Shown here: piece after piece, positions 1 to 64,000 of the stretch | Layout of the letters: each line of letters opens with the position of its first letter | How positions within the stretch are numbered: the first letter of the stretch is position 1 | Translations under genes and position numbers: made by a program | UHGV virus genome: UHGV-0310767 | Direction: 5' to 3' (one strand) | Origin: a virus | Length of the DNA stretch: 64,000 nucleotides | The notes under the pieces: model-generated | What the model was told of the DNA's origin: nothing | Seen by the model: only the letters and a program-made list of their open reading frames with translations | Database searches by the model: none

Positions 1-185
1 TTGAAAGTAGGATAAAGATATTCCTGTGTATCTTTTATTCCAAACGCTTGTAAATATTGTTCAAGCCACATACTTATTTCTATATTTGGAACTAGTTCTT
101 TTACTTCCATTATTTTCCTCGTTTATTATATAGAGAAAGGTACTCCATGACAGAGTACCTTTTACATAGGGTTACAAAGTGGTAA

Positions 186-965
186 TTACAGGTTAAAACC
201 GTCCGCACCAGTTGAGACAGTAACTTCTACCTCTCCCACATTTACATCGTCCATAACCTCTGTTAGCGTGTTAATTGAAAGTTCATACGCCACACGGGTT
301 TCAAAGTGGCGGTCATTGTTTACCTTCTTATCTTCATCAGGCTGGATAAAGATTTCTTTACGGTATTCCCGGCTCTGCATCCTTCCTTTAACTGCAATCT
401 TATCACTTACTTTCAGATAAGATGCATGGTCAGCTTCTTTGTTCCAGGCAATGCAAGGGATATAGTAAGAAGCGTTTAACTGTTTGTTGTTTACTGCCAA
501 AAGAATGTCAGTGATTCTGCTGGGCTTCTTGATTACATTTCCCTTTTCATCTGTTCTTCCAGGAGTTTTACGATAGTTTACTTCTTTGCAGATATAGCCT
601 TTTAAGCTGATTTCATTTACATGCTTTGTATCTTTAGCCATTAAAGTCATAGTTTTAACTTTGATAAAGATACGAAGCTTAACCCGGTCTGAAAGCTTTT
701 CATTGAAAGAAGATAATCTTCCTTTAATCTCCACCACTGCACCAACAGGTTTCTTAATTGTTCTTTTAAATTCTCTTACGACCTGTTTTGGAACCATGAT
801 AGGGAGAACATCTTCTACTCCACTATCCCTTCTTACGATGATAGAGGAACTATACATTTTTGTTCCTCTACAGATGTGATTGAAAGAGAAATCTTCTTTC
901 AGTTCGCCAATTAAATGAGCCGCATTGTTGGTAGGAATTGTGGAAGTGGTCTGATTTTTGTTCAT
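186..965 (-). CDS. SSB-like ssDNA-binding protein (two OB-fold-like halves)
   Basis: 259-aa ORF; OB-fold-like pattern (KVSDKIAVKGRMQSREY); AAGGAG RBS upstream of ATG at 965; AT-rich near-palindromic motif in leader. Confidence 0.4.
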   Translation of the reverse strand: MNKNQTTSTIPTNNAAHLIGELKEDFSFNHICRGTKMYSSSIIVRRDSGVEDVLPIMVPKQVVREFKRTIKKPVGAVVEIKGRLSSFNEKLSDRVKLRIFIKVKTMTLMAKDTKHVNEISLKGYICKEVNYRKTPGRTDEKGNVIKKPSRITDILLAVNNKQLNASYYIPCIAWNKEADHASYLKVSDKIAVKGRMQSREYRKEIFIQPDEDKKVNNDRHFETRVAYELSINTLTEVMDDVNVGEVEVTVSTGADGFNL

Positions 966-1035
966 GTTTAAATCTCCTTTAGTTTTATTTTTTAAAATTT
1001 ATTTTTAAAACGTATACCGTTTTAAAATCGTTATC

Positions 1036-1233
1036 TTATACTAATTTCTTTTCTTTCCAACTTACATATAAATCATAAGCCGTTACAGATTCATTAAGTT
1101 TTAAAGTGTATTTGCCAGTCTTATTCTGGATTTTACCTTCGTTATTATTAAAGACAATCCTTTCATTTTTGTAAAAAGGATATCCATAATAATTGAAAGC
1201 TTTCTTAACTACACAATCAATTTTATCAATCAT
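1036..1233 (-). CDS. hypothetical protein
   Basis: 65-aa ORF in operon with SprT-like gene. Confidence 0.3.
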   Translation of the reverse strand: MIDKIDCVVKKAFNYYGYPFYKNERIVFNNNEGKIQNKTGKYTLKLNESVTAYDLYVSWKEKKLV

Positions 1234-1918
1234 CTTCTTCTCCTTTACGGTCTTTTGGTTCCATAGTCAAATTACAATCTTTACATAATATATTTAATCC
1301 TAACGACCCTCTTACTGCTTCACCACAACCAGAACATGTATACTTAGTAGTTTTTTTGCTAGGGTCTTTTTCTGATGGAACCTTCACTGAAATTTTTCTA
1401 AAGAAACTAAAAAGTTCTTTTTTAACTTTTATATTTTCTACAAAGTCCATAAATTCTTCTGTAGGTTCGGTTAATGACCATCCAATAGTTGGTGCTCTAT
1501 CAATATATAACCCTCTTAATTCAGCTTCTCTTTTAAATCTTTTGTTATGATAAACATTCCCATTTGATGTATCTTTAATATCATTAATATGACAATAAAG
1601 ATGAATCATTTCATGTTGTAGTGTAGCACATAAATGGTAAATATTACGCTTTAAATGTTCTGCCGCAATATTTATTTCATGATATTTTATTATTTCTTTT
1701 TTATCTTTAGCTACTTCTACTTCCTTATCTGGAATAATTTCGTTTTCTTCCGCTTTATTTTTCCATCTGTCACTAGAAAAATGTCCATATGCTTTAACCG
1801 AAGATTGAATAGTAATTACAACTTTTGGTAATTTACCATCAAAATAATTTTCATTTAAAGCATCAAATATTCTATATAATTCATTGGTTGCGTTTAATAT
1901 AAATCCTGCATCTGACAT
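1226..1918 (-). CDS. SprT-like zinc metalloprotease domain protein
   Basis: 230-aa ORF with HEMIH (HExxH) motif in SprT-like context (LCATLQHEMIHLYCH) and C-terminal Cys cluster. Confidence 0.55.
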   Translation of the reverse strand: MSDAGFILNATNELYRIFDALNENYFDGKLPKVVITIQSSVKAYGHFSSDRWKNKAEENEIIPDKEVEVAKDKKEIIKYHEINIAAEHLKRNIYHLCATLQHEMIHLYCHINDIKDTSNGNVYHNKRFKREAELRGLYIDRAPTIGWSLTEPTEEFMDFVENIKVKKELFSFFRKISVKVPSEKDPSKKTTKYTCSGCGEAVRGSLGLNILCKDCNLTMEPKDRKGEEDD

Positions 1919-2025
1919 AGTATAGGCTTCCTTTCTTTTTCTATATTATATCATACTTATCTTTAGAAGTCAATACAAAATCCATGATTTCTTCAATTTT
2001 TACATTTGTATTTCTTGTTATTTTT

Positions 2026-2478
2026 TTATAAAGTCTTATTAATTCTTTTGTGTCTTTTACCAATTCTTCTTTTTCCTTTTTTTTCTGTTAATTCTCTTTG
2101 TTTTTTTCTTTTATTTTCATAGTAAGATTTTATTTTTGAATTATAATTAGAAATAGCTAATTTCATTGCATTTTCAGAAACTTTATCTTCTATAAAAAAT
2201 CTATCTTTAGGATAATAATTAGCTATACAGTTATTAACTTCAAAATCATAAAGAGAATTTAAAGTATAATATATTCCATATTTTTCTCTAATACATAATT
2301 GTTCTTTTGTTAATTCTGAATCCCCATTTCTTTTATAATAAATATAATGAGAATTGATATAAACAATAGGAAATTTTTCTAATGCAAAATATATACAATC
2401 TCCATGTTTATTAAGTGTTAATTTATAAATGCGTTTAAATTTACTTAAATCTTTTCTATTGGGTACAAATACTGCCAT
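2026..2478 (-). CDS. hypothetical protein, MAVF(V/I)P family (paralog of 4609..5091)
   Basis: 150 aa; N-terminal ~60 aa about 55 percent identical to the 4609..5091 product. Confidence 0.45.
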   Translation of the reverse strand: MAVFVPNRKDLSKFKRIYKLTLNKHGDCIYFALEKFPIVYINSHYIYYKRNGDSELTKEQLCIREKYGIYYTLNSLYDFEVNNCIANYYPKDRFFIEDKVSENAMKLAISNYNSKIKSYYENKRKKQRELTEKKGKRRIGKRHKRINKTL

Positions 2479-2652
2479 AATTTTTCTCCTTTACATAAAA
2501 CAAATAGTGGCTCTAGCAATTTTTAAACAAAGAATATGAAAAATTTCTTTTAACTCTTTTATGTTAAGAGTATTTAATTGCTGATGATTAGTAGGATAAA
2601 ATAATTCTAATTCTTTTATCTTTTTGATATATTCTTCTTTTGTCATTTTCTT

Positions 2653-2976
2653 TTATTCAACAATTTTATAATTGTTTTCAAACTCCTTTTTTCTTATCAT
2701 GTGTACGATTCCTTCTTCATCTTCTACTATATAGTCTCCTACATAAATAATTTCATTAATACGCATAAAACTATCTACATACTTGAAACTATTCTTTATC
2801 ATGAAAGTGTTACCAACAAAATATAACACTTTACGTTTAAAAGCATTTATAAAAAAATTAGGCCGTTTTACTTCTACTGGAATATACATTCCTGTATACT
2901 GAAACACTTTATCTTTTTTAATCTCTTTCATTTTCATCTTTTCCTTTCTTAAAAAATTTTTTATATAAATATACAA
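2653..2976 (-). CDS. hypothetical protein
   Basis: 107-aa ORF. Confidence 0.3.
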   Translation of the reverse strand: MYIYIKNFLRKEKMKMKEIKKDKVFQYTGMYIPVEVKRPNFFINAFKRKVLYFVGNTFMIKNSFKYVDSFMRINEIIYVGDYIVEDEEGIVHMIRKKEFENNYKIVE

Positions 2977-3199
2977 CTATATCACATATCTTGAATGTTA
3001 TTATACTTACTAATAACAATGGAGAAATAATAATAAGAGTTAAAGCTTCTGCTAAATATCTAGCCCTACTTACTCCTTCTCTTGTAAAAAATATTGGCAT
3101 TAAAGCATCAATAATTTTTATCTCTAATATATCTTTTAAATTAATTACTTCTTTCTTTATCCTTACAGTATCTTTTAAATTCTTCACTTTCTCTTTCAT
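2918..3199 (-). CDS. hypothetical small membrane protein
   Basis: 93-aa ORF with hydrophobic segment LTLIIISPLLLVSIITF. Confidence 0.3.
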   Translation of the reverse strand: MKEKVKNLKDTVRIKKEVINLKDILEIKIIDALMPIFFTREGVSRARYLAEALTLIIISPLLLVSIITFKICDIVVYLYKKFFKKGKDENERD

Positions 3200-4334
3200 C
3201 TATACACTCCTTGTTTTTATATAGTAAATTCCAAATTTCCTCACCCTTATCCGATGGAGAATCTTTATAATCAAGTAAGGGGAAATCATCGTCTGCATCG
3301 TATATTACATTTACTTCTGCAAATCCTTTAAATTTATCAGCTATAGCTAATACTTTCTTTTTCCATAAAATAAATTTTTCTGTAAGTTCTCCCTTTTCAT
3401 CATACATTTTTTCGTACTGTTTGTCAAGAGCAATATTTACTTTATTTATACCTAGTTTTAATAACATATCTCTACGTTTATTTTGTAGATTCATTCCAAA
3501 CATTCCGACAGTATTATTCAGAAATAATATATCATTCATCTGCATCACACTTTTAGGGGCTTCAAATAAAGTAACTTCTCCCGTATAGTCTATATTTGAT
3601 TTTGTTAAATTTAATCCATAAAGTACATTAGATGTATTAAAGCGAAATTCAGTTCCATGATTTCCCTTTTCATCAACTCCATTTACTAATTTCACAGGTA
3701 AATATTTATATCCTGCTTCAATTAATTCTGGAACTAAGTTTCTCCCATGTAATCCTATAAGATTTCCATTTTCATCAAATACAGGAATTACTATTTGTTG
3801 TGCATAAGGATAGAAACAAATCTCAAACATTTCCATAGTAGGAATACTAATTCCATCGTCTATAAATGATTGATGATATATTTTTGGGAAAAAATTTAAT
3901 ATACTTTTATCATAAGTTTGTATTAAAGATTCACCATTTTTAATTCTGATGTATCTTCCTAAATCTTCTTCCCAATCATATATTTTAGTAGTCTCTTTAT
4001 GGATGCGTTCAATATTATCATAAGGTATGTTACATACATCACATACAAATTTTAAAGCATCTGGAAAACTGCAAGTTTCTCCCAAAACTCTTTTACGCTT
4101 TTGTACTAAACTGTAAGGAGTATATGAAACACTACAATGATAACATAAAAAGAATTTTCTATCTTTATAGAAATAAAGTTTATTTTTTAATCCATCTGGA
4201 TTTTTTTCATGGCAAATATTGGAAAACAATATTTCTTTATCATTCTCATGGTCAATTGTAGCCCCTAATGCTAAAGCAATTTGTCTATAATTATCTATAG
4301 TTAATTGTTTAGTTAATTTTTTGGCATCAATCAT
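3141..4334 (-). CDS. DNA primase (DnaG-like; zinc-binding domain plus TOPRIM)
   Basis: 397 aa; CHEKNPD...CYHCSVS zinc-ribbon pattern like DnaG CHC2; TOPRIM-like EAPKSVMQ and DADDDF motifs. Confidence 0.65.
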   Translation of the reverse strand: MIDAKKLTKQLTIDNYRQIALALGATIDHENDKEILFSNICHEKNPDGLKNKLYFYKDRKFFLCYHCSVSYTPYSLVQKRKRVLGETCSFPDALKFVCDVCNIPYDNIERIHKETTKIYDWEEDLGRYIRIKNGESLIQTYDKSILNFFPKIYHQSFIDDGISIPTMEMFEICFYPYAQQIVIPVFDENGNLIGLHGRNLVPELIEAGYKYLPVKLVNGVDEKGNHGTEFRFNTSNVLYGLNLTKSNIDYTGEVTLFEAPKSVMQMNDILFLNNTVGMFGMNLQNKRRDMLLKLGINKVNIALDKQYEKMYDEKGELTEKFILWKKKVLAIADKFKGFAEVNVIYDADDDFPLLDYKDSPSDKGEEIWNLLYKNKECIDERESEEFKRYCKDKERSN

Positions 4335-4380
4335 TATTTTTCTCTTTTCATTGAAAAATTACTGTGTATATTATATATAA

Positions 4381-4410
4381 TAATATATCATATAAAATAC
4401 TTTTTGTCAA
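4381..4410 (-). promoter_or_regulatory. sigma-A type promoter for primase gene (TTGACA-N17-TATATT on minus strand)
   Basis: plus-strand tgtcaa at 4405-4410 and aatata at 4381-4386, 17-nt spacer. Confidence 0.45.
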
Positions 4411-4426
4411 TAGTTTTTATCTTTAT

Positions 4427-4447
4427 CCTTCAATTCGTAAAGTAAAA
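4427..4447 (+). repeat. conserved 21-nt motif CTTCAATTCGTAAAGTAAAAT, copy 1
   Basis: identical 20-21 nt also at 19048, 34674 and (inverted) 33348. Confidence 0.6.
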
Positions 4448-4479
4448 TAACTCCCTAGTTTAAATCTGGGGAGTTATTT
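4443..4479. terminator. intrinsic terminator hairpin (aaaataactccc / gggagttatttt), bidirectional
   Basis: 12-bp stem, 12-nt loop, flanked by A/T runs; downstream of 4609..5091. Confidence 0.45.
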
Positions 4480-4608
4480 TTATTCACAATATTATTTACA
4501 CAATGCTTAAACTACCTATTTTGAATAAATGAAAACTGCTATCAGGTTCCCGGTGTTAGCCCACCGGGACTTTTTATATCATGTCCACATATCCAGTCAA
4601 TAATCATA

Positions 4609-5091
4609 TTAATCAAAAAATTGCTTTCGATATTTATGTTTTTTCTTACTATTATTATAGCGTTTTATTAAATTTTGTACATCTTCTTCTCTTTTTTTCT
4701 TTTCTTTTTTTATTTCTTCTTTTTCTAAATATTGTTTTATATTTCGATTATACATAGAAATAATTTTTTTCATTATTTCTATAGACAATATATCATCTAC
4801 GAAATATTCACGTAAAGAATAGTCATTCATATTTAAACAATAAATATCAAAAAGGCGTTCTAAAGTACATTGTAATCCATAATTATTATCTACGGTATTA
4901 TATATAGTTTCCCTAATTAATTTCATATTTCCATTTTGTTTAAAATAAATAAAAGAAGAATTAAGGTAAATAATGGGAAATTTTTCTAATGTGAAAAATA
5001 CATTCCCTTTAGATTTTTCAAGAGTTAATCTATAAATATGTTTAAATTTAGACAACTCTACTTCTTTTTCTTTAGGTATAAATACCGCCAT
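4609..5091 (-). CDS. hypothetical protein, MAVF(V/I)P family (paralog of 2026..2478)
   Basis: 160 aa; shared N-terminus MAVFIPK...LSKFK.IY.LTLEK...LEKFPI.Y.NS. Confidence 0.45.
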   Translation of the reverse strand: MAVFIPKEKEVELSKFKHIYRLTLEKSKGNVFFTLEKFPIIYLNSSFIYFKQNGNMKLIRETIYNTVDNNYGLQCTLERLFDIYCLNMNDYSLREYFVDDILSIEIMKKIISMYNRNIKQYLEKEEIKKEKKKREEDVQNLIKRYNNSKKKHKYRKQFFD

Positions 5092-5102
5092 AATTTTTCT
5101 CC

Positions 5103-6200
5103 TTATTTTAATCTTATTAAAACAACACCTGAACCTCCTGTAGAAATATATCCTTGATAATTTCCACCAGCACCACCGCCCGTATTAGTTCCTCCGTTAC
5201 CAGCTTGCCAACTGCCATTAGAACCTCCACCGCCGCCCCCGGCACCGCCGCCACCAGGGCTTCCTCCACTTCTTCCAAAACCACCACCACCACCACCGCC
5301 TGAATATATAGTTCCATTAGATTCCCCAAACGCTCTTGTAGTAGAACCTTGACCTAGGCCACCACCACCAGAACCACCTTGTCTACCTGCTGAATTAAAT
5401 CTAGGGTTTCCATCTCCACCATTAGCACTACATAATGTACTACTTCCTTTTTTTACAGTGGTAGTTCCTCCTTTATTACCTCCATATCCACCTCCACCAA
5501 TAGTTATAGATAACACATCTTTTTCAGCTACAGTTATATTATTAACAGTTTTGGTATATCCTGCACCGCCACCACCATTAGCATAATAACTAGAATCCCC
5601 ATATTCACTACCACCACCTCCGCCAACACAGAAAACATCTATTTTAGAATATCCTGCTGGAATTGTGTAATTAGAAGTTGCTTTGATAGTAATTATCTGA
5701 GAACTACCTGTATTTACTGTAGCTTTTAATTGTGTTCCTAAGATTTCCCCATTGGATGTTACACAATAAGAGTAAACAATGAAGTAATACATAGTATCAA
5801 GAGAAGGAAGGGATAAAGCTGTTGTAGATATCCCTCCACTCTCTTGTGATGTTCCTACTCCCTTGTACCCTTCTATACCTGTATCTGGTGTAGGATAGGA
5901 ACCTGTTTGATATCGGATATATACTCCACTATAAGGTCTACCTAGTTCTTCAATAGGATTAGTCCATTGGACTGTAATATTTCTACCACTAGAAACAGAC
6001 AAAATTAAATTGCTTACATTTCCTGGCTCTAGGGTGCCTGTTAGTGAATTTTTGGGGTCTACAGTGTAAAACGTAGTACCTTTGGTTACATGGTTTTTTA
6101 CAGCATCACCTGTCAACTGTAAGGAACCAGTCTCTACATCGTCTGTACTGGCCCCTACGAATTTGTAACCATCCATAACAACGGATGAATCGGCTGTCAA
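5103..6200 (-). CDS. glycine-rich protein with FN3-like domain (fibre-like)
   Basis: 365 aa; ITVQWTNP...YIRY FN3-like segment then long GGGGxG tracts; C-terminus GGSGVVLIRLK. Confidence 0.5.
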   Translation of the reverse strand: MTADSSVVMDGYKFVGASTDDVETGSLQLTGDAVKNHVTKGTTFYTVDPKNSLTGTLEPGNVSNLILSVSSGRNITVQWTNPIEELGRPYSGVYIRYQTGSYPTPDTGIEGYKGVGTSQESGGISTTALSLPSLDTMYYFIVYSYCVTSNGEILGTQLKATVNTGSSQIITIKATSNYTIPAGYSKIDVFCVGGGGGSEYGDSSYYANGGGGAGYTKTVNNITVAEKDVLSITIGGGGYGGNKGGTTTVKKGSSTLCSANGGDGNPRFNSAGRQGGSGGGGLGQGSTTRAFGESNGTIYSGGGGGGGFGRSGGSPGGGGAGGGGGGSNGSWQAGNGGTNTGGGAGGNYQGYISTGGSGVVLIRLK

Positions 6201-6262
6201 GCTATCAGGTATGCCCCCCAGTTGGGAAGCGGTTTAGTATTGGCATCTTAATCTCCTTTATT

Positions 6263-6541
6263 TTATTTAAGTTTTGCTTCAATAAGTTTTGTTAATCTCT
6301 TGTGTTCTTCACGAATTACGTTAATAGCTTCACTTAATTCGTAAGTTTTTCTCTTAAGTTTACGTCTGGTCAATTCTTCTACAGCCGCATGAATAGCCGC
6401 AGGAAGTGTCCCATAATATCCCAAATCTTTCCATTTAGTATATTCTTTTTTTGACGTTTTGAGTTTTGCCCCTGTATCTTCTCTTAAAATATATTGACAT
6501 GGGTCTACGTCAATATATAAATTTTCATAAACATGAATCAT
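6263..6541 (-). CDS. hypothetical protein
   Basis: 92-aa ORF. Confidence 0.35.
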   Translation of the reverse strand: MIHVYENLYIDVDPCQYILREDTGAKLKTSKKEYTKWKDLGYYGTLPAAIHAAVEELTRRKLKRKTYELSEAINVIREEHKRLTKLIEAKLK

Positions 6542-6554
6542 CTTTTTTCTCCTT

Positions 6555-7046
6555 TTATTTAATTAACAGTGAAGTTGTTTTTCTTAAAGGCCCTACTCCT
6601 TTAATTGTTTTTACTTTAGCATCTGCTAATAATTTCTTTTTATCCAGTTTTAAAGAAGCAGGAATCTTTTCAAAATATTTCTTTGGTATAAGGGTTTCAT
6701 CAATTTCACCCAACTGGTCTGCCCCATTTTTTAATGTGATGGTATAAATATTTCCACCACATTTTTTAGTTCCAGTAACTTCCATAGCCCCCTTAAGAGC
6801 ATCTTTAAGCCGATTCATAGAATTTTCCACTGTTTTCATTCTGGCATCCAATCTGGCTTTTTCTTTCTTGATTGCTTCAATCTGAATTTCATATTCCTTA
6901 ATTACATAAACATAATTTTCAGCTTTTGAATCAAGTTCCCCTCCTATTCCTTCCAAAGTATCTTTTAATACTTCTGAATCAGGTTCTTCCTCCAACATAA
7001 TCATAAGTTTAAGCATATCCCCTGTAATTTCTCTTAAACTTCCCAT
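6555..7046 (-). CDS. hypothetical coiled-coil protein
   Basis: 163-aa ORF, K/E-rich helical. Confidence 0.4.
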   Translation of the reverse strand: MGSLREITGDMLKLMIMLEEEPDSEVLKDTLEGIGGELDSKAENYVYVIKEYEIQIEAIKKEKARLDARMKTVENSMNRLKDALKGAMEVTGTKKCGGNIYTITLKNGADQLGEIDETLIPKKYFEKIPASLKLDKKKLLADAKVKTIKGVGPLRKTTSLLIK

Positions 7047-7068
7047 CTTTTAACCTCCTTTTATTATA

Positions 7069-7305
7069 TTATTTTTTGTTGTATATCATTCCAAACAAGA
7101 ATACATATATTCTAAAAAATCTACCCACTTCCTGGTCACTTTCAACAAAATAATTATCACACAAATGCTTCCCATTTTCACAAGTTCCCAAAAATATTTT
7201 AATTCTGCCAACCAAAATGAGATAACTCCCTCTATTAAGTTTAATCGTTTCATCGTATTTTCTTATTGTTCCTTTCTTCATTTTATATACTTCAATTTTA
7301 TTCAT
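7069..7305 (-). CDS. hypothetical protein
   Basis: 78-aa ORF. Confidence 0.3.
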   Translation of the reverse strand: MNKIEVYKMKKGTIRKYDETIKLNRGSYLILVGRIKIFLGTCENGKHLCDNYFVESDQEVGRFFRIYVFLFGMIYNKK

Positions 7306-8818
7306 TATTTATTATTGTCCTTTCTACACTCAATGGAGAATTGAATTGATTGGTACAAAATATATCTTCTGTTCTACCCGTTCCTAAGTCTATATACTGC
7401 CATACTTTAACACCTTGACCATACATAGAAAATCTGGTTTTATAATTATGAGTAATATGGGTAGGCCGCTTACATGTACCAAATCCTTTACGATTTAATA
7501 ATGTATCTACTAATTCCATTTCTTTAGGTCTTAAAGGAAGGATAATCCCTCCATCATCTAATTTAGTTTTAATCTGTTTTGAACCAAAAATACAATTTTC
7601 GTCAATAATATCATTGACAGATTCTTTTCCGTTAAGCTGAGTACCACTATAAGTTCCTATATCATATTCTTCTGATAATGATTTAAGAACTTTTGCAATC
7701 TCAAACAATACCATATCTTGACGAATAGGTGTACTGACTCTTTGTTTGTATTCGCTACCAAATTCTGAGTTATCCCAAATATAATCAAAGAAACAATATT
7801 TTGCACCCCATAAAAAACATTGCCTATAAATATCCTTTAACTTTGGCGTGGTAAAATCTGGCTGGTTAAAAATTTCAATATGAGATTCATATAAAATTTT
7901 TCCTGCTTCCAGTAATCTTTCTTTTTCTATTTTATTATAATTTCCATTAAGTATCCTATGATAAGGAATACCACTAATCCAAGAAATAAATTTAGGCTGT
8001 ACCTCCGTTTTCTGTTGCATTTCTGTGTGAATCATAAAACCGTCACCATCACGATTAGGATTATCTACATATCTTTCTTCTTTGTAATCCCAATACTTAG
8101 TGGCGCATACGTTGCACAAATCTCCTATAGTTGTGGTTGTTTTGCCCCCTCCACTTCCACCAGACCTCAATAATAAATGTCCTTGTTGCCATCCTCGATA
8201 AAAAGTATTCATATAAGGAGATTGTAACATAGCACCCATAACAGGATTACTTTCAAATTCAAGTAATGTATTTTCCCAATCAGCACCAGCCCTCATAGTT
8301 TCTTTACATAATTCTGTATCGTACTTCATGTTAAGCTTATCAGTTTTCTCACTAATTTTAGTCAACATTTTCTTTATATCAAATAAATTAAGATTCTCTC
8401 TTTGACTTTCTTCTGTTTTATCTTCATCATAAAATGAAGTTATATCAATTCCTAAATCTTTGGCATCTCTCAATAAACTATATTTTCTTACAATATTGTA
8501 ATGCAATTCATAATTATCTGGATTTACCAATTGTTTTGCAGTTGATATAAAATCCAAATAATTATTATCCATACATACTTCTAATTGCGAAGGATAATTT
8601 TGTAAGAATTTATCCAATATTATTTCATCTATTTCTTCTGCGCCATTTTTAAACAACCATGCAATAGATTTAAATAATATTTCATGAAATAGAATAGGTT
8701 TAAAATCATCTGAACAAATAGGAAATTTTCTACTTGTGACCAAAGAAGGATTTTGAAACAATATTCCTAATACCATAGAACTGTCAGAAGCAGAATAAAG
8801 CATTATAAATCCTCCCAT
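7298..8818 (-). CDS. replicative DNA helicase, DnaB-like
   Basis: 506 aa; DnaB N-terminal domain pattern (VLGILFQNP...DFKPILFHEILF...EEIDEIIL); Walker A GGSGGGKTT; Walker B FFDYIWDN. Confidence 0.65.
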   Translation of the reverse strand: MGGFIMLYSASDSSMVLGILFQNPSLVTSRKFPICSDDFKPILFHEILFKSIAWLFKNGAEEIDEIILDKFLQNYPSQLEVCMDNNYLDFISTAKQLVNPDNYELHYNIVRKYSLLRDAKDLGIDITSFYDEDKTEESQRENLNLFDIKKMLTKISEKTDKLNMKYDTELCKETMRAGADWENTLLEFESNPVMGAMLQSPYMNTFYRGWQQGHLLLRSGGSGGGKTTTTIGDLCNVCATKYWDYKEERYVDNPNRDGDGFMIHTEMQQKTEVQPKFISWISGIPYHRILNGNYNKIEKERLLEAGKILYESHIEIFNQPDFTTPKLKDIYRQCFLWGAKYCFFDYIWDNSEFGSEYKQRVSTPIRQDMVLFEIAKVLKSLSEEYDIGTYSGTQLNGKESVNDIIDENCIFGSKQIKTKLDDGGIILPLRPKEMELVDTLLNRKGFGTCKRPTHITHNYKTRFSMYGQGVKVWQYIDLGTGRTEDIFCTNQFNSPLSVERTIINNE

Positions 8819-9465
8819 TTCTTTATTTCTTTTATTGGCTTCTTTTTTGTGATTTTTACTATTCTATCACCTTCTTCCATAGTATTTACCATTTTTTGGA
8901 TTTCTTGTTTTTCATAATAAAATTTCTTAGCTTCTTCATAATATCGAGGAAAGATTTGGCCTAAGCCATAATCTGGATTCCAAGAATTTTGTAAAGTTTC
9001 AAACCAATATTGAAGGGTTAAAACCATTCCTGTCCATTTAAAATTATACTTGTCATGGTACATTCCTGCCTGTCTTTGAATGGAAGGATAATCACATTGT
9101 TTTACAGTAATATCAAAGTAAACATAATCTAAAAATGTTTCTTCCCAATAAGCTTCACTGCCTTTATATTTACTTTCATATTCTTGTTCTGAACAATAAT
9201 AATATCTTTCTTTTACGGCAAAAGCTTTCTCTCTTGCAATTCTTTTACCGCAACAGCGGCAAGTTACTATGCCATCTGCCGCTGTGCTATTAATTTTTCT
9301 TCCTTTATTAGTTTGAAGTTCATTATTATAACAATCTTCATTGCAGTAATAACTTCTAGGTTTTGTAGGATGCGGAAAAGCCTGTATCTTATTTATTTTT
9401 TCTCCACAATACTTACATTTTACCTGTATCCCTTTTGATTGTTTAGGATTTAAATTATCTGCCAA
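8803..9465 (-). CDS. zinc-finger (FCS/MYM-like) protein
   Basis: 220 aa; two C-x2-C ... YYC(N/S)E(D/Q) modules. Confidence 0.4.
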   Translation of the reverse strand: MADNLNPKQSKGIQVKCKYCGEKINKIQAFPHPTKPRSYYCNEDCYNNELQTNKGRKINSTAADGIVTCRCCGKRIAREKAFAVKERYYYCSEQEYESKYKGSEAYWEETFLDYVYFDITVKQCDYPSIQRQAGMYHDKYNFKWTGMVLTLQYWFETLQNSWNPDYGLGQIFPRYYEEAKKFYYEKQEIQKMVNTMEEGDRIVKITKKKPIKEIKKWEDL

Positions 9466-9522
9466 CTTTCCACCTCCTTAATAATTATTATATCATTTCA
9501 TTTATCTTTTGTCAATATAAAG

Positions 9523-9806
9523 TTAATGGATTCTTATAAGAACTAAACCAGTTCCACCACTACCTCCCATTCCTTCGGCTCTACCACCACTGGATGAAGT
9601 ACGAGAGCCGCCACCGCCCCCACCTCCACCGCCGCCTGTGTTAGCCGCGCCAGCAGTTCCAGAAGAAGCCCCACTACCACTACTTCCTGTACCACCTCTA
9701 CCGCCACCGCCAGAGCCACCGGTTGACCAGTATAGCTTTTATATGACGGTGAACTTCCAGCATTGAAGTCAAATCCGATTATTGAAGGAACCCTCATGTT
9801 CCACAC
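9523..9806 (-). pseudogene. truncated glycine-rich paralog remnant (C-terminal fragment related to 5103..6200)
   Basis: frame ending at TAA 9523 encodes ...GGSGGGGRGG...GGGGGGGGGG...GGSGGTGLVLIRIH, cf. ...GGSGVVLIRLK of 5103..6200; in-frame stop at 9739; the ORF-track frame (valine-rich) is an artifact. Confidence 0.4.
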
Positions 9807-9920
9807 TACTTTACAGCAGTATTCTCCTTATACCAGGTACAGAGGGTGACTTAATCAGGAATTTTCAACTTCTGCCCAGCATAGATGATAGTACCCTTGA
9901 TGCCGTTCAGGTTGGCAATC

Positions 9921-11305
9921 TCAGGCCAGCGCTTTCTGTTTCAAAGCAGTAACCTTGTTCTTTGTCGGTATCATTTGCGAAAACACCTTCATAAGAACTT
10001 GTTTTACAATACTGTTACCAGCTTGCTTATAGAGTTGGGTGTTGCTGTTCACAGAAGCAGCTTTCCAGTAATCTTCATCTGTGAAACCCATCAACCTCCA
10101 ACACTCAAGTGGTGTCAGCTTACGAATACGAATGAGATACAATTCTCCGTTAATCTCATAGATGAATTTGTGAAACTGCTCTGGAATTTCGTTTGCAAGT
10201 CTGCTTTCTAACAGAAAGTTATCCTTCTGTACAGTAGTTATAGTGTTGCAAACACCATCTAATCTAGGTTCGGCTTCTCTGTGTTCGTTATAGCCGTGGT
10301 GTACTTCTCCGGCTTCATACGCTTTTCTAAGACGTTTTCCTTTTCTTGTAGAACTTGAACCACAGTTTGATGTTAGAGTGGTCATTGTTTTCTGGTCTCT
10401 ATGAAACCCAATTCTCTTACATTCAATGGCTGCATTGCTACCGTAGTTGCTGAGTCCCTTGTAATCTCTGGACAAGAGTGTGGCTGCAACATCTGTTTGT
10501 CTTGCATCAGGTGTTCTGGCTTCATCGGAACTTCCGCAGTTACGCAAGATGATACCATCCCCCCCTGTTCAAGGAACGGAACTATCTTCCCAGAGAATAC
10601 CAGCTTATCAACAAGGTCTTTGGCTTTTTCGGATGTAAGATAGTATTTGTCCTCAACCTGAGGTTCAAGGAAATCAGCCATAACAGTTGTGAGAGGTTCA
10701 ATCTCCGGGAAAATGAACTCATAATCCCCTAAAATGCTTACTGCAATACAGCGATTTCTTGATTGGGGTATTCCATAGTTCATTGCGTTAAGGTCTTGCC
10801 AGAAAGTCTTATATCCTCTTGACTCAAGGTAATTAAGCCAGTTTTCAAAGTCTGGCATATTCTTCTTAGAGTGAACTTGAGGAACATTTTCCATAACCAG
10901 AACTTGCGGTAATTGCTCAGTTTCGTTAAGCAAACGCTCAACTTCCCACAAAAGACCAGAGCGTGTACCACTGTCTTTTCTCATACCTTTTCCCTTGCCA
11001 GCCACAGACAAATCTTGACAAGGAAAAGAATATATAAGCAAGTAAGTATAACGGTCTGTGTCAACAATACCAAGGTCTGCCCCTGATATTTTTGTAATAT
11101 CCATCGTTGGAAAGTTGGTTCCATGAATTGCGTTGTAGCTTGCAACCGGGTACTTATCGAACTCAACCACACGGTAGTGTTCAAAATCTACCCCTATGTC
11201 ACGCAATGCCATAGCTTGACTACCTACACCTGCGAACAGTTCAATAAGTCGAATAGGCTTATCAATCTCATATTTCATTAGTGCATCCTCCTCCTTCTTC
11301 CTCAC
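9921..11305 (-). CDS. DNA (cytosine-5) methyltransferase, interrupted by a frameshift at a G7/C7 homopolymer (10559-10565)
   Basis: N-part: FAGVGS (motif I), FPCQDLS (IV), ENV (VI), QSRNR (VIII); C-part: LTPLECWRLMGF (IX), GNSIV (X); frames rejoin if the tract has 8 G; local GC about 45 percent versus about 28 percent backbone. Confidence 0.7.
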
Positions 11306-11472
11306 ACCCCATAAAGGGGTGTGATTTTAGATTTTGAAAGCGGGACGCACACCGGCAGAGAGAGAAGCGGTTTAGTACTGCCATAATTTAACCAATTCCT
11401 TTCTTTATTTTTTTGATTGACAAGTTACATTTTATAAAAATAATCCCTCCACCAAACGGCAGAGAGATTAAT

Positions 11473-11811
11473 CTATCTCAACACGATTGGAGATATAACA
11501 TCAGGCGCAAATTCATCAAAGAAAGTGACTCCAATTATTTTGATATGCTCACAAGTTTTAAGAACTAAAACATCGTCATAAGCATCCAAATAATATTTGA
11601 ATTTTTCTTCCATGTTTTCTGCCATATTAATTATAATCTCAGGTTTTTTTAATCTATCGTCTTTTATAATAACAGCAATAAACTTATAATCATTTTCCAT
11701 TGCTATTAAAAAATAATTGACGAAAGATTCTCGGCTAATGTATGGATTAGCTACATTACTTTTTTTCTTTGGTTTTGGTTTACGATAAGGATAATAACCA
11801 CTTACTCCCAT
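11473..11811 (-). CDS. hypothetical protein
   Basis: 112-aa ORF. Confidence 0.35.
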   Translation of the reverse strand: MGVSGYYPYRKPKPKKKSNVANPYISRESFVNYFLIAMENDYKFIAVIIKDDRLKKPEIIINMAENMEEKFKYYLDAYDDVLVLKTCEHIKIIGVTFFDEFAPDVISPIVLR

Positions 11812-12854
11812 TATTCATCCTCCACTACAATTCCTCTGTCACAAGCAAAATCCACCAAAGTATTATAAATACTTTCCAGACAAGAAACTTCTTCGTCCGT
11901 GGCAGATGTTACAGTACGATTTTTACCTAACTGTCCATAAACCACATCATTTACAAAATCTGGATAAGGTTTATATAATCTAGCGATATAAGGTTTGATT
12001 AATTCAATCCAATCCTCTTTTGTATGTGCTGTATCTGTCACAGAAAATGTAGTTAATCCAACATTTTCATCTTCCGCTGATTTAATAATAGCTTTTTCCA
12101 TAGCTTCACACATATTAGCCGCTGTAAATGGGTCAATATAAGTCTGCATTGCATAACGGCTTCTTGCGAATACATGAGATGTTTCTTTACAAATTCCAGT
12201 AGACTTAATAGTCATATTTGTTTCTGGGTCAACACCATTTGCCTTTGTATAAATAGTGAAATCACAAATATCACGTATCATACGCATAGAAGATTTTTCA
12301 TTTCCACTTCCTTTTGGCTGTAAATAAGGAATAATTTCACCTGTTAATTCATTGAAATGCTTTTCATCTAATTCCTCATGAGCTATAAAAATAATAAAAT
12401 AACCCATAGACGTAAGTTTATTAATCTGTGTAGCGAACTGCCGTCTGGCTATTTTATAACCATTTGCTTTACCTTCAATTTCAGATAAATCTCTTACTCC
12501 AAAAGTTTTACATACTGACTGTTCACAAAGGTCAACAAGATTTTCTGCTGTATCAATTACAATTGTAAAGAATTTTTCTGACATTTCCTGATAAGTGGAA
12601 GGATTAGTTAGCAAAGATACATAATTTATAAAATCAGCCCATAAATTAACTGGCTTTTTATACCCTCTAATTCCATTTCCACCAGATTCAGTCATTAAGA
12701 GTAAGGCTCTATCACACTTCATGGCCTGGAAGGTTTTGCCTGTAGAATTTTTGCCATAAATTAAAACTTTTTGTCCTGCTAACCCACCAACCATATCCTC
12801 AATCTCTAAATCTAATAATGGATTTGATTTCTTTTTCTCAGTTTTTTCTGACAT
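11811..12854 (-). CDS. AAA_24-like P-loop ATPase (Sak4-type)
   Basis: 347 aa; Walker A GKNSTGKT, Walker B-like IVIDTAE. Confidence 0.45.
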   Translation of the reverse strand: MSEKTEKKKSNPLLDLEIEDMVGGLAGQKVLIYGKNSTGKTFQAMKCDRALLLMTESGGNGIRGYKKPVNLWADFINYVSLLTNPSTYQEMSEKFFTIVIDTAENLVDLCEQSVCKTFGVRDLSEIEGKANGYKIARRQFATQINKLTSMGYFIIFIAHEELDEKHFNELTGEIIPYLQPKGSGNEKSSMRMIRDICDFTIYTKANGVDPETNMTIKSTGICKETSHVFARSRYAMQTYIDPFTAANMCEAMEKAIIKSAEDENVGLTTFSVTDTAHTKEDWIELIKPYIARLYKPYPDFVNDVVYGQLGKNRTVTSATDEEVSCLESIYNTLVDFACDRGIVVEDE

Positions 12855-13006
12855 TTTATATTACCTTTCTTATTTTTATGATGATGAAGTTAAATTATTA
12901 AATGTTACAAGACAGTAGAGAGGTTTTAAGTTAATAGGCTACCCAATTCCCCACCTCTTACATTAAAACCTCTCCTATACCCTTTGTAACGTTTTTTAGC
13001 CTATGT

Positions 13007-14032
13007 TTAGAATGGCGCACCCTCCATGCCAGACATTGAGGCTACATTCGGCTTTCTGTTTCCTAATCCCTTAGACTTCCCGGCTTTAGAAGCAGGGGCC
13101 GCATTAGCAGTTGAACCATCTTTTGCTTTATCTTCAAGAACCTTAAGCTTCATTTCTCTTTCAACCATAAGAGATTTCATAATATCTGGCGTGAAAGGCT
13201 TTTTCTTTTCATCTTCTGTATCTTCATCATAGGCAGGTTCTCCACCTATAACAAGCAGTTCTAAAATCTCAAACCCTTCATTAGTATTGGCTTTTCTACC
13301 AAAGCCGCCTTTTTTCTGCTTCTGTCCTCCTATACGATGCATATTAAGTTCTACACCCAAACAGCACGTATCTCCTGGCGCATATCCTGGAACCTGTTCA
13401 CCTGTAATTTCATCTACATAGCCATCGACAAATGCTTCGGCTAAATCTTCTGGAACAATCAGAGTGAAAGGTTCTGCTTCTCCACGGAAATTGATGGTAA
13501 TAAATTCCACCATGTAGCGGCCTGTTTCTTCTGGTTCATCACTTTCATTTTTAGGAGGAATTGTTTCAGCCTTAATACTTCTGATTACTCCTTCTAACTG
13601 GAAGTCTGTCTGAGATTCCTTATCTGCATTTTCACGGTTCACCTTAATGATTCTTACCTGTGGGGAAGATACCATTTTTCCTGAGTTCTGATTGTATCTG
13701 TCCCAGCAACCTAAGTTTACAGTTGCGCTTATAACATCAGGAGTTAAATCTTTGTTCTTTGCCGCATCTGCCGCTGAAACATAAGAATTATGCAATGTTT
13801 CCATGTTTGCATAAAGTTTTGCTTTATCTCCTTTTCTGTTATATTCTGACTGATTGATTCTCAAATTGTAATCTCCATTCTTTGTAGAAATTACAATGTT
13901 GCCCTGTACCGCATTACAGGTCATTTTTGTGCCGTCCTCTTTTTCAATTTCCACCTGTTTGATTTCTGTAGATTTCTCAGACAGAACGCCGATGATAAGT
14001 CCATTATTGATTGTCGCTCTTACATTTTCCAT
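13007..14032 (-). CDS. hypothetical protein (possible ssDNA-binding/recombination protein), C-terminal ...GAPF tail
   Basis: 341 aa; acidic region and terminal APF reminiscent of SSB C-terminal tails; AAGGAG RBS. Confidence 0.3.
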   Translation of the reverse strand: MENVRATINNGLIIGVLSEKSTEIKQVEIEKEDGTKMTCNAVQGNIVISTKNGDYNLRINQSEYNRKGDKAKLYANMETLHNSYVSAADAAKNKDLTPDVISATVNLGCWDRYNQNSGKMVSSPQVRIIKVNRENADKESQTDFQLEGVIRSIKAETIPPKNESDEPEETGRYMVEFITINFRGEAEPFTLIVPEDLAEAFVDGYVDEITGEQVPGYAPGDTCCLGVELNMHRIGGQKQKKGGFGRKANTNEGFEILELLVIGGEPAYDEDTEDEKKKPFTPDIMKSLMVEREMKLKVLEDKAKDGSTANAAPASKAGKSKGLGNRKPNVASMSGMEGAPF

Positions 14033-14073
14033 TTAATATCTCCTTATTTTAAAAATTAATTTTAATTATTTTT

Positions 14074-14358
14074 TTACTGATTGGACTTTTTACCCTTAAG
14101 GTAAAGATTACGTGTTCCTTCTTCCAGCATACCTTTTTTATCAAGTTCTGCTGAACAAAATGCTTCAATGTCTGCAATAGTCTTTCCTGCCGTAATTAAA
14201 TCTTTTACAGTCTGAATGGCAGAATAGTAACTTGACAAAGCCGCATTAATAGCTATTGTTTTTTCACTTTCTTTAATTCCATTCATCATATAAGCTTTTT
14301 TAGTTTTAAAAGCTTTACTATTGCGATTGAAAACTTTTTTTGCTGGTGCACCACCCAT
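14074..14358 (-). CDS. hypothetical protein
   Basis: 94-aa ORF. Confidence 0.35.
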   Translation of the reverse strand: MGGAPAKKVFNRNSKAFKTKKAYMMNGIKESEKTIAINAALSSYYSAIQTVKDLITAGKTIADIEAFCSAELDKKGMLEEGTRNLYLKGKKSNQ

Positions 14359-14418
14359 TTATAAACCTCCTTCTCTGAATTAAATTGTTATTGTTTCTAT
14401 ATCATACAACAATTTAAT

Positions 14419-14655
14419 TTAATTGTCAAGAAGTTTCTGAAAATTTTCATAAAATTCTTTTGTTTCTTCATCCGAACAATGAAAAGTAACTACTAATTCC
14501 CTTGATAAATCCAAAGAGAATATTCCCATTATAGATTTTGCATCTATTGTGTAATGATTTAAAGAAATATCTATATCATAGTTCTGTTGAGAAGTAAATT
14601 CAACAAAAGCTTTTACTTCTTCTGGCGTATGAAAATGGATTTTATATTTTGTCAT
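14419..14655 (-). CDS. hypothetical protein
   Basis: 78-aa ORF. Confidence 0.35.
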   Translation of the reverse strand: MTKYKIHFHTPEEVKAFVEFTSQQNYDIDISLNHYTIDAKSIMGIFSLDLSRELVVTFHCSDEETKEFYENFQKLLDN

Positions 14656-14667
14656 ATATTTCCTTTC

Positions 14668-15114
14668 TTATTTTGTGCTGAACCAATGATTACCTAATTT
14701 GGTAAAATTGCGTCCATTGGATTTTCCTACAGAAAAATAAACATAATTAGTGGAGAAAATAGTTGGCCCATTTTCTACCACATATTTTACCGCTTCATAA
14801 TTTTCTTCATTAGGAACAGTACCTTTGAGTTTACTTGCTGTAGAAAATTGTCTCTTTTCGTATATAACGTCATAAACAGTATCTTCAAAATCACTGTCTA
14901 AAACTCGATTCAATACAACTTCTACTACTGCTTTTTGTCCATCTAGAGATTCGCCCCTAGCTTCATGGAAAACCAGAGCGGCAAGAAGGTCTATATCATC
15001 CTCTGAAATGGATATAGTTTCATAGGGGTTTGTAGTTTCTGCTTTTGCTATGTTTGTAAACATTAATGAAAAACTTAATGCTAACAAACATATAATTGAT
15101 TTTATTCCTTTCAT
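14668..15114 (-). CDS. cell wall hydrolase, SleB/CwlJ (Hydrolase_2) family, with signal peptide
   Basis: 148 aa; N-terminal signal peptide; LLAALVFHEARGES...GQKAVVEVVLNRV hallmark. Confidence 0.6.
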   Translation of the reverse strand: MKGIKSIICLLALSFSLMFTNIAKAETTNPYETISISEDDIDLLAALVFHEARGESLDGQKAVVEVVLNRVLDSDFEDTVYDVIYEKRQFSTASKLKGTVPNEENYEAVKYVVENGPTIFSTNYVYFSVGKSNGRNFTKLGNHWFSTK

Positions 15115-15157
15115 TTATACCTCCGTATTTTTTTATTTTTATCTTAGAACATTCAAT

Positions 15158-15358
15158 TTAACCACCTTCTTTCTTATTCTTATTTGAAAATATTCCTGGT
15201 TCATATTGTCTGGCACATCTCATAGCCATTACATATTGACATTTATGAATACTTTCCATAAAATCTTTTTGTTCATTAGGATGTTGGGAATCTAGTTCTA
15301 AAAATAAATTCCAACATCTAGTTAATAGTGTCATTACCATTATTTCTTTTATTTTCAT
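15158..15358 (-). CDS. hypothetical protein
   Basis: 66-aa ORF. Confidence 0.25.
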   Translation of the reverse strand: MKIKEIMVMTLLTRCWNLFLELDSQHPNEQKDFMESIHKCQYVMAMRCARQYEPGIFSNKNKKEGG

Positions 15359-15366
15359 TTTTCCTC

Positions 15367-16185
15367 CTATGCTAACTGCATATTAAGCATTACATTTTTC
15401 ACAGTTTCTTCTGTATTATGAGAATATCTCTGAGTAGTAGAGATATCAGAATGACAAATTACATCTTTAGCAATATTGATTCCATACTCATTACATATCT
15501 CACTAACATAAGTATGTCTTAAAGTATGATTACTAATATGTTCTTCAATATCTGCTTTTTCTGCAACCTTACGTAACATTTTAGAAATACAATCCCTTCT
15601 CATTGGGGTGCCATGATTACTAACAAATAAGTTAGGGATTCCTGAATTTTTACGTACTTTTATATATTCGTCTACAATTTTCCTACATTCTTCATTAAAG
15701 TATATTTTTCTCTCCCTATCCCCTTTAATTTTAATGGTTACAGTTTGAGAATTATACTGCTCTAAACTTAAATTAATAAGTTCACTAACACGCATACCCG
15801 TAGAAAGATATATAGCAATAATAGCTTTATCTCTAGGATTGCTGGCTTCTGTTAATAAGTTTTTAGCTTCCTTCATAGGAACATAGTCTTTCTTTTTATT
15901 CTTAATTGTTGGAGATTTTATTGTTGTTGCTGGGTTTAATGTCATAGTACCAACCTTACATAAAAAGTCATAGTAACTTTTTATAGCTGTAAGCTTTCTA
16001 GCGATTGTAGCACTGGCGTACCCTCTTTTAACCATCTCTGATTTCCAGTCATAAACTTCTCCATATGTAATTTTTGTTTCTTCTGTATTTACAAAATCAA
16101 AAAATTGATTAATGTCACTTTCGTAAGAAATTCTAGTATCTTCACTTTCAAACCCACCTAAAAATCTTTTAATATTGTTATTCAT
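15367..16185 (-). CDS. tyrosine site-specific recombinase (XerC/D-like integrase)
   Basis: 272 aa; C-terminal HTLRHTYVSE...HSDISTTQRYSH catalytic motif. Confidence 0.75.
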   Translation of the reverse strand: MNNNIKRFLGGFESEDTRISYESDINQFFDFVNTEETKITYGEVYDWKSEMVKRGYASATIARKLTAIKSYYDFLCKVGTMTLNPATTIKSPTIKNKKKDYVPMKEAKNLLTEASNPRDKAIIAIYLSTGMRVSELINLSLEQYNSQTVTIKIKGDRERKIYFNEECRKIVDEYIKVRKNSGIPNLFVSNHGTPMRRDCISKMLRKVAEKADIEEHISNHTLRHTYVSEICNEYGINIAKDVICHSDISTTQRYSHNTEETVKNVMLNMQLA

Positions 16186-16261
16186 AAGTATTACCTCCTT
16201 TATTTATATATTTATATTATCATACTTTCTTTAAAAAGTCAATAGTTTTCATCATAATTTT

Positions 16262-16292
16262 ATAAAAGCACCCTTATGAGGTGCTTTCTTTT
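16262..16292 (-). terminator. intrinsic terminator after 16274..16594
   Basis: hairpin aaagcacc/ggtgcttt overlapping the stop codon, followed by a T-run on the minus strand. Confidence 0.4.
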
Positions 16293-16594
16293 TCTGCCTG
16301 TATCATATTTCTATTTTTAAATTCTATATAATCTAAGACTTCTACGTCTTTATCTTCATTGATAGAGTACTGTATTTTAGGAATCTCCATACGACATTTC
16401 ATAGGAACGGTTTTATTTCTTATCTGTTTTATTAATTGTTTAAAAGTTCTTTTTAAAATTTCTTCTGAGCCTACTCTTTTTTCTCTATGGACTATTGTGT
16501 CCCCTGTCCATATGATAAATTCCACTTCATATTCTATAAAAATATTTCCAAAATTCATTCGTATCCAATCTTCCATATTAATGTTTGTATACAT
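16274..16594 (-). CDS. hypothetical protein
   Basis: 106-aa ORF. Confidence 0.35.
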   Translation of the reverse strand: MYTNINMEDWIRMNFGNIFIEYEVEFIIWTGDTIVHREKRVGSEEILKRTFKQLIKQIRNKTVPMKCRMEIPKIQYSINEDKDVEVLDYIEFKNRNMIQAEKESTS

Positions 16595-16603
16595 ATAGTT
16601 CTC

Positions 16604-17095
16604 CTATATCTCTAAATAATTTTCCCAATAATAATCCAGGTAATCATCCTGGTATACTTCTTTAACCTCCCTATCAGTATAATCATAACTAAAGTTGACA
16701 AAGATATTATCTTTTTTCTGTAGCCAATACACCTCAACAATATTTCTAACTTGTGGTCTATCTATTTTAAAATAGTCAGCCATCATATCAAAAATTTGTT
16801 CAGCTTCATACTGCGTTTGAGCCGCAATTACACATTTCTTTTTGTTTTTGGTTCTATGTCCGCATTCAACATACGTATAATAAAATGTATATAAGGTGAA
16901 ACTAGGATTCTTTTTATCCTCTTGTTCATCCAAAATTGCTCTTTGTCTTTGTTTCCACCTTTCATATTCATCTGAACTACCAAAATTCAAAGGCTTTTTT
17001 CTTATATAACTTTTTCTTGATTTACCACTCATATTTTTCTCCTTTCTTATTATGTAAATAAAGGGGATACTCACACTGGCAAGCACCCCCTCCAT
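16604..17095 (-). CDS. hypothetical protein
   Basis: 163-aa ORF. Confidence 0.35.
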   Translation of the reverse strand: MEGVLASVSIPFIYIIRKEKNMSGKSRKSYIRKKPLNFGSSDEYERWKQRQRAILDEQEDKKNPSFTLYTFYYTYVECGHRTKNKKKCVIAAQTQYEAEQIFDMMADYFKIDRPQVRNIVEVYWLQKKDNIFVNFSYDYTDREVKEVYQDDYLDYYWENYLEI

Positions 17096-17233
17096 TTTAG
17101 CATATATGACTGAATCCCTTATTGGGCGATTTGTTTTTCAACAATTGATTTTACATTCTTTTTTAAGGAGCCAGGATATCCTTTTGCGCGCGCGGCTCCG
17201 GACTCCTTTCTTAGTTTTCAAAAAAATCTCAGT

Positions 17234-17686
17234 TTACTTGATAAACACCAGCCATCTGGTTTTTCCTCTTTGGTCCCCTAAAAGCGGCTTTTTAGCAAAA
17301 CATTTTAATACTTCTGTTAATTTTATCTGGTTCTCACTCCATTTAAAAATCAGCAGCCCATCCGATTCTAAAACTCTCATGCACTCATTAAAACCTTGTT
17401 TCAGATACTCTGGCCAAGCCGCTGGCAGAATACCGTACTTACTGTCCAACCAGCTACCGGTTCCGGCATGGATAAGGTGCGGTGGGTCAAACACAACCAC
17501 CTTAAATGTATTGTCATGATACGGCATTTCCCGAAAATCCATTTGCACATCTGGTTTAATCAGCAGTGTGCGCCCATCACATAGTGTCGTTTCCAGCTCC
17601 CTGTTGTCGGCATATATTACCTCTGGATTCTGCCTGTCGAAATAAAACATTCGGCTGCCGCAACATGCATCTAAAATTCTTTTCAT
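17234..17686 (-). CDS. small SAM-dependent methyltransferase-like protein (motif I ILDACCGS, motif IV DPPH)
   Basis: 150 aa; spacing of motif I to DPPH as in RsmD and amino-MTases; region GC-enriched (about 45-50 percent). Confidence 0.4.
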   Translation of the reverse strand: MKRILDACCGSRMFYFDRQNPEVIYADNRELETTLCDGRTLLIKPDVQMDFREMPYHDNTFKVVVFDPPHLIHAGTGSWLDSKYGILPAAWPEYLKQGFNECMRVLESDGLLIFKWSENQIKLTEVLKCFAKKPLLGDQRGKTRWLVFIK

Positions 17687-17805
17687 TATTCACCTCTCCT
17701 AAATTTTAATTTTGTATCTCTTACAATAAAGAGTATATCACATACTTTATGATAAGTCAATCACTTTTTCAAAAAATTTTTTAATTTATTTTTTCATGTT
17801 CCGAA

Positions 17806-18393
17806 TTACTTTATATCCAATTCTTTTTTTAATTGTCTTATTAATTTATTTATAATTCTACTAATGTTAGAGTGAGTCGTGTTAAATTCTTTTGCGATTT
17901 CTATTTGTTTATAACCAGCAATAAATTTATATAATATCTTTTTTTCTTTTTCGTTTTTAATTTTATCCAAAAAATTCTCTAAAACTATTTTAATAATAGT
18001 TTCATTTTCTACATCACATCTTATATCAGAAATGCAATTTAATCCATCGTTTATTTCTTTATCATCATTAATTTTCCTAGATGTATTATAATGAAAAAGA
18101 TATTTTTCTCCTTCCCTCTTTTGCATGGTTTCTTTTCTCCATTGATGTTTTACTTCATTCCACATAATAAAATATGCATAAGTAGAAAATTTTGAACCTT
18201 GTTCTGGATTAAAAGTTCGTGCGGCTTTTACTAAACCGATAGCCGCAATATCATAGTAATCATCTATAGTTAAATTCCTACTTTTTAAAAAAGAATAAAT
18301 AAGATTATGATTTTCTGTAATAAAATAATCTAATTCATTCTTTGTGTAAGGGGGTAGTTTCAACGTTTCACTTCCTTTCTGAGTTTCAGACAA
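17806..18393 (-). CDS. sigma-70 family RNA polymerase sigma factor
   Basis: 195 aa; region 2 KFSTYAYFIMWNEVKHQWRK; region 4 HTH IAKEFNTTHSNISRI. Confidence 0.65.
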   Translation of the reverse strand: MSETQKGSETLKLPPYTKNELDYFITENHNLIYSFLKSRNLTIDDYYDIAAIGLVKAARTFNPEQGSKFSTYAYFIMWNEVKHQWRKETMQKREGEKYLFHYNTSRKINDDKEINDGLNCISDIRCDVENETIIKIVLENFLDKIKNEKEKKILYKFIAGYKQIEIAKEFNTTHSNISRIINKLIRQLKKELDIK

Positions 18394-18753
18394 TTAAAAC
18401 CGATTTAGATTTTATATATCTAAAAACCAATTTAAATTTTCTGATATCTTATATATTATATATCAACAATTATTTTAAAACCTATTATGCCATTCTCTAC
18501 ATAATAAGGAATAATAGAATTATACTCTGTGGTACATATTACCCTTAACATACATTCGGCATAATCTTTACCTGTCATATCACAAATTCTTCCTTTGTAT
18601 AAAGTTTCACCCCCCCACATACATTAAGATGAAGCCCTCTTGTGTCTAAATTAGATGAATAACTTTTGTTCTTGTGAATAAAGACATAAGTATTACTATC
18701 TAATTTATTTAATATATCCACTAAAAATATACTTTCCATAAATTTTCCTTTCT

Positions 18754-18930
18754 TTATTCTTTATTTACTTTTCTGACTTTTATATCCTTTAAAAAATCAC
18801 CAAAAGTTGCATAATATTCCCTTGCGCCTTTTAACCAAATAAGATATTTAGCTTTAGCATCTGATTCCGCTTCTATAAAATTTCCTTGCAGATGTTCTAC
18901 TGAGTTTGATTCATAATAATAAGTATTCAT
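18754..18930 (-). CDS. small hypothetical protein (58 aa)
   Basis: not in ORF track (under 60 aa); GAAGGAG RBS; preceded by consensus promoter. Confidence 0.4.
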   Translation of the reverse strand: MNTYYYESNSVEHLQGNFIEAESDAKAKYLIWLKGAREYYATFGDFLKDIKVRKVNKE

Positions 18931-19000
18931 TTTTTATCTCCTTCATAAAAAAATATTTTTTGATACTATCTTTAAAAATCCTATTTATAGATTTTATTAT

Positions 19001-19029
19001 ATTATAACATAAAAATAAAAAATTGTAAA
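19001..19029 (-). promoter_or_regulatory. sigma-A promoter (TTTACA-N17-TATAAT on minus strand)
   Basis: plus tgtaaa 19024-19029, attata 19001-19006, 17-nt spacer. Confidence 0.5.
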
Positions 19030-19047
19030 GAATAAAATAAATTTTTC

Positions 19048-19067
19048 CTTCAATTCGTAAAGTAAAA
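19048..19067 (+). repeat. conserved motif CTTCAATTCGTAAAGTAAAA, copy 2
   Basis: identical to copies at 4427 and 34674. Confidence 0.6.
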
Positions 19068-19812
19068 AAATAAAACAAAAAACGGCCGGGAATTTTTAAT
19101 ATCGCCATTACCGTTTTTTGTTTTATGTATTTTCGCCTGGAAATTTTCTTTATCGCCATTCTGGGATTTTTAGATTGCCCCAATTTACATACAAATTATT
19201 TATACAATTATTTACAAAAAATATTTTTCAAATTTAAATTGTAAGAATTTTCTGACTTTTAAAAATGGTCATAAAATTTCTGCTGTCTCGGTCCATCTTG
19301 TTTGCATCCTGTTATAAACTCGTAAAAAGCGTTTCTAGCCACTTTACATATGCGCTTGATATTTTATCCATCTTCACTATAAAGTGGCTAGAATTAGCTT
19401 ATAATGCGTTATACGGCATGTTAACATAATACTATGTGGTAAGGAGGATATAACGCCCCTCATTTTACATTGTCGGACATTTCCTCATGAACACTGTTAA
19501 AACTGGTCTTACTTGCTTTTACCGGGTTTTAACAACCTTCCTACATCGTCTAAACCTCTCAGAATCGCCATAGACGGCCTAAACACTCTTAAGCTTATAT
19601 AACTACCTTAAAGCCTTTAAACTCGACTCTCATTGATTCTGATAATCTCTAGTAAATTAATAGGAATGAATTTCAATTCATGACATACAGACTTTTACAC
19701 TTTACTTTATTAAATTATCAATGTCACATAAATAAAAATAAGTAACCCCTAAAGCTTTTACACTTTAAAGATTGCCTATACCTATTTAACGGTTTTATAG
19801 TGGCTATTTAAT

Positions 19813-19947
19813 TCAATGTTCCCATGTCAACCTTTTAATACCATTCACCCATATTTCTATATTACTACCTTCTCTAAACCACTCTACAGCGGTTTTATGG
19901 ACTTCTGTACATTCCCCTGTGGTAGTGTTCATGTAATATTTATTCAT
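19813..19947 (-). CDS. small hypothetical protein (44 aa)
   Basis: AAGGAG RBS; ATG at 19945-19947 (revcomp); TGA stop. Confidence 0.3.
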   Translation of the reverse strand: MNKYYMNTTTGECTEVHKTAVEWFREGSNIEIWVNGIKRLTWEH

Positions 19948-20183
19948 TTGTTGTTTACTCCTTTCTTCTCTTTCCTATAATGATATCATACATTTCATAT
20001 AAAGTCAAGTCTGAATATTTGCTATTTTAAACTGTAATTATCTGATAATTAAAAAATTGTACCTTCCATGTTTGCACAATCAAGTTTGCATTCCACACCA
20101 TACATTATGTAACTATTTAATTATGTAATAATTATATCATCATTTTATGAATCTGTCAATTACTTTTTTATATATTTTCATAA

Positions 20184-20214
20184 TAAAAACCTTCCATTTC
20201 TGGAAGGTTTTAAA
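20184..20214. terminator. bidirectional intrinsic terminator (aaccttcca / tggaaggtt)
   Basis: 9-bp stem, 4-nt loop, A-run before and T-run after. Confidence 0.5.
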
Positions 20215-20395
20215 AACTTAAACTTAATATGCATATGAAATTTTGTTCATAATAGCCCCGTACCGTGTCCCCTCTGGATTATATTTGAACATGGTATCAG
20301 TTGTAATAGCTGCCGGGTGGCGTTTCCCAGGTCTTTCTAAACAATGCTTTATACCTCCTCATACAAGAATACCCCGCACGGCGGCGGGGCTTCTT

Positions 20396-20686
20396 TTAGG
20401 CTTCTTTCTTCCAGTATGCCGGATATCTGCCCGTTTCGTTGGTGCAGTTGTAATACATGAAAGCATTAACCACGGTTTCAAATTCACGGTTGCGGGCTAT
20501 TGTAGTGTTGAACCCGTCCCCACTAACTTGCGTGTAGCTTTCCCGCTGTGCGTCTGAGTAGCAACCCCACGGGGAAACCGGGGACAGCTTGCAAGCTGTC
20601 AAGCGGATGACCTCACCCGCATTATAGCGGCGGGCGGCTTCCTTCTTACTAATGCGGATATAACCGCCTATTTGTATTTTATTCAT
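20396..20686 (-). CDS. hypothetical protein, GC-rich gene (likely horizontally acquired)
   Basis: 96 aa; local GC well above backbone. Confidence 0.4.
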   Translation of the reverse strand: MNKIQIGGYIRISKKEAARRYNAGEVIRLTACKLSPVSPWGCYSDAQRESYTQVSGDGFNTTIARNREFETVVNAFMYYNCTNETGRYPAYWKKEA

Positions 20687-20906
20687 GGTGCAACCTCCTA
20701 TTTGTGCATTTTGCTATTGTATGCGGTTCTTTCTGTGGTGCTAGTTGGGTAGAAGTAGGCTTGTAATCAGCATAAGGGGACTTCATTTTTTCCACCCGTG
20801 GAATGTCCTCAATTGCTTTGACATTTGCTTTGTGTATGGAATATCCTACCATTATACCTATACCTATCATAGATACTAATACGATTTTAGCAATTAATTT
20901 TTTCAT
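20679..20906 (-). CDS. small membrane protein
   Basis: 75 aa; N-terminal TM helix IAKIVLVSMIGIGIMVGY. Confidence 0.4.
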   Translation of the reverse strand: MKKLIAKIVLVSMIGIGIMVGYSIHKANVKAIEDIPRVEKMKSPYADYKPTSTQLAPQKEPHTIAKCTNRRLHHE

Positions 20907-21057
20907 TTTTTTATTCTCCTTTTTATTCTTTATTCATAAAATTTACCACTCTCGTAAAACCAATAGTTATTGGATTCACAAATTTCCTTTAAATCTTTAT
21001 CTGAAATTTCGTAAAAGAACTCATATCCCATCTTTTCAAATTCCCTAGTTAATGTAG

Positions 21058-21291
21058 TTAAGGAATCTGAAAAAAATCTTTGAAATTTCTTAACAAGACC
21101 GATAGGAAATTTAAGAAATCACTCTCTTGTCTATTGTATTCTTTCATTAAAGTACCTGTAATAAACGCTTTTGCGTCTTTTTCTGCATCTTCTTGTGAAC
21201 TAAATTCAAATTCCCCTTGTGTGCCAACGATAACATGGTTTAACAGAATATCGTAAAGCCATACAGTTTCTGTATTTTTATATGTATTCAT
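21058..21291 (-). CDS. hypothetical protein
   Basis: 77-aa ORF downstream of promoter at 21335-21363. Confidence 0.35.
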   Translation of the reverse strand: MNTYKNTETVWLYDILLNHVIVGTQGEFEFSSQEDAEKDAKAFITGTLMKEYNRQESDFLNFLSVLLRNFKDFFQIP

Positions 21292-21334
21292 TTATACCTC
21301 CTTTTGAAATTTTGTGCTGATTGATTATGTACTA

Positions 21335-21363
21335 AGTATAAAGCATTTATTTTATTTTGTCAA
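21335..21363 (-). promoter_or_regulatory. sigma-A promoter with AT-rich UP-like element (TTGACA-N17-TATACT on minus strand)
   Basis: plus tgtcaa 21358-21363, agtata 21335-21340; UP-like ttttttaaaatttatttttaaaaa immediately upstream. Confidence 0.55.
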
Positions 21364-21386
21364 TACTTTTTAAAAATAAATTTTAA

Positions 21387-21415
21387 AAAATCCCCATTGT
21401 TTAAATGGGGATTTT
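21387..21415 (-). terminator. intrinsic terminator after DUF262 gene
   Basis: hairpin tcccca-ttgtttaaa-tgggga flanked by A/T runs. Confidence 0.5.
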
Positions 21416-21422
21416 ACAGTCT

Positions 21423-22850
21423 TTAGAATGGTGCAATACCTAACTTCGACTTGTTTGCCTTTTCCTGCTCTTTGGCTTTTCTTTTTTCTTCTAATTGTTT
21501 GTTATAGTCTGCCGTAGACATAATAATGGGTTCCTCTTTTTTGGGGGCCGCTGTTTTAGGTGCAGTAGGTGCCTTTTCTTTTTCTTTTGGATTGGATACA
21601 GGTTTTTCTGGCTTTTTTACCGTTTTCTTCTTTAACTCCTGCTTTGGTTTTTCTACTTTTGGTTGTTCTGGCTCTGGTTCTGTGATAACAGGGGAATTAA
21701 AGTCAATTACTTCATCATAATTTACCCTTTTTTCCTTTTTGTTTTCTTCCTTTGTGTCCTCCTGGTCCTCGTTTTCAAAATCGGCTAAATCTGTACTATA
21801 GATATCCTCTTTTTCTCCATTGAAAAGCTTTTCATAATGGTTCATAAGGGCATTGTGCCTCACTCTTATGTGGCTACGGCTTGCACTTGCATTATCAAAA
21901 ATCCCATTATAAGCACTATTAATAGTAGGCTCTTTTGTGCTCTTGCCGTCATAAAAGCTTTCTACAAACTCGACAAATTTTGCCGGGTTTATATCATCTT
22001 CAATGGCCCTATCAATAATAGGAACCAATGATAAGAAATGAGTTTTTGTTATCATCCGCTTTGCAATTTTAACAATGGATAAATTATTATAAACCAGTAA
22101 CGCAAAGTCTAATACATTAGTGATACGACTAGATTCTTCGGGGGTAACATCAATGCTTTTCAACTCTGCCTTGATGTGACTACTCATTAAGTTTGGTTCA
22201 TCCTCATTTAACATGAACCACATTTTTGTAGCCATGTCAAAAGAACTGTTTACCAGAGCCTTTTCGCTGAACATTGTCGCAAAAAGTTTATGGTCACTTA
22301 AAGCTTTAAGAGTATCACGGCTTTTCGCCTGTGCTCTTGCCAACTCTGTATTGGTAAGAGATTTACCATTGTTAAGCTTAAAGAAAATCATATCCGCTTC
22401 AATGTCCGTTGCATTATCAATATAGTAGATAGAAATAGTTGCATCCTTGATTCTATCTTTTTCTTCCTCTGTTAAATCATTCCAGGATAATCCATTGATA
22501 TCCTGCAATTCTTCATTTTCTCCCCTGGCAATTCTAAAATCGAATTTATCACCCTCTTTGTACTCTGGAATCTTTGAAAGCTTAAACTCGCCTTTCATGA
22601 AACGGTATACAGTTGTACACCTCTGCTGTCCGTCCCTTGCTTCCATTTTGTATTGGTTTCCATCTTCCAGAGACAACCGCCTAATGAATAAAGGCGGTAT
22701 AATATCCCCATTAAATAAACTATGAATAAATAAAGACTGACGACCAATATCCCATACAAATCCGCGCTGAACGGGGCAACGAAAATTGATGTTGTTAAAC
22801 TCCTTTAATAACCTTTTCATCGTCCAAGTAGTAGTTGTAATACTATACAT
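21423..22850 (-). CDS. DUF262 / ParB-like nuclease domain protein (DGQQR motif), C-terminal KE-rich tail ending ...GIAPF
   Basis: 475 aa; RCPVQRGFVWD...EARDGQQR matches the DUF262 (GmrSD N-terminal domain) signature. Confidence 0.6.
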   Translation of the reverse strand: MYSITTTTWTMKRLLKEFNNINFRCPVQRGFVWDIGRQSLFIHSLFNGDIIPPLFIRRLSLEDGNQYKMEARDGQQRCTTVYRFMKGEFKLSKIPEYKEGDKFDFRIARGENEELQDINGLSWNDLTEEEKDRIKDATISIYYIDNATDIEADMIFFKLNNGKSLTNTELARAQAKSRDTLKALSDHKLFATMFSEKALVNSSFDMATKMWFMLNEDEPNLMSSHIKAELKSIDVTPEESSRITNVLDFALLVYNNLSIVKIAKRMITKTHFLSLVPIIDRAIEDDINPAKFVEFVESFYDGKSTKEPTINSAYNGIFDNASASRSHIRVRHNALMNHYEKLFNGEKEDIYSTDLADFENEDQEDTKEENKKEKRVNYDEVIDFNSPVITEPEPEQPKVEKPKQELKKKTVKKPEKPVSNPKEKEKAPTAPKTAAPKKEEPIIMSTADYNKQLEEKRKAKEQEKANKSKLGIAPF

Positions 22851-22932
22851 AATTCTTTCCTCCTGTTTTTCACTTACAATATTTATTTGTTAAATACATT
22901 TTACTATAAGAAATAATAAAAGTCAACACTTT

Positions 22933-23289
22933 TTACAAATTTTCATCTAAAATAAAATCAAAAAAACATTGCGCTTTATCAACAAAAATTTTGCAACCTT
23001 TAAAAGCTGATTCAATACTTTTTTTGCAAGATAAGTCTATACCTACATACTCCTTTAAAAATTGATAAAAATATTTTAAAGTAGTAATAGAATAATTCCA
23101 TTTGTTACTAACAACTATTTGCTTTTTGTTGTAATCTACCTTACAAATCAAAGAATCATAACTTTGAAAAATTTCTGTATGATTATCTTTTGTATTGATA
23201 ATCATTACAACTTGATTTTTAGCAGTGTTTCCCGCTCTTGTTCCTCTTAAAAATTCTGTCTTATATTCAACATTTTTTAATGTGCTCAT
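22933..23289 (-). CDS. hypothetical protein
   Basis: 118-aa ORF. Confidence 0.35.
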   Translation of the reverse strand: MSTLKNVEYKTEFLRGTRAGNTAKNQVVMIINTKDNHTEIFQSYDSLICKVDYNKKQIVVSNKWNYSITTLKYFYQFLKEYVGIDLSCKKSIESAFKGCKIFVDKAQCFFDFILDENL

Positions 23290-23306
23290 ATTAACAAATC
23301 TCCTTA

Positions 23307-23519
23307 TTATTTACTAGCATATAAACCACTTAATGATTTATAAAATTTATCACTTGACCATGGCAACAAAGGACTTCTTACAATTTCTGTAGTCCCATCT
23401 ACATAAAAAATTTTAGCTACTTTATTTCCGTTTTTGTCCAAAGTAGAGTACCATTTCCATACTGGTTTACCATTCCATGTTTTTAAATTAGACATAATTA
23501 TATCCCTTTCTATATCCAA
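23307..23519 (-). CDS. hypothetical protein
   Basis: 70-aa ORF. Confidence 0.3.
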   Translation of the reverse strand: MDIERDIIMSNLKTWNGKPVWKWYSTLDKNGNKVAKIFYVDGTTEIVRSPLLPWSSDKFYKSLSGLYASK

Positions 23520-24259
23520 GCTGGAACTTTGTTTGATTTTGGTAAATTAGTTAAAAAATCTATAACATCCTGTGGTATTTCTTCCTTCAACCAACCATGA
23601 CCATATTTATATCCACATATAGGACATTTCCTTCCTAATAATCCTAATTCATTTTCTGAATAATTTATATGTCCTCTAATTTTATGGTCAATATTGGAAT
23701 ATCCTAAACAGTTTTTCTCTGTATATTCATAGCATTCACTGTCTGAAAACTCATTACCATTATAAGATTTTTTCTCAAATGGTAAATTGTAAATTTTTGT
23801 TTCTTCCAAAGTAGGAAAGAATGGCTCATGATTTGTCAAACATTTTAAAGCACGATTTTTTGCTTCGTTCTGTTTTTCTCTGGTTTCTCTAGTAAGTTTA
23901 TAAGTTTTTACTTCAACTTTTTCCTCTGCCATTTTGTCCCATCCCATTTTTTTCATATGCTTACAGTATGGACGCATATCATTTAAATGCCATTCGTCCC
24001 ATATGTCACAAAACTTCTGTAACATTTCATCTGTCCAATTCTTTGTGGGGGTTCCTGTTCTTACTTCGTCTGAACACTGTCCACAACTTCCATAACAATT
24101 CCCATTAGACTTTGGGCCAACAACACCCGTGATATTTAATTTACCTTCTAAAAGTTCTATTTTACAAAAAACTGGAACCTCTGTCTCATGATTTCCCCAT
24201 AATTCAATTTTACTACATGGATTAACAATAATTTTCATTTTCGATTTTCTCCTTTTCAT
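23510..24259 (-). CDS. hypothetical Cys-rich protein
   Basis: 249 aa; many Cys including CYGSCGQC and CPICGYKYGHGW. Confidence 0.4.
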   Translation of the reverse strand: MKRRKSKMKIIVNPCSKIELWGNHETEVPVFCKIELLEGKLNITGVVGPKSNGNCYGSCGQCSDEVRTGTPTKNWTDEMLQKFCDIWDEWHLNDMRPYCKHMKKMGWDKMAEEKVEVKTYKLTRETREKQNEAKNRALKCLTNHEPFFPTLEETKIYNLPFEKKSYNGNEFSDSECYEYTEKNCLGYSNIDHKIRGHINYSENELGLLGRKCPICGYKYGHGWLKEEIPQDVIDFLTNLPKSNKVPAWI

Positions 24260-24382
24260 TTATACGTTTTTACGTTTTCTTTTCTCAATGCTAGAAGATA
24301 TGACTTTGTTTCGATATTCAATTTTTATTGAACCTTTAGAACTTTTTAGATTATGTAGAAGTGTGTTTCATTTGATGTACTA

Positions 24383-24411
24383 ATGATATCATACACATTT
24401 CTATATGTCAA
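24383..24411 (-). promoter_or_regulatory. sigma-A promoter with UP-like element (TTGACA-N17-TATCAT on minus strand)
   Basis: plus tgtcaa 24406-24411, atgata 24383-24388; same upstream AT-motif and downstream TTAGTACAT as promoter at 21335. Confidence 0.55.
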
Positions 24412-24442
24412 TACTTTTTTAAAAATAAATTTTAAAAAAATA

Positions 24443-24469
24443 AAAAAGCCTAACGATTAGGCTTTTTTT
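24443..24469 (-). terminator. intrinsic terminator
   Basis: hairpin aaaaaagcctaa-cga-ttaggctttttt. Confidence 0.5.
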
Positions 24470-24565
24470 ATAAGATACCCCCTAGTTTCAGCTATTACTA
24501 ATTTTCTCATACCATAGAAAACAAAAAGCAAAATAGATTTTCTTATGTCTTATATTATAAGATAG

Positions 24566-24757
24566 TTATTTTATTTTTACGGTTCCCTTCTTTACCACTA
24601 TACCCATTACAGATTCTAAACCATTTTGATTTAAGTATTCTTCAAATTCTTTATTGACTTTCCTCTGTAATTCTTCCATTTTATCATATATTCTTTTTTC
24701 TAATTTTTTATTGATAGATTCATCAACAAAAAATATTCCAAAAAAATTACTATCCAT
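24566..24757 (-). CDS. hypothetical protein
   Basis: 63-aa ORF. Confidence 0.3.
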   Translation of the reverse strand: MDSNFFGIFFVDESINKKLEKRIYDKMEELQRKVNKEFEEYLNQNGLESVMGIVVKKGTVKIK

Positions 24758-24827
24758 AACTTAAATTTTCCTTCCTTTATAATAAGAAATAAAAGATTAT
24801 TTATTATCATAAGTTGTATTCATTTTT

Positions 24828-25016
24828 TTATTTTACTATCCATCTATCTATAAAAGATTGCGTATGATTATTAGTAGCTTTTCTTAATTCTTCACCTGCT
24901 TTATTTGCTTTTTTCAAGGAGGAATAAACACCATGCATGATTGTATCTGTTTCATTTGTATAGGTGTAAAGTACGTATACATAATTTTTATAAGTTTTTC
25001 TTTTTGCTTTGTCCAT
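24828..25016 (-). CDS. hypothetical protein
   Basis: 62-aa ORF. Confidence 0.3.
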   Translation of the reverse strand: MDKAKRKTYKNYVYVLYTYTNETDTIMHGVYSSLKKANKAGEELRKATNNHTQSFIDRWIVK

Positions 25017-25349
25017 TTATTTATCTTCCCTTCTTTAATTTAAACTACAAAATTTTTATACTTTTATATTCTGCATCCTTGAAAAAATATAATATAGATA
25101 TAAACTGTCTTATTAACAAGCCGTCCATCACTATATTATTACTTTATATAAAAAAGAATATAATTATTACTAATACTACTATAACATAAGACCAATAAAA
25201 AAGCAAGCATAAAAATTATACTTGCATATAAAAAAGCCCCTGGAAATTTTCAAAACGTGGATTACCCCTTATTCCTGGATTTTCTGGACTTTTGTAAAAA
25301 TTGCTCTTGTATTTTCTTCCCAAAATTTTCCATTTTTAAATCTATCCAA

Positions 25350-25960
25350 CAATAAAAATAATTTGAATAGGCCTAAAAATTTTTAAGATTAAAGAAATGG
25401 TGCCAGCCAATGGGTAACTGCCGGCTTGTAATAGGGCTACAATGCACTACAATCACGCTACAACTGTTTTGATGATGATAGGTAAGGAAATGTACACCTA
25501 TGCCACAAAGTCCTGTTATACGGCCTTGTACGGACTTATAATCAAGGTTGACATAATACAGTCTTGCCCCATACGTCCCATCATAACGATTATTGCCACC
25601 TATCCATTGTCACATACACCCCACCATCAATCCATACAACGCCCTAGAATGCCTGTAAACGCTTTTAAATGAGTCAAGGGTAGAAATATACCATAATTAC
25701 CTTAAAACCCTTTAAAGGCCCTTTAAACGCTTTACAGGCAAGGTTTACATAATACAGCTTAAAAGATTGATTGCCCCATGCATCCTGCTGGCCTGTTATC
25801 TGTGACCAGCTTATGGCCCCTTGCGTCAATATGGTTACAAGGCCGTAAAAGGGACTACAAGCCGTTGTATGTCCCCATGTGGTGAAATATGCTACTGTAC
25901 CCCTAAAGGCCCTGGAAATGGCTTGTAATGCGTTGTAGGATAGGTTGACATAATTTTGTT
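25350..25960 (+). repeat. degenerate tandem repeat array, period ~195-200 bp, three units, each ending in a GGTTGACATAAT(A) core
   Basis: cores at about 25546, 25741 and 25941 (spacing 195 and 200 bp) preceded by AAAGGCCCT..AAACGCTTTACAGG-like segments; fourth partial copy at 29805-29850. Confidence 0.55.
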
Positions 25961-26080
25961 GTCATTGTGCTACGATTCTATAAAAATAATTTTCATAGAT
26001 TCATATGTGGTGAAAAAATTTTTCGTCACATATCAACCCACGAAAAAAAGGTGGTACACATGCACCACCTATGAAATTGA

Positions 26081-26368
26081 CTACTGATTGTTACTGATTA
26101 CATCCATGACAACATCATCTGCCGTATTGCTAGGAGTGTAATTGTCATGCATTTTGATGGTCACTGGCTCCCCCGGCAGGAAATAGCAGTTGTCCACTGT
26201 GATTGTATCCCCGTCCACTGTCTCAAACGTACATACAAGATTGCTGTCACAGTCCAGGCATACCGCCTGTAATGTGTAGCCCTGTGCCCATGTCTCCATC
26301 CGTCCCCATGCCATCATAAATAATCCAACAATAGCGCATGAACCTAAAAATTTTCTAAATTTTCTCAT
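26081..26368 (-). CDS. small secreted protein (signal peptide)
   Basis: start reassigned to internal ATG (MRKFRKFLGSCAIVGLFMMAWG...) with AAGGAG RBS; Cys-rich mature part. Confidence 0.45.
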   Translation of the reverse strand: MRKFRKFLGSCAIVGLFMMAWGRMETWAQGYTLQAVCLDCDSNLVCTFETVDGDTITVDNCYFLPGEPVTIKMHDNYTPSNTADDVVMDVISNNQ

Positions 26369-26381
26369 TATTAAATCTCCT

Positions 26382-26690
26382 TTACATATATTTACGATAG
26401 TATTTATTACAATGCGTGGCAACTTCGATACTTATGGACTTTTTTATGATTTCATCTAAAATTTTCTTATTTTTTTCAGATATTAAATCTAAATCTAACA
26501 TCATTTCTGCAATATGCCATGCTTTCAACATATGTGAGGTAGTTTTCTCATTTATCTTGTGTAATCTGTAAACACAGACAAGAGAAAGCCTAATTTCAGA
26601 CAAAAAATACCTTTGCAATTTAATCGCCTGAATATTTTTACATTTAATATTAATCTTCTGTTTTCTTTTCATAATCAATACCCCAGCCAC
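26382..26690 (-). CDS. hypothetical protein
   Basis: 102-aa ORF. Confidence 0.3.
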   Translation of the reverse strand: MAGVLIMKRKQKINIKCKNIQAIKLQRYFLSEIRLSLVCVYRLHKINEKTTSHMLKAWHIAEMMLDLDLISEKNKKILDEIIKKSISIEVATHCNKYYRKYM

Positions 26691-26857
26691 TCTCTAAGTG
26701 ACGTAATTGTGCCATTGACAGACAACTGTCCATTAATCAATGTTAATGTATCATAATTTGGACTATTAGCGTATACATAAGCCCTAATCTCACCATTGAC
26801 AGTCTTATGTATTATGCCATGTGATTTTAAATGATAAAGCAATTCTTTTTTAAGCAT
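26675..26857 (-). CDS. hypothetical protein
   Basis: 60-aa ORF. Confidence 0.25.
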   Translation of the reverse strand: MLKKELLYHLKSHGIIHKTVNGEIRAYVYANSPNYDTLTLINGQLSVNGTITSLREWLGY

Positions 26858-26867
26858 TGTGCACCCC

Positions 26868-27221
26868 CTATATGTTGACGTTGATAGATTTCAGATAATT
26901 CCTAGTTACTCGCTGGAATTTACTATAAAATAGTACTCCCTTAATCTTTTGATTCAGATAATAGTGACCATCGGCAGTCCTTTTGACTACCCATACTTTG
27001 TCAGGATTGAAAATATCTGTAATCTCTTTAGTATATCCTTTTTGCAATGCCTGGACGGCCTTGCTATAGATAGTTTTTGTTTTTTGCGCAAAGTCAACCA
27101 CGTTAGCTAATGTGTGGTATCCCCCTAATGTGCAGGACGTGTGATATTTTGTCCTTACCTCTTTATCCCTTTTGGCCTGCACTATCTCTAAATTTAAACT
27201 ATAATCATGATGCCCGTACAT
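26868..27221 (-). CDS. hypothetical protein
   Basis: 117-aa ORF. Confidence 0.35.
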   Translation of the reverse strand: MYGHHDYSLNLEIVQAKRDKEVRTKYHTSCTLGGYHTLANVVDFAQKTKTIYSKAVQALQKGYTKEITDIFNPDKVWVVKRTADGHYYLNQKIKGVLFYSKFQRVTRNYLKSINVNI

Positions 27222-27224
27222 AAT

Positions 27225-27674
27225 CTATATCCCCCTTATAATTGTTGTGATTATCTCTTTTTCCATGTCTTTTACGGTCATGCCGTCCAGATATCGGCTA
27301 TGGTCGTATATGTCCTTTGCAATGTCCTGTAACGTGATGCGTTGGCCCTTAATTGCCATTAACAAACGTGTATACTCGTCATTATCTCCCAACGTATACA
27401 ATGCCTTGTCAATACAGTATCGCCTTATATCCTCTGCCTGTATTGTATAGTGGCCCTCCGTATATAACCATTGCTTATAAGTATCTGTCAATCCCATATA
27501 ACGTATGCTATCCCGTAACCCTTGTGCTTTGCCGATAGTATACATTGCCATACTATTAGTCATGGTCGTTGGTAAGGATATGTCCTCCAACTCTCTTTGT
27601 GCTTCTTGCGCTTTTTTATTAATGGTGTAATACTCCCAAAAGAGAGTAGCCAATTTTTTGTTGGTAATTGTCAT
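27225..27674 (-). CDS. hypothetical protein
   Basis: 149-aa ORF; GC higher than backbone. Confidence 0.4.
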   Translation of the reverse strand: MTITNKKLATLFWEYYTINKKAQEAQRELEDISLPTTMTNSMAMYTIGKAQGLRDSIRYMGLTDTYKQWLYTEGHYTIQAEDIRRYCIDKALYTLGDNDEYTRLLMAIKGQRITLQDIAKDIYDHSRYLDGMTVKDMEKEIITTIIRGI

Positions 27675-27686
27675 TGTTTATCCTCC

Positions 27687-28145
27687 CTAATATCCCAAAA
27701 GCCTTGTATATTCACCCTCTGCACCTAATTCCCATGCCGTAGCGTTGTATCCGTATAAAGCGGGATTAAACAGTTCTCGCGCCCTTTTATCCATTGCGTT
27801 TTTGTCTGCAAAAAACTCCTCGTTTTTTAGATTGCCTTTGTTTGTCCCTGTCAAAACGTATGTGCGCAATTTATAGGCCACTAAATCATTGATGATAATA
27901 CGTAAGGTATCATCACGCATAACATCATGCTGTACCACCTTGTAACCATCATAGTTGTGATTGCCCATCACATGATGATAGTTACGGCTGTACAACTTAC
28001 CAGACAAACCTATAACCTGTACAAAATTGTATTGATTTGTTGATAAGTTGCTGTAATAATCCCTTAAAATTAATGTGTCTGTAGTTGCATCATGGTTGAT
28101 AAAATTAAATTGTTTTCTCGTTTCTTGCGCTATAGTCTTATTCAT
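27687..28145 (-). CDS. hypothetical protein
   Basis: 152-aa ORF. Confidence 0.4.
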   Translation of the reverse strand: MNKTIAQETRKQFNFINHDATTDTLILRDYYSNLSTNQYNFVQVIGLSGKLYSRNYHHVMGNHNYDGYKVVQHDVMRDDTLRIIINDLVAYKLRTYVLTGTNKGNLKNEEFFADKNAMDKRARELFNPALYGYNATAWELGAEGEYTRLLGY

Positions 28146-28160
28146 GTTAATTACTCCTTT

Positions 28161-28457
28161 CTAGGCTTTGTCTATCTTTTTTCTTATAAATTCTATTATC
28201 GCTTTAGTTTCTTCCCAAAATCTCGCGTTACTTTCTGCATTTTTATACTTTGGCTTCCCGTCTTCGTCTTTTTCTTGTGCTAATTTCGCCCATGCTTTCG
28301 CTTCCTCGTTTCTATAATTTGTACTCATAAGTAAATATGATGTCAGGCTATTCCATTGCCCTTTTGTAAGTGTTACTGTTTTTTCCTCTGCTTCCCACTT
28401 TTCCAAGTCTTTTAATTCTTCCGTTGTTAATTTTTCCATTTTTATAACTCCTTTCAT
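28161..28457 (-). CDS. hypothetical protein
   Basis: 98-aa ORF. Confidence 0.35.
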   Translation of the reverse strand: MKGVIKMEKLTTEELKDLEKWEAEEKTVTLTKGQWNSLTSYLLMSTNYRNEEAKAWAKLAQEKDEDGKPKYKNAESNARFWEETKAIIEFIRKKIDKA

Positions 28458-29174
28458 CTTTTATTTAGTTAAATGTATTTACATTTGTCAATGTACATTA
28501 TAATACCATTCACCTCATACTTTCTTATATATTGGATACGGCAGAACGCCTATAACTTATGTTTCCGACTTGGAAGAGATATTTATTTTTGATTGTGTCG
28601 TGTTGACCACGGTTATACAATACCGCTTACACAATTTCCTGTCAATATGTAAAAATAACTAAATTGCAATCAATTTATTATACATAATAGCTAAAAATAA
28701 ATAGTTGAAATGTTGCAAAAATCACAGTTAGTAATGCCTATTGGTACATTCATATACATATACGTCCACACAATTTTATTTTATTGTATATAATCACATG
28801 TCAAAAAATACCCCTAAAACTTATGCAAAGTGTACAATTATATATGCCTAACTTAAATCATGCACAAAAACCATGTAAGAAAAAATATTTATTTTGTCTA
28901 TTATTTATATTAGCATTCTGAAAAAGTAATCTGATAATTCCCAACACTTTCAGAATTGATTAAATTGTGTTGCCCCATTATCGCACTATTAAATGTATTA
29001 GTCCCCAATAGTTTTAATATACATCAAATCTCGCTACTGTTTAAAAGAATTATCTGATAACTTATTGGGCCAATATACAATTCAATTTAAGTTGCGTATA
29101 GAATTTAAAAGATTGTATATAATTATAAATACAAAACTTGATACCATTAAATTAAATAAGGAGGAATAATATTC

Positions 29175-29471
29175 ATGAGTAACAAATATCAGACAATTAG
29201 AGAAATTTATATTGACCTTTACATTCGCAATAAAGCCATTGTAAGGGCCAACAAGAAAGAAAAACCAGAGGATTTTCCTATTATTAAGGTAAGTGGAAAA
29301 CGGCTCATGCAATTGTCCAGGATGAATTTTTTAAGGAGGAAAGAGATAACCAATGATTTTTCTAATGGTTTACTCACTGATAAGGGATACAAAGAAGAAA
29401 TGACTATTTGCCAATATATTAGTTATCAGATAACCAATACAGAACATTCACAGAAAATTTTGTTTGTTTAG
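29175..29471 (+). CDS. hypothetical protein (lone plus-strand gene; possible regulator)
   Basis: 98 aa; strong RBS AAGGAGGAATAATATTC-ATG; TTATCNGATAA palindromes upstream and inside its 3' end. Confidence 0.45.
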   Translation: MSNKYQTIREIYIDLYIRNKAIVRANKKEKPEDFPIIKVSGKRLMQLSRMNFLRRKEITNDFSNGLLTDKGYKEEMTICQYISYQITNTEHSQKILFV

Positions 29472-29869
29472 AAATTTTTTGCTAATAAAATCACGTCTTT
29501 CAGATTTTTTATCTGTCTAGTTTTTTCTTAATGTTTTATTATGTGCAAATTGTGTTTAGTGCTTCTCAAAACGTGCAGTATTTAAAAGATAGATTAGTAC
29601 TATACGATTACACAAGCACTAAATGCGATTTGCATATACAATTTCAATTACTTTTTCAATAGGTGTGACTGTATAGGCCATTCAAATAAAACCATTACCA
29701 AAATCCCCATTGTCAGATAATAACATAGTATAGCATACTACGTATCATAGTTTCGATTGGAAAAGGGTGAGTGATAATATATGAGGGTAAAAACTAAAAG
29801 CCCAGGAAATGGCCTTTAAACGCTTTACAGGGCATGTTGACATAATAAGAGCGCGGGATTCCACCTCTA

Positions 29870-31450
29870 TATATTATAATAGATTATATATAATGATGGG
29901 ATTAATAAGTGAATATGATAAGTGGAAGTGCTTACAAATTGTGTGGGAATTGTGTAGGATTATGTAAACCTTTATGTTAGCACTGTCAATAGGTGAGTGC
30001 CAAAAGGTAAGTAAATGATTACAATAAGTATGTGGTGATTATCGACAACGATTTATATTTTGTGGCTGTGAATTGTAAATAGGGATTCATAATTCATAGT
30101 GGATGATAGTAAACACTTGCTTACTATATGGAGAGGGCAGAGGTACATATAATATAATATTATATAATATATAATATGAAAATGAAAATAGGAATCGTTA
30201 TCAATATGTTTCACGTGGAACAATAGGTGGGGAATATGGATGAATGTGTGAGCGTGCAGAGGATGGTATAAAGGAGTACAGAGATGTTACAAGGGCGTGT
30301 ATGGGGTGATGTGGACAATTGTGTAGGGATGGGGTGATTGTGGGTATATGGGCGTTGTACTGCGTGATAGGGAAGATGGGAGATTGAGGGATGGAGAATG
30401 TAAGGGGATTGTGGGGAGAATGTGGGGATAGGGTGGATGGAGATAAGGGAGAGTGTAGGATATGTGAGTGAGAGGATGGAGAAAATGGAATGGGAAGATA
30501 TAGGAAAGTATAGGGTGAGAGGTGGGAAGTGTAGGGAGATATGGGAGAGGTGAGAGTGGGAGAATGTGGGTGAATGTATCTCATATTTTGAGGGTTCGCC
30601 ATTACCCTATTATAATATATACATATGTACTCTGTGACATTTCGGACGGACTGAAAACGCTTTCAACCAATACTTTTCATTAGGTAGCGTCAAAAAATTA
30701 ACAAAAACTCAAGGTTTTACCTTAAAAGTGTACATAATATGTATTATGGACGCTTTTTGGATATGGATACACCAACTGCGCATCCCCCCATTCCCCGGCC
30801 TTTTGGCAATTGTCAGAAAATTCACCTTAGATGGGGGGGTACTTTCAGACAATTCGGATATACGAATTTCAAGAATGAGGTATAGCTGTCCCACCACGAA
30901 CTATTTCACTATCTCACCCTCCATCTCATTTATTAATATATATTAATATACTATTATATATTATATTTATATATACCCCTCTATCCCCCTCCTATCTCCC
31001 CTCTCCTATCCATCTCCCACTCAACACATCCCCTACCCTTCCCCCATACTTTTAAAATTTAATTTTAACTCTACACCCTATCCCTTACACTACTATAATT
31101 TATACCACTCCCCTCAGTTTCCCCTATACCTTTCCCTACACTTTTAATCTTCCCTACTCAACTGCACTTTTTATCAATACTTCCGCACCTTGCCTACCTC
31201 AACTTTTTCAATCTCCATTGACGGCAACTCCAATTTTTTCATAAATCACTTCTACGCCTTACACTTTTTAGTAGCACCCCTCTAATTTTCATAACAATTC
31301 AGTACCACTTTTAACCACCCCAAAATTGAGCAAAATTTCTCAAAAATTTTTTGATGCCACCCAAATTTTGGAATCTTAAGCCCCATTCTGATTTGAGCGG
31401 ATTGTGGTGTGATTCTGTCTGGTTACAACCTCATACACGCCATATCTGGC
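29870..31450. other. strand-asymmetric noncoding block: plus strand G/A/T-rich and nearly C-free (about 29870-30600, pure over about 30370-30588), ~350-bp centre, then C/A/T-rich and nearly G-free (about 30960-31450)
   Basis: direct reading of base composition; G3+ tract clusters (e.g. gggatggggtgattgtgggtatatggg); C7...G7 inverted tracts at the centre (about 30786-30850). Confidence 0.6.
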
Positions 31451-31654
31451 CCTTTTACATCTTATCGTGACCAATCCTCCATTTCGCCTATTGAGCCGCT
31501 TCTACTCTCTTGTACTCGTTCATATTTTTTTAAAAATTAAATTTAAAAAAAGAGAACCGACTAAATTCGATTCTCTTATAAGCGTTTTAAGTTTATTTTT
31601 CTAAACATTGCTAAATATAAAGTTTTTATTTAAATCTTTTTTTATTACAATTTA

Positions 31655-32221
31655 TCAATGATAGCCGTTTTCTCTGTCCCACACTTTTCTGTAGTGGTCG
31701 AACATGCCAATATCTGCCGCAAAACTAGTAGTATAGATTGCATCAATATCAAAACTATCATCTTCATCTTCTTCATTGTTTCGATTGGTCAAATCGCTTT
31801 TGTAGGTGTTTAAATCCATCCATCCATGACCATTTAATCTGCCGCTTGTTCCAATGCCCCGTAACACGCCAGTACTGGAAACTGGGGTATTTTTCATATC
31901 TGTATTAAGCATTACTAAATATAAACTTCCGCTTCGTGTCTCCACAATCATTCCTGACTTTAGGAAATCTTTGGGGGCGATATCTTCTTCTTTTGGAGGG
32001 GCCGGGATTGGGGCCGTGTCTGTGAACTGAATATGCTCCACTCTGGGGATTACCATTTTTCCGCTGGGGAGTTTTACCAAGGCAACAGGATATTGTCCTA
32101 ACGAACCTCCTGTCTGATAATCCTTATCATAATTGGTGCTAAAGCCGCAAAACTCGCCGTCTTTGAAAAGTACATATCCTAATTTTTCATCCCAATATTT
32201 ACCACAACATTTACCTTCCAT
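31655..32221 (-). CDS. hypothetical protein
   Basis: 188-aa ORF. Confidence 0.4.
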   Translation of the reverse strand: MEGKCCGKYWDEKLGYVLFKDGEFCGFSTNYDKDYQTGGSLGQYPVALVKLPSGKMVIPRVEHIQFTDTAPIPAPPKEEDIAPKDFLKSGMIVETRSGSLYLVMLNTDMKNTPVSSTGVLRGIGTSGRLNGHGWMDLNTYKSDLTNRNNEEDEDDSFDIDAIYTTSFAADIGMFDHYRKVWDRENGYH

Positions 32222-32232
32222 ATTTTTCCTCC

Positions 32233-32574
32233 TTAAAATGAAAATGGGTCTTTATTTTCCAGGGATTCCACTTCTTCCCAATCCTCGTTTTCTGATGGGA
32301 ATAATGGGGTTTTCTTATTGGGGTTCTTTGGTTCCTTTGGAGTGGGAGTTTCATAGCGGTCGGCATAAATAACCAATTCATTGATTATTTCTTTCCTGCC
32401 ATCCGTAGTGAAACCAACTATATTTAATAGTTGTGCACCAAACTCATTGTGGCGTACAGAATAATCAGCGAATACCACTCTCAGATTCTTCCCTTTGATT
32501 TCATCATCATTAAGTATGTTTCTTAAAGCGTCTGTTGTTAAAAACATTTTGTTGGGTTGGGGATTTTTCATCAT
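32233..32574 (-). CDS. hypothetical protein
   Basis: 113-aa ORF. Confidence 0.35.
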   Translation of the reverse strand: MMKNPQPNKMFLTTDALRNILNDDEIKGKNLRVVFADYSVRHNEFGAQLLNIVGFTTDGRKEIINELVIYADRYETPTPKEPKNPNKKTPLFPSENEDWEEVESLENKDPFSF

Positions 32575-33116
32575 GATTTTTCTCCTTCATCAATTAGATA
32601 TTTGTAGCGGTCAAGTAATTTTTTAATATCACTAGACCTACAGTGGCACCAGAATCTTTCTCCATTTTCATATTCAGCGCATACGCCTACATCCAATATG
32701 TCACCAGAAAACATTGCCATTTTAGGAATGATTTCAGTAGAGTGGCCTATTACGTTCATCTTATTCTTAACACAATAACTTGCCATTTCATAAGGAGTCC
32801 CATAAACCCATGCATTCCACATTTCGTGATAGCCGATTTCATCCCTATGCAATCTGTTCTGAATGTTTTTCAAAATTTCTTTAGCTTTGTCTTTGTATTT
32901 TTCTTCAATTTCCTTTTCTGTTAATTCTACGTAGAACATATAGGATGCATCTATTTTTTCTTCTCTTTCTCCTTTACCCCACATATCCACTGTAACATAG
33001 GCGGCATTAACAGATTTGACAATACCAGAAAACATTCTTTGCCAGCCACCACCTTTTGTACCTTTAATTTCCTGGCCTACTTTTAAATTTTTAGAAGTTA
33101 TCAATTTAGTTTCCAT
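32571..33116 (-). CDS. hypothetical protein
   Basis: 181-aa ORF. Confidence 0.4.
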   Translation of the reverse strand: METKLITSKNLKVGQEIKGTKGGGWQRMFSGIVKSVNAAYVTVDMWGKGEREEKIDASYMFYVELTEKEIEEKYKDKAKEILKNIQNRLHRDEIGYHEMWNAWVYGTPYEMASYCVKNKMNVIGHSTEIIPKMAMFSGDILDVGVCAEYENGERFWCHCRSSDIKKLLDRYKYLIDEGEKS

Positions 33117-33347
33117 TTATTTTTCCTTCTTGCGAAATTTGCAATTGATGGTTATGGCCCTCATATATTGGCTGAATATTTCTAATTCATCTGCTGTTAA
33201 ACCATCCTCCGTCTGAGAAATATATGCTGTGGAATTTTTTATTATAGGAACCATTCTTACACCTATTTGGTTGCCACGAGTTTTTAAAAATAAAATAACT
33301 TTAATTAAACCAAAGGAACCAGTTCAGTCAATAATCATGCCAGTGAG

Positions 33348-33368
33348 ATTTTACTTTACGAATTGAAG
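33348..33368 (-). repeat. conserved 21-nt motif, copy 4 (inverted orientation; minus strand reads CTTCAATTCGTAAAGTAAAAT)
   Basis: plus strand attttactttacgaattgaag; overlaps the stop codon of small ORF 33356..33511. Confidence 0.6.
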
Positions 33369-33511
33369 AAGTAAATACATCTAGGTTCACTTTTAAAATT
33401 CATAGCATATGCTTTTACTGTAATAGAATCAATTTCTTTTACAAATTTTTCAAAATCATTTCTATGAGTACAAACATTTCTATGAATACAATTTTCACAA
33501 GCGTCACTCAT
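33356..33511 (-). CDS. small Cys-containing protein (51 aa, CxxC...C)
   Basis: not in ORF track; strong AGGAGG RBS 6 nt upstream of ATG; MSDACENCIHRNVCTH... Confidence 0.45.
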   Translation of the reverse strand: MSDACENCIHRNVCTHRNDFEKFVKEIDSITVKAYAMNFKSEPRCIYFFNS

Positions 33512-33525
33512 AACCGTTCCTCCTT

Positions 33526-33762
33526 TTAAGCTGGTGTATAACTGTTGTACAGCTTTATAGCATCTTTTAATTTAATGAATGAGGTTTCAACCACTTTTAA
33601 GGGGCCGTTCTCCACAAAAGATTCTTTAATGACCACATAAGAAATTTTGTCGAAATTGGGAATCTGAGGATTGATACAGCCAAATAACATTACTCTCATT
33701 TCGCTGTCCTTATACTCACTCATGATGAACTTCTTAAACAATTCTTCTCTTACTTTATTCAT
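33526..33762 (-). CDS. hypothetical protein
   Basis: 78-aa ORF. Confidence 0.35.
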   Translation of the reverse strand: MNKVREELFKKFIMSEYKDSEMRVMLFGCINPQIPNFDKISYVVIKESFVENGPLKVVETSFIKLKDAIKLYNSYTPA

Positions 33763-33779
33763 TTCTTATTCTCCTTTTA

Positions 33780-34064
33780 TTATAATATTTTTATTGTTTT
33801 TATGTTATAATGAAAATTTAAATAATCTTTAAGAATATTTAAATCATCATTTTCATTTTCTCCACTTATTCTAAATTCTATTGTGTCTTTTAGTAATTCA
33901 GTATTGCGGTTAAATTCAGTAATGCCTAATAAACTTTTGGCATTTACTTCTTTTCTTATGGTTTTATTAACCAATCTTACATCACTGTTTAAAGTACAGG
34001 TGCAAGAAACAACAGATGGAAAATTATGGGGATAACTTTTAAAACAAAATGAAAATATTTTCAT
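33780..34064 (-). CDS. hypothetical protein
   Basis: 94-aa ORF. Confidence 0.3.
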   Translation of the reverse strand: MKIFSFCFKSYPHNFPSVVSCTCTLNSDVRLVNKTIRKEVNAKSLLGITEFNRNTELLKDTIEFRISGENENDDLNILKDYLNFHYNIKTIKIL

Positions 34065-34082
34065 AATATTTTTCTTCTTTCT

Positions 34083-34367
34083 TTACAAGAACAGCCAGGA
34101 GTACAGGCGGAAAAATGGATACAGGATAACCCTGATGATTGATAGGATACAAGTTAGTACAAACAAGAATAAGAAACTCAACACATCAAAGGATAACATC
34201 CACCAGCGTGTATAAACATTTACCTTGTGCTTCGTTTTACCATGCCACCAGCATTTTAAATGAAACAATTGATAAATAAAACCCTGATTAAAACATGTAC
34301 CTTTAACAGATATTGTTTTTTCACAAATAGAACATTTTGCTTCCATTTTAGTAATTATATCCATCAT
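34083..34367 (-). CDS. hypothetical protein with C-terminal TM segment
   Basis: 94-aa ORF; Cys-rich N-terminus, hydrophobic C-terminus. Confidence 0.3.
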   Translation of the reverse strand: MMDIITKMEAKCSICEKTISVKGTCFNQGFIYQLFHLKCWWHGKTKHKVNVYTRWWMLSFDVLSFLFLFVLTCILSIIRVILYPFFRLYSWLFL

Positions 34368-34370
34368 AGT

Positions 34371-34598
34371 TTATTTAATTCCCTTCCTTTCTTTTTTATA
34401 TTTTATATATTTTTCATATATTTCATTCATTTGTTTCATAATATTTTCATCGTTAAAATCTTTTTCAGATAATTGTGCTCTACTTCTTCCTACAGCACAT
34501 GGAGAAACTTTATATTCTTTATCAAATAAATTAAAATCGGATATTACTGTACATTCTCCCATACTGTTCTCAAATTTACAGCCACTTCCATAACACAT
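34371..34598 (-). CDS. hypothetical protein
   Basis: 75 aa; TAGGAGG RBS; downstream of promoter 34628-34656. Confidence 0.4.
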   Translation of the reverse strand: MCYGSGCKFENSMGECTVISDFNLFDKEYKVSPCAVGRSRAQLSEKDFNDENIMKQMNEIYEKYIKYKKERKGIK

Positions 34599-34627
34599 AT
34601 ATTGTTCCTCCTAAAGATTATATTTAT

Positions 34628-34656
34628 ACTATATCATATAAATTATAATATGTCAA
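34628..34656 (-). promoter_or_regulatory. sigma-A promoter (TTGACA-N17-TATAGT on minus strand)
   Basis: plus tgtcaa 34651-34656, actata 34628-34633. Confidence 0.5.
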
Positions 34657-34673
34657 TAGATTTATTTTATTTT

Positions 34674-34694
34674 CTTCAATTCGTAAAGTAAAAT
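34674..34694 (+). repeat. conserved 21-nt motif, copy 3
   Basis: CTTCAATTCGTAAAGTAAAAT identical to copy 1. Confidence 0.6.
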
Positions 34695-34784
34695 AACTTC
34701 CCAGCACAAACCGGAATCACGTAACAAAAAATATTTTTGTATATGAAACTATTACTGTGAGTTCGTATATGCGAATTTTAGGGG

Positions 34785-34813
34785 TTGACAAGAGGGCCGA
34801 GAGGGGGTATAAA
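34785..34813 (+). promoter_or_regulatory. consensus sigma-A promoter on plus strand (TTGACA-N17-TATAAA) in a minus-strand gene block
   Basis: ttgaca 34785-34790, 17-nt GC-rich spacer, tataaa 34808-34813. Confidence 0.5.
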
Positions 34814-34819
34814 TGAGAA

Positions 34820-35037
34820 AAGCCAACCCCTCGTTGCCTGAGAGGACCTCTGTTGTGAGAGGAACAGCTTTTACTCACTACCTAGTTATCGTCTAGGCCA
34901 TGAACAAAAGTGGGAACTAATATCTTCCCATTTTCCAAACCTAAAGCGTTGAATAGTTTTTAATCATCTATTTTTTATTTATAGGGATTTCTCCCCTATG
35001 AAACAGAAAACCTCCCAATTACTGGGAGGTTTTTAAT
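34820..35037 (+). ncRNA. candidate small RNA (~220 nt) with own promoter and terminator, GC-rich relative to surroundings
   Basis: no ORF with RBS; GAGAGG repeats; internal hairpin atagggatttctcccctat; ends at terminator 35007-35035. Confidence 0.3.
35007..35035. terminator. bidirectional intrinsic terminator (aacctccca / tgggaggtt, then TTTTT)
   Basis: 9-bp GC-rich stem, 5-nt loop, T-run. Confidence 0.55.
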
Positions 35038-35225
35038 TTTATTAATATTTCTTCCATGTCTAAAATTTTTTCAATATTTCCACTACAACATGGAGGTTCA
35101 ATAGGTGGCCCACCATAACAAGTCATTGCATGAGGACAATCTTCATCGTAAATACAATATTTACATATATCTTCTGGATTTTCTTCTACCCAATTTAAAA
35201 CTTTCTTTCTATCATTTTCATTCAT
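35019..35225 (-). CDS. hypothetical Cys-rich small protein
   Basis: 68 aa; CKYCIYDEDCPH...CCSGN. Confidence 0.35.
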   Translation of the reverse strand: MNENDRKKVLNWVEENPEDICKYCIYDEDCPHAMTCYGGPPIEPPCCSGNIEKILDMEEILIKLKTSQ

Positions 35226-35241
35226 TAATTCACCTTATTGT

Positions 35242-35553
35242 TTACTGTAACTTTCCACAATATTTGCAATATTTATCAAGAATATTAATTGTGGATTTAC
35301 ATGAGTTACATTTTCTTTTACCACCAGCTTCATGTAGAATAATAGGAGAAACAGGTTCAATTCTAAATTGAGAAGATTCCCATTCTTTTCCAAACCCGGC
35401 AGAAGCAATTTTAACAGATGGTCTACTTGTATCAGATTTTCCATCCAAAGTAATTAATACTTCTTTGTCTTTAATATTTCCAGTATACATTTGGCTAAAT
35501 TCTTTTAAGATAATAGCCCTGTCAATTTGTTTTTGTAACTCTCCCAATGTCAT
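35242..35553 (-). CDS. hypothetical protein with C-terminal zinc-ribbon
   Basis: 103 aa; CNSCKS...CKYCGK. Confidence 0.35.
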   Translation of the reverse strand: MTLGELQKQIDRAIILKEFSQMYTGNIKDKEVLITLDGKSDTSRPSVKIASAGFGKEWESSQFRIEPVSPIILHEAGGKRKCNSCKSTINILDKYCKYCGKLQ

Positions 35554-35558
35554 AAATA

Positions 35559-36281
35559 TTATTCCTCCTTTCTTTCAAGGGTAATAAAATGACTTACTTC
35601 TTCTTCGTAGGGCAAAGTTTCAAAAAAGATAGCTAAGTCTCTTAATTCTTTCTGTTTGTGGTTTCTTCTTGCAAAATAAAAGGCTCTTGCAGTTTGTGCA
35701 GAACAAGTGTAACTTGAAGTAAAATTAAAACTCTGGGGTAAATCCTGTATAATTTGCCTAAATATATCTTCCCTTTCTTCTGAATCTGTAGGTAAAGAAT
35801 TAAATTCTTCGATAAGATTATTCAAATGTAAAAGAGTTGTTTCACGGTAGATATTAGATATTACATTTCCCTTTGAATCATCATAACTAAAATCATCAAT
35901 AGTCAAAGGACGGCTTACAATCTTATGCATACGACTGGTTGAATTTTTTACAGTAGCAACTTTATAGGTATCTATGTCCCACCATGCTGTCATAGGGGCA
36001 GTAAGCAAAAAAGAAAGCTGTACCTGTCTAAGCCATTTTCCATGGTCTGTTCCTGCCAGTATTAAGTTTTCTGCCAGTTTCTTATCTTTGGGGCCAATAA
36101 AAACATCTAAGACTTTATGAAAACTTTTTACCTGATTAAGTTTGATTATTTTAGTAAATTGGTTATAACGATTATAAACATAGCATTCACTATCTGATAA
36201 ATGATTGCTATTCATTGGCAATCTCATACCATATAAAGCATTTGCTAATCCAGATACTTCTAATTTTTCAACTTTTATCAT
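35559..36281 (-). CDS. ThyX-like (flavin-dependent thymidylate synthase fold) protein with degenerate RHR motif
   Basis: 240 aa; aligns to ThyX HG...F.F..AP...W.RHRIAS....SGR as HGKW..SFLLTAPMTAWW.TYKVAT....STSR; RH replaced by TY. Confidence 0.3.
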   Translation of the reverse strand: MIKVEKLEVSGLANALYGMRLPMNSNHLSDSECYVYNRYNQFTKIIKLNQVKSFHKVLDVFIGPKDKKLAENLILAGTDHGKWLRQVQLSFLLTAPMTAWWDIDTYKVATVKNSTSRMHKIVSRPLTIDDFSYDDSKGNVISNIYRETTLLHLNNLIEEFNSLPTDSEEREDIFRQIIQDLPQSFNFTSSYTCSAQTARAFYFARRNHKQKELRDLAIFFETLPYEEEVSHFITLERKEE

Positions 36282-36379
36282 TATGATTCCTCCACTTATT
36301 TATCGTTAACAGTTATTTTAACATTAGTAACTTCTATGTTGAAATTTTTAATTTTTCCTAACCATTCTAAATCCTAATT

Positions 36380-36649
36380 TTATATAGTAAAGCACATATT
36401 CTGCCACTTTTTGTAGGCATCCATATAAAGTTCGTTTCTATCACCGTTAAAGGTCAGTTCGTAATACATACCATCCGGCGCATTTGTTGATAATAATGCC
36501 TTATGATTTTGCAAAGTTTTGCAGTACCAAACCACATACACATCCTCAACCGAAATGCTTACATTGTCAGTCCTCTCACTATGTGCATTAAAATACCCAG
36601 CAACATGCTCTTTGCAAATCTCTAAAAATTCTTTACTTCCCATATTCAT
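36380..36649 (-). CDS. hypothetical protein
   Basis: 89-aa ORF. Confidence 0.35.
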   Translation of the reverse strand: MNMGSKEFLEICKEHVAGYFNAHSERTDNVSISVEDVYVVWYCKTLQNHKALLSTNAPDGMYYELTFNGDRNELYMDAYKKWQNMCFTI

Positions 36650-36827
36650 AATCCTCCAAATCCTGTTTTACTTGGGTTTCAATGGTTTCTGTCATTCTTT
36701 TTTTATCTTTGCAAACTTCTTTTAATTCTTCTTCTGTAAAAATATCGGCATCAAAAGTTTCTTTTGAGAAAGCTTCCAATATAATTTTTACATCACATTC
36801 TCCTATCAATGTTTTCTTTTTATTCAT
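36633..36827 (-). CDS. hypothetical protein
   Basis: 64-aa ORF. Confidence 0.3.
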   Translation of the reverse strand: MNKKKTLIGECDVKIILEAFSKETFDADIFTEEELKEVCKDKKRMTETIETQVKQDLEDYEYGK

Positions 36828-37743
36828 ATTTTTCCTCCAATTTTCCCATTAATTTTAAATTTTCTTTAATACGAAATGGACATGAAAGATTAATTGTAGC
36901 GTCAATAATCTTTTTAAGTTCTGTTACTTGGGATAACATTTCACTTCGTAATAATTTAGATTGTATCCTATAGTTTAATTCTTTATATATATTTTCTTTA
37001 TTGGTGGATAGCCCACTTTTATTTAAAGTTAGATGATAAACTTTATAATAACCTTCCCACCCAGGGAAATTTTCTCTTAATTTTTGTGAAGCAATTTTTT
37101 TAAATAAATAAATACGATTTTCATTTCTGTAAATTTCACTCATTTTAGTGAATCCTAATTCTTTTAAAGTTTCTTCTTCAAGTCTAATAATTTTGGATTC
37201 TTCTAGTGATTCCATAGGAATTGTATAGGTATCTGTATAAGTATTATAGCTTTTATAAATTCTATACCCTTGACGGCATTTAATCAAAGATTTAGATTCT
37301 AAACTCTTTAGTATATCTTTTACAAGTCTGCTTAAAAGATTATAAGATTTAATCATATAGTCTTTTAATTCCATGGGGTCACTATTCAAAATACTAGAAG
37401 AATCATCAATGTTATAACGACAATAGCCATAGTCACTATTTACAATTCCACATGACGTAAGAATTTCCATCATGGAAAGACATTGATTATGTCCTTCTTG
37501 TTGAGATAATAGATTGCTTAATATGGCTTCTAGGAGTTTTTGATACATTCCTCTTAATTCTTTTTCGTTTTTTTCATCTTCTGTATATTGTTTTTTAAAA
37601 TTATAGAATCCATTTTTGACAGTAAATTCATAATCTTTTTTTAATATATTTATTTGGCTTCGCTGTTTTGAACCACTACAAGGAACCCAATTAAAGATAG
37701 CACAAATATCACGATAACGATAATTTTTGCCATACTCAATCAT
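36820..37743 (-). CDS. hypothetical protein
   Basis: 307-aa ORF. Confidence 0.45.
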   Translation of the reverse strand: MIEYGKNYRYRDICAIFNWVPCSGSKQRSQINILKKDYEFTVKNGFYNFKKQYTEDEKNEKELRGMYQKLLEAILSNLLSQQEGHNQCLSMMEILTSCGIVNSDYGYCRYNIDDSSSILNSDPMELKDYMIKSYNLLSRLVKDILKSLESKSLIKCRQGYRIYKSYNTYTDTYTIPMESLEESKIIRLEEETLKELGFTKMSEIYRNENRIYLFKKIASQKLRENFPGWEGYYKVYHLTLNKSGLSTNKENIYKELNYRIQSKLLRSEMLSQVTELKKIIDATINLSCPFRIKENLKLMGKLEEKYE

Positions 37744-38332
37744 AAATATATTTACCTATCTGCTGTTCAAACAAATGATGATAAAATAATTTTGCTTTAT
37801 CCTCTAAAGATTCAAGGTCTTTGTTATTGTATACTACAAAATCATAGCGATAATTCTCTATGTCTTTATCGGCATGATTAGAGGTAACAGTGGGAACATT
37901 GGGATTTTTTACAAGTAAAGTATGACAAGTATTAGAACCAAAATAATTTACATATCTTTGAATTTCTTTTGGTTCGCGTGAATGAACAAAAATAAGTCCA
38001 TCACCATTATTAAAATCATTAATATTTTTTATTGCCGTATTAATGTTTTTTATAGTTTCTTTGTAAGGTACATCATCCCAGCTAGAAAGTAAATCTTTTA
38101 AATCACTTAAAAATTTACGATTACTTTCAATTTTTGAACCATCCCATCCAGCTATAATAGCTAGACTTTTAACTAAATTAACAGAATCAATATTACACAT
38201 AATTCGTAGGGAAATAAGGGTATTTTCATCTATTGCTGAATTATTTGAATTATATGCTAATTTTAAACATAATTTAGCAAAAGTATCTTTACCTTTTCCT
38301 CCACTACCATTGATGATGATAACATGATACAT
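37736..38332 (-). CDS. P-loop nucleotide kinase-like protein (putative dNMP kinase)
   Basis: 198 aa; N-terminal Walker A IINGSGGKGKDT. Confidence 0.45.
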   Translation of the reverse strand: MYHVIIINGSGGKGKDTFAKLCLKLAYNSNNSAIDENTLISLRIMCNIDSVNLVKSLAIIAGWDGSKIESNRKFLSDLKDLLSSWDDVPYKETIKNINTAIKNINDFNNGDGLIFVHSREPKEIQRYVNYFGSNTCHTLLVKNPNVPTVTSNHADKDIENYRYDFVVYNNKDLESLEDKAKLFYHHLFEQQIGKYIYD

Positions 38333-38339
38333 ATTTAAC

Positions 38340-39146
38340 CTCCTTTTAGTCTATTTTATTTTAATAATAACAGAATATAATATAAATGTCAATATGTAAT
38401 TTTTTATTATATATTTTATATTATATGTATATTAATTAAATATATGTATAATAATTATATAATATTATAAAATATATAAATATAATATAATTAATAATAA
38501 TTTATATTTAATTAATATTGTTATTACTAATTCCCCAAAATATTTGTATTGTTATTTTAGTTTTTTTGCAAGCAAAAAAACCAAATAACGAAAACAAATA
38601 TTTTTTCAATTGATATAATTAATATTTTTTATAAACATAAATTCACAAATTTCTTGGTTTTATATATAATAATAGTTATCTATAAACAATTACTAATATA
38701 AATTTATATAACTCTTTCCACTTCGTTACAAGAGTTATATAAATTTCTAAAGTAATTGTAATTATATCTAATTATTATTATATATAAAACAGAAATTTAT
38801 AAATTTATATAAAAAATATTAATTATATCAATTGGATAGGGGTATTTTTTATATAATAATTATATAATTAATAATATATAATATATATTATTTATATTAT
38901 TAAATATATTATATATTATTATATTTTATAATAATATTTATATATTATATTTTATATATAGTATATAGTATTACCTCCGAATTTTTTCTTATACCGTTAT
39001 TTTTTAAAAAATTTTTTATGTAATAAAAACAATTAATAAAATTAGTATAAAATGTCTTTATTTTTTAATATTAAAATATATATTGACAAAATTGTATATA
39101 TAATATATAATACAATCATCACAAGAAATATTAAGAAAGGGACAAT
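38340..39146. other. ultra-AT-rich (about 10 percent GC) divergent intergenic region with perfect inverted repeats; candidate origin or switch region
   Basis: 16-bp perfect IR aatttatataactctt (38701-38716) / aagagttatataaatt (38730-38745), 13-nt spacer; palindrome tttttttgc-aa-gcaaaaaaa (38561-38580); many (ATATAAT)n-like repeats. Confidence 0.4.
39083..39111 (+). promoter_or_regulatory. consensus sigma-A promoter for RNAP gene (TTGACA-N17-TATAAT)
   Basis: ttgaca 39083-39088, tataat 39106-39111; 35 nt before ATG 39147. Confidence 0.55.
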
Positions 39147-41642
39147 ATGCAAAATAGTAGAAGAAAAATATTTAAGATTTCTACAGAGAGATTAGCTTCT
39201 AACAATTGGGATATTAAGTTAGACCAAAAATTAGCTGTAAGGTTAGATGAATTAGTAGATTTATTTGATAATCAGTCTTTTAGGTTGTTGGATATTATTT
39301 CCAAAGCTTACAAATCCAATCTTACAGATAAAGTGCTGGCAGTAGAAATATCTAAGAAAAAAGATTATGCCAGGGCTACTTCTCCAAAAGGCATTTATGT
39401 AAATGGTTTTAATTTCCAATGGTTTGTAGGAACTACAGGAGGATTGAAAAATGAAACTATTTTATTTGTTCGTTCTGACCTTTTAGGAGAATTAGACAAA
39501 AGATGTGAATGCGGCAGAAAAAAAGATTATAAACTGGTTCCTGCAAAGTATGAAGCTTATAAATCTCTTACTTGTTCTGCATCTTTAGAAATTGTGGAAC
39601 CTAGAGATGTACTTGTGGTTTCTGATTGTTTTGTTGATTTTTATGACAGTGTAATCAATATAGATGATACTAACAATGATGAACCAGAAGTAACAATATT
39701 GGAAAATATTTTACTTAAAAATAATGGCAGTGATGGTTTAAATTTATGTACGCCAGAATATATGCAGAGAGTAGCAGAAAAGCTTAAGTTAGATTATATT
39801 CCTGCTGGTGGTTGTTTAAGAAATGCGTGGCTTAAAGGAATGCTGTATGTGTTCGATATTCTTGATTTTGCTGAGAAAATAGCCCATACTTACGAAGTGA
39901 AAGATATTTGGGGGCATATTCATGATATTCGTAATGTGGATATGATTATTACAGAATCCAGTTTAAAGATTTGGGATAATTATGATAGTTGGGAAGATTA
40001 TCATAGCAATTATATAAAAAATGGTTATCGTTTTGCCATGACTAAAGTTACACCTAAAGTTTTGGATGATGTAAGAGAAATAAATTATCAGTACTTACAA
40101 TCTTACGAATTGACAGATGAAGATATTAAAGAGTTGGCTAAACCTACTGTTGATTGGCTTAAGCAATCTTTGACTGGCGATTATGAACAAACTTTAAAAT
40201 TTCTGGGAATAAGTGAAAAAACAAAGAGTAATGATTATGCACAAGCATTATATCTTAATCCAGAAATGATGAAAGACCCTTATGTAATTGACAGAATTAA
40301 TAAAATGATAAAGAAAAAAATCAATAATGCTAAGATTGGTAAATTATTGGTTAATGGAAATTATCAGCTTGTAAGTGGCGACCCTTATGCTTTAATGCAA
40401 CATGTTTTTGGGTTAGAAGTTACAGGTCTTTTAGAAGCAAAAGAAGTTTATTCCAAATATTGGAATGATAAAGAAGATGCAGAAGAATTAGTATGTTTTC
40501 GTAGTCCTATGACAAGTCATAACAATATTCGTAAAATGAAAAGAATTAATAATGATACTGTGAATTATTGGTATCGTCATATGGATACTATATTTATTAT
40601 TAACAACAAAGATACGTTTTGTATGGCTATGAATGGTTGCGATTTTGATGGCGATGCTATTTATTCTACAAATAATAAAGTTTTATTGAGAAAGTATGTA
40701 GAATTATTAGCTATTCAGTGTGTTCAGCGTAAAGCCCAAAAACAAATTGTTACTAGGTCTATGATAAAAAAGAGCAATTACAAAGGATTGGGAAATGGGG
40801 TTGGTAAAATTACCAACGATGTATCCAGTATGATTGATATTCTCTTTGGGTTACAAAAGGGTACAATTGAGTACGAGACACTTTACAAACGTATTCTATG
40901 TGGTCAGCTATTCCAACAGAACGAATTGGATAAGTTGAAGGGAATCATTGCAAAAGATATGCCTAAAAACTGGTATATGAAAAATCATTGCCAAACAGAA
41001 TTAGATTTAGCTATTGTAGCTGATAAAAAGCCTTATTATTTTATGTATAATTATCCTGTCATTAAAAGAGATTATGATAATTACATTAAACATACAAGAG
41101 AAAAATGTTTAATGATATATGGATGTACTGTGGAAGAATTGAAAAATAAAGAAAATTTAACAAAAGAAGAAGAAGAATTTTTATATTGGTATAATGTTCA
41201 AATGCCAGTTAATTGTTCTCCATCTACAATGAATCGTTTATGTTGGTATATTGAATCTGAGTTTAATGGATATGTTACTCAACTAAAGAATCAAAATTTT
41301 GATTATTCTTTTTTAAAGAGTGATAAAGTTATTCGATATCCAAAAGCAAAAAAAGAAGAAATTGAAAAATTAGAAAAAGAATATGTACGCAGAATTAAAA
41401 ACTTTAAAATAATTGCTAAAGAAAATAATTTATCTGCCGAAGAAGCAAATAAAAAGACAGAAGTATTACAGCAGGAATTTAGAGATGAAGCAATAAAGAT
41501 TTGTTCTAATAAGTGGCAGTTAATGAATATAGTATTAGATTTATGCTATGGAAAGAATAAGAACAAATATTTTTGTTGGGCTGTTATTGGAGATTTAATA
41601 ATTGAAAAATTAAAAGAAGATGGAGAGAAAGAAAATGAATAA
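39147..41642 (+). CDS. YonO-like single-subunit two-barrel (DPBB) DNA-dependent RNA polymerase
   Basis: 831 aa (YonO about 840 aa); AMNGCDFDGDAIY carries the beta-prime-type DFDGD catalytic motif; first gene of late arm. Confidence 0.55.
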   Translation: MQNSRRKIFKISTERLASNNWDIKLDQKLAVRLDELVDLFDNQSFRLLDIISKAYKSNLTDKVLAVEISKKKDYARATSPKGIYVNGFNFQWFVGTTGGLKNETILFVRSDLLGELDKRCECGRKKDYKLVPAKYEAYKSLTCSASLEIVEPRDVLVVSDCFVDFYDSVINIDDTNNDEPEVTILENILLKNNGSDGLNLCTPEYMQRVAEKLKLDYIPAGGCLRNAWLKGMLYVFDILDFAEKIAHTYEVKDIWGHIHDIRNVDMIITESSLKIWDNYDSWEDYHSNYIKNGYRFAMTKVTPKVLDDVREINYQYLQSYELTDEDIKELAKPTVDWLKQSLTGDYEQTLKFLGISEKTKSNDYAQALYLNPEMMKDPYVIDRINKMIKKKINNAKIGKLLVNGNYQLVSGDPYALMQHVFGLEVTGLLEAKEVYSKYWNDKEDAEELVCFRSPMTSHNNIRKMKRINNDTVNYWYRHMDTIFIINNKDTFCMAMNGCDFDGDAIYSTNNKVLLRKYVELLAIQCVQRKAQKQIVTRSMIKKSNYKGLGNGVGKITNDVSSMIDILFGLQKGTIEYETLYKRILCGQLFQQNELDKLKGIIAKDMPKNWYMKNHCQTELDLAIVADKKPYYFMYNYPVIKRDYDNYIKHTREKCLMIYGCTVEELKNKENLTKEEEEFLYWYNVQMPVNCSPSTMNRLCWYIESEFNGYVTQLKNQNFDYSFLKSDKVIRYPKAKKEEIEKLEKEYVRRIKNFKIIAKENNLSAEEANKKTEVLQQEFRDEAIKICSNKWQLMNIVLDLCYGKNKNKYFCWAVIGDLIIEKLKEDGEKENE

Positions 41643-42357
41643 AATAGTAGTAAATGAAAAAAAGTATGTATTAGATGCTTTGAATGGTACTGAAAAACCT
41701 GATATTGGGTTTTATTCTTTTCTTAATTTGATATCTAAATATTATGCGGCTCAATGTGCTACAGTAGAAGAAACGATTTACAATGTAGACGAACAGATGA
41801 AAAAACTTTATAAAGAAGAATATTTAAAAGAAAAATGGTATGTGTATATTTCTGGAATATTCAAAAAGGTAAAAGAAGGAATTACCGGAATTAATGATAG
41901 AGAAGATGTGGTAGTTTACACATGGGATATGTGTCAAGTATTCAAAGGAGAAACCGACCAGGAACGTAAGCTATTGTTTTCAGCCTATGTTATAGCGCAT
42001 TACATGGGGTGTAACGGCTGGCTAAACACTAAGACCAGTAAAAGTATCGCTAACTGGTTTGAAATGGCTAATGTGGCTTGTACTGGCTCAGATAGGTTCC
42101 TTCTTTTAGGAGAGATGAAAAAGAAGGGATTAATAGAAATCACAAAAAAATGCGATAACTTAAATGTAAGGGTAAATATGCTTTCTGAGTATTTTGGAGA
42201 AACCCCGGTATTTAGAATCACTGAGTTAGAAAATTTAGGCAATCTATTAATAGCCACTTATAAGGATGGATATAAACAATGCAAGTGCGGCAGACTAATA
42301 AAAATTAATTCAAATAGACAGACCATGTGTAGATTTTGCGCTTCAAAAACCGTCTAA
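41635..42357 (+). CDS. hypothetical protein (C-terminal Cys cluster)
   Basis: start set to second ATG with GGAGAG RBS; C-terminal CKCGRLIKINSNRQTMCRFCASK. Confidence 0.4.
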   Translation: MNKIVVNEKKYVLDALNGTEKPDIGFYSFLNLISKYYAAQCATVEETIYNVDEQMKKLYKEEYLKEKWYVYISGIFKKVKEGITGINDREDVVVYTWDMCQVFKGETDQERKLLFSAYVIAHYMGCNGWLNTKTSKSIANWFEMANVACTGSDRFLLLGEMKKKGLIEITKKCDNLNVRVNMLSEYFGETPVFRITELENLGNLLIATYKDGYKQCKCGRLIKINSNRQTMCRFCASKTV

Positions 42358-42576
42358 AAATGAGGGAGATAGGAGAAATAAGTATGAAAAAATAGGAATT
42401 AGAGGGTGTTAAAAAAGATAATAAAAACTATTGAAAAAACATCCCTAAAAATTCAAATGACTTTGATTTGTTATAAGGGAGTAACAAAGAAACCAAAAGT
42501 GAATTGAGGATGTAAACTCACAATGAGTTACAATCCTTACACAGAATAAAAAAGAATTTAAAAGGAGATTAAGATT

Positions 42577-42933
42577 ATGGCAAAGAAAGTAATTAAGGTA
42601 ACTAACATGACTTCCGCAGAGATGGTAAAGGCTGTTGCGGCAAAATCTGGGGCTACTCAGGTTCAGACTAAGAATGTTCTGGATGCTATGGGTGAGGTTT
42701 GCCGGGAGTGTGCCGCCGCTGGTAAGCAGTTTAATCTGTTTGGATTCGGCAAGTTAAAGTTTGCTATCGTCAAGGGCAAACCTGAGAGAGAAGGAATTAT
42801 CAATCCCAGCACCGGGGAAATGGGTACTCTCCCAGCAACACCTTCTTATACGAAGCCTGTATTTAGGGTTTCTAAGAGTTTAGCAGACGAAATTAAAGAA
42901 TCCACCAAGGGCTGTCCGTTTGTCCAGGAGTAA
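42577..42933 (+). CDS. HU/IHF family DNA-binding protein
   Basis: 118 aa; GFGKLKF...REGINPSTGE...P.FR.SK.L matches HU/IHF arm; GC-rich. Confidence 0.75.
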   Translation: MAKKVIKVTNMTSAEMVKAVAAKSGATQVQTKNVLDAMGEVCRECAAAGKQFNLFGFGKLKFAIVKGKPEREGIINPSTGEMGTLPATPSYTKPVFRVSKSLADEIKESTKGCPFVQE

Positions 42934-42991
42934 TAATTTTTAAAAATAAATTTTAATTATTATTATTTTAATGTGAAGATTGGAGATTTTT

Positions 42992-43486
42992 ATGGCAAAG
43001 ACAGGAGCGTCTAAAGCGAATGCGTTGACCTTAAGAGAAATCTCTGACCGTTTAGCCGTTTCAGTGAAGAAGCAAGGAAAGAAAATAACTTCTGAAACGG
43101 CTAAACTTTGCTATTTGGCTTTTGTTGAATTGATGGCTGATGAAATAAAACACAATGGAAAGTTCAGTATTACCAATATAGGTAGTTTTGAAACTGAAAT
43201 GCGTGGAAGTTATACTAGGAATAGTTTTAATGTGCAGACCAGAGAATACACTTTAGAAACTGTTCCAGAAGTTGTAATGGTTAGATTCAGACCATCTCCA
43301 TATATAAAGGGATATATCAATAACAAAGAAGTTCCTTTAAGTATGGGCAGAAGGAATAGAGAAGTTGAGAAAGAGATAAAAAGAGGTAGCACCAGAAAAG
43401 AATTGCTGGAAAAAGAAATGAAAGCAAAAAAAAGGCAGAAATATGAGAAACTTATTCAACCTACAGAAGTTGAAGTAGATGATTAA
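42992..43486 (+). CDS. second HU/IHF-like protein with basic C-terminal extension
   Basis: N-terminal 100 aa follow the HU fold pattern (LTLREI...GKFSITNIGSFE...R..RN....E....V.FRPS..IK); ATG at 42992 with GGAG RBS. Confidence 0.5.
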   Translation: MAKTGASKANALTLREISDRLAVSVKKQGKKITSETAKLCYLAFVELMADEIKHNGKFSITNIGSFETEMRGSYTRNSFNVQTREYTLETVPEVVMVRFRPSPYIKGYINNKEVPLSMGRRNREVEKEIKRGSTRKELLEKEMKAKKRQKYEKLIQPTEVEVDD

Positions 43487-43646
43487 TTTCTCCTTAAACA
43501 TAGTTTTTAAAGTGAAGGTAAAATTAAGTTTGATAATTGAGTGTGGGTATAATGAAGATTCCGTCAGGAAAAGAGCCACTTAAGATTACAAACTTAATTT
43601 TACCTTCATTTTTTGACATTTTATTTTTAATACATAAATAAAAAGA

Positions 43647-44555
43647 ATGGAAGTGATTAAAATAGCCACGGTTGTTAAAAAAATTAGACCTATAACTGAT
43701 TCATATTGTATCAAGTGCAATAGACCATATCCTATAGAAGATTTTTATAAAAGTGATAATCCACATCACGTTACAGGAGTAATGCCCTATTGTAAGACTT
43801 GTACTAAGGTAATGTATCAGGATAATTTAAAAAGATTTAAAGATATAAGAAGTGCTTTATGGGTAACTTGTAGTGAGGTTGGTATACCTTTTATGGAAAA
43901 GGTTTATGACAATCTTATGGAAAAAGTAAATAAAGCTAGAGATGAAAAAGTTTTAACTGGTACATATAACTATTGGGGAAATTTTATTTCAAGTTATATG
44001 GCATTAAAGAAAAAAACTGATAAATGGGATAGCTTTGGTGTAACTGATGTAGACAAATCAGAAGCTATTGTAGACGTTAATCAAGAAAAATTAAGAAAAG
44101 AAAAACTCAAACAGTTTATTTTAGACTGGGGAGAACAAGATGAAGATGATTATGCTTATCTTGAGTATCGTTGGGATTTCTATACGGAAGATATAAATTT
44201 AACTCCCGCACAAGAGAGTTTGTATAGGAAGTTATGTATTTCTGAGTTAGATTATCGTAGAGCAAAAGAAAAGGATGAAACTGGAAAAGAACAGCAGGAA
44301 TCTATTCTTAAGCTTATGAAAACATTGAAAATAGATAACTTTACTCAGAAGAAGGAAAAAACACTTACAGAACAAATGCTGGAAAAACAGATTTGGGAGA
44401 TTGAGAACACTACCCCGGCTGAATGTGAAGATTTGAATAAATACAAAGATTTTTGTAATATTGAATCTGATTGGTTTAAGTATATTGTTTCTGCTGTTAA
44501 GAATTTGATTGCAGGAACTAAGGAATACCCTTTAATTCCAAAGAAACGTGATTAG
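43647..44555 (+). CDS. hypothetical protein (possible terminase small subunit by position)
   Basis: 302 aa; immediately upstream of terminase large subunit; N-terminal Cys4. Confidence 0.25.
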   Translation: MEVIKIATVVKKIRPITDSYCIKCNRPYPIEDFYKSDNPHHVTGVMPYCKTCTKVMYQDNLKRFKDIRSALWVTCSEVGIPFMEKVYDNLMEKVNKARDEKVLTGTYNYWGNFISSYMALKKKTDKWDSFGVTDVDKSEAIVDVNQEKLRKEKLKQFILDWGEQDEDDYAYLEYRWDFYTEDINLTPAQESLYRKLCISELDYRRAKEKDETGKEQQESILKLMKTLKIDNFTQKKEKTLTEQMLEKQIWEIENTTPAECEDLNKYKDFCNIESDWFKYIVSAVKNLIAGTKEYPLIPKKRD

Positions 44556-44566
44556 GAGGGTATAAA

Positions 44567-45140
44567 GTGAAAGAAGAAAATAATGAAGAAATTGAGTTGA
44601 TAAAACCAACTATAACTCAATTAATCGAAGAAAGAAAAAGGAAAAATTTAGAAAAGAGAAAAAGAAATCAGAAAAAACCATATGAGCAGAGAAGAAAAAA
44701 TATTATAGAATGGGCTACATTTTATAGACGAAATTGGAATCTTTATGCTGTTCATAGATTAATGATTTCTTTATATCCATTTCAGCATATTATGCTTTAT
44801 TTGATGGGTATAAGTAGTACCTTTTTTGCTATTTGTAGTAGAGGTTTGAGTAAAACATTTATTGTTGCATTAGGTGCTTTAATTCATGCTTTACTTTATC
44901 CTTATGCAGAAGTTGTTATTACTTCTTCTACAATACCACAGGCAAAGAAAATGGTAGAAAAGAAAATGGAGAATGAACTTTGTAAAAAACTTTCTCCTGT
45001 ATTACAATATTATTATGATAACGAAGATATAAAATTTTCGTATAATGATAATGAGATAAAAGTAGAAGTTAAGCCGACAAGTTCAACTATTTTAGTACTT
45101 CCTTGTTTGGACTCGGCTAGAGGTGAAAATAATTTTAGAA
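44567..45140 (+). CDS. terL: terminase large subunit, exon 1 (ATPase N-part with Walker A-like SRGLSKT); 3' boundary approximate
   Basis: GTG start with AGGAGGG RBS; reading frame runs into intron and stops at 45160. Confidence 0.55.
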
Positions 45141-46277
45141 GTGAAATATTATATAATTAAATCTTTAAGAGAGGAAAATATAATATAATGAGAAAAGAAT
45201 GGAATGATTCTGAAATAGAATTTATAAAAGATAATTTACAAAAGTTATCATTTGCTGAAATGGCTGTACATCTTAATAGAACAAGAAACTCAGTTCAATT
45301 AAAGTGTTCAAAAATGGGAATTAAAAAGGGTAGTAAGTATTTTTACAATAAAGATTATTTTGAAAAAATTGATAGCGAAGAAAAAGCTTATTGGTTAGGT
45401 TTTATTGCTGGGGATGGATATATAGTTAAAGCAGAAAGAAATGCTGAATTAGGCATAGAATTGAATGAAATAGATTATGAACATTTAAAGAAATTTAATA
45501 AATGTTTAAAAGGAAATGTTGAAGTTGGATTTAGGAAAAGATTTGATGAAAGAACTAAAAATGAGTATAAAATGTGTTTCATTAGATTTTATTCTAATAA
45601 ATTAGTTGACGATTTGATTAAATTGGGTATTACTCCTAATAAATCTTTATCTATTTGTTTTCCAACTATTCAACAAAAATATTATGTTCCATTTCTAAGA
45701 GGATATTTTGATGCTAATGGATGTATTTCATTTAATAAAAAAAGGAATTGTATAAGTTGTGATTATGCATCTGGTTCTATAGATATGATTAATTCTTTAA
45801 GAAAAATTTTATTTGAAGAATATGGAATAAATTCTTATATAATTCAAGAGAAAACTAAAACTATAAGACTTTATATTAAAGGAATGAAGAATGCTTTTAA
45901 TTTTTGTAATTTAATTTATAAAGATAGCAATATTCATTTACCTAGAAAATATAATAAGTTTTATTTGTTAACTAAAGAATGTAATATAGAACAAAGGATT
46001 AAATAAAAATAGAGTTGCACAACTCGCCTCTCTGGTTGGTGACAATCAGTAAAAATAAATTGGGAAAGAAATCTGGAAACCTGAAATGGTAATCAGAATG
46101 GAAGGATATGTGTAATAGCATATTCACATGCAGAGCGTAGACATTGAACCTGTTTGAATCAGAATATAATATGTCCAAGAGTTCCCAACCCTTTAAATAT
46201 AAAGGTGAAAAGGTACGCCGACCTTGCTAGAAATACAATAGCAAGAACTATGGGATAAAAAGCCTATAGGATAACAT
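45141..46277 (+). mobile_element. group I intron 1 in terL carrying a LAGLIDADG homing endonuclease gene; boundaries approximate (within about 50 nt)
   Basis: HEG with own RBS; downstream core has R-like cagagcgtagac (46131-46142) and S-like tataatatgtcc (46165-46176); in-frame stop at 46272 just before exon 2. Confidence 0.55.
45188..46006 (+). CDS. LAGLIDADG homing endonuclease (intron-encoded)
   Basis: 272 aa; LGFIAGDGYI and LRGYFDANGCIS motifs; GAGAGG RBS. Confidence 0.75.
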   Translation: MRKEWNDSEIEFIKDNLQKLSFAEMAVHLNRTRNSVQLKCSKMGIKKGSKYFYNKDYFEKIDSEEKAYWLGFIAGDGYIVKAERNAELGIELNEIDYEHLKKFNKCLKGNVEVGFRKRFDERTKNEYKMCFIRFYSNKLVDDLIKLGITPNKSLSICFPTIQQKYYVPFLRGYFDANGCISFNKKRNCISCDYASGSIDMINSLRKILFEEYGINSYIIQEKTKTIRLYIKGMKNAFNFCNLIYKDSNIHLPRKYNKFYLLTKECNIEQRIK

Positions 46278-47036
46278 TTGGAACGTGCAACTTTATTAAT
46301 ATATGAAGAATGCAGACTTTTGAAGAAAACTATAATTGATAGTGTTTTCCAAAAAATGGCACATCCACGTCAAGCTAAATTCTTAACTTTACCAGAATAT
46401 CAAGATGAAGATGGAAAACCACTGTCTCGATGGTTGGAGGAATGTAAATCAGTTTATATTACTTCTGCAAGATTTAAGATTGAATGGTTTTGGACAGAAT
46501 TTAAAAAAGTAGTTCAACAATGTATGATATCTTCAAAACATAAGTATAATTTCTTTGCTGGAAATATATTCTTGGCTATATTGTTTGGTTTGAAAACATG
46601 GCAGGATTATTACCATGCTAAAGAATTTGATGGTGAAATAGACCATAAAACAGAGGATTTGAATGAAATGATAGGAGAAGCCGATGGGGCATTCTTCTCT
46701 TTGGAATCGTTTAAAAAGAATCAAACTATTATTACTGCTTTTAAACCTCCTACTTTATTGGATTTATATTCTGATGTAGATTTAGGAAATAGGGTTAAGA
46801 AAGAAAATGAAAAACGTTTGATTTTTATTGACTACGCTTTTGCGAATACTACATCAAAATCTAAGAACGATAACAGTGTTATTGGTTGTATGTCTGTTAT
46901 TTTTAGAGATGATGGAAAAACTTTAAGAGAAATAGATTATATAGGTACTCACCCAGCAGGAGATAGTATAGGTTTCAACTTGAAAATTAGAGAATTTTTC
47001 TTTGATTATCAAGCTGACTATATTGTATTGGATTAA
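46278..47036 (+). CDS. terL: terminase large subunit, exon 2 (Walker B LLIYEE, C-motif ITSAR, start of nuclease domain IFIDYAF); 5' boundary approximate
   Basis: 252-aa ORF segment between two introns. Confidence 0.55.
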   Translation: MERATLLIYEECRLLKKTIIDSVFQKMAHPRQAKFLTLPEYQDEDGKPLSRWLEECKSVYITSARFKIEWFWTEFKKVVQQCMISSKHKYNFFAGNIFLAILFGLKTWQDYYHAKEFDGEIDHKTEDLNEMIGEADGAFFSLESFKKNQTIITAFKPPTLLDLYSDVDLGNRVKKENEKRLIFIDYAFANTTSKSKNDNSVIGCMSVIFRDDGKTLREIDYIGTHPAGDSIGFNLKIREFFFDYQADYIVLD

Positions 47037-48426
47037 TTCTGAGGTCCACTTTTATGGTGACATAAAATGAATAAATGTGTTGAATTGCTGGAAACCCCTA
47101 AAGCCACATGAACCACAACGTAAGTATGAAATAAGACTAAGCGTGATGGTGACGAAAGTAGAAAGAATCATGTGGATGGCATAAGGTTAAATCCTAAGTG
47201 CTTTAAAATGGGCAATCAGCCGCCAAGCTCTGAATAGGAGAAGGTTCAACGACTATCCCGCAAGGGAGTACACTGCAAGCGATTGGCAGTGGAAGTGGCA
47301 CACATCTTATGAAATTAAGATGAAGATATAGTCTGCTCTATATGGAAACATATAGTATCTAACGTGTAGCGGCGTTTTCTTAACTTATAAAAAGTAAATA
47401 AGACAGAGGGTAGCTCCCTTTTCTTGTACTGCAATACAGGATTATTATTTACTTTTTATCATATCTTTTTGCAGAAAGGTTTAAGGTAGAAATTATGAAA
47501 ATTTGGGAAGTAAATTCTAGTAAGCGTTTTAGTTTTGGTTGTATTTATTTATGGACTAATCTTATTAATGGTAAACATTATGTTGGACAGACAGTTAATT
47601 TTTATCAACGTATTCAACGATATAAGAAAGGTTTAATTAATTCTTATATGAAAGAAGATATTGATAAATATGGTATGGAAAATTTTAAAGTTGAAATATT
47701 GGAAAAAAATAGAAGATATTTCAAATGAAGATTTTCTTACTGAAAGAGAGCAATATTGGATGGATTATTATCAGTCTTATGATTTAGAAAAAGGCTATAA
47801 TATATTTGATGTTGCTGGCAATGTCTGTTATTTAAAACGTAGTGATACTATTAAAGAAAGATTTTGTGGAGAAGGAAATGGAATGTATGGTAAACATCAT
47901 TCTGATGAATGGAAACAAAATCATTCTGATTGCGTAAAAGGTTTGTGGGAAAAAGAAGAATATAGAAAAGTTCAGACAGAAAGGATGCAAGGAGAAAATA
48001 ATCCTATGTATGGGGTATCTTTAGATGGTGAGAAAAATGGAATGTATGGTAAACATCATTCTGATGAAACCAAAAGAAAGATAGCTGAAAGTAAAATAGG
48101 GAAAACTCATGCACCTACTCATTTTAAAAGAGTGAGATGTGTTGAAACTGGAAAAATCTATAATAGTCAGAGTGAAGCCGCACAAGAGTATGGCATAACT
48201 CAGGCCGCAATCAGTGCAGTTTGTAAAGGTAAAAATAAGACAGCCAAGAAAATGCATTGGGAATTTGTAGACTAATCTCAAAAATAGTAATAGAAACAAT
48301 ACAAGACTTAGAAATGGTGGTGAAGTAAACTATAATGACCTTACTACAATTCTTGAACATCCACAAAGAGATGAAAAGCATTGGAATAGTCATGGTTTTA
48401 CAGTTTCTTATGAAGAAAGATTACAT
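47037..48426 (+). mobile_element. group I intron 2 in terL carrying a GIY-YIG homing endonuclease gene; boundaries approximate
   Basis: canonical R element ggttcaacgactatccc (47242-47258) and S element gaagatatagtc (47332-47343) upstream of the HEG. Confidence 0.6.
47495..48275 (+). CDS. GIY-YIG homing endonuclease with NUMOD3-like repeats, split by a +1 frameshift at an A7 tract (47703-47709); possible pseudogene
   Basis: ORF1 CIYLWTN...KHYVGQT...R GIY-YIG core; ORF2 carries the EDISNEDFLTEREQYWMDYY...GYN continuation and GxxNGMYGKHHS NUMOD3 repeats; an A6 tract would make a single ORF. Confidence 0.65.
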
Positions 48427-48894
48427 GTGGTTCCAAAAGCTAAGATTGAAGATTTAAAAAGTAGAGCGGTTGACCCACAAGCTATTCCCTGTATTATTCC
48501 AATTCAAGGTACAGAAGAATTGAATAGTAATATGTGGTTAGATTTACAAAAGGCTCTTAAGGGTGAATATATTCACTTCTTAATTGATGAACTTAATTTG
48601 GAAACTTTGATGGAAGAAGATTTAAGCTATTTTGATTTAAATAGTGAAGAAAAAGCAATTATTAAGTTACCTTATGTTCATACATTAGAAATGATAGGTG
48701 AAGCTATCAGTCTTAATCAAACATGGAATGGTGGAAAGGTTAAACTTCATGAACCCCCTACCACCAATGCAACAAAGGATAAAATAGTGGCAGTAAGTTA
48801 TTGTAACTATATTGCTACTCAATTAGAGAATAAATATGCTATACAAAATCAAAGTGATGGAAGTTGGGATGATGTGTGGCAATTAGTATTTTAA
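48427..48894 (+). CDS. terL: terminase large subunit, exon 3 (C-terminal nuclease part); 5' boundary approximate
   Basis: 155-aa segment ending just before the portal gene. Confidence 0.5.
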   Translation: MVPKAKIEDLKSRAVDPQAIPCIIPIQGTEELNSNMWLDLQKALKGEYIHFLIDELNLETLMEEDLSYFDLNSEEKAIIKLPYVHTLEMIGEAISLNQTWNGGKVKLHEPPTTNATKDKIVAVSYCNYIATQLENKYAIQNQSDGSWDDVWQLVF

Positions 48895-48993
48895 TTATGA
48901 GGGACGGCTGATTCAATTGCTATGAGTTGGCTGTCCTTTCTTTTAAATATATACATAAATAAATTTATGAAGAAAGGAGAGAATAAAATATAA

Positions 48994-50619
48994 ATGAAAA
49001 ATAGCCCAAGAATGCTTCCTAAACAACAGCAAGATAATATTTCCATTCCAAATGCTAATATGTTATCAGAAGAAGAAACATATGACGTAATAAAATTTGC
49101 AAGCAATTTATATGGATATGAAGGTTTTGGTGTATATACTCCATGGCTTTCTAATGAAAATTTAATTAACCTTAACAATAATCCACGTATTCCTGGCAAT
49201 TTAGATGCTATTATTAAGGCGTTAAAAGATTATAAAAGAGAAGCTGGCAATTTACAAGCTTATAGTGAGTTTATGGAAGTATTCGATATGCTCTATAATC
49301 GAACTGTTGAATACTATACTAATCTTCTTTCTTTTGATTTGCAGATTACATGTAAAAACGTAAAAAATCCAAAAGAGGATTATGGTTCTTCCAGATATTT
49401 AGAAGATAAAGCAAGAGTATATAAATTTCTTGACAATTTTGATTATAAATCAGAATTTAGGAGGGTTGTAAAACAGGTATTACGTCATGAAACTCATTAT
49501 GTAAGTTTCAGAAATAATATGAATAAAAATGACCCTAAGTATACATTGCAGACTTTACCTCAAGATAGGTGTTTATTAACAGGATATTTTGAAACTGGCT
49601 TGTTATTTGATTTTGATATGATGTATTTCATTGGAACGCCAGGAGTAGATATAGATTGTTATGACCCAATTTTCAAAAAATATTTAAGTGAAGTATGGGC
49701 CACAGAAGGATTGATGGATTATATACCTTCTAATCCTTTGGATAGTCGAGATGGTACATTTACTCTTTATCATCAGACTAGCCCTATGGATAATTTCTGG
49801 GCTTTTAAGTTCGATATGTCTAATTTTTCCTCTGTTCCTTTTCTTTCTCCATTTTTGAAGAATGTTTTCAATAATACAGAGATTGCTAAGTTACAGAAAA
49901 ATAAAGATATCGCTTCTGCTTTTGGTTTATTGTATGGTGAAATGCGTATGCAGGAATCGGCTAAATCTGGTGAGGTTCCTGATAGGTTTTCGCTAAAGCC
50001 AGAAACATTAGGTAAATTTATGAAATTGGTTTCTACAGGATTAAAAAGTGTTATGACTTCTGATTCTGTAATTAAATCTGTAGCTTTACCTTTAGAGGAA
50101 GCAGAATTTAAACAGTTTGAAGATAAAAATACAGGAATGGCTATAGATGCCGCTAAAGATACTATGGCTAATGGAGTATCAGCAAGTAGACTTTTATATG
50201 CTACAGATAGAATGTCTAATGAGGAACTTATTGCCGCAGTAACAGCAGATTACGAAATTGTAGCTAAACTTTATTCACAATTTAATAATTTCTTAGAGTT
50301 CTACGTCAATCAGAAAACAAAACAGTATAAATTTAAGTTTACTTTTGATGGATGTACTCAACCATTTTGGAGAAAACGTAAGCAAGAATCTATAATGAAA
50401 CTTGCTGATGTTGGATTAGTTCTTAATTCAAGCGCATATGCGGCGGCATTTGGATATAAACCTACAGATTTTGATAGATTATTGGAAGAAGGTCATAATG
50501 GAGGAATGTTGGAAAATCTTTCTCAGTTACTTTCTATTCATAATATGTCTAATCCTGGGGGACGTCCACCATCTGATGAACCTTTATCAGATAGTGGTGA
50601 GAGAAGCCGCAATCAGTAG
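48994..50619 (+). CDS. portal protein (by position and size)
   Basis: 541 aa directly after terL; AAGGAGAG RBS. Confidence 0.5.
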   Translation: MKNSPRMLPKQQQDNISIPNANMLSEEETYDVIKFASNLYGYEGFGVYTPWLSNENLINLNNNPRIPGNLDAIIKALKDYKREAGNLQAYSEFMEVFDMLYNRTVEYYTNLLSFDLQITCKNVKNPKEDYGSSRYLEDKARVYKFLDNFDYKSEFRRVVKQVLRHETHYVSFRNNMNKNDPKYTLQTLPQDRCLLTGYFETGLLFDFDMMYFIGTPGVDIDCYDPIFKKYLSEVWATEGLMDYIPSNPLDSRDGTFTLYHQTSPMDNFWAFKFDMSNFSSVPFLSPFLKNVFNNTEIAKLQKNKDIASAFGLLYGEMRMQESAKSGEVPDRFSLKPETLGKFMKLVSTGLKSVMTSDSVIKSVALPLEEAEFKQFEDKNTGMAIDAAKDTMANGVSASRLLYATDRMSNEELIAAVTADYEIVAKLYSQFNNFLEFYVNQKTKQYKFKFTFDGCTQPFWRKRKQESIMKLADVGLVLNSSAYAAAFGYKPTDFDRLLEEGHNGGMLENLSQLLSIHNMSNPGGRPPSDEPLSDSGERSRNQ

Positions 50620-50745
50620 ATAGGTATAAAATGGTACAAAGCAGTAAAGTGATGTTTAGAGGACTATGTGAAGAAGTATTTAACACTTTGTGTTTCATGT
50701 ACCTTTTTATACTTGTTGGTAAAAAAGAAAGAGGTGAGAAATTTT

Positions 50746-51252
50746 ATGTTGATGAATGAAGAAACGTCAGAAGCATTAGATATTTTATATGGTGCTTTTT
50801 TCGATTTGAACGCTACTTTGGATAGAGTAGCCAGTGTTATGATGAATGGTTTTTCTATGCCAATTGCAGGAGATATTGTACATCATAAATTAAGTCATTT
50901 GATGCCTTTGTTTGCAGATATGATATCTGAGATAAAAGATAATTATAATATTTCATCTATTCGTCCTCCCGTACACAAGGATGATAGAAATTATGATAAT
51001 TTATTAACTATGTTTGAAACTGTATTGAAAGAGTTTTCAGACGTATACGAAATGATTAATAAAGTGGATGATATTGCTATTAAACATAGAGATAGAAATG
51101 TTTCTTCTGATTTAGTAAAAGTATTTCAGAAGTTCAACATTGTTATGGGCCAAGTTATAACTTTACGTGATAAAGCGGCTCAGATGCCTACAGATTTTGA
51201 TAAGTTTGATTTCCATTCTTCTGAATGGGGTATAAAAGGGGTGAAGCTGTAA
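50746..51252 (+). CDS. hypothetical head-morphogenesis protein
   Basis: start at ATG 50746 with GAGGTGAG RBS. Confidence 0.35.
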   Translation: MLMNEETSEALDILYGAFFDLNATLDRVASVMMNGFSMPIAGDIVHHKLSHLMPLFADMISEIKDNYNISSIRPPVHKDDRNYDNLLTMFETVLKEFSDVYEMINKVDDIAIKHRDRNVSSDLVKVFQKFNIVMGQVITLRDKAAQMPTDFDKFDFHSSEWGIKGVKL

Positions 51253-51482
51253 TGGTAATTAGAAAAACACCAGCAGATATTACTTCTTATTGGATTGTAA
51301 AAGATACACAAGAAAATTTACTTTTACAGGCAAATGGTTTATTTCCTAAATATATGGATGAACAATTTTCCTATTATACTATTGATGAATATTTCATAAT
51401 TCTATATTTACAGTTAGTGGATGGATATGGAGTTTGTGGAAAAAGAAGTGAAGATTTGAAAAATATAATGAGAAAGGTGTAG
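51252..51482 (+). CDS. hypothetical protein
   Basis: 76 aa from ATG 51252. Confidence 0.3.
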   Translation: MVIRKTPADITSYWIVKDTQENLLLQANGLFPKYMDEQFSYYTIDEYFIILYLQLVDGYGVCGKRSEDLKNIMRKV

Positions 51483-51490
51483 AATCGTGA

Positions 51491-53323
51491 GTGAAAGAGA
51501 CAGAGGGTAGTATTGTAAAAAATGGTACAATTCGTAATTTTTCTATAGACCTTATCGAAAATTTCATTGAGGATTCTGACCCTGAGTTTGCATATGGTAC
51601 TATGGTATTTTTATCCACAAAACCTAACAGTCATGAGTTAGATATCAGTGAAGATGTGTTACGTGAATGCGCTTCAAGTATATTAGGTAAGTGGGTAGTA
51701 TGTAGGGTGAATCCTTATACAAAAGAAGCAGAAGGTCATTCTCCTTTAGAAGTTATTGTAGGGCAAGTTCCTAAAGACCAGGAAATAAAGTTTAGTTATG
51801 ATAAAGATGGTTATTTATTAGCAAGTGCTGATTTCATTTTGTCTAAAATTTATGCTGTAGACACTTACAATTTGTTTAAAAATGGTAACTTTAGAAATGT
51901 TTCTGTTGAAATGTTGACTAGTGGAACCATAATGGCAGATGGTAGAGAAGATGAAAAAGATGTTTCTCATTTAAGTATTTGTGGAGTTACTATTTTAGGA
52001 AAAAGAATTAATGGAAGTTGCCCTAGTGCAAATGCTCAGTTAGTTCAGTTTGAAGAAAAAGTAACAGAATTTTATGAAAACCATCATATTAATGAACTAG
52101 AAGCACTGAAAAAGTTTGCCGAAGAAGGGAGAAAAGCAATGGCAGATAAGACATATAGAGTAGATAAATCAAAAGATGCAATGTCTGATACTCCATGGGG
52201 AGATGTCAACAAGGAAGAATTAAGAAAAAAGATTATGGAAGCAAGTAATAAAGCTTCTTTAGTCAAAGATGTATATATGGTAGTTGAGGATGGGTGGGAA
52301 GATGCCCCATCTGAAAAGCTTAAATATCCTGTTATGCAGTTTAAGGGTGACACTTTAGTGTATAACAAAGGTGGTTTAAGTTCTGCTTTGGGTTATGCAA
52401 AGGCAGAAAATGATTCAGCAGTAGTAAGTAAAGTAGAAAAAATCCGTAAGGATTTAGACATTGAAGATGAAAATAATGACAATGATAAAAATAAAAATGG
52501 GAAGGAGCGTAAAATGGCAACAGCACAGTTTGAAATTGAAGGGCGTGAAGCCTGGGGCGAAATAATTAAAAAGGTTCAGTCCCATGAAGGAAAAGGCGTT
52601 TATGTTGACAGTGTAGAGAAAGACCATATCATTTTTACCAAAGATGATATTCGCTACAGAGTAGACGCAGATGTAAAAGTGGGTAAGGATGATAAGACCG
52701 TTGATGCGGAAATTCATTGGGGGACAAAAAAGAAGGATAAGGTTCAGAAAATGTCTAAGAAGTCCAAGTTAGATGATGACGAAGATGACGAGGACGAGGA
52801 TGATAATGACGAAGATGAAGGCGGAGAGGGACATAGTGACGAGGACGAGGATAAGAAGCATAGGGCTAATCTTCGTAAATGTTCAAAGTTCATCGAGAAA
52901 CTTTCATCTGATGCCAATGTAGATGCGTCTGCATATATGGAAATGTTAGAGAAGGAAGCTAAAAGAAATAAAGCTTTAGCTGAAAAACTCGCTGAAAAAG
53001 ACCATATCATTATGGAACACGATAAAGAACTTAAAGAATTAAGAAAGTTCAAAGAAGATAAAGATAAAGAAAGAGTTGAAATGGAAGTTTCTAAGACCAT
53101 GGAAGAAGTAAAAGAGTTCGTGGACAAAGAATCTTTTGAGACTCTTAAATCAGAAGGAATGGCTTGTAAGATGGAAGCTATTGATGGCTGGAAGAATAAG
53201 GCCAGAAGTATAGCTTTTGAAAAGAGTCATGGTAAATCACAGAAGTTTAGTTCTGCTGGTTTATGGAGAATGGGCGCACCTATTACGGAACCACATCGTA
53301 AGAGTGGCCTGTGGGAAGATTAA
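51491..53323 (+). CDS. putative prohead protease / scaffolding fusion protein
   Basis: 610 aa between portal and capsid genes; C-terminal half is acidic (DDDEDDEDEDDNDEDE) and coiled-coil, like scaffolds. Confidence 0.4.
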   Translation: MKETEGSIVKNGTIRNFSIDLIENFIEDSDPEFAYGTMVFLSTKPNSHELDISEDVLRECASSILGKWVVCRVNPYTKEAEGHSPLEVIVGQVPKDQEIKFSYDKDGYLLASADFILSKIYAVDTYNLFKNGNFRNVSVEMLTSGTIMADGREDEKDVSHLSICGVTILGKRINGSCPSANAQLVQFEEKVTEFYENHHINELEALKKFAEEGRKAMADKTYRVDKSKDAMSDTPWGDVNKEELRKKIMEASNKASLVKDVYMVVEDGWEDAPSEKLKYPVMQFKGDTLVYNKGGLSSALGYAKAENDSAVVSKVEKIRKDLDIEDENNDNDKNKNGKERKMATAQFEIEGREAWGEIIKKVQSHEGKGVYVDSVEKDHIIFTKDDIRYRVDADVKVGKDDKTVDAEIHWGTKKKDKVQKMSKKSKLDDDEDDEDEDDNDEDEGGEGHSDEDEDKKHRANLRKCSKFIEKLSSDANVDASAYMEMLEKEAKRNKALAEKLAEKDHIIMEHDKELKELRKFKEDKDKERVEMEVSKTMEEVKEFVDKESFETLKSEGMACKMEAIDGWKNKARSIAFEKSHGKSQKFSSAGLWRMGAPITEPHRKSGLWED

Positions 53324-53349
53324 TTAAAAAATAAAGGAGAGAAATTATT

Positions 53350-53898
53350 ATGGCTAACACAATTTTAGTTTTAACGAGAGTTGCGGCTGACAATGTAGAT
53401 GCTTACAATAGGTCAGCTATTGCTACTACTGATGTAATGAATGGAGCATTACTGACTTTGGAGACAGGATTAAGCACTGCCCCTGGAAAACCTTTCGTAT
53501 TCAACGCTACACCTCTGGCAGATGTAAATGCTCATAAGCAGTATTGGATGGCATGTGCGCCAGAAGTAAATACTTTAACTGACGGCACTCTGATTTACAA
53601 AGGCATTAACAATGACCCCAGGAGTTTTACCAATCCTGCTAACATTGAGTTTGATGTATTTGCTGTTCAGATTGGTGATATCGTTCAGTTAAGCGCGCCT
53701 TTCTTTGTGGCGAATTTTGACCCAGGAACCGTTAAGGATGCAACAGTGGTTGAATACGATGCAGTTAACAATGGTATGGTGGCTAAGGTTGCCGCTACAG
53801 AAAGTTATGAGGGGATTCAGTTCAAGATTATTAAGTCCTTCCCATTTGTTGTAGGTAGCGAAAGCGTTCCTGGCTGGTTGTTAGAGCGTGTAAACTAA
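53350..53898 (+). CDS. hypothetical head protein (decoration or scaffold-like)
   Basis: 182 aa; AAAGGAGAG RBS; higher GC. Confidence 0.35.
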   Translation: MANTILVLTRVAADNVDAYNRSAIATTDVMNGALLTLETGLSTAPGKPFVFNATPLADVNAHKQYWMACAPEVNTLTDGTLIYKGINNDPRSFTNPANIEFDVFAVQIGDIVQLSAPFFVANFDPGTVKDATVVEYDAVNNGMVAKVAATESYEGIQFKIIKSFPFVVGSESVPGWLLERVN

Positions 53899-53928
53899 TT
53901 GCGAATAAAATAAGGAGAGTGTAAATTT

Positions 53929-55032
53929 ATGAGAGATTTAAGTATTGTAAAATTCGCCGCAGGAGATGAAACAACTCTGAAATTTGTTGACAGAGTTAGA
54001 GACTATTATTTCCACTATATGTCAGAGGTGGCAAAAAAGACATTGGGAACGTTTGATTCTTCCGTGTCTTTACAGGCGAAAGAGGAAAAGATTAACAAAG
54101 ATTTTATGTTGGAGGTTCAGAAGTTTGCGAACTTCCAGATTCCAGAAAATCTTGAACCAGTTCACATTGCAACCAATCCTACTATCGGCTGGGCCGCTTT
54201 TGCTATTGCGGACATGATTATTCAGGCTGTTTTACCTGAGACAATTATAAATTCCATTGGAGTTTATACTGATATTCGTAATATTGGCTGGGGCGATTCG
54301 GCTCAGTTTGAAATTAAGCCAAGAGCACTTATGACCATTTCTACGGCTGGTCATGGTCAGAGAACCACTTTCAGACAGAAAGAGTTCAGTGCAAACAAGA
54401 CTCTTTTACCTGTAAACCATAACATCACCGTATATGCATCTTTATATAAGGTGTTAGCTGGTAAGGAAAGTCTGGCAGAGTATATTCGTAAGGCTATCCT
54501 GTCTATGGATACAGAAATGACCCGTGATGCTTATAACGCTTTCCATGCTGGCCTTAACGCCGCAGATTATCCTTCTGCCCTGGTTAAAACAGGGTACACC
54601 CAGGATACGCTTTTAAATCTGTGTCAGGTTGTTACTGCTTATAATCAGGGCGATAAAGCGGTTATTGTAGGTACTACTGCCGCTCTGTCTAAGGTTCTTC
54701 CTGATGCCGCCGCAGGATACAGAATTGTTACTAATTCAGAAGCTATTGGAATCCAGCTTATTCGTAACTTCTTTGATTACGATATTCTGGTACTTCCACA
54801 GGTGGCTACTGCTAATTACCAGGATTACAGCTTACTTCTGGATGATAAGGAGATTTATGTTATTTCTCCATCCACTGATAAGCTGGTTAAGGGTGTTATT
54901 GAGGGTGTTACCCTTAACAACAGCAACAACTATTATGATAATGCAAACCTGACCTCCAACTCTACTATTAATAAGAGTTGGGCTTATGAGTTTGTTTCCA
55001 ATGCTACTGCTGGTCTTTTGAAGCTGGCTTAA
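53929..55032 (+). CDS. major capsid protein (putative HK97-fold)
   Basis: 367 aa; strong RBS; elevated GC and codon bias; followed by strong terminator. Confidence 0.5.
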   Translation: MRDLSIVKFAAGDETTLKFVDRVRDYYFHYMSEVAKKTLGTFDSSVSLQAKEEKINKDFMLEVQKFANFQIPENLEPVHIATNPTIGWAAFAIADMIIQAVLPETIINSIGVYTDIRNIGWGDSAQFEIKPRALMTISTAGHGQRTTFRQKEFSANKTLLPVNHNITVYASLYKVLAGKESLAEYIRKAILSMDTEMTRDAYNAFHAGLNAADYPSALVKTGYTQDTLLNLCQVVTAYNQGDKAVIVGTTAALSKVLPDAAAGYRIVTNSEAIGIQLIRNFFDYDILVLPQVATANYQDYSLLLDDKEIYVISPSTDKLVKGVIEGVTLNNSNNYYDNANLTSNSTINKSWAYEFVSNATAGLLKLA

Positions 55033-55052
55033 GCATAAATAATTGATATTTT

Positions 55053-55090
55053 AACGCTGGGAGAAGTCACATTCTTCCAGCGTTTTTTAA
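55053..55090 (+). terminator. intrinsic terminator after capsid gene
   Basis: hairpin aacgctgggagaag...cttcccagcgtt then TTTTTTAAAT. Confidence 0.55.
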
Positions 55091-55117
55091 ATAAAAGAAA
55101 GAAAGGAATGAAAGGAA

Positions 55118-55810
55118 ATGGCAAAAACAAGTACATCTGCACCAAAAACTGGTACAACTAAAAGGGCTGTATCATCTATTGAATCTACAGAAGTAGAAGT
55201 AAATGAAGGAGAAGATAATATGGAAAAGAAAATGGAAGTTTCTAATGATTCAGTTTCAAGAGAAGATTATGAAAAGCTTTTGGCTCAGGTTCAACAGCTT
55301 ACACAGATGGTAGCTATGAATAATTCTAAAACAGCGGCCCCATCTGAATATGCTTCTCCATTAGAAAAAGAAGTAGTTGTGGTAAGCATGTGTTTAGGCG
55401 AACTTAATTTATCTACAGGAAGAAATGGTAAAGGAACTGTTTATAACTTTAAAGAGTTTAATCAGGCTTTAGATATTCCTTTTGGAGATTTAAAGGATAT
55501 TGTAAGAAATAATGCTCGTTTTGTAGACGAAGGATATTTCTATATTGCCGATGCCGAAGCTGTTAAGAAATTAAGAAAAGCTTATAATTACAAGAAGATT
55601 TTAACTCCTGATACTATATCCAGGATTTTTGATTATGATTCCAATACAATTGTATCTATGTATAAAGATGCGCCCAGAGGTCAGCAGGAACTTATTATAC
55701 AGATGATTCGTGATAAGCGACTGAACGCTGAAAAGGTAGATGCAAATGTTATGATGGAATTAGGTAAACTGACGGGTATTGACTTTTTAGGAATGGAACC
55801 TACTGCTTAA
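55118..55810 (+). CDS. hypothetical structural protein
   Basis: 230-aa ORF. Confidence 0.4.
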   Translation: MAKTSTSAPKTGTTKRAVSSIESTEVEVNEGEDNMEKKMEVSNDSVSREDYEKLLAQVQQLTQMVAMNNSKTAAPSEYASPLEKEVVVVSMCLGELNLSTGRNGKGTVYNFKEFNQALDIPFGDLKDIVRNNARFVDEGYFYIADAEAVKKLRKAYNYKKILTPDTISRIFDYDSNTIVSMYKDAPRGQQELIIQMIRDKRLNAEKVDANVMMELGKLTGIDFLGMEPTA

Positions 55811-55833
55811 TAAAAGATAGGAGGTATACTTTT

Positions 55834-56283
55834 ATGGCAACTTCCTTTGATGTGATAAAAGATTCCGCTCTTATTATTATCAGAGATTACAAACTGGATA
55901 AATTATATCAAACTAATCAAGAGAAGTTTCAAGAGTATACTGACGGTATCTTGATTAAAGCTATACCAAAATTTATTGATTGTATCCACCCTTTGGATTA
56001 CAATTTAGCAAATAGAGAATTTATAGGAGATTTAACCATACATGAGCAAAGTATTTTAGCTGACTGGTTTGTATATGTATGGTTAGAAACTCAAATAAAC
56101 GATGTTACACAATTTCAACTTCATCTTACCAATACAGATTTCAAACATTATGCAGAAGCTAATAATTTACAACAAAAGTCTGAATATTTAGACAGAATAA
56201 GAGAAAAAATCAAACAAGATGCTGTAGATTATCAGCTTTTGTATGTGAAAGAGTTTGATTTTTTTAAGGATTTTGTTTATTAA
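55834..56283 (+). CDS. hypothetical protein (head-tail connector region)
   Basis: 149 aa; TAGGAGG RBS. Confidence 0.4.
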   Translation: MATSFDVIKDSALIIIRDYKLDKLYQTNQEKFQEYTDGILIKAIPKFIDCIHPLDYNLANREFIGDLTIHEQSILADWFVYVWLETQINDVTQFQLHLTNTDFKHYAEANNLQQKSEYLDRIREKIKQDAVDYQLLYVKEFDFFKDFVY

Positions 56284-56525
56284 TGGATAGAAAAGCTGTT
56301 ATAAATAAAATATTTAAAACCTTGTATATTTATGAAGATTCTGTAGAGAAGTATTCTAAATATATAGGGAAGTTATTAATTGTTTTATCTGGATTGGAAG
56401 ATGATGAAATAGACAAAGAAGCAATAACCATGATAAAGGGATTGAAAGCTTTAGGAACGGAAGTTGACCATGATATGGTTAAGTCTACAGTTTTTAAAGT
56501 AATCAATATGGTTAAATTAAAATAA
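56283..56525 (+). CDS. hypothetical protein
   Basis: 80-aa ORF. Confidence 0.35.
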   Translation: MDRKAVINKIFKTLYIYEDSVEKYSKYIGKLLIVLSGLEDDEIDKEAITMIKGLKALGTEVDHDMVKSTVFKVINMVKLK

Positions 56526-56540
56526 AAGGAGGATATAGTT

Positions 56541-57812
56541 ATGGCTTTGAAATATTATTTAAATTACATTGACAATTTAGCTATGTCCCCTAATACAGAA
56601 TACAGAAGTGGTATGCAAGCATTAGTGGATGCTCAATGGGATAATACCACTACTAAATACACTATTCAAGAAGAAGCAAATATAGGAACTTCTATCTATA
56701 CTGATATTGAAGTGTATATTAATCATGTAATTAATGAATCCTTTACGGTCCGTAAAAACGGAGATGATTTTAGGAGGCTTATTTTTAAAGAGATTATTCA
56801 AAGCGGACAGAAATCATTTAGAAATGCAAGAGGTCATATGTACAAATTTGATAATAACTATTGGATTACTACATTTACAGATAACTACAATGGAGACTCG
56901 GTTTCTGTAGTTGTACGTAGATGTAATAATATAGCAAAATATGTAGATAAAGAAACGGGAGATATTATAGAAGTTCCATGTGTATTAGATTATACAGCTA
57001 CTTCTCCTTCTCCTAAATATAGTGAAGATATAGTTACTCCTGATAACCATGTTGTTCTTATTGTGCAAGGAAACAATAATACAAAATGGTGGAAACAAAA
57101 TCAAAGGTTTATTTTTAATGGTAGACCTTTTAAAATTACAGGATTTAACAATTATCTTCAAAACAATTATGTAACTCAGGATACTACAATATTATATTTT
57201 GATTTATACCTGGATGAAATTCAACCTAGTGATGATATTGAAAATAGTATTGCTAATCGTTATGATTATGTTTATTCTGTAAATATTTTACAGGGTAATT
57301 TTAGTGCTAAAAAGGGTGATTCTGGTACATTAACAGCAGAAGTAAGGTTGAATAACGAAGTAGTTAGTCGGCCTATTATTTGGAGTTGTATTCCCCCTAC
57401 AGGGGCAAATATTGACTCTGATGGAAATTATACCATATTGGCTGAACCAGGAACAGAAGTGGAGTTTAAGGCCAGTATAAGTCAGTACGAACAAGTAACA
57501 GGCGTTGTAACCTGTCAAGTGGTAGAATCCTTGCCAGAAATCAAAAAGCTTGTAATCGACCCTGTACTAAGTTCTATACCACAGGAACAGAGTAAAACTT
57601 TCAGTGTAAACCTTTATATAGATGGAATAAAACAGACAGATATTGTAAATTATTCTGTTGAAGGAGTGAGTACAAGTTATTATAGTGTAAAAAGAAATAG
57701 TAATGATTTTACTGTTTCCGCTCTAAGGGCTTCTACAAATCCTTTAGTTTTTAATTTCTCTGTTGGAGATATAAAAGAAACTTTAGAAATTAAGTTAAAA
57801 TCGGCATTCTAA
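56541..57812 (+). CDS. structural protein with C-terminal Ig-like (Big_2-type) domains
   Basis: 423 aa; AAGGAGG RBS; C-terminal beta-rich repeats. Confidence 0.4.
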   Translation: MALKYYLNYIDNLAMSPNTEYRSGMQALVDAQWDNTTTKYTIQEEANIGTSIYTDIEVYINHVINESFTVRKNGDDFRRLIFKEIIQSGQKSFRNARGHMYKFDNNYWITTFTDNYNGDSVSVVVRRCNNIAKYVDKETGDIIEVPCVLDYTATSPSPKYSEDIVTPDNHVVLIVQGNNNTKWWKQNQRFIFNGRPFKITGFNNYLQNNYVTQDTTILYFDLYLDEIQPSDDIENSIANRYDYVYSVNILQGNFSAKKGDSGTLTAEVRLNNEVVSRPIIWSCIPPTGANIDSDGNYTILAEPGTEVEFKASISQYEQVTGVVTCQVVESLPEIKKLVIDPVLSSIPQEQSKTFSVNLYIDGIKQTDIVNYSVEGVSTSYYSVKRNSNDFTVSALRASTNPLVFNFSVGDIKETLEIKLKSAF

Positions 57813-57823
57813 GGAGGGACGTT

Positions 57824-58393
57824 ATGTTTAACAATTTTGCAATGTTGCCATCCGTCCCTTATAACATTATAATGACGTTGGCACAAAATAATGAAAATAT
57901 CTTTAAAATGCTAAAGTATAATACTTATGATTGTTTATCCCAGCCTAATTTAACATTTGAAGAAAAAATGGAAATGATTTATAAAAATCAAGACCAGCAA
58001 CAAGACTATAGGATTTTTCTTAATCCTTTAGTTGAGAATATGCAATATGATGCTACTACAATTTTAAAATGTTTTCGCTATGATAATTGGCCTAAAAATC
58101 ATTTGATTGCTGTAGTGGTATATGAGTTTGACATTCTTTTTGGTGATAAGATAGCCATGGTAGAATACAATGGAATCCCTTGTAATAGAGCAGACGTTAT
58201 GGAAATGGAAATAATGAAAACTCTTAATGGGGCTGATATTGGTGGTATTGGACAATTTCAGTTTAATGCTGATTTATCTCAGTATTGTCGTTCAAGAATG
58301 GCTTTAAATAACACAAGAAATTATAACGGATGTACTATTTTTATGGCAGTACAAATTGGTTCTATAGCTGAAAGTGGGTGTTTTAATGTTTGA
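57824..58393 (+). CDS. hypothetical protein
   Basis: 189-aa ORF. Confidence 0.4.
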   Translation: MFNNFAMLPSVPYNIIMTLAQNNENIFKMLKYNTYDCLSQPNLTFEEKMEMIYKNQDQQQDYRIFLNPLVENMQYDATTILKCFRYDNWPKNHLIAVVVYEFDILFGDKIAMVEYNGIPCNRADVMEMEIMKTLNGADIGGIGQFQFNADLSQYCRSRMALNNTRNYNGCTIFMAVQIGSIAESGCFNV

Positions 58394-59186
58394 TATAACG
58401 CCTTATCAAAATTATATTGAAATTGATTCACCCATTCCCTATATAACCAGAAAAAAAGAAACTGTAATGTTATATCCTGTTTTAACAAAAGACGCTAATA
58501 AATTTGTTCCTTCTTATGATATTTTAAGAATAGATAAGAATAAAATTGGTGATGTTAATATTATCCAAAGTTCTTATTTACAGTTTTTATTACAAGTTGT
58601 TTTGTATGATGATTTGTTTGGAGAAGCAGATGGTATTAAATCGCCACATACAATATTTTATTGGAAATTTATTCATATTTTAGAAATGTGTTTTCATTTA
58701 GACAACATAGCAGAACAATTTTTAATAAAAATAAATGACAAAGGAAAATTTATTCTTTTTATAAAAGGTGTTTTAGTAGATTATAAAGATTTTGATAATA
58801 TCATTCAATTGATTATGTATCAAAATGTTTATGGCTATGAAGATGATACTGATATGAACCCAGATATAAAACAGGCTATAGATGAATATTATTCTTTAGT
58901 GAATAAAGGTAAGGAACCAATAACACTTGAACGAAAGATTTCTGTAGTTACGGCTCATAACGGTATAATGAAAAAAGAATTGTTACTTATGACTTATTAT
59001 AGTTTCATGTCTTTATTTGAAGCAGTAGTGGATGAAATTGACTACATTGTAAATAAAAATATTGAAGCTAACGGAGGAAAATTTAAACAACCTATAGAAC
59101 ATTTTGTATATAGAGATAAAAAGAGCAAGTATAGTAATGCTTTTGGAAAGAAAGAAAGTTTAGAAAAAGGATTCAAAAAAATATAG
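58374..59186 (+). CDS. hypothetical protein
   Basis: 270-aa ORF. Confidence 0.4.
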   Translation: MGVLMFDITPYQNYIEIDSPIPYITRKKETVMLYPVLTKDANKFVPSYDILRIDKNKIGDVNIIQSSYLQFLLQVVLYDDLFGEADGIKSPHTIFYWKFIHILEMCFHLDNIAEQFLIKINDKGKFILFIKGVLVDYKDFDNIIQLIMYQNVYGYEDDTDMNPDIKQAIDEYYSLVNKGKEPITLERKISVVTAHNGIMKKELLLMTYYSFMSLFEAVVDEIDYIVNKNIEANGGKFKQPIEHFVYRDKKSKYSNAFGKKESLEKGFKKI

Positions 59187-59214
59187 TTTTAAAATAAGAA
59201 AGGGGCAAAAATAA

Positions 59215-60261
59215 ATGGCTGATATTTATTTAGCAGGTGTAGCCACGGTTGATTTGTTTGATGGACAGGAATTATTTTCCACAGCAAAAACCCTGGTAAA
59301 TTCTTCGGTTTCTTTAAATGTATCTTTGGAGGAAATTCGTGCAGGACAGGGCGCAAAGCTTTATGGCAAATATGCGCATTCTTCTGTAATGAATATTACC
59401 CTTACTGATGCTATGTTTCGTCTGGAATATATCGCAAAGAATATAGGTGGTGAAATTTCTATTGGAGGTACGGCAACTTTTAACGAACAGGTTACAGTAA
59501 CCACACCAGGAAGTATTGAGGTAACTAATACCCCGGTGGCATTTGGAACTTATGGTACAGTTGGTTGGTATAAGAAGCCTACTGATTCTGCATGGACTTC
59601 TGGTGTATTCAGTGGTAAAACACTTACTATTGCTGGGGCAACTGTAGGTGAGATTTATTGTGTGAAGTATGTAAACACTTATGATTCTATGCGGCAGTTA
59701 GTAGTAAACGCTAATTTTATCCCGGCAACAGTTCATGCAGTTATGACGGCTTCTCTTTTCCAGGGTAACAGTAATAATCCTAATGATGCCAATACAACTA
59801 AGATTGGTGAGGTTCAGATTGATATTCCTCGGCTTATGCTTTCTGGTGCACAGGATATTACTATGAACATGACAGGTGCGGCGCAGACACCTCTTACTGG
59901 TTCTGCATTGGCTTCTAGTAGCACAGAGAGTTGCGAAGATGATGCTATTTATGGAACCATTAAGGAGATTATTAATGGTTCTAACTGGATGGATGATGCA
60001 TATGCTTTAGCTATCACTCCACCTGACATTGAACTTACTATTGGAGAAAAAGAAACTATTGGTGCTTATGCATTGATTAGGAATGCTTCTCCCAAAAAGG
60101 TAAGTCCAACTCAGTTGACTTTCACTAGTGCGGCTACCGCTACTGCTACAGTAAGCAATACAGGTGAGGTATCTGGTGTAGCGGCTGGTAAAACCACGAT
60201 AAACGTAACTTTGACCGCCAAGCCAACAGTAGAAGGTTTCGCCAATATAACCGTGGCTTAA
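59215..60261 (+). CDS. putative major tail protein with C-terminal Ig-like domain
   Basis: 348 aa; C-terminal Big_2-like segment SPTQLTFTSAATATATVSNTGEVSGVAAGKTTINVTL. Confidence 0.4.
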   Translation: MADIYLAGVATVDLFDGQELFSTAKTLVNSSVSLNVSLEEIRAGQGAKLYGKYAHSSVMNITLTDAMFRLEYIAKNIGGEISIGGTATFNEQVTVTTPGSIEVTNTPVAFGTYGTVGWYKKPTDSAWTSGVFSGKTLTIAGATVGEIYCVKYVNTYDSMRQLVVNANFIPATVHAVMTASLFQGNSNNPNDANTTKIGEVQIDIPRLMLSGAQDITMNMTGAAQTPLTGSALASSSTESCEDDAIYGTIKEIINGSNWMDDAYALAITPPDIELTIGEKETIGAYALIRNASPKKVSPTQLTFTSAATATATVSNTGEVSGVAAGKTTINVTLTAKPTVEGFANITVA

Positions 60262-60348
60262 CTTAGTTGTACTGGTTTTTAACCTTATTTATGGGGCAGA
60301 TATGTTTCTGTCCCATAGTACATAATTTTTGAAAGGAGGTATGCATTC

Positions 60349-60696
60349 ATGTATACATTTATTTGTCCAGATTCTTATAGAGGAAAAGTTGGAAATAGAG
60401 AGATGGTTAAATGTCGTAAACAAGGAGGAAATGTATGTCCTTTTGTTTATTGGTGTGAAAATGCTCAAGATTGGAAACCTATAAGAAATACGCAAGAAAC
60501 ATGTTTGCTTAGAACCAAAATAAATAAACCTGATAATGCCAGTGTTGTTAGATTTATGAAAAAAGGAAAACTTTATATAGAATATAAAGATGGTGTAGTG
60601 GTATTAGATAATCCTTTTGATTTTGTTCCTAAGTATGTAACTCTTATTCATAAAGGCGAAAAGTTTTATATTGATAAGAAAAAAGGTTTTGCTTAA
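60349..60696 (+). CDS. hypothetical protein
   Basis: 115-aa ORF. Confidence 0.35.
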   Translation: MYTFICPDSYRGKVGNREMVKCRKQGGNVCPFVYWCENAQDWKPIRNTQETCLLRTKINKPDNASVVRFMKKGKLYIEYKDGVVVLDNPFDFVPKYVTLIHKGEKFYIDKKKGFA

Positions 60697-60761
60697 AAAC
60701 CATTGACTTAATGATAATATTATGATATAATTATCCTATAAAAAATAAGGAGGATTATATT

Positions 60762-61208
60762 ATGAAACTTACATTTAAACATTTAGTGGATGCTTATAAG
60801 GAATACGAAAGTATTCAAAGTAGTTATAAGGGGGAGAAAACAGATTGGTATGAAGTCCATTTAAGACTTTACAATCTTAAGAAAAGTTTGAATTGGGAAA
60901 TGTCCCAATCTAATAATTTTTCTTTTAATCTTTTTATTAAAAGAAGTTTAATGAATTTGTTTGAAGAAGAATATAATCGTATAACTATTATTATTGATGA
61001 ATTGGAAAAACGGGACAGAGAAAAAATGGAACTTAATAAAAGATTCTGTCCCAAATGTGGAAATCGGTTATCTTTTTCACGTAAAAGAATTAATGGAATA
61101 TCGAAATATGTTTGTGAATGTGAACATTGTCAATATCAACCAAAATGTGAAGCTGGTATGTCTTTAGAAGAGGCTGTGTGGTATTTTGATGCATGGCTTA
61201 ACCTTTAA
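60762..61208 (+). CDS. hypothetical zinc-ribbon protein
   Basis: 148 aa; CPKCGN...CECEHC. Confidence 0.4.
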   Translation: MKLTFKHLVDAYKEYESIQSSYKGEKTDWYEVHLRLYNLKKSLNWEMSQSNNFSFNLFIKRSLMNLFEEEYNRITIIIDELEKRDREKMELNKRFCPKCGNRLSFSRKRINGISKYVCECEHCQYQPKCEAGMSLEEAVWYFDAWLNL

Positions 61209-61239
61209 ACCAAATTACATAAATAAGGAGATATTTTTT

Positions 61240-61596
61240 ATGGAATACAAACAGCGTATTAATCGTGGAGATGTTTTTTATGCAGATTTACGTCCTATTG
61301 TCGGAAGTGAACAGGGGGGGATTCGCCCCGTATTAGTATTACAGAATAATGTAGGAAATAAATTTAGTCCTACTATTATAGTTGTTCCTTTGACAACTAA
61401 ACCCAAAAAGTGTTTACCTATGCACCATGTTATAAATAAAGGCAAATATGATTTTCTTTTAGCTGATAGTGTAGCATTGGTGGAACAGATAAGAAGTATT
61501 GATAGAAGCCGATTTAAGGAATGGATTGGTTCATTATCAGGCTGGGATGTTGAACAAATTTATAGAAAGGCTATTATCAATTTGGCTAGAGACTAA
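61240..61596 (+). CDS. mazF: MazF/PemK/EndoA-family endoribonuclease toxin
   Basis: start ATG 61240 with AAGGAG RBS; RGDVFYADLRPIVGSEQGGIRPVLVLQNNVGNKFSPTIIVVPLTT closely matches the conserved MazF/EndoA motif. Confidence 0.8.
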   Translation: MEYKQRINRGDVFYADLRPIVGSEQGGIRPVLVLQNNVGNKFSPTIIVVPLTTKPKKCLPMHHVINKGKYDFLLADSVALVEQIRSIDRSRFKEWIGSLSGWDVEQIYRKAIINLARD

Positions 61597-61624
61597 TTTT
61601 TTAAAAGAGAGGGGAGGTAGCTTT

Positions 61625-62002
61625 TTGGTGGATGAAGCGGCAGTGCAGGAAATTAAAGTAGACTTAAAAGTCGCAAATGAAAAAATAAACGAACATGAAA
61701 TTAAATTGGTTCGTTTGGAGGAATCGCACAAATACATTACACAAATGGCAGAAGATGTTATAGGGGTGACAAAAGAATTAAATAACACTATGCAGAATGT
61801 TCAGCTTGCCATGATAGGTATACAAGGAAATATGGAAAATTTAACAACAGATATAGGAGATATTAAAGACCGCATGAATAAGTTTGAAGATGATAGTAAT
61901 ATCAATATTCTTTCTGCAATTAAAAAGAATTGGAAAACAATAATTCTTGCGTTAGCTTTTGTAGGTTATGTTATGTTGAGTAAATATGGAATCCATATTT
62001 AA
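61625..62002 (+). CDS. XhlA-like protein (coiled-coil plus C-terminal TM; lysis-associated)
   Basis: TTG/GTG start after GAGGGGAGG RBS; ends ...TIILALAFVGYVMLSKYGIHI. Confidence 0.4.
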   Translation: MVDEAAVQEIKVDLKVANEKINEHEIKLVRLEESHKYITQMAEDVIGVTKELNNTMQNVQLAMIGIQGNMENLTTDIGDIKDRMNKFEDDSNINILSAIKKNWKTIILALAFVGYVMLSKYGIHI

Positions 62003-62050
62003 TTCATAGAAACTTAAAATTTAATTTTAAAGAATGAAAGGAAGGGTTGA

Positions 62051-62318
62051 TATGCCAGATTTTGGAATTGTTTCTATTCCTGCAATTGTAGTGATTGCTT
62101 ATCTTGCAGGAAGCATTGTAAAGAATTACACCAAACTTGATAACAACAAAATCTTACCTATTGTGGGTATTGTGGGAGGTATTTGTGGAGCATTGGCGTT
62201 TAGGATAATGCCAGAGTTCCCAGCGCAGGATATCATGACCGCAGTGGCTATTGGTATTGTTTCGGGAATGGCTTCCACATGGGTAGACCAGACGGTAAAG
62301 AAGGTTACAACCAAGTAA
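62051..62318 (+). CDS. holin (phage_holin_4-like, two TM)
   Basis: 89 aa from ATG 62051; two hydrophobic helices; basic C-terminus. Confidence 0.55.
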
Positions 62319-62433
62319 CAAAAAGTAGAAGCCGTTTAAAGACTTGTTGTTGACAACTTATAATTGAAGGGGAGAGCGAAGGGTTTACTCTTTTGTACTC
62401 TCCCATACATATTAACATATTTAAAGAAAGGAA

Positions 62434-62874
62434 ATGAATGCTATGAAAAAAATAGAAGTTAAACCAGTTTATATTGAGGAATTTGATGTACATGTTTCTC
62501 CCTATTTATTGCCAGCAGAAATAGAATTAATTGCTAAAAAGATGATGGGAGGTAAGAATTATGCCGAAGAAATTTATATCCGTGATATTCTTATCATTAA
62601 ATTGCTTACAGATATAACGGATGAAGAAGCCGAAGATTATGATTATCTGGTGCAGAGCGGTGTAATGGATAAGATATTAGCCAATGTTAAGAATTTGTAT
62701 TTGATTCAGTGTTATATCAGTTATGCACGTAGTACTTCTTTGGCAGTTATTAAGTTTCTTGATACTTTATCTAAGAATTTGGATAAGTATGGTAAGAAGC
62801 TTCCTTCAAGTAAAGAATTACAGGAAATGATGAAAGAAATTAAAAACATTGAAATTCCAAGCGTTAAGAATTAG
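62434..62874 (+). CDS. hypothetical protein
   Basis: 146-aa ORF. Confidence 0.4.
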   Translation: MNAMKKIEVKPVYIEEFDVHVSPYLLPAEIELIAKKMMGGKNYAEEIYIRDILIIKLLTDITDEEAEDYDYLVQSGVMDKILANVKNLYLIQCYISYARSTSLAVIKFLDTLSKNLDKYGKKLPSSKELQEMMKEIKNIEIPSVKN

Positions 62875-62883
62875 GAGAAAAAT

Positions 62884-63396
62884 ATGCCAATAGCTAAAAA
62901 TGCGGCGGAATTTTATGGAATATTCAATGAGCCAGTTCATAATGCGGTTGAATATGTAATGAGTAAAATATTAACCAATTATAAACATCTTATTAATCAG
63001 ATTGTTTATGGAAGAAGTCCAGAAGAATATGAAAGAACTTATGAATTTCTGGAATCATGGGAAGCCAAGTCTAAAAAAACAAGACAAGGTGCTGTAGGGG
63101 AAATGAGTCAAGATGTATCTTTTATGAGTTATAACCCAGAAGCTTTTCAGCATGGAAGTTTATATACTTCTTATGGAGATGTAAGAGATGAATTGGCAGG
63201 AATTATTTATCAGGGATTAGGTGGAAATCTATTTGGAGATGGATGGTGGACTAATCCCCGTGACCCCTGGACACCATTAATTCAGCAATTAAATGAAGGG
63301 AAGAAACTAAGAGAGTGGTTTATTGAAGGAATGGAAAAACAAGGAATACAATGCCGTTCTGTTGGAGTAGGCCATAACATTAGTTCATTTTGGTAG
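62884..63396 (+). CDS. hypothetical protein
   Basis: 170-aa ORF. Confidence 0.4.
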   Translation: MPIAKNAAEFYGIFNEPVHNAVEYVMSKILTNYKHLINQIVYGRSPEEYERTYEFLESWEAKSKKTRQGAVGEMSQDVSFMSYNPEAFQHGSLYTSYGDVRDELAGIIYQGLGGNLFGDGWWTNPRDPWTPLIQQLNEGKKLREWFIEGMEKQGIQCRSVGVGHNISSFW

Positions 63397-63402
63397 AAAG
63401 TT

Positions 63403-63978
63403 ATGAAAAATACAATATTAGGTTTAGATATGAGTACCCTTTCGTCAGGGTACTCTGTTTTTAATTGTAAGAAAAAGTTAGTTGATTATGGAGTTTGGAA
63501 ACAAGATAAAAAAGTTTTATGGAGAGACAGATGTATAAATATGGGGAATGAACTATCTAAATTAATAGATGTTTGTTCCCCTTCTTTGATTTATTGCGAA
63601 GATACTATTCTCAATGGAGAATTAGGTGGTAATGTTCAGACGATTAAAATGCTTTCTGTTTTACAGGGGATTGTATTAGGAGTTTCTAATGTTCATGGAG
63701 TAGAAATAGAATTTCTTATGCCGTCTGCATGGCGTAGGGATTTAGGAGTATACGATGGAACGAGAGAAGGAACTAAACGTCCTATGATGAAATATAAAAC
63801 AATTCAAGTAGTAAATCAAATTTATGGACTTGATTTATTTTATAATTTAAATATACCTAAGTCTGTAAAGAATCAAGATGATATAGGAGATGCTATTGGT
63901 ATAGTACATTCTCAATTATTTCCAGTTGAAAACATAACAAAACAGAAAGGAATGGGACGAAAAGCCAAAACAAAATAA
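63403..63978 (+). CDS. RuvC-like Holliday junction resolvase
   Basis: 191 aa; N-terminal ILGLDMSTLSSGYSVF (first catalytic Asp) and C-terminal DIGDAIGIV motif. Confidence 0.55.
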   Translation: MKNTILGLDMSTLSSGYSVFNCKKKLVDYGVWKQDKKVLWRDRCINMGNELSKLIDVCSPSLIYCEDTILNGELGGNVQTIKMLSVLQGIVLGVSNVHGVEIEFLMPSAWRRDLGVYDGTREGTKRPMMKYKTIQVVNQIYGLDLFYNLNIPKSVKNQDDIGDAIGIVHSQLFPVENITKQKGMGRKAKTK

Positions 63979-64000
63979 AAGGAGTGAGTTATTGTGGCTT

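Follow-up and report, generated by a model that had tools for sequence, protein, structure and literature searches.

The window analysed here, a stretch of 64 kb (64,000 nucleotides), comes from a siphophage of Enterocloster bolteae that is close to phage PMBT24 (97.8% identical). It contains a non-coding block of 1.6 kb made up of three parts: a G-rich arm, a centre of ~320 bp whose length is fixed, and a C-rich arm, the two arms being variable. On their G-rich strands both arms converge on a dif-like palindrome that lies midway between them, a layout that is so far undescribed. The features of the block and of the genes associated with it are given in Table 1.

Table 1. Coordinates in the window of the block, its parts and the associated genes.
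Feature	Position	Strand	Remarks
Xer-like tyrosine recombinase gene (272 aa)	15367-16185	-	Part of a replication module that is SPbeta-like; palindrome 14.5 kb away
98-aa gene	29175-29471	+	Only plus-strand gene of the region; transcribed toward the G arm
Terminator-like hairpin with T run	29794-29819	-	Left border of the block
Outer zone of moderate G skew	29870-30146	+	~20-26 G and 7-8 C per 100 nt; left of the AT tract
Left AT-only tract, (ATATA/ATATAAT)n	30147-30178		Kept in all close lineages
Near-palindrome TATGTTTCACGTGGAAC	30206-30222		The distant clade has a version, AATGTTTCACGTGAAACATT, within its corresponding arm
G arm, G/A/T only, ~42% G	30223-30580	+	C-free core 30364-30579; G strand runs 5' to 3' toward the centre
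Position matching the PMBT24 'pac' terminus	30571-30582		Mapped in PMBT24 with PhageTerm; inner edge of the G arm
Module 1, GAGGGTTCGCCATTACCCT	30590-30608		AGGGT/ACCCT inverted repeat of 5 bp
34-bp palindrome AAAAGTGTACATAATATGTATTATGGACGCTTTT	30724-30757	-	Centred exactly between the arms; candidate target of the Xer-like recombinase
Module 3	30801-30870		Inverted repeat AATTGTCAGAAA / TTTCAGACAATT (30808-30854); G7 run 30833-30839
C arm, C/A/T only on the plus strand	30899-31300	-	G-free run 30899-31116; G-rich minus strand runs 5' to 3' toward the centre
Right AT tract	30925-30975		In the window/CB457P1 lineage only; absent in the CB473 lineage
Intrinsic terminator	31550-31577	-	11-bp stem and T run; stops the right-hand minus-strand operon before the C arm

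The block and its neighbours

The block is present in all close relatives (14/14) and in one distant clade, with a total length of ~1.2-1.6 kb. The distant clade has an RNA polymerase 64-66% identical to that of the window phage and, on metagenome contigs of ~95-104 kb with the same gene order, a recombinase of 267 aa (53-59% identical). Its blocks, located by using a GmrSD-like gene as anchor, have the order G block, ~156 nt, palindrome, ~161-186 nt, C block, and also keep module 3. For a still more distant homologue of the recombinase (43% identical, on a 115-kb contig), sampling covered 20.6 kb, 9.8 kb of it upstream of that gene, and found no block there. An assembly artefact, named at first pass as an outcome that would refute the block, is ruled out because the same architecture recurs in six phage isolates and numerous independent metagenome contigs.

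The first-pass annotation placed the block between convergent gene ends, which is right for the immediate neighbours; the gene for a 98-aa protein ends at 29471 on the plus strand and a 188-aa gene to the right of the block ends at 31655 on the minus strand, while both larger gene clusters around the block are on the minus strand. An RNA hairpin on the plus strand (29545-29633), 3' of the 98-aa gene, maintains its pairing through G-U/G-C changes, which indicates that transcription heads toward the G arm. The 98-aa protein is 95% identical between lineages whose block DNA is ~60% identical, and its gene may belong to the locus. The protein has no match in Pfam, PHROG or NCBIfam, and its three homologues are all within its own clade; a single-sequence AlphaFold model (a three-helix bundle, pLDDT 80.7 in one of five models) has no fold match in the PDB (best E = 0.78).

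The block has no coding capacity, as had been stated: relatives differ in it by indels of 7, 5, 3 and 7 nt, and the non-triplet indels and shifting frames lead to rejection of its ORFs as coding. An ORF of 133 aa on the minus strand (30201-30602) is a low-complexity artefact of G-free sequence, and ORFs of 48-72 aa in the centre are conserved DNA that is read in different frames in each lineage. The earlier suggestion of a structured non-coding RNA is likewise unsupported, as Rfam finds nothing in the block at the gathering threshold and nothing at E<=1 in 28400-31700, and the centre folded as RNA gives no fold signal (z = -1.1).

Composition and polarity of the arms

The strand asymmetry reported at first pass is indeed extreme. 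GC skew in 100-nt windows runs from +0.59 to +1.00 at 30200-30599 and from -1.00 to -0.65 at 30900-31299, far beyond the value of ~-0.2 in the flanks. The longest C-free run on the plus strand of the window is at 30364-30579 (216 nt; 103 G, 69 A, 44 T) and the longest G-free run at 30899-31116 (218 nt); each has a chance expectation of ~1e-12 in 64 kb. The limits that had been drawn for these zones need correction. The stretch at ~30370-30588, described as having zero C, has two (30580 and 30582); 29870-30600, said to have almost no C, does show a strong G excess but with 41 C against 242 G; and 30960-31450, said to have almost no G, has 159 C against 34 G, with most of the G after 31300. The AT repeats that had been thought to give the block mirror symmetry do exist, but each lies to the left of its own arm, so their symmetry is translational; the true dyad axis of the block is the palindrome, at 30740/30741.

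What is conserved in the arms (350-420 bp) is composition and polarity; they are not sequence-specific sites, and both their length and their sequence drift. In an alignment of the G-arm core, 170 of 226 columns vary, and C occurs in just six of the varying columns; T/C columns number one in the G-arm core versus 32 in the centre, and the C arm mirrors this pattern. The arms have many indels, non-triplet ones among them, versus at most 7 gap columns in the centre; relatives also differ by many indels in the C arm, whose outer part carries CACTTTT(T)A repeats. The outer zone to the left is well conserved in sequence (85% mean column identity at 29480-30160). The share of G is steady in every lineage, at 0.40-0.42 for one arm and 0.33-0.37 for the other, and in both clades the G-rich strand is the plus strand to the left of the core and the minus strand to its right. 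The arms have been under long selection, spanning clades with ~65% identical RNA polymerases, for composition and polarity, with C kept off the core-bound strand. The arms complement each other in base composition but not base by base: a large hairpin between them was rejected, the best inverted matches being 70-73% over 22-27 nt.

A search in two lineages for a k-mer enriched in each of their arms found none, and a search for tandem arrays or iterons in the arms gave just weak repeats (2-3 copies of a 10-11-nt unit), none of them conserved. The periodicity of G is weak, with peaks at 8.0, 9.5-10.75 and 11.5 nt whose z-scores are inflated by kinship. KOPS (GGGNAGGG), a motif that may not be that of the host, has 0-1 copies in each G arm and 0-3 in each C arm; SRS (GAGAAGGG), for which the same caution holds, has 0-1 copies, and neither motif is consistently present. 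Canonical G4 motifs (G3+N1-7, four tracts) are present in the G half of the window as reported, at 30326-30352 (the one quoted then) and 30404-30433, and none is found on the complement of the C arm. These motifs are not conserved, however; lineages L031, L032 and L005 have none in either arm, while G4Hunter maxima of 1.56-2.32 persist in all lineages. The absence of canonical motifs from three lineages makes it doubtful that G4 formation is the selected property, and weakens the G4-dependent function that had been put forward.

Selection on composition, not sequence, would also fit a transcriptional insulator or regulatory region that divides early from later gene clusters, with the palindrome as operator, perhaps for the 98-aa protein; for Rho-loading sites and R-loop zones composition matters rather than sequence. 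A polymerase entering such a region would meet a G-rich non-template strand first and be stalled by R-loops or G4, and past the centre its RNA would be G-free and C-rich, as suits Rho loading. The order, G-rich then C-rich, is identical from either direction, the flanking genes converge on the block with a terminator at each border, and the hairpin 3' of the 98-aa gene points to transcription toward the G arm. The phage RNA polymerase is YonO-like (DFDGD motif), and YonO has neither the flap needed for hairpin termination nor the lid that prevents R-loops (PMC5467207). On the other hand, promoter-like matches in the block are at the level of shuffles (26 vs 21.6 +/- 4.5), no promoter in it is conserved, the outward-facing candidates not being kept in the CB473 lineage, and the right-hand operon is already closed by a good hairpin terminator. 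Near-exclusion of one base over >200 nt also goes far beyond Rho-loading sites, of which we know of none as extreme, and an insulator leaves unexplained both the 160-bp geometry and the mapped DNA end described below. Both the insulator and its proposed mechanism of polymerase stalling and Rho loading are rather unlikely.

If the block were a replication origin with R-loop or D-loop priming, or a terminus at which forks converge, it would use the arms as R-loop or unwinding zones and the palindrome as an initiator site. AT tracts adjoin the G-rich zones, the polarity is that of the GC skew around a bacterial terminus, the recombinase gene lies inside the replication module, and direct repeats of the type CATAAACCC can be seen by eye in the sequence of the distant clade just outside the arm. 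An origin, though proposed at first pass, finds no support in the comparison of lineages; the arms have no conserved iterons or k-mers, and the right AT tract is lineage-specific, being deleted in the CB473 lineage. A more conventional origin candidate is the genome-wide switch in strand and skew at 38.3-39.1 kb, with AT-only runs of 136 and 144 nt; as this is just ~8 kb away on a 100-kb genome, it speaks against a terminus at the block as well. In addition, G is enriched to 42% and C not merely lost, so the skew over 400 bp is no mutational footprint. Either form of this explanation is distinctly improbable.

The central palindrome and the recombinase

In 12 close-clade sequences the distance from the end of the G arm to the palindrome centre is 161.5-162.5 nt, and that from the palindrome centre to the start of the C arm 156.5-159.5 nt, while the spacers between the palindrome and the arms are non-homologous between lineages. 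The core of the palindrome (30727-30754), taken on the minus strand, is AGCGTCCATAA|TACATA|TTATGTACACT, a dif-like 11-6-11 arrangement in which the two 11-bp arms form an inverted repeat matching at 9 of 11 positions. The palindrome can be flipped, the CB473-type 34-mer being the exact reverse complement of the CB457P1-type 34-mer. In the distant clade it has the form AAAACATG(T/G)CTATAAT-AAATC-ATTATAGACAC, with a core ...CTATAA|TAAATCA|TTATAG... whose centre is 7 bp.

Likeness to dif was scored with a position weight matrix (PWM) built from 44 distinct Firmicutes dif sites (Kono et al. 2011). The core scores 20.5 bits on the minus strand and is the top site in the 64-kb window, which has no second dif-like site above 3.6 bits (next-best independent site 2.0 bits). 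Maxima in 30 shuffles have a mean of 5.5 bits (sd 4.2, highest 14.7), although AT-rich ATAA-N6-TTAT palindromes gain from the palindromic inner part of dif in a way to which shuffles are blind. Real dif sites score 20.4-42.9 bits in leave-one-out (median 34.2), which puts the window allele at the bottom edge of their range; the commoner allele of the palindrome, TTATGCACACT, reaches 13.5 bits, and loci of the distant clade, with their 7-nt spacer, have a best match of -1.2 bits. The right arm of the core, TTATGTACACT, compares with TTATGTAAACT, common in Firmicutes. In PMBT24 (79% sampled; 24-45 kb covered via the window equivalent) the best other match is a half-site of 11.8 bits. An operator bound by another dimeric protein would be an equally good reading of the palindrome.

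Two further modules lie in the centre. Module 1 is identical across the close clade save for single-base changes in two sequences, and was not found in the distant clade. Of module 3, the segment GGTACTTTCAGACAATTCGGATATACGA is conserved even in the distant clade. The C7/G7 hairpin that had been noticed at the centre stands in part: the G7 run exists and pairs in the DNA fold, but its partner just upstream of module 3 (30775-30780) is C6, a run that is missing in the CB473 lineage.

The window phage encodes its own candidate for an enzyme acting at such a site. The 272-aa recombinase matches Pfam Phage_integrase (7e-30) with a SAM-like domain, XerA (4e-52), XerD (4e-51) and XerC (4e-50) in NCBIfam, and XerA in the PDB (5hxy, 4e-27); its motifs GMRVSEL, KGDRER, HTLRHT and YSH align with their counterparts in XerA (5hxy). 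All NCBIfam scores are below the equivalog cut-offs (XerA: 177 vs 220), which marks the phage recombinase as a separate lineage, and the counterpart in PMBT24 is annotated as XerD-like. It comprises a SAM-like N-terminal and a catalytic domain only, which is taken, from its sequence, to mean that it has no extra arm-binding domain of the kind found in lambda-type integrases.

A tyrosine recombinase together with a dif-like core is also the formal make-up of an integrase/attP module, in which the palindrome would be attP and would integrate into a dif-like site of the host, as in IMEX and some temperate phages. The core 20-mer is absent, however, from 185,579 species-representative genomes, and a 20-mer of module 3 has three matches among them, in unrelated bacteria and with no further similarity. 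PMBT24 is reported to be virulent (PMBT24 paper), and this, with the lack of an integrated copy in those genomes, makes the recombinase unlikely to be a lysogeny integrase; nor do a gene 14.5 kb away in the replication module and a two-domain protein of 272 aa suit such a module. Integration is therefore a highly improbable role for the palindrome.

A DNA end beside the palindrome and the proposed function

The published PMBT24 genome begins at what its authors named pac, a peak that PhageTerm gave on one strand only (tau>0.1) (PMBT24 paper); the cut in OQ326496.2 corresponds to window 30581|30582, and coordinate 1 of the paper to window 30571. The core of the palindrome is ~150-170 bp from this end. 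The name pac has as its basis one PhageTerm peak on one strand of one phage, and the peak may be a nick or a structure-dependent library artefact at the G-rich boundary.

We estimate a probability of roughly 40% that the block is a cis-acting genome-maturation locus, in which a lox/dif-like recombination site stands beside pac. A recombination or packaging site was among the candidate functions proposed at first pass, and it is the one that gains from the end in PMBT24, the dif-like palindrome at the midpoint and the Xer-like recombinase gene. The functional heart of the locus would be the fixed-length ~320-bp centre, with its dif/lox-type core at the midpoint as the target of the phage's own Xer-like recombinase (15367-16185, minus strand) and the ~160 bp on each side, with their conserved modules, as accessory or architectural DNA. 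By analogy to Cre/loxP-pac of P1 and to Xer/dif, headful packaging would begin at the block, and recombination between two cores would circularise terminally redundant injected genomes or resolve replication multimers; a cyclisation model of the Cre/lox type requires the core to fall within the terminal redundancy of the first headfuls. The arms would serve as boundaries or guides with strand polarity, acting on whatever travels along the DNA toward the centre. Candidates are RNA polymerases that read through from the convergent genes on either side, for which the G-rich non-template strand would be prone to R-loops and G4, and a DNA translocase or helicase-nuclease.

The mapped end could also reflect packaging only, with the arms as degenerate binding or wrapping sites for a small terminase or for two HU-like proteins, the central modules as the cleavage region, and the likeness to dif as a coincidence. 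Besides the PhageTerm end at 30571-30582, this is consistent with two HU-family genes just upstream of the terminase genes, the weak 8-11-nt periodicity of G in the arms, and the packaging, from a pac with a conserved block of ~250 bp, of SPbeta-like phages, whose RNA polymerase and replication genes are in common with this phage. The two-part layout also recalls P1 pac, where hexamer repeats flank the cut, and pacL/pacC/pacR of SPP1. The arms, however, have no conserved motif and are free to change in sequence and in length, which sets them apart from the known sites that terminases recognise by sequence, and at 1.2-1.6 kb the block is several-fold larger than known pac sites. The large terminase gene, which starts at ~44.5 kb in the window, is ~14 kb away, and no small terminase subunit was identified. 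Packaging only would also leave unexplained the exact centring of the palindrome, its deep conservation and the Xer-like recombinase. On balance it is unlikely.

The genome-maturation reading draws on known systems, each of which the block resembles in part. In phage P1, loxP near pac serves to circularise terminally redundant genomes and to resolve multimers; loxP is a 13-8-13 site without skewed arms, at a distance of kilobases from pac. The proximity of P1 Cre/loxP to pac is reportedly the work of Sternberg and co-workers and is said to be covered by Lobocka et al. 2004. The window phage would likewise be a headful phage with its own tyrosine recombinase and a palindromic target near the start of packaging, but its core is ~150-170 bp from the mapped end and its recombinase is Xer-like, not Cre-like.

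[quoted passage not shown] In bacteria KOPS converge on dif (PMC5357621), and the flanks of the phage core resemble the dif zone with its KOPS and SRS in being G-rich and polar, pointing 5' to 3' to the core, with a GC skew that changes sign there. In contrast to the dif zone, the phage polar zones span 0.4 kb, not ~10 kb or more, are extreme in composition (216 nt free of C) and have no defined octamer, GGGNAGGG and GAGAAGGG being inconsistently present. The phage element also differs from chromosomal dif in belonging to a virulent phage with its own single recombinase, in having a nearly palindromic core that occurs in either orientation, and in lying away from the genome-scale skew switch (38.3-39.1 kb). 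Single-recombinase Xer systems (archaeal XerA/dif, XerS/difSL, XerH/difH) are close in this respect, as the best family matches are XerA, XerD and XerC and a near-palindromic core fits a homodimeric enzyme; XerA acts alone and independently of FtsK on an 11-6-11 site, and cer spans ~280 bp with accessory proteins (PMC5357621). The ~160-bp flanks are near the accessory DNA of cer/psi plasmid sites in size (280 bp in total for cer), but in the phage such DNA flanks the core left and right, with polar arms as its outer limits, and no PepA/ArgR-type sites were identified at the block.

By this analogy the block looks like a miniature chromosome terminus beside a phage DNA-packaging end. If the genome-maturation reading is true, a virulent gut phage of 100 kb employs an Xer-like recombinase of its own and a dif-like site next to where packaging begins; the Cre/lox logic of P1 would then also apply to Xer-type enzymes and in a new family of phages.

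A more far-reaching view of the arms, and a speculative one that we consider improbable, is that they are a new class of cis-element: composition-coded, strand-polar 'guide rails' that need no motif and steer or stop a DNA-tracking machine at a phage dif/lox-like site. Candidates for that machine are the terminase, a host translocase of the FtsK/SpoIIIE type, a helicase-nuclease of the AddAB/RecBCD type that enters at the pac cut, and the YonO-like RNA polymerase, which has no lid; the phage would then hold a miniature, exaggerated chromosome terminus that couples packaging, end protection and site-specific recombination. 'Alphabet-restricted' DNA at a fixed distance from a recombination site corresponds to no described element. 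Zones of G-rich, strand-asymmetric DNA prone to R-loops and G4 occur in immunoglobulin switch regions, the ColE1 origin and mitochondrial CSBII, and the phage arms resemble these in conserving composition and not sequence, in one-strand clusters of G runs and in degenerate short repeats; they differ in forming two mirror-polar zones around a candidate protein-binding palindrome and in that canonical G4 motifs are not conserved. A block of 1.2-1.6 kb would offer a compact natural system for the effects of strand-asymmetric G-rich DNA in bacteria, such as R-loops, G4, Rho loading and the orientation of translocases.

The block also leaves a mark on metagenome data; six of seven metagenome contigs with the block stop ~50-620 nt or less from the search motif that lies inside it, which indicates that it breaks assemblies of these gut phages.

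Composition and evolution of the polar arms

The block, a ~1.6-kb non-coding locus (29870-31450), consists of a G arm, whose plus strand is without C, a centre, and a C arm, whose plus strand is without G. In 100-nt windows the plus-strand GC skew is +0.59 to +1.00 at 30200-30599 and -1.00 to -0.65 at 30900-31299, compared with values near -0.2 in the flanks, which bears out the extreme strand asymmetry described in the first-pass annotation. The longest C-free run (216 nt) and the longest G-free run (218 nt) of the 64-kb window each have a chance expectation of ~1e-12 at base frequencies of ~16%. The canonical G-quadruplex (G4) motifs placed in the G half were likewise recovered, the window's two such motifs both lying within the G arm. 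Other details of that annotation required correction: 30370-30588, described as having zero C, contains two; the central run given as C7 is C6; and the AT tracts do not confer mirror symmetry, since both lie to the left of their respective arm. An assembly artefact, which the annotation had allowed for, is ruled out as the origin of the block, as independent isolates and metagenomes carry it.

The three-part architecture (G arm ~350-400 nt, centre ~320 nt, C arm ~300-400 nt) is seen in every relative covering the region, namely in six isolates, in three contigs from IMG/VR, and in several from metagenomes. Among 13 aligned sequences, 170 of the 226 columns in the C-free core of the G arm are variable, a count that may be inflated because low-complexity DNA at 60% identity aligns uncertainly; C appears in only six of these variable columns, and its absence from the G arm holds independently of the alignment. 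T/C columns number one in this core versus 32 in the centre, where they are the commonest class; the C arm shows the same pattern mirrored for G. The arms contain many indels (7, 5, 3, 7 nt and more), the centre has at most seven gap columns, and the G fraction is near-constant across lineages (0.40-0.42 in one arm, 0.33-0.37 in the other). Variable columns almost devoid of C, indels, and a constant G fraction together argue that selection on the arms is for alphabet and polarity, not sequence.

The 97.8% similarity of one metagenome contig (OOAF01001937.1, L011) to the window stops exactly at the left AT tract (contig position 5769, window 30150), past which its DNA is unrelated; judging by this exact stop, the tract is apparently a boundary of mosaic recombination. 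The arms tend to break assemblies: six of seven metagenome contigs found by the pattern of module 3 of the centre (L008-L014) end ~50-620 nt from the pattern, at positions scattered inside the block. These breaks probably reflect strain heterogeneity or poor sequencing of skewed DNA, not a single physical end.

Features in and around the block (window coordinates)
Feature	Position	Strand	Remarks
Xer-like recombinase gene	15367-16185	-	272 aa
98-aa gene	29175-29471	+	left neighbour, directed at block
Long hairpin	29545-29633	+	~31 pairs, 70 nt downstream of 98-aa gene
Longest C-free run	30364-30579	+	
Module 1	30590-30608		GAGGGTTCGCCATTACCCT; conserved between lineages
Palindrome, 34 bp	30724-30757		conserved between lineages
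Module 3	30801-30870		inverted repeat AATTGTCAGAAA/TTTCAGACAATT, includes G7 run; conserved between lineages
Longest G-free run	30899-31116	+	
Strong hairpin terminator	31550-31577	-	past end of 188-aa gene
188-aa gene	ends 31655	-	right neighbour, directed at block
Divergent intergenic region	38333-39146		strand switch, ~22% GC
RNA polymerase gene	39147-41642	+	831 aa
Two HU-family genes	42577-43486		after RNA polymerase gene
Large terminase gene	44567-47355		interrupted relative to PMBT24
Endonuclease-like ORF, 272 aa	45188-46006		between terminase fragments
Group I intron	47025-47355		Rfam RF00028, 96.6 bits

The centred palindrome and the Xer-like recombinase

Three modules of the centre are conserved between lineages, with spacers that are otherwise unalignable. 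The palindrome has opposite orientations in the two main lineages, the 34-mer of the CB473 type being the exact reverse complement of the CB457P1-type 34-mer (both types named for CB phages, isolated relatives of the window phage), and modules 1 and 3 do not change orientation. The palindrome bisects the centre in every sequence: the G arm ends 161.5-162.5 nt before it, and the G-free run begins 156.5-159.5 nt after it.

On the minus strand the palindrome core reads AGCGTCCATAA-TACATA-TTATGTACACT. It scores 20.5 bits on a weight matrix built from 44 distinct Firmicutes sites of dif, the bacterial chromosome-resolution site and Xer target (listed by Kono et al. 2011, Additional file 2; PMC3025954). 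Elsewhere in the window no independent site exceeds 2.0 bits, the top scores of 30 shuffled windows average 5.5 (sd 4.2, highest 14.7), and genuine dif sites score 20.4-42.9 bits in leave-one-out. The match is clearly non-random, yet at the lower edge of genuine sites; the second palindrome allele (TTATGCACACT) reaches just 13.5 bits.

The phage encodes a tyrosine recombinase with a SAM-like N-domain, annotated 'site-specific recombinase XerD' in PMBT24. Its best family matches are XerA, XerD, and XerC (E ~1e-50, below equivalog cut-offs), and its catalytic motifs align with XerA structure 5hxy. The gene belongs to the replication module, which is SPbeta-like, and contigs of phage size (~95-116 kb) retain it at 41-59% identity. 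It is unlikely that the palindrome serves as an attP: no integrated copies were found among 185,579 genomes, and the phage is reported as virulent.

In a distant clade with RNA polymerases 64-66% identical to that of the window, no block was found in the 10 kb upstream of the polymerase gene. Overlapping loci from those contigs, obtained by anchoring on a GmrSD-like gene, contain a G block of ~400 nt (G/C per 100 nt 36/4, 26/3, 36/3, and 34/5 in locus L056, 3681-4100), a centre, and a C block (1/30, 4/37, 3/36). The centre holds a palindrome of the same class, AAAACATG(T/G)CTATAAT-AAATC-ATTATAGACAC. Its distance to the G block is 155-158 nt in three of five loci and, by the boundary rule used, ~235 nt in the other two; the C block is 161-186 nt away. 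Module 3, as the segment AAATCGTATATACGAATTGTCTGAAAATA(C)CCCC, is conserved beside the arm. Judged from these loci, the layout kept across clades is polar arm, ~160 bp, palindrome, ~160 bp, polar arm. The Firmicutes dif matrix does not score the distant palindrome, whose ATAA-TTAT spacer, at 7 nt, is one longer than the 6 nt of the window's clade. Metagenome contigs of ~95-104 kb with the gene order of the distant clade, though different contigs from the palindrome loci, encode a 267-aa recombinase that shares 53-59% identity with that of the window; given this identity and the spacer difference, recombinase and palindrome appear to have diverged together.

Immediately outside the C block of L056 (4890-5010) are three to four iteron-like direct repeats of a CATAAACCC(A/T)TTA-type motif, spaced ~30 nt. 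Elsewhere in the distant clade, a non-coding gap 7-8 kb upstream of the RNA polymerase gene (L026 1636-2955, L019 2312-3230) contains tRNA-like sequences and a ~700-nt stretch highly conserved between contigs.

A mapped DNA end and the proposed function of the block

PMBT24 (OQ326496.2), to which the window is 96-99% identical around the block, gave a single significant PhageTerm peak (tau>0.1) on one strand; its authors concluded headful pac-type packaging and placed the genome start at the peak (PMC11035940). The deposited record is cut at window 30581/30582, and the coordinates in the paper's tables correspond to the reverse complement shifted by 10 nt, with position 1 at window 30571. In both versions the end falls on the inner margin of the G arm; module 1 is then 8-19 nt away and the palindrome ~160 nt.

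A pac region alone, that is, a packaging start, would fit this end, but not the motif-free, drifting arms or the centred palindrome, and the terminase gene is 14 kb away. A transcriptional insulator with an operator would fit the composition rule and the two neighbouring genes, which converge on the block as the first-pass annotation had stated, but the block is without conserved promoters and the DNA end would be left unexplained. In the best-supported reading, with a probability of roughly 40%, the block is a genome-maturation locus in which a putative lox/dif-type site for the Xer-like enzyme, set within ~320 bp of accessory DNA, lies beside the packaging start. Of the functions first suggested, a recombination or packaging site is supported; a replication origin or terminus, also suggested, is weakened by the lack of iterons, by an AT tract that is lineage-specific, and by a better origin candidate at 38.3-39.1 kb.

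The closest functional analogue of such a recombination and packaging locus is phage P1, in which Cre/loxP near pac lets terminally redundant genomes circularise and multimers resolve. The closest anatomical analogue is chromosomal dif, which has G-rich KOPS pointing at it from both sides and marks a switch in the sign of GC skew (PMC5357621). As around dif, the G-rich strand of both arms runs 5'->3' toward the core; unlike the surroundings of dif, the arms have no consistent enrichment of KOPS, SRS (both polar oligomers pointing at dif), or any other k-mer. Because, in addition, the canonical G4 motifs are not conserved among lineages and no conserved promoter was found at the block, the role of the arms is one that we infer: they may halt or guide something tracking along the DNA toward the centre. 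One candidate would be transcription that reads on past either of the two convergent genes; YonO-type polymerases, the kind encoded by this phage, have neither the flap for terminating at hairpins nor the lid for keeping R-loops from forming (PMC5467207). Alternatively, a translocase or helicase-nuclease could enter at the pac cut. If the DNA were cut through in the centre, each side would have its 3' end on the G-rich strand, the orientation in which Chi and telomeric repeats are active.

What has been published on the region is just that the PMBT24 map was made to begin at the pac site; the PMBT24 paper (PMC11035940) describes neither the block and its arms nor the palindrome and its link to the recombinase, and literature searches turned up nothing on arms of this kind. 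At this putative site-specific recombination and packaging locus, the paired polar arms with their locked composition appear unprecedented and could prove a new type of cis element.

Genes around the block

The window derives from an Enterocloster bolteae siphophage related to five CB phages. Within its first 38.3 kb genes run on the minus strand, and beyond 39.1 kb on the plus strand; the block sits in a 3.2-kb gap nearly devoid of genes. The 98-aa gene is the only plus-strand gene of the 38-kb minus-strand region. Its product keeps 95% identity between lineages that are ~60-75% identical in the surrounding DNA, and has an internal 18-residue deletion in some relatives; the protein has no family or fold match, and the distant clade does not have the gene near its block. 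The long hairpin downstream is conserved, and G-U to G-C or A-U changes between lineages keep pairing on the plus-strand RNA only; it matches no Rfam family, and candidate roles are a small RNA, a processing site, or a structure of the 3' UTR. On the right of the block, before the 188-aa gene, PMBT24 carries an extra 1.1 kb (L002 1076-2174, relative to window 31649-31659) with a 176-aa plus-strand ORF, an insertion missing from the window.

The intergenic region at the strand switch includes pure A/T runs of 136 nt (38391-38526) and 144 nt (38830-38973), and the CB phage records and several IMG/VR contigs begin or end within it; it is a candidate origin, early-promoter region, or assembly break point. 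The two-barrel RNA polymerase encoded next to it, of the YonO kind with a DFDGD motif, is annotated 'RNA-dependent RNA polymerase' in PMBT24; its GCDFDGDA motif is typical of two-barrel (YonO-like) DNA-dependent RNA polymerases, and it has no Pfam, NCBIfam, or PDB sequence match. Further along, the large terminase region contains a group I intron and an endonuclease-like ORF.

Follow-up and report, generated by a model that had tools for sequence, protein, structure and literature searches.

Background

The OOP RNA of phage lambda, transcribed from its own promoter to its own terminator, is the classical antisense or stand-alone small RNA of a phage. Phages are also said to carry mimics of bacterial antitoxin RNAs, a phage-borne example being the pseudo-ToxI of phage PhiTE, reportedly described by Blower et al. 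in 2012. To our knowledge, hardly any study has dealt with small RNAs encoded by virulent phages that infect gut anaerobes.

The skipping-rope RNA (RF02924) is a motif of unknown function, ending in a 3' terminator (Weinberg et al. 2017, PMC5737381) and linked to nearby DUF3800 genes (Weinberg et al., PMC5737381). In later work, DUF3800 is described as a domain with the RNase-H fold, frequently associated with defence systems and mobile genetic elements.

In this work, we describe a locus found in 64,000 nucleotides of the virus genome UHGV-0310767, the whole of which is referred to as the window. The locus features transcription signals, these signals are conserved, related phages provide an allelic series, and conserved coding sequence is absent. 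Judged from sequence, it is predicted to be an accessory, stand-alone gene for an early, trans-acting non-coding RNA of about 215 nt, encoded on the plus strand, a reading to which we assign a probability of roughly 0.6.

Results

Genomic setting

By megablast, the nearest relative of the window is Enterocloster phage PMBT24 (OQ326496.2), with 98% identity, the Enterocloster bolteae phages CB457/CB473 being farther away, with 84-87%. All large ORFs of the window run leftward over 1-38.3 kb and rightward from 39.1 kb on; the RNA locus, at 34.8 kb, thus belongs to the leftward arm, some 4 kb in from its boundary; this arm contains early genes of small size and genes of nucleotide metabolism. The credible ORFs flanking the locus, 34371-34598 and 35019-35225, are both on the minus strand, in agreement with an earlier note on this DNA, according to which all neighbours lie on the opposite strand. 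No plus-strand gene is found downstream of the RNA terminator, the first large plus-strand ORF being at 39147, and a riboswitch or cis-regulatory leader was discarded on these grounds. Four leftward neighbours (34371-34598, 35019-35225, 35242-35553 and 35559-36281) were scanned for domains: none of the four matches DUF3800, and the ToxN domain is absent from the genes adjoining the RNA locus, which are on the opposite strand.

Positions 34750-34899 have a GC content of 0.48-0.49, compared with 0.17-0.30 in the flanking sequence and about 0.28 in the genome. The locus had been described as GC-rich over some 220 nt; this holds for about 34785-34930, the first ~130 nt, and not for the 3' third, where positions 34935-34977 are AU-rich.

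Promoter and upstream region

The elements preceding the predicted RNA are the following.

34675-34691, plus strand: 17-mer TTCAATTCGTAAAGTAA, left edge of a repeated terminator/promoter cassette
34699-34716, minus strand: terminator-like hairpin, TTCCGGTTTGTGCTGGGA then AGTTATTTTA, listed by the terminator scan
34727-34780, strand unassigned: upstream region, with the 12-bp palindrome AAAAATATTTTT (34727-34738) and direct repeats TTYGTATATG.. (34736-34754 and 34762-34780)
34776-34813, plus strand: promoter, with TTTTAGGGG, -35 box TTGACA (34785-34790), 17-nt G-rich spacer (34791-34807) and -10 box TATAAA (34808-34813)

The two promoter boxes and their spacing are as first reported, while the attribute "textbook", originally given to this promoter, is an overstatement: the -10 box lacks the highly conserved final T, which is why the promoter scan did not report the site at 34785-34813. 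In PMBT24, the homologous plus-strand promoter was not reported by PhagePromoter, nor is it given in the PMBT24 paper. A perfect -35 box combined with a -10 box matching in at least 5 of 6 positions occurs at 16 sites in the window, about 8-fold the 2.1 +/- 1.5 expected from Markov-1 random sequences; given this enrichment of consensus-like promoters, a single site of the kind is probably real. The -35 box and TTTTAGGGG are invariant across all cassette alleles, with a -10 box (TATAAA, TAGAAT, TAAAAT or TATAAT) kept 17-18 nt away.

Conservation extends upstream, as the motif TTTTAGGGGTTGACA and about 90 nt preceding the -35 box are kept in phages with unrelated downstream sequence. The 34727-34780 region, in particular, is 76-82% conserved in comparison with the CB phages despite unrelated RNA bodies; its palindrome and direct repeats are possible regulator or UP-element sites. 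The 17-mer TTCAATTCGTAAAGTAA occurs without mismatch at four places of the window (4429, 19049, 33351 on the minus strand, and 34675), against 0.87 expected, and borders the RNA cassette of PMBT24, the CB phages and L315 as well: it is probably the recombination anchor of the cassette. The hairpin at 34699-34716, which pairs only with G-U on the minus strand and corresponds in position to a clean hairpin in other cassette copies, lies just upstream of a leftward promoter (34656-34628), and is predicted to insulate the leftward operon.

Predicted RNA

The start of the RNA is placed about 7 nt past the -10 box, at ~34820, and its 3' end within the terminator U-tract. Its predicted elements are listed below.

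34820-35038, plus strand: predicted non-coding RNA of ~215-220 nt, ends placed from promoter and terminator
34827-34845, plus strand: hairpin A, CCCCUC / loop GUUGCCU / GAGAGG
34847-34862, plus strand: hairpin B, CCUCU / GUUGUG / AGAGG
34868-34911, plus strand: long imperfect helix, with a CCUAG/CUAGG hairpin (34881-34897) at its tip
34907-34934, plus strand: hairpin D, AAAGUGGGAA / CUAAUAUC / UUCCCAUUUU
34935-34977, plus strand: AU-rich stretch, predicted single-stranded, unpaired probabilities mostly 0.6-0.9
34978-35002, plus strand: hairpin E, UAUAGGG / AUUUCUC / CCCUAUG
35006-35035, both strands: intrinsic terminator, AAAACCTCCCA-ATTAC-TGGGAGGTTTTT, 12 pairs; also AAAACCTCCCA/TGGGAGGTTTT with U-tract

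Hairpin A, enclosed by the pairing of AAAAGC (34819-34824) with GCUUUU (34867-34872), forms a 5' module which is 100% common to the PMBT24-type allele, and the conserved C-rich 5' end of the RNA, AAGCCAACCCC, is predicted to be accessible. The GAGAGG repeats mentioned by the earlier note are present at 34799, 34840 and 34857; the second and third lie in the two copies of a duplicated 17-nt sequence (TGAGAGGA, positions 34839 and 34856), and hairpin B arises from this duplication. Hairpin B is absent from variant L148 and from the PMBT24-type allele; hairpin E is common to the latter and is replaced in variant L136.

The strong intrinsic terminator first reported at the 3' end is confirmed: the terminator scan scores it on both strands, and its conservation is 100% in every window-type variant. 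It also serves the convergent 68-aa gene 35019-35225 (minus strand), the last codons of which are overlapped for ~20 nt (35019-35038) by the RNA 3' end. Terminator-like sites in the 33-37 kb region number 6, against 1.5 expected.

No Rfam family matches the RNA, either at the gathering score in searches of the window or at E<=10 in the 34550-35100 interval, where weak matches all ride on the terminator; the Rfam scan advised by the earlier note thus leaves the window-type RNA without a family. The only Rfam match in the window is a group I intron, lying outside the RNA locus. Rfam matches were likewise absent from the PMBT24-type body and from the entire genome of PMBT24, and no tRNA or tmRNA was found at the locus by ARAGORN.

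Two specific identities were considered and set aside: a CRISPR-repeat mimic, formed by hairpin E followed by GAAAC, was dropped, as GAAAC is not kept in PMBT24 and no repeat array is present, and so was a CsrA-type GGA sponge, about 5 GGA motifs being present, which, judged by eye only, are not clearly above chance and are not kept in loops.

Coding potential

The statement that no RBS-preceded ORF exists within the RNA has to be qualified: two are formally present on the plus strand, and neither is conserved. The first, of 27 aa, starts at ATG 34814 (GAGG-N8-ATG), overlapping the -10 box and preceding the inferred RNA start; the second, of 13 aa, starts at GTG 34855. Their frames are broken or changed, in relatives more than 92% identical, by an 11-nt insertion just past the -10 box (L136, L138) and a 17-nt deletion (L148), and differ again in the PMBT24 body. 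A search for a conserved small ORF inside the RNA, which the earlier note had named as contrary evidence, accordingly found none, and a small plus-strand protein, in spite of GAGG-type motifs located 8-9 nt upstream of both starts, is hardly credible and effectively refuted.

On the minus strand, no RBS-preceded ORF of at least 5 aa was found in the window allele or its variants. The PMBT24-type allele features a minus-strand ORF preceded by AAGGAG-N7-ATG and encoding a basic, not hydrophobic peptide of 38 aa, which is frameshifted in 4 of its 6 copies by a run of A7 vs A8; the peptide is too short for homology searches. The annotation of PMBT24 reports at this locus only short hypothetical CDSs in inconsistent frames, which are spurious. 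Comparison of the variants and of the PMBT24-type allele revealed no conserved ORF on either strand, and protein-coding readings of the locus were rejected on the basis of the frame-breaking indels.

The cassette in related phages

In related phages the same promoter precedes different sequences, each allele of the cassette having its own intrinsic terminator. In CB473P3 and CB457P2, a TTGACA-18-TAGAAT promoter is followed by ~190 nt, then, on the same strand, by a full-length skipping-rope RNA (RF02924; 68.3 and 65.5 bits, for a gathering score of 36.7 bits) and finally by a terminator, the whole unit being convergent with nrdG; NrdG was considered as a DUF3800 protein and is not one. L274, from IMG/VR, features a 12/12 promoter with TG, then ~290 nt, then a skipping-rope of 63.9 bits and a terminator, again beside nrdG. 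At the same nrdG-adjacent site, L019, L271 and L272 carry the PMBT24-type body in place of the skipping-rope. In PMBT24 itself the cassette is found in the early region, accompanied by ~65 nt left over from the 3' end of nrdG; the nrdG locus of this phage is devoid of the cassette. The window-type RNA agrees with the PMBT24-type RNA in promoter, initial 35 nt and hairpin E, and differs from it in the middle.

A further cargo is found in L311 and L315, where the cassette promoter is followed by a CB-type leader, an internal promoter, 38-nt tandem repeats (TRF score 110) and a terminator. Past the terminator lies a frameshifted ToxN/AbiQ N-terminus (PF13958, 1e-14; PADLOC AbiQ, 4e-16), and on the other side a second toxN, 5'-truncated exactly at the 17-mer TTCAATTCGTAAAGTAA. 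As read from these sequences, the array is a type III antitoxin RNA without a working toxin. Used as a query for homologues, the ToxN fragment matched only itself.

The window-type allele is found in many independent gut metagenome contigs. In L133 and L135, in contrast, the RNA locus is absent, replaced by an HTH gene and an IS or by other genes; the locus is therefore accessory. Neither the cassette nor a 24-mer of the 5' module has matches in the genome collection, so that no bacterial or prophage copy is known, and a 21-mer of hairpin D has none in viral contigs; scans with a 15-mer of the promoter in viral contigs and with a 16-mer in metagenome contigs were too short, and yielded mostly chance matches. 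Between them, the 15-mer, 16-mer and 21-mer scans contributed hardly any further locus of relevance.

Movement of the cassette between 17-mer sites, together with the succession of a promoter, a GC-rich segment and the AT-rich stretch 34935-34977, could also suit an element acting at the DNA level, namely a transcription-activated replication origin or R-loop primer site, or a recombination hotspot. We consider this very unlikely: iterons are absent, apart from the one 17-nt duplication, no GC-skew switch was found at the locus, some otherwise syntenic phages lack it, and its alleles carry bona fide RNA genes. These observations have strengthened the earlier view of an independent, non-coding plus-strand unit, which is now sustained by the conservation of the cassette, by the presence of a skipping-rope on the same strand and by the lack of a conserved ORF.

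Variation of the locus

Among gut-metagenome contigs with identical flanking proteins, 6 distinct variants of the locus were identified, with ~12 variable positions. Promoter, 5' module and terminator are strictly conserved among window-type variants, and the window-type allele recurs, 100% identical, in several independent metagenomes. The RNA body, by comparison, changes faster than its surroundings, being 85% identical between the window and L136, against 95-98% for the flanking genes. Such a pattern characterizes accessory loci with fast turnover, and fits an arms race and weak constraint equally.

The locus could instead be a decaying remnant, in which promoter and terminator still fire and the body is a degenerate leftover, devoid of present function. 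The former cargo could have been a sense/antisense pair of the PMBT24 type, resembling a type I TA, with the 38-aa basic peptide on the minus strand: the window-type RNA looks like a shortened PMBT24-type one, having ATGATTAAAAA, GGAAGAT and CCTAGACGA in common with it, and the PMBT24-type ORF possesses, besides its AAGGAG-N7-ATG start, a predicted promoter of its own. Rapid evolution of the body, through indels of 11, 17 and ~100 nt, and dispensability in L133 and L135 are in keeping with decay. Against decay stand the widespread window-type allele, unchanged over independent metagenomes, the strict conservation of promoter, 5' module and terminator, and the supposed peptide, which is not hydrophobic and is interrupted in most copies; on balance we hold decay to be unlikely.

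Strand assignment

As a plus-strand RNA, the 34820-35004 segment folds with an MFE of -44.6 kcal/mol (z = -2.9); the minus-strand fold of the window allele reaches -50.2 kcal/mol (z = -2.8), and that of the PMBT24-type allele -72.7 kcal/mol, against -58.2 kcal/mol on the plus strand. As a test of strand, this thermodynamic comparison was discarded, because it prefers the wrong strand for an 80-nt skipping-rope control. The covariation analysis in related phages suggested at the outset gave no support to the fold, variation being too limited on either strand: over the 6 variants and ~12 variable positions, no compensatory change was seen in core pairs, and RNAalifold covariation is +0.17 on the plus and +0.18 on the minus strand.

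One-sided changes preserving pairing are 5 on the minus strand and 2 on the plus strand. Those fitting the plus strand are CCCCUC to UCUCUC opposite GAGAGG, by which the pairing of hairpin A is kept or improved in L136 and L138, and the replacement of an outer G-U with G-C in hairpin D (L129, L136), a position where every variant keeps its pair on this strand only. A change of G-U to A-U in the long helix fits the minus strand.

The GC-rich hairpin stack could be proposed to work as a functional or structured RNA of the minus strand, such as a 3' UTR, a 3'-derived sRNA or, for the leftward operon, an insulator made of several terminators. Polymerase reading through the 35033-35007 hairpin would produce this RNA, which would end at hairpin A with its U-tract (34845-34815) or at 34716-34699. 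Three terminator-like hairpins are oriented accordingly within the locus: 34930-34911, also found in L136; 34845-34827, which is hairpin A, recognized as resembling a terminator by the scan when read on the minus strand; and 34716-34699. With its additional G-U pairs, the long helix forms 17/18 pairs on this strand vs 13/18 on the plus strand; the minus strand also has the lower MFE and a small excess of pairs compatible with the variants. Moreover, the PMBT24-type allele features a predicted minus-strand promoter (GTTTATTTTTGTCTAGTTGTATGCTATAAT, PhagePromoter score 0.960), and antisense transcription may occur in that allele. The region of this promoter, however, is deleted from the window allele, which has no minus-strand promoter downstream of the bidirectional terminator; the element conserved in all alleles is the plus-strand promoter, the known skipping-rope cargo lies on the same strand, and the energy values carry little weight after the failure of the control. 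A minus-strand RNA is therefore, in our judgment, quite unlikely.

Assignment to the plus strand is based on four points: the promoter on this strand is conserved, the known cargo RNAs are oriented in the same way, the window allele has no minus-strand promoter, and L136 has an extra hairpin with U-tract, which looks terminator-like, by eye, only on the plus strand and is absent from the scan list.

Discussion

According to the plus-strand non-coding RNA reading, the gene would have its place in the leftward arm, with the early genes, of a virulent Enterocloster phage similar to PMBT24. Transcription by the sigma-A RNA polymerase of the host would begin at ~34820, from the TTGACA-17-TATAAA promoter, and end at the 35006-35035 terminator, and the unit would be insulated from the leftward operons by this terminator on one side and by the 34699-34716 hairpin on the other. 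The promoter would belong to a mobile RNA expression cassette, recombining at the 17-mer TTCAATTCGTAAAGTAA, of which skipping-rope, a type III (ToxI/antiQ-like) array, the PMBT24-type RNA and the window-type RNA would be alternative cargos.

Both the production of the RNA and its action in trans are what we infer from the above. As to the mechanism, we tentatively prefer, at odds well below even within the non-coding RNA reading, a protein-binding decoy or antitoxin-like RNA directed against a host abortive-infection nuclease. The preference stems by analogy from the other cargos, a solitary antitoxin array and the DUF3800-linked skipping-rope. Alternatively, the RNA could be a base-pairing sRNA, acting through a C-rich 5' end that is conserved and predicted to be accessible. 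An RNA duplex scan over both strands of the window was uninformative, with no non-self outlier and a best z of about -4 among 8,528 windows, and our searches found no host partner, bacterial homologue or target for the window RNA.

Extending the analogy, the cassette might be a slot for anti-defence RNAs, shuffled by recombination, in which all cargos are solitary decoys or antitoxin mimics deployed early in infection against abortive-infection nucleases of the host. We regard this generalization as doubtful; if true, the window RNA would represent a new class of phage anti-defence RNA, and the allelic series would offer the first functional handle on skipping-rope, an orphan since 2017. The exchange of RNA cargos anchored at a promoter is more interesting than the RNA itself, and is directly testable. 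One promoter with interchangeable RNA cargos in sister phages leads to the testable idea that early phage RNAs counter host defence, and nature supplies swapped alleles as well as deletions (L133, L135) for experiments.

Comparison with known systems

The window RNA is not a skipping-rope, as it fails the RF02924 model even at E<=10, whereas the sister loci score far above its threshold. It shares with the skipping-rope RNAs of CB473P3, CB457P2 and the IMG/VR contig 3300023717_000001 the promoter cassette, the strand relative to the promoter and the convergence with leftward genes; an intrinsic terminator at the end and a location other than a 5' UTR are also shared, these two being generic, not diagnostic features. 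The two RNAs differ in that no sequence can be aligned past the promoter, and in that the window RNA lies in the early region, not beside nrdG.

Like the type III antitoxin of the L311/L315 cassette, the window RNA is accessory, non-coding and bounded by promoter and terminator. It was nevertheless rejected as a member of this kind, in which repeats of ~34-45 nt are expected: TRF finds no tandem repeats in 34690-35045, where only one 17-nt duplication is present, no similarity to the L311 repeats is seen, and no toxin remnant is adjacent. In type III systems, the ToxN/AbiQ toxin gene follows the terminator on the same strand, whereas the window features opposite-strand genes without ToxN.

Type I TA pairs of Firmicutes and prophages resemble the PMBT24-type allele, both being made of fully overlapping convergent units; the PMBT24-type peptide differs in being basic rather than hydrophobic, and mostly frameshifted. 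In the window allele, minus-strand ORF, SD and promoter are all absent.

In general layout the window RNA resembles lambda OOP: both RNAs are short, have their own promoter and terminator and run against the surrounding operon. Since the overlap of the window RNA with a gene is only ~20 nt, at the terminator, a cis-antisense mechanism is unlikely. The window RNA belongs to no described family; its kind, that of phage sRNA genes provided with promoter and terminator, is known, and it displays the features of a generic stand-alone sRNA gene: a sigma-A-type promoter, an intrinsic terminator, an intergenic location and no conserved ORF.

Repeated cassette and cargo exchange

The 17-mer that bounds the RNA cassette is present in four exact copies (TTCAATTCGTAAAGTAA) in the window:

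4429, exact 17-mer
19049, exact 17-mer
33351, minus strand, exact 17-mer
34675, exact 17-mer

Next to every one of them are a hairpin terminator and a sigma-A-type promoter that points leftward; the three elements together form a repeated terminator-promoter cassette, which also marks the breakpoints of RNA cargo exchanges. The RNA locus itself is a variable hotspot: in two otherwise syntenic contigs it is replaced, in L133 (ERZ27274981 k141_68317) by a HTH_XRE/CI-like gene and a DDE_Tnp_1 transposase, in L135 by unrelated small genes.

Two elements lie between the divergent promoters, upstream of the RNA:

within 34727-34780, 12-bp palindrome AAAAATATTTTT
within 34727-34780, direct repeat TTYGTATATG, two copies at a distance of 26 bp

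Both are kept in the CB phages (CB473P3 and CB457P2), and may be regulator-binding sites. In four related contigs (L130, L131, L132 and L134), a stretch of about 101 nt, equivalent to window 34692-34784, is duplicated in tandem; it takes in the upstream part of the cassette, including 17-mer, hairpin and A/T palindrome. The promoter spacer of L132 has one G more, reaching 18 nt.

In two further contigs of related phages, a graveyard of type III TA sequences is found at the cassette (L311 1700-2410, L315 1678-2620). It contains a frameshifted N-terminal fragment of ToxN and antitoxin-like repeats of 38 nt, which have a promoter and a terminator to themselves. On the opposite side of the locus lies an inverted toxN, whose truncation point is the 17-mer.

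Coding potential of the PMBT24-type allele

The alternative RNA body found in PMBT24 contains a basic ORF, preceded by a strong SD and a predicted minus-strand promoter:

PMBT24 contig (L001) 2769-2885, minus strand, 38-aa ORF

Its frame is decided by an A8/A7 homopolymer, being intact in PMBT24 and L179 and frameshifted in four other copies of this type. The deposited CDSs WDQ45568-45572, covering the locus in the PMBT24 record (4980-5699), look spurious, and the "transposase" label of a 75-aa neighbour in PMBT24 finds no support in Pfam.

Other candidate RNA units

Within the leftward gene block, there are further plus-strand promoter-like sites with a perfect -35 and a -10 matching at least 5/6:

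6494, plus strand
11417, plus strand, intergenic
15236, plus strand, intergenic
37616, plus strand

No plus-strand ORF lies within 400 nt of 11417 or 15236, which, judging from sequence, may be additional antisense or ncRNA units.

A region of about 1.3 kb (18930-20240) holds a single credible small gene:

19049/19029, bounding cassette 17-mer/promoter
19813-19947, minus strand, 44-aa gene
20159-20131, minus strand, bounding promoter (12/12)

Folding of 19130-19800 gave -155 kcal/mol for the minus strand versus -119 for the plus strand (z-scores -3.3 and -2.1, respectively). Rfam returned no match for the region, and at its counterpart the PMBT24 annotation features tiny plus-strand ORFs only. 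On these folding predictions, the stretch may correspond to a long, structured RNA, either a 3' UTR or an ncRNA.

Apparent group I intron in the terminase gene

The terminase large-subunit gene of the window appears to be split by a group I intron:

46356-47036, terminase large-subunit ORF
47025-47355, plus strand, group I intron (RF00028, 96.6 bits)
47670-48275, terminase large-subunit ORF

PMBT24 gave no group I intron match, and its terminase is uninterrupted.

Follow-up and report, generated by a model that had tools for sequence, protein, structure and literature searches.

The gene for the terminase large subunit (TerL) of a phage of the gut bacterium Enterocloster bolteae is very probably one gene interrupted by two unrelated mobile group I introns. 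The window, i.e., the whole 64,000-nt stretch of virus genome UHGV-0310767 that was analysed, contains three terL exons, and removal of the two intervening inserts (Table 1) restores the full terL ORF. Both inserts possess the group I helix set, and each pairs with both flanking exons through an internal guide sequence. We have high confidence in the whole reading, in which both would be self-splicing group I introns.

The three ORF pieces, their motifs and both endonuclease genes were found where an earlier sequence-only reading, which proposed that terL is split in three, had placed them. An intronless terL allele of 1899 nt is present in Enterocloster phage PMBT24, a close relative, and it aligned colinearly to positions 44000-45127, 46281-47034 and 48300-49500 of the window with 98.7-99.6% identity. 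The three exons, when joined, have the same length of 1899 nt and encode 632 aa. The resulting ORF is 99% identical to that of PMBT24, with two amino-acid differences in the protein and neither a frameshift nor a stop codon in the exons. The limits at 45160, 46278, 47036 and 48427 given previously are those of the ORF caller and not splice sites; exon 3, which had been placed within 48427..48894, truly starts at 48307, 120 nt upstream of the GTG at 48427.

At least 87 full-length TerL homologues (550-644 aa) cover all three parts, so that the segments are joined in the homologues and are not separate genes. The spliced product matched phrog_2, 'terminase large subunit' (1.7e-17, residues 15-607). 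A PDB sequence search with TerL gave no match. Using the AlphaFold model of a 77%-identical homologue, the top Foldseek matches were T4 gp17, Sf6 gp2, D6E and HK97 TerL, and the matches to large terminases extended over 560-600 aligned columns. An N-terminal ASCE ATPase with Walker A and B and a C-terminal RNase H-like nuclease are present in one chain, and the adjacent portal gene (phrog_2739) is encoded downstream of terL. The intronless allele, the homologues spanning all parts, the phrog_2 match and the model matches together indicate that the three segments are parts of one protein.

Table 1. Features of the interrupted terL locus in the window
Feature	Position	Strand	Description	Basis
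terL exon 1	44567..45124	+	GTG start, Walker A CSRGLSKT, ends ...GCU AGA GGU	colinear with PMBT24 terL
Intron 1	45125..46280	+	group I intron of a family unmatched by RF00028; ends G46280	absent from PMBT24; covariation
LAGLIDADG cassette	45131..46007	+	in P1 loop of intron 1	segment missing from intron 1 of CB457P1 and CB473P3
LAGLIDADG ORF	45188-46006	+	272 aa, intact, two LAGLIDADG motifs, N-terminal helix-turn-helix-like region	
Intron 1 internal guide sequence	46014..46031	+		read directly from sequence
Intron 1 ribozyme core	46032..46280	+	P2 to tail	positions from sequence, covariation from relatives
Intron 1 P2	46032-38/46043-49	+		
Intron 1 P3	46060-66/46182-88	+		
Intron 1 P4	46072-76/46093-97	+		
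Intron 1 P5	46079-81/46088-90	+		
Intron 1 P6	46098-100/46127-29	+		
Intron 1 P6a	46104-11/46118-25	+		
Intron 1 P7	46135-39/46214-18	+		
Intron 1 P7.1	46140-44/46171-75	+		
Intron 1 P8	46190-95/46200-05	+		
Intron 1 P9	46223-29/46239-45	+		
Intron 1 P9.1	46248-54/46263-69	+		
Intron 1 tail	46270-80	+	GAUAACAUUUG	
terL exon 2	46281..47033	+	ERATLLIYEE Walker B, ITSAR, first nuclease Asp in IFIDYAF; last codon is invariant Asp GAU	colinear with PMBT24
Intron 2	47034..48306	+	td-like group I intron; predicted last base A48306	RF00028 match; absent from PMBT24
GIY-YIG/NUMOD3 gene	47495..48275	+	downstream of intron 2 P9; +1 frameshift in A-run 47703-47709	
terL exon 3	48307..48894	+	LRNGGEV... 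through stop codon	colinear with PMBT24

Intron 2 matched the Rfam group I model RF00028 over its full length (model positions 1-253) at 47025-47355, with a score of 96.6 bits (E = 1e-23) against a gathering score of 50. This match confirms its proposed assignment to group I, and the Rfam alignment bears out both the R and S elements that had been named for it. Related cores occur in about 600 phage records, including Twort, phiKZ and ICP1. The intron lies immediately after the codon of the invariant nuclease Asp (IVLD/LRNGG; a slash marks a junction). P1 is formed by UGGAUU (47029-47034) with GGUCCA (47043-47048), in which U47033.G47044 is at the splice site, and the guide at 47037-47043 (UUCUGAG) also pairs with exon 3 at 48307-48313 (CUUAGAA) as a 7-bp P10 that directly adjoins P1. 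At its third pair, P10 has G.U, A-U or G-C, depending on the variant.

The closest known likeness of intron 2 is to the T4 td intron, a subgroup IA2 intron with the GIY-YIG endonuclease I-TevI; intron 2 also carries GIY-YIG and NUMOD3 domains. The core blocks AACGACUAUCCC... and GAAGAUAUAGUCUGCUC and the GNRA-capped P9 of intron 2 are those of td, and the GGNU/UAAUU...GAGG layout of the 5' splice site, with an in-frame stop at the first intron codon, is common to both. The host gene is terL instead of that for thymidylate synthase, and the endonuclease gene lies after P9, whereas it is in P6 in td. The 7-bp P10, the last base A in the window and the frameshifted endonuclease gene are also unlike td.

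Terminal guanosine is near-universal in group I introns. It had been expected that each 5' exon would end in U and each intron in G, and intron 1 follows this on both sides (U45124, G46280). For intron 2, U47033 agrees and the terminal G apparently does not, as the junction GAU/CUU, placed from the sequence and not from cDNA, puts A48306 last. The last base is read as A because only this junction keeps the Asp that is invariant in the 87 homologues. It is also A in CB473P3, L030, L033 and L035, and is G in CB457P1 only, which has a canonical ...UUCG/CUC at the Asp/Leu junction. We tentatively propose, as a serious possibility, that the td-like group I intron 2 of the window, CB473P1-3 and CB457P2 naturally splices with a terminal adenosine. 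Its guanosine-binding P7 is unchanged, and the unusually long P10 may compensate.

Alternatively, the second junction could lie one base to the left, with the exon ending in GA (A47032), the intron running from U47033 to G48305 and exon 3 starting from A48306, to give GAA and Glu for Asp. This is the sole other in-frame option that keeps the protein length; it provides a terminal G, and the G-A dinucleotide precedes exon 3 in the window, CB473P3, L030 and L033. However, it loses the invariant Asp and places the A of an A-U pair before the splice site instead of the U.G wobble, while the 7-bp P10 and the adjoining P1 register favour U47033/C48307. In addition, no G is present within 12 nt of this junction in variant L035, and the canonical G of CB457P1 is at the Asp/Leu junction. 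The GGNU/UAAUU ... /CU arrangement at U47033/C48307, as in T4 td, also counts against the shift, which we regard as unlikely. The A-end, if true, would be to our knowledge the first such case outside hexacoral mitochondria. There, the natural group I intron ND5-717 has been reported to end likewise in A and not G (PMC8146996), although it is organellar, very large and thought to depend on host factors, whereas the A-end of the phage intron is deduced from sequence.

Intron 1 is located just before the Walker B motif (SARG/ERATLLIYEE). A 3-nt GAA ambiguity at its ends was settled by requiring a U ahead of the intron and a G as its last base. P1 is formed between AGAGGU at the end of exon 1 (45119-45124) and GCCUCU (46026-46031), with U45124.G46026 at the splice site, and P10 between GUUGCAC (46014-46020) and GUGCAAC of exon 2 (46285-46291). 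This P10 begins 4 nt inside exon 2 and does not directly adjoin the splice site. The 3' end, ...CAUUUG46280, has the terminal G.

No match to RF00028 was obtained for intron 1 at E <= 10, either with the window copy or with the copy of CB457P1 lacking the homing endonuclease gene (HEG), nor for five other members of its RNA family at E <= 1; neither the group I nor the group II models of Rfam were matched by these sequences. Comparative analysis nevertheless upheld the proposal that intron 1 is a group I intron. The helices covaried across 16 and 11 family members in two analyses. P7, P7.1, P9 and P9.1 comprised 27 pairs, 98.8% paired, 18 of them with compensatory changes, and P2, P3, P6a, P7 and P7.1, including the P3/P7 pseudoknot, comprised 31 pairs, 98.2% paired, 25 of them compensatory. 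None of 500 shuffles reached these values in either case, and slid controls were 26-45% paired for the 27 pairs and 26-46% over both analyses. P4, P5 and P8 were identified by eye alone, since the MAFFT columns were shifted. The helix order is P1-P2-P3-P4-P5-P6-P7-(P7.1)-P3'-P8-P7'-P9 with the P3/P7 pseudoknot, backed by covariation. A group I structure was found in both introns. Furthermore, a covariance model of the intron 1 family matched P7-P3'-P8-P7'-P9 of intron 2 in register (19.6 bits). The R element named earlier for intron 1 (46131-46142) contains the true 5' strand of P7. The S element named with it, tataatatgtcc (46165-46176), was rejected, as it is the 3' strand of the P7.1 stem; the true S-like element, AAAAGGUACGCCGA, lies at 46208-46221.

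Members of the family were found as introns interrupting helicase, terminase and tail genes in phages of Bacillus and Staphylococcus, and also within gaps that lack annotation in the genomes of phages of Clostridium and Clostridioides. The family includes introns in terL of CF1 (Staphylococcus), the RecD-like helicase gene of PJN02 (Bacillus) and the major tail protein gene of F1 (Staphylococcus), and is also present in phiCP39-O (Clostridium) and pCD1602_4 (Clostridioides), where the host genes are unannotated. Besides the covarying helices, intron 1 and its relatives have in common the blocks GUAGAGCRUAG, UGAA...GAAUAUAAU, CCAAGAGU, GAAAAUGUAYGCCGA, GGAUAAAAAGCC and GAUAACA...G. The host genes and insertion sites differ, CF1 being interrupted inside the Walker A codons. 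Intron 1 has its endonuclease gene in the P1 loop, whereas other members have theirs in a different loop (in CF1, upstream of the 3' strand of P5); the gene is of the GIY-YIG type in CF1 and the LAGLIDADG type here.

The lack of any Rfam group I or group II match could mean that intron 1 is not a self-splicing ribozyme, but either an endonuclease cassette by which terL is divided into pieces translated on their own, or an RNA whose removal needs a protein or other chemistry; terL is also annotated piecewise, as 'hypothetical proteins', in the five CB457/CB473 records (observed for CB457P1 and CB473P3). We consider this very unlikely. The helices covary in group I topology, pseudoknot included, the core can be aligned in register with that of an established group I intron, and the U.G splice site, the guide for both exons and the terminal G are all present. 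A version of about 278 nt that lacks the LAGLIDADG segment and contains no ORF persists in the viable phage isolates CB457P1 and CB473P3. The break separates the invariant Arg-Gly of the SxRG motif from the strand of Walker B, inside the predicted ATPase domain.

Each intron had been said to carry a different endonuclease gene. The LAGLIDADG ORF is intact, as described; it matched Pfam LAGLIDADG_3 (3.7e-14, two stretches) and phrog_4645 (6.5e-53), and contains LGFIAGDGYI and LRGYFDANGCI. With two motifs, a domain match and its location in an intron, it is a predicted homing endonuclease gene. The GIY-YIG/NUMOD3 gene, previously taken as one ORF, is frameshifted in the window, and its domains (Pfam GIY-YIG, 3.1e-8; NUMOD3, 2.4e-13) are in two ORFs of different frames, 47495-47728 (77 aa, GIY-YIG) and 47661-48275 (204 aa, NUMOD3). 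The A-run consists of seven A in the window and six in L003, L030, L033 and L035, and removal of one A restored a GIY-YIG/NUMOD3 ORF of 259 aa. The gene is intact in relatives, and an intact homologue matched phrog_314 (2.9e-44). If the additional A does not reflect a sequencing error, intron 2 may therefore have lost its mobility in the window.

Otherwise near-identical alleles showed five states of occupancy at the same sites: PMBT24 has neither intron, P0002 and L032 have only intron 1, L030 has only intron 2, the CB phages combine a HEG-less intron 1 with intron 2, and the window and L033 carry the two introns together with the two endonuclease genes. The exons of the window differ from PMBT24 at 22 positions, 15 of which are within 20 nt of the two junctions (p = 3e-16), and 20 are synonymous. 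Beside intron 2, the flank of the intron-bearing version pairs with the guide sequence, which that of PMBT24 would not do. The occupancy states, with intron 1 either containing or lacking the LAGLIDADG gene, are the pattern expected of homing.

The GIY-YIG frameshift and the non-G end of intron 2 could hint that terL is a decaying pseudogene of a defective phage, or a misassembly, whose pieces are not one expressed protein; this is extremely improbable. The exons differ from PMBT24 by only two amino acids and are free of frameshifts and stops, the intron 2 variant recurs in an essential gene of plaque-isolated CB473P1-3 and CB457P2, and the independent 99.8-kb viral contig L033 shows the same two-intron layout.

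In the proposed mechanism for the two introns, the late terL transcript would fold into two ribozymes. Free guanosine would attack after the U of each P1 U.G pair, i.e., after U45124 and U47033; the freed 5' exon would then attack the 3' splice site positioned by P10, and exon ligation would yield the mRNA for the 632-aa TerL. The endonucleases would be expected to cut the intronless terL of co-infecting relatives, and repair would copy the intron in.

Group I introns have been described in terL and DNA polymerase genes of Bastillevirinae phages, with terL split by two or three of them; most are IA-like, and most are interrupted by a loop encoding an HNH, GIY-YIG or LAGLIDADG HEG, and model searches often miss one side of the ribozyme (PMC11878797). 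As multi-intron terminase genes are already published, the present locus is a further example of a known arrangement. The source phage, an Enterocloster siphovirus, differs in lineage, TerL family and insertion sites, and intron 1 has no RF00028 match at all.

Recognition of the introns restores the packaging gene in annotation. The matches of three PHROG families of 'unknown function' are confined to parts of the spliced TerL, and these families were probably built from terL exon fragments. Should cDNA confirm the apparent non-G end of intron 2, this would inform the guanosine strictness of the second splicing step; such an end would be located in an essential phage gene and hence genetically tractable, with the G-ending CB457P1 as a natural control. 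The intron 1 family is widespread in Firmicutes phages and is undetected by the general Rfam group I model, and therefore Rfam-based surveys of phage introns undercount. Taken together, the relatives of this phage make up a compact natural series in which the homing cycle could be followed at two codons for catalytic sites within a single essential gene.

The terminase motifs are spread over three ORF pieces, and the two inserts between them hold one endonuclease gene each. Megablast against phage genomes showed the window to be a relative of PMBT24 and of the CB457/CB473 series, which are phages of Enterocloster bolteae. In PMBT24 the terminase large subunit is annotated as a single unbroken gene of 1899 nt, with the portal gene after it, and the window aligns to it in three blocks with 98.7–99.6% identity. 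The three pieces, when joined, gave 1899 nt encoding 632 aa, the same length as the PMBT24 TerL with two amino-acid differences, and are therefore exons of a single gene. Translated together, they matched phrog_2 (terminase large subunit) over residues 15–607, and at least 87 full-length homologues of 550–644 aa extend across all three parts. The TerL profile found nothing in a PDB sequence search, and a fold search was used instead. Its query, an AlphaFold model (pLDDT 87.6) of a homologue with 77% identity, gave as top structural matches the large terminases T4 gp17, Sf6 gp2, D6E and HK97, over 560–600 aligned columns. The intact PMBT24 allele, the three-block alignment and the full-length homologues agree with the sequence-only reading that the TerL segments form one gene. 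Each intron is inserted at a catalytic motif: site 1 separates the invariant Arg-Gly of SxRG from the Walker B strand, and site 2 directly follows the Asp of D-x-R-x-G-G that is invariant in 87 homologues.

Features of the interrupted terL locus and their positions in the window
Feature	Position	Remark
Blocks aligned with PMBT24	44000-45127, 46281-47034, 48300-49500	
ORF directly 5' of terL	43647-44555	302 aa
terL exon 1	44567-45124	
Intron 1	45125-46280	last base G46280
Segment missing from intron 1 of CB457P1 and CB473P3	45131-46007	
LAGLIDADG ORF	45188-46006	intact
N-terminal part of the LAGLIDADG protein	45188-45370	first ~60 residues
Strand complementary to exon 2	46014-46020	GUUGCAC; complement 46285-46291
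Strand pairing with exon 1 end	46026-46031	GCCUCU
S element of intron 1	46208-46221	AAAAGGUACGCCGA
terL exon 2	46281-47033	
Intron 2	47034-48306	
RF00028 match	47025-47355	
Guide extension of intron 2	47037-47043	UUCUGAG
P7.2 stem of intron 2	47271-47291	CACUG...CAGUG
7-A run in the GIY-YIG/NUMOD3 gene	47703-47709	
terL exon 3	48307-48894	
Rejected 8-bp complementarity	47023-47030, 48296-48303	UUGUAUUG, CAAUACAA
Rejected third match of the intron 1 model	6566-6718	minus strand

Three PHROG families of unknown function, 15503, 26582 and 24618, each cover just a portion of the spliced TerL (residues 15–228, 317–616 and 420–613, respectively); their probable source is exon pieces of terminase genes that are divided by introns. 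The product of the ORF directly 5' of terL has Cys-x2-Cys pairs and matches phrog_3314, a family of unknown function; Pfam YonG_N is present in the homologue from the relative L030. Judged by its position, it could be the small terminase.

Intron 2 matched RF00028, the general Rfam group I model, end to end with 96.6 bits (threshold, 50), and the R and S elements that had been picked out by eye were correct. Its core is near the T4 td intron type, and about 600 phage records contain related cores, those of Twort, phiKZ and ICP1 among them. P1 is formed by UGGAUU/GGUCCA with a U47033·G47044 pair, and the guide runs on to form P10 with CUUAGAA, the seven bases that open exon 3. The third P10 pair is G·U in the window, A-U in L030, and G-C in the relative L035 and CB457P1. 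In the P7.2 stem, CB457P1 has GGAAA...UUUCC, a whole-stem swap of five pairs that is fully compensatory. The exon 2 end and the intron tail are perfectly complementary over 8 bp, but this is not conserved in L030 or in the 99.8-kb viral contig L033, and was not treated as functional. A genome scan for further intron 2 variants gave four matches, all by chance. An IMG/VR contig (L034, 3209 onward) has intron 2 as far as P7.2 and then continues into unrelated sequence with another ORF, with no exon 3 within 11 kb; it may represent a different insertion in intron 2 or a chimeric assembly or misassembly, and was set aside.

Several lines place the predicted second ligation junction between U47033 and C48307, namely the reading frame, the invariant Asp, the adjoining P1 and P10 registers and the analogy with td. 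The last base of intron 2 would then be A48306, not G. A terminal G is near-universal in group I introns, and intron 2 appears to end in A instead in most variants: AAGA in CB473P3, L030 and L033, and CAAAA in L035. The canonical G end was found only in CB457P1 (UUCG), on a different 3' tail. The guanosine-binding P7 has the identical td-like G-C arrangement in the A-ending and G-ending kinds. The sole other in-frame choice (GA/...G/A, slashes marking the splice sites) would restore a terminal G, at the price of replacing the invariant Asp with Glu and placing an A-U pair at the 5' splice site; it is also inapplicable to L035 and CB457P1, and we consider it unlikely. A +1 ribosomal frameshift rescuing the GAU-A-CUU ligation product was rejected for want of a slippery site and because L033 would then lack a stop codon there. 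A search of viral and metagenome collections for the spliced junction as DNA or cDNA, in the Asp or Glu form (TTGGAWCTTAGAAATGG), gave 129 matches, none in terL context. A natural intron with A as its last base is known from hexacoral mitochondria (PMC8146996).

Intron 1 gave no group I or group II match in Rfam even at E ≤ 10, nor did its 278-nt HEG-less form from CB457P1, and 0 of 5 relatives tested at permissive thresholds matched RF00028. Sensitive blastn with its 3' 280 nt as the query detected homologues in many Firmicutes phages and, where the flanks are annotated, the homologous segment immediately precedes the 3' half of an interrupted gene. The copies split a RecD-like helicase gene in Bacillus phage PJN02, terL in Staphylococcus phage CF1 and the major tail protein gene in Staphylococcus phage F1; others were located in human-gut contigs and in gaps without annotation in phage genomes of Clostridium and Clostridioides. 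When IMG/VR was scanned with the family motif GAATATAATNNNNNCCAAGAGT, 14 loci came up, only two of them real members. In CF1 (L007 580-600 and 1580-1590), a different terL type is split inside the Walker A codons (GGU/AAA UCU), and the GIY-YIG gene is upstream of the P5 3' strand. The unannotated record of Clostridioides phage pCD1602_4 has two copies on the same strand, about 530 nt apart (L027 968-1141 and 1497-1652), which suggests another doubly interrupted gene.

The alignment of this family has the group I order P1, P2, P3, P4, P5, P6/6a, P7, a P7.1-P7.1a extension, P3', P8, P7', P9 and P9.1, with conserved blocks and the tail GAUAACA...G after P9.1. Across 16 sequences, 27 pairs in P7, P7.1, P7.1a, P9 and P9.1 were 98.8% paired, 18 being compensatory; none of 500 shuffles reached this, and slid controls were 26–45% paired. 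Across 11 full-length cores, 31 pairs in P2, P3, P6a, P7 and P7.1, in which P3 and P7 cross as a pseudoknot, were 98.2% paired with 25 compensatory (0/500 shuffles equal). P4, P5 and P8, at which the MAFFT columns were shifted, were identified by inspection. The family covariance model also aligned in register with intron 2 over P7-P3'-P8-P7'-P9 (19.6 bits). A third match (17.2 bits), within a 163-aa ORF and with many non-pairs, was attributed to chance. The exon 1 end AGAGGU pairs with an intron strand, leaving U·G at the splice site, and a second strand is perfectly complementary to exon 2. We conclude that intron 1 is an IA-like group I intron missed by the general Rfam model; the P7.1-P7.1a extension may indicate subgroup IA3. 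The group I fold expected for intron 1 was supported by helix order and covariation, with no RF00028 match. Its proposed R element holds the true P7 strand, and its proposed S element proved to be the P7.1 3' strand.

Two homing endonuclease genes had been described. The LAGLIDADG gene, inside the P1 loop of intron 1, is indeed intact. The first residues of its product match a 'transcriptional regulator, D5-like' PHROG (phrog_323, 1.7e-9), which suggests an added DNA-binding module. The GIY-YIG/NUMOD3 gene, after P9 of intron 2, is frameshifted in the window, split into two frames by the A run. CB473P3 (L003), L030, L033 and L035 have six A each, and removal of one A restored a 259-aa ORF; the extra A reflects either recent inactivation or a sequencing error.

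Every occupancy state was found among the relatives: neither intron in PMBT24; intron 1 only in protein P0002 and in L032 (with the LAGLIDADG gene and a 77%-identical terL); intron 2 only in L030 (85%-identical terL); HEG-less intron 1 plus intron 2 in the CB phages; and both introns with both endonuclease genes in the window and L033. The exons differ from PMBT24 at 22 nucleotides, 20 of them synonymous, and 15 of the 22 are no farther than 20 nt from a junction (p = 3e-16). At the flanks of intron 2, the intron-bearing version is the one that pairs with the guide sequence. This clustering and the guide-matching flanks are the signature of homing with co-conversion, from which we infer the homing step itself.

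Terminase genes interrupted by two or three group I introns, most with homing endonuclease genes, have been described in Bastillevirinae, where ribozyme halves often escape model searches (PMC11878797). The doubly split terL is therefore another instance of a known arrangement, to which the present analysis adds a terL that published genomes of Enterocloster phages leave unannotated, an intron family that RF00028 does not detect, and a possible non-G 3' end of intron 2.
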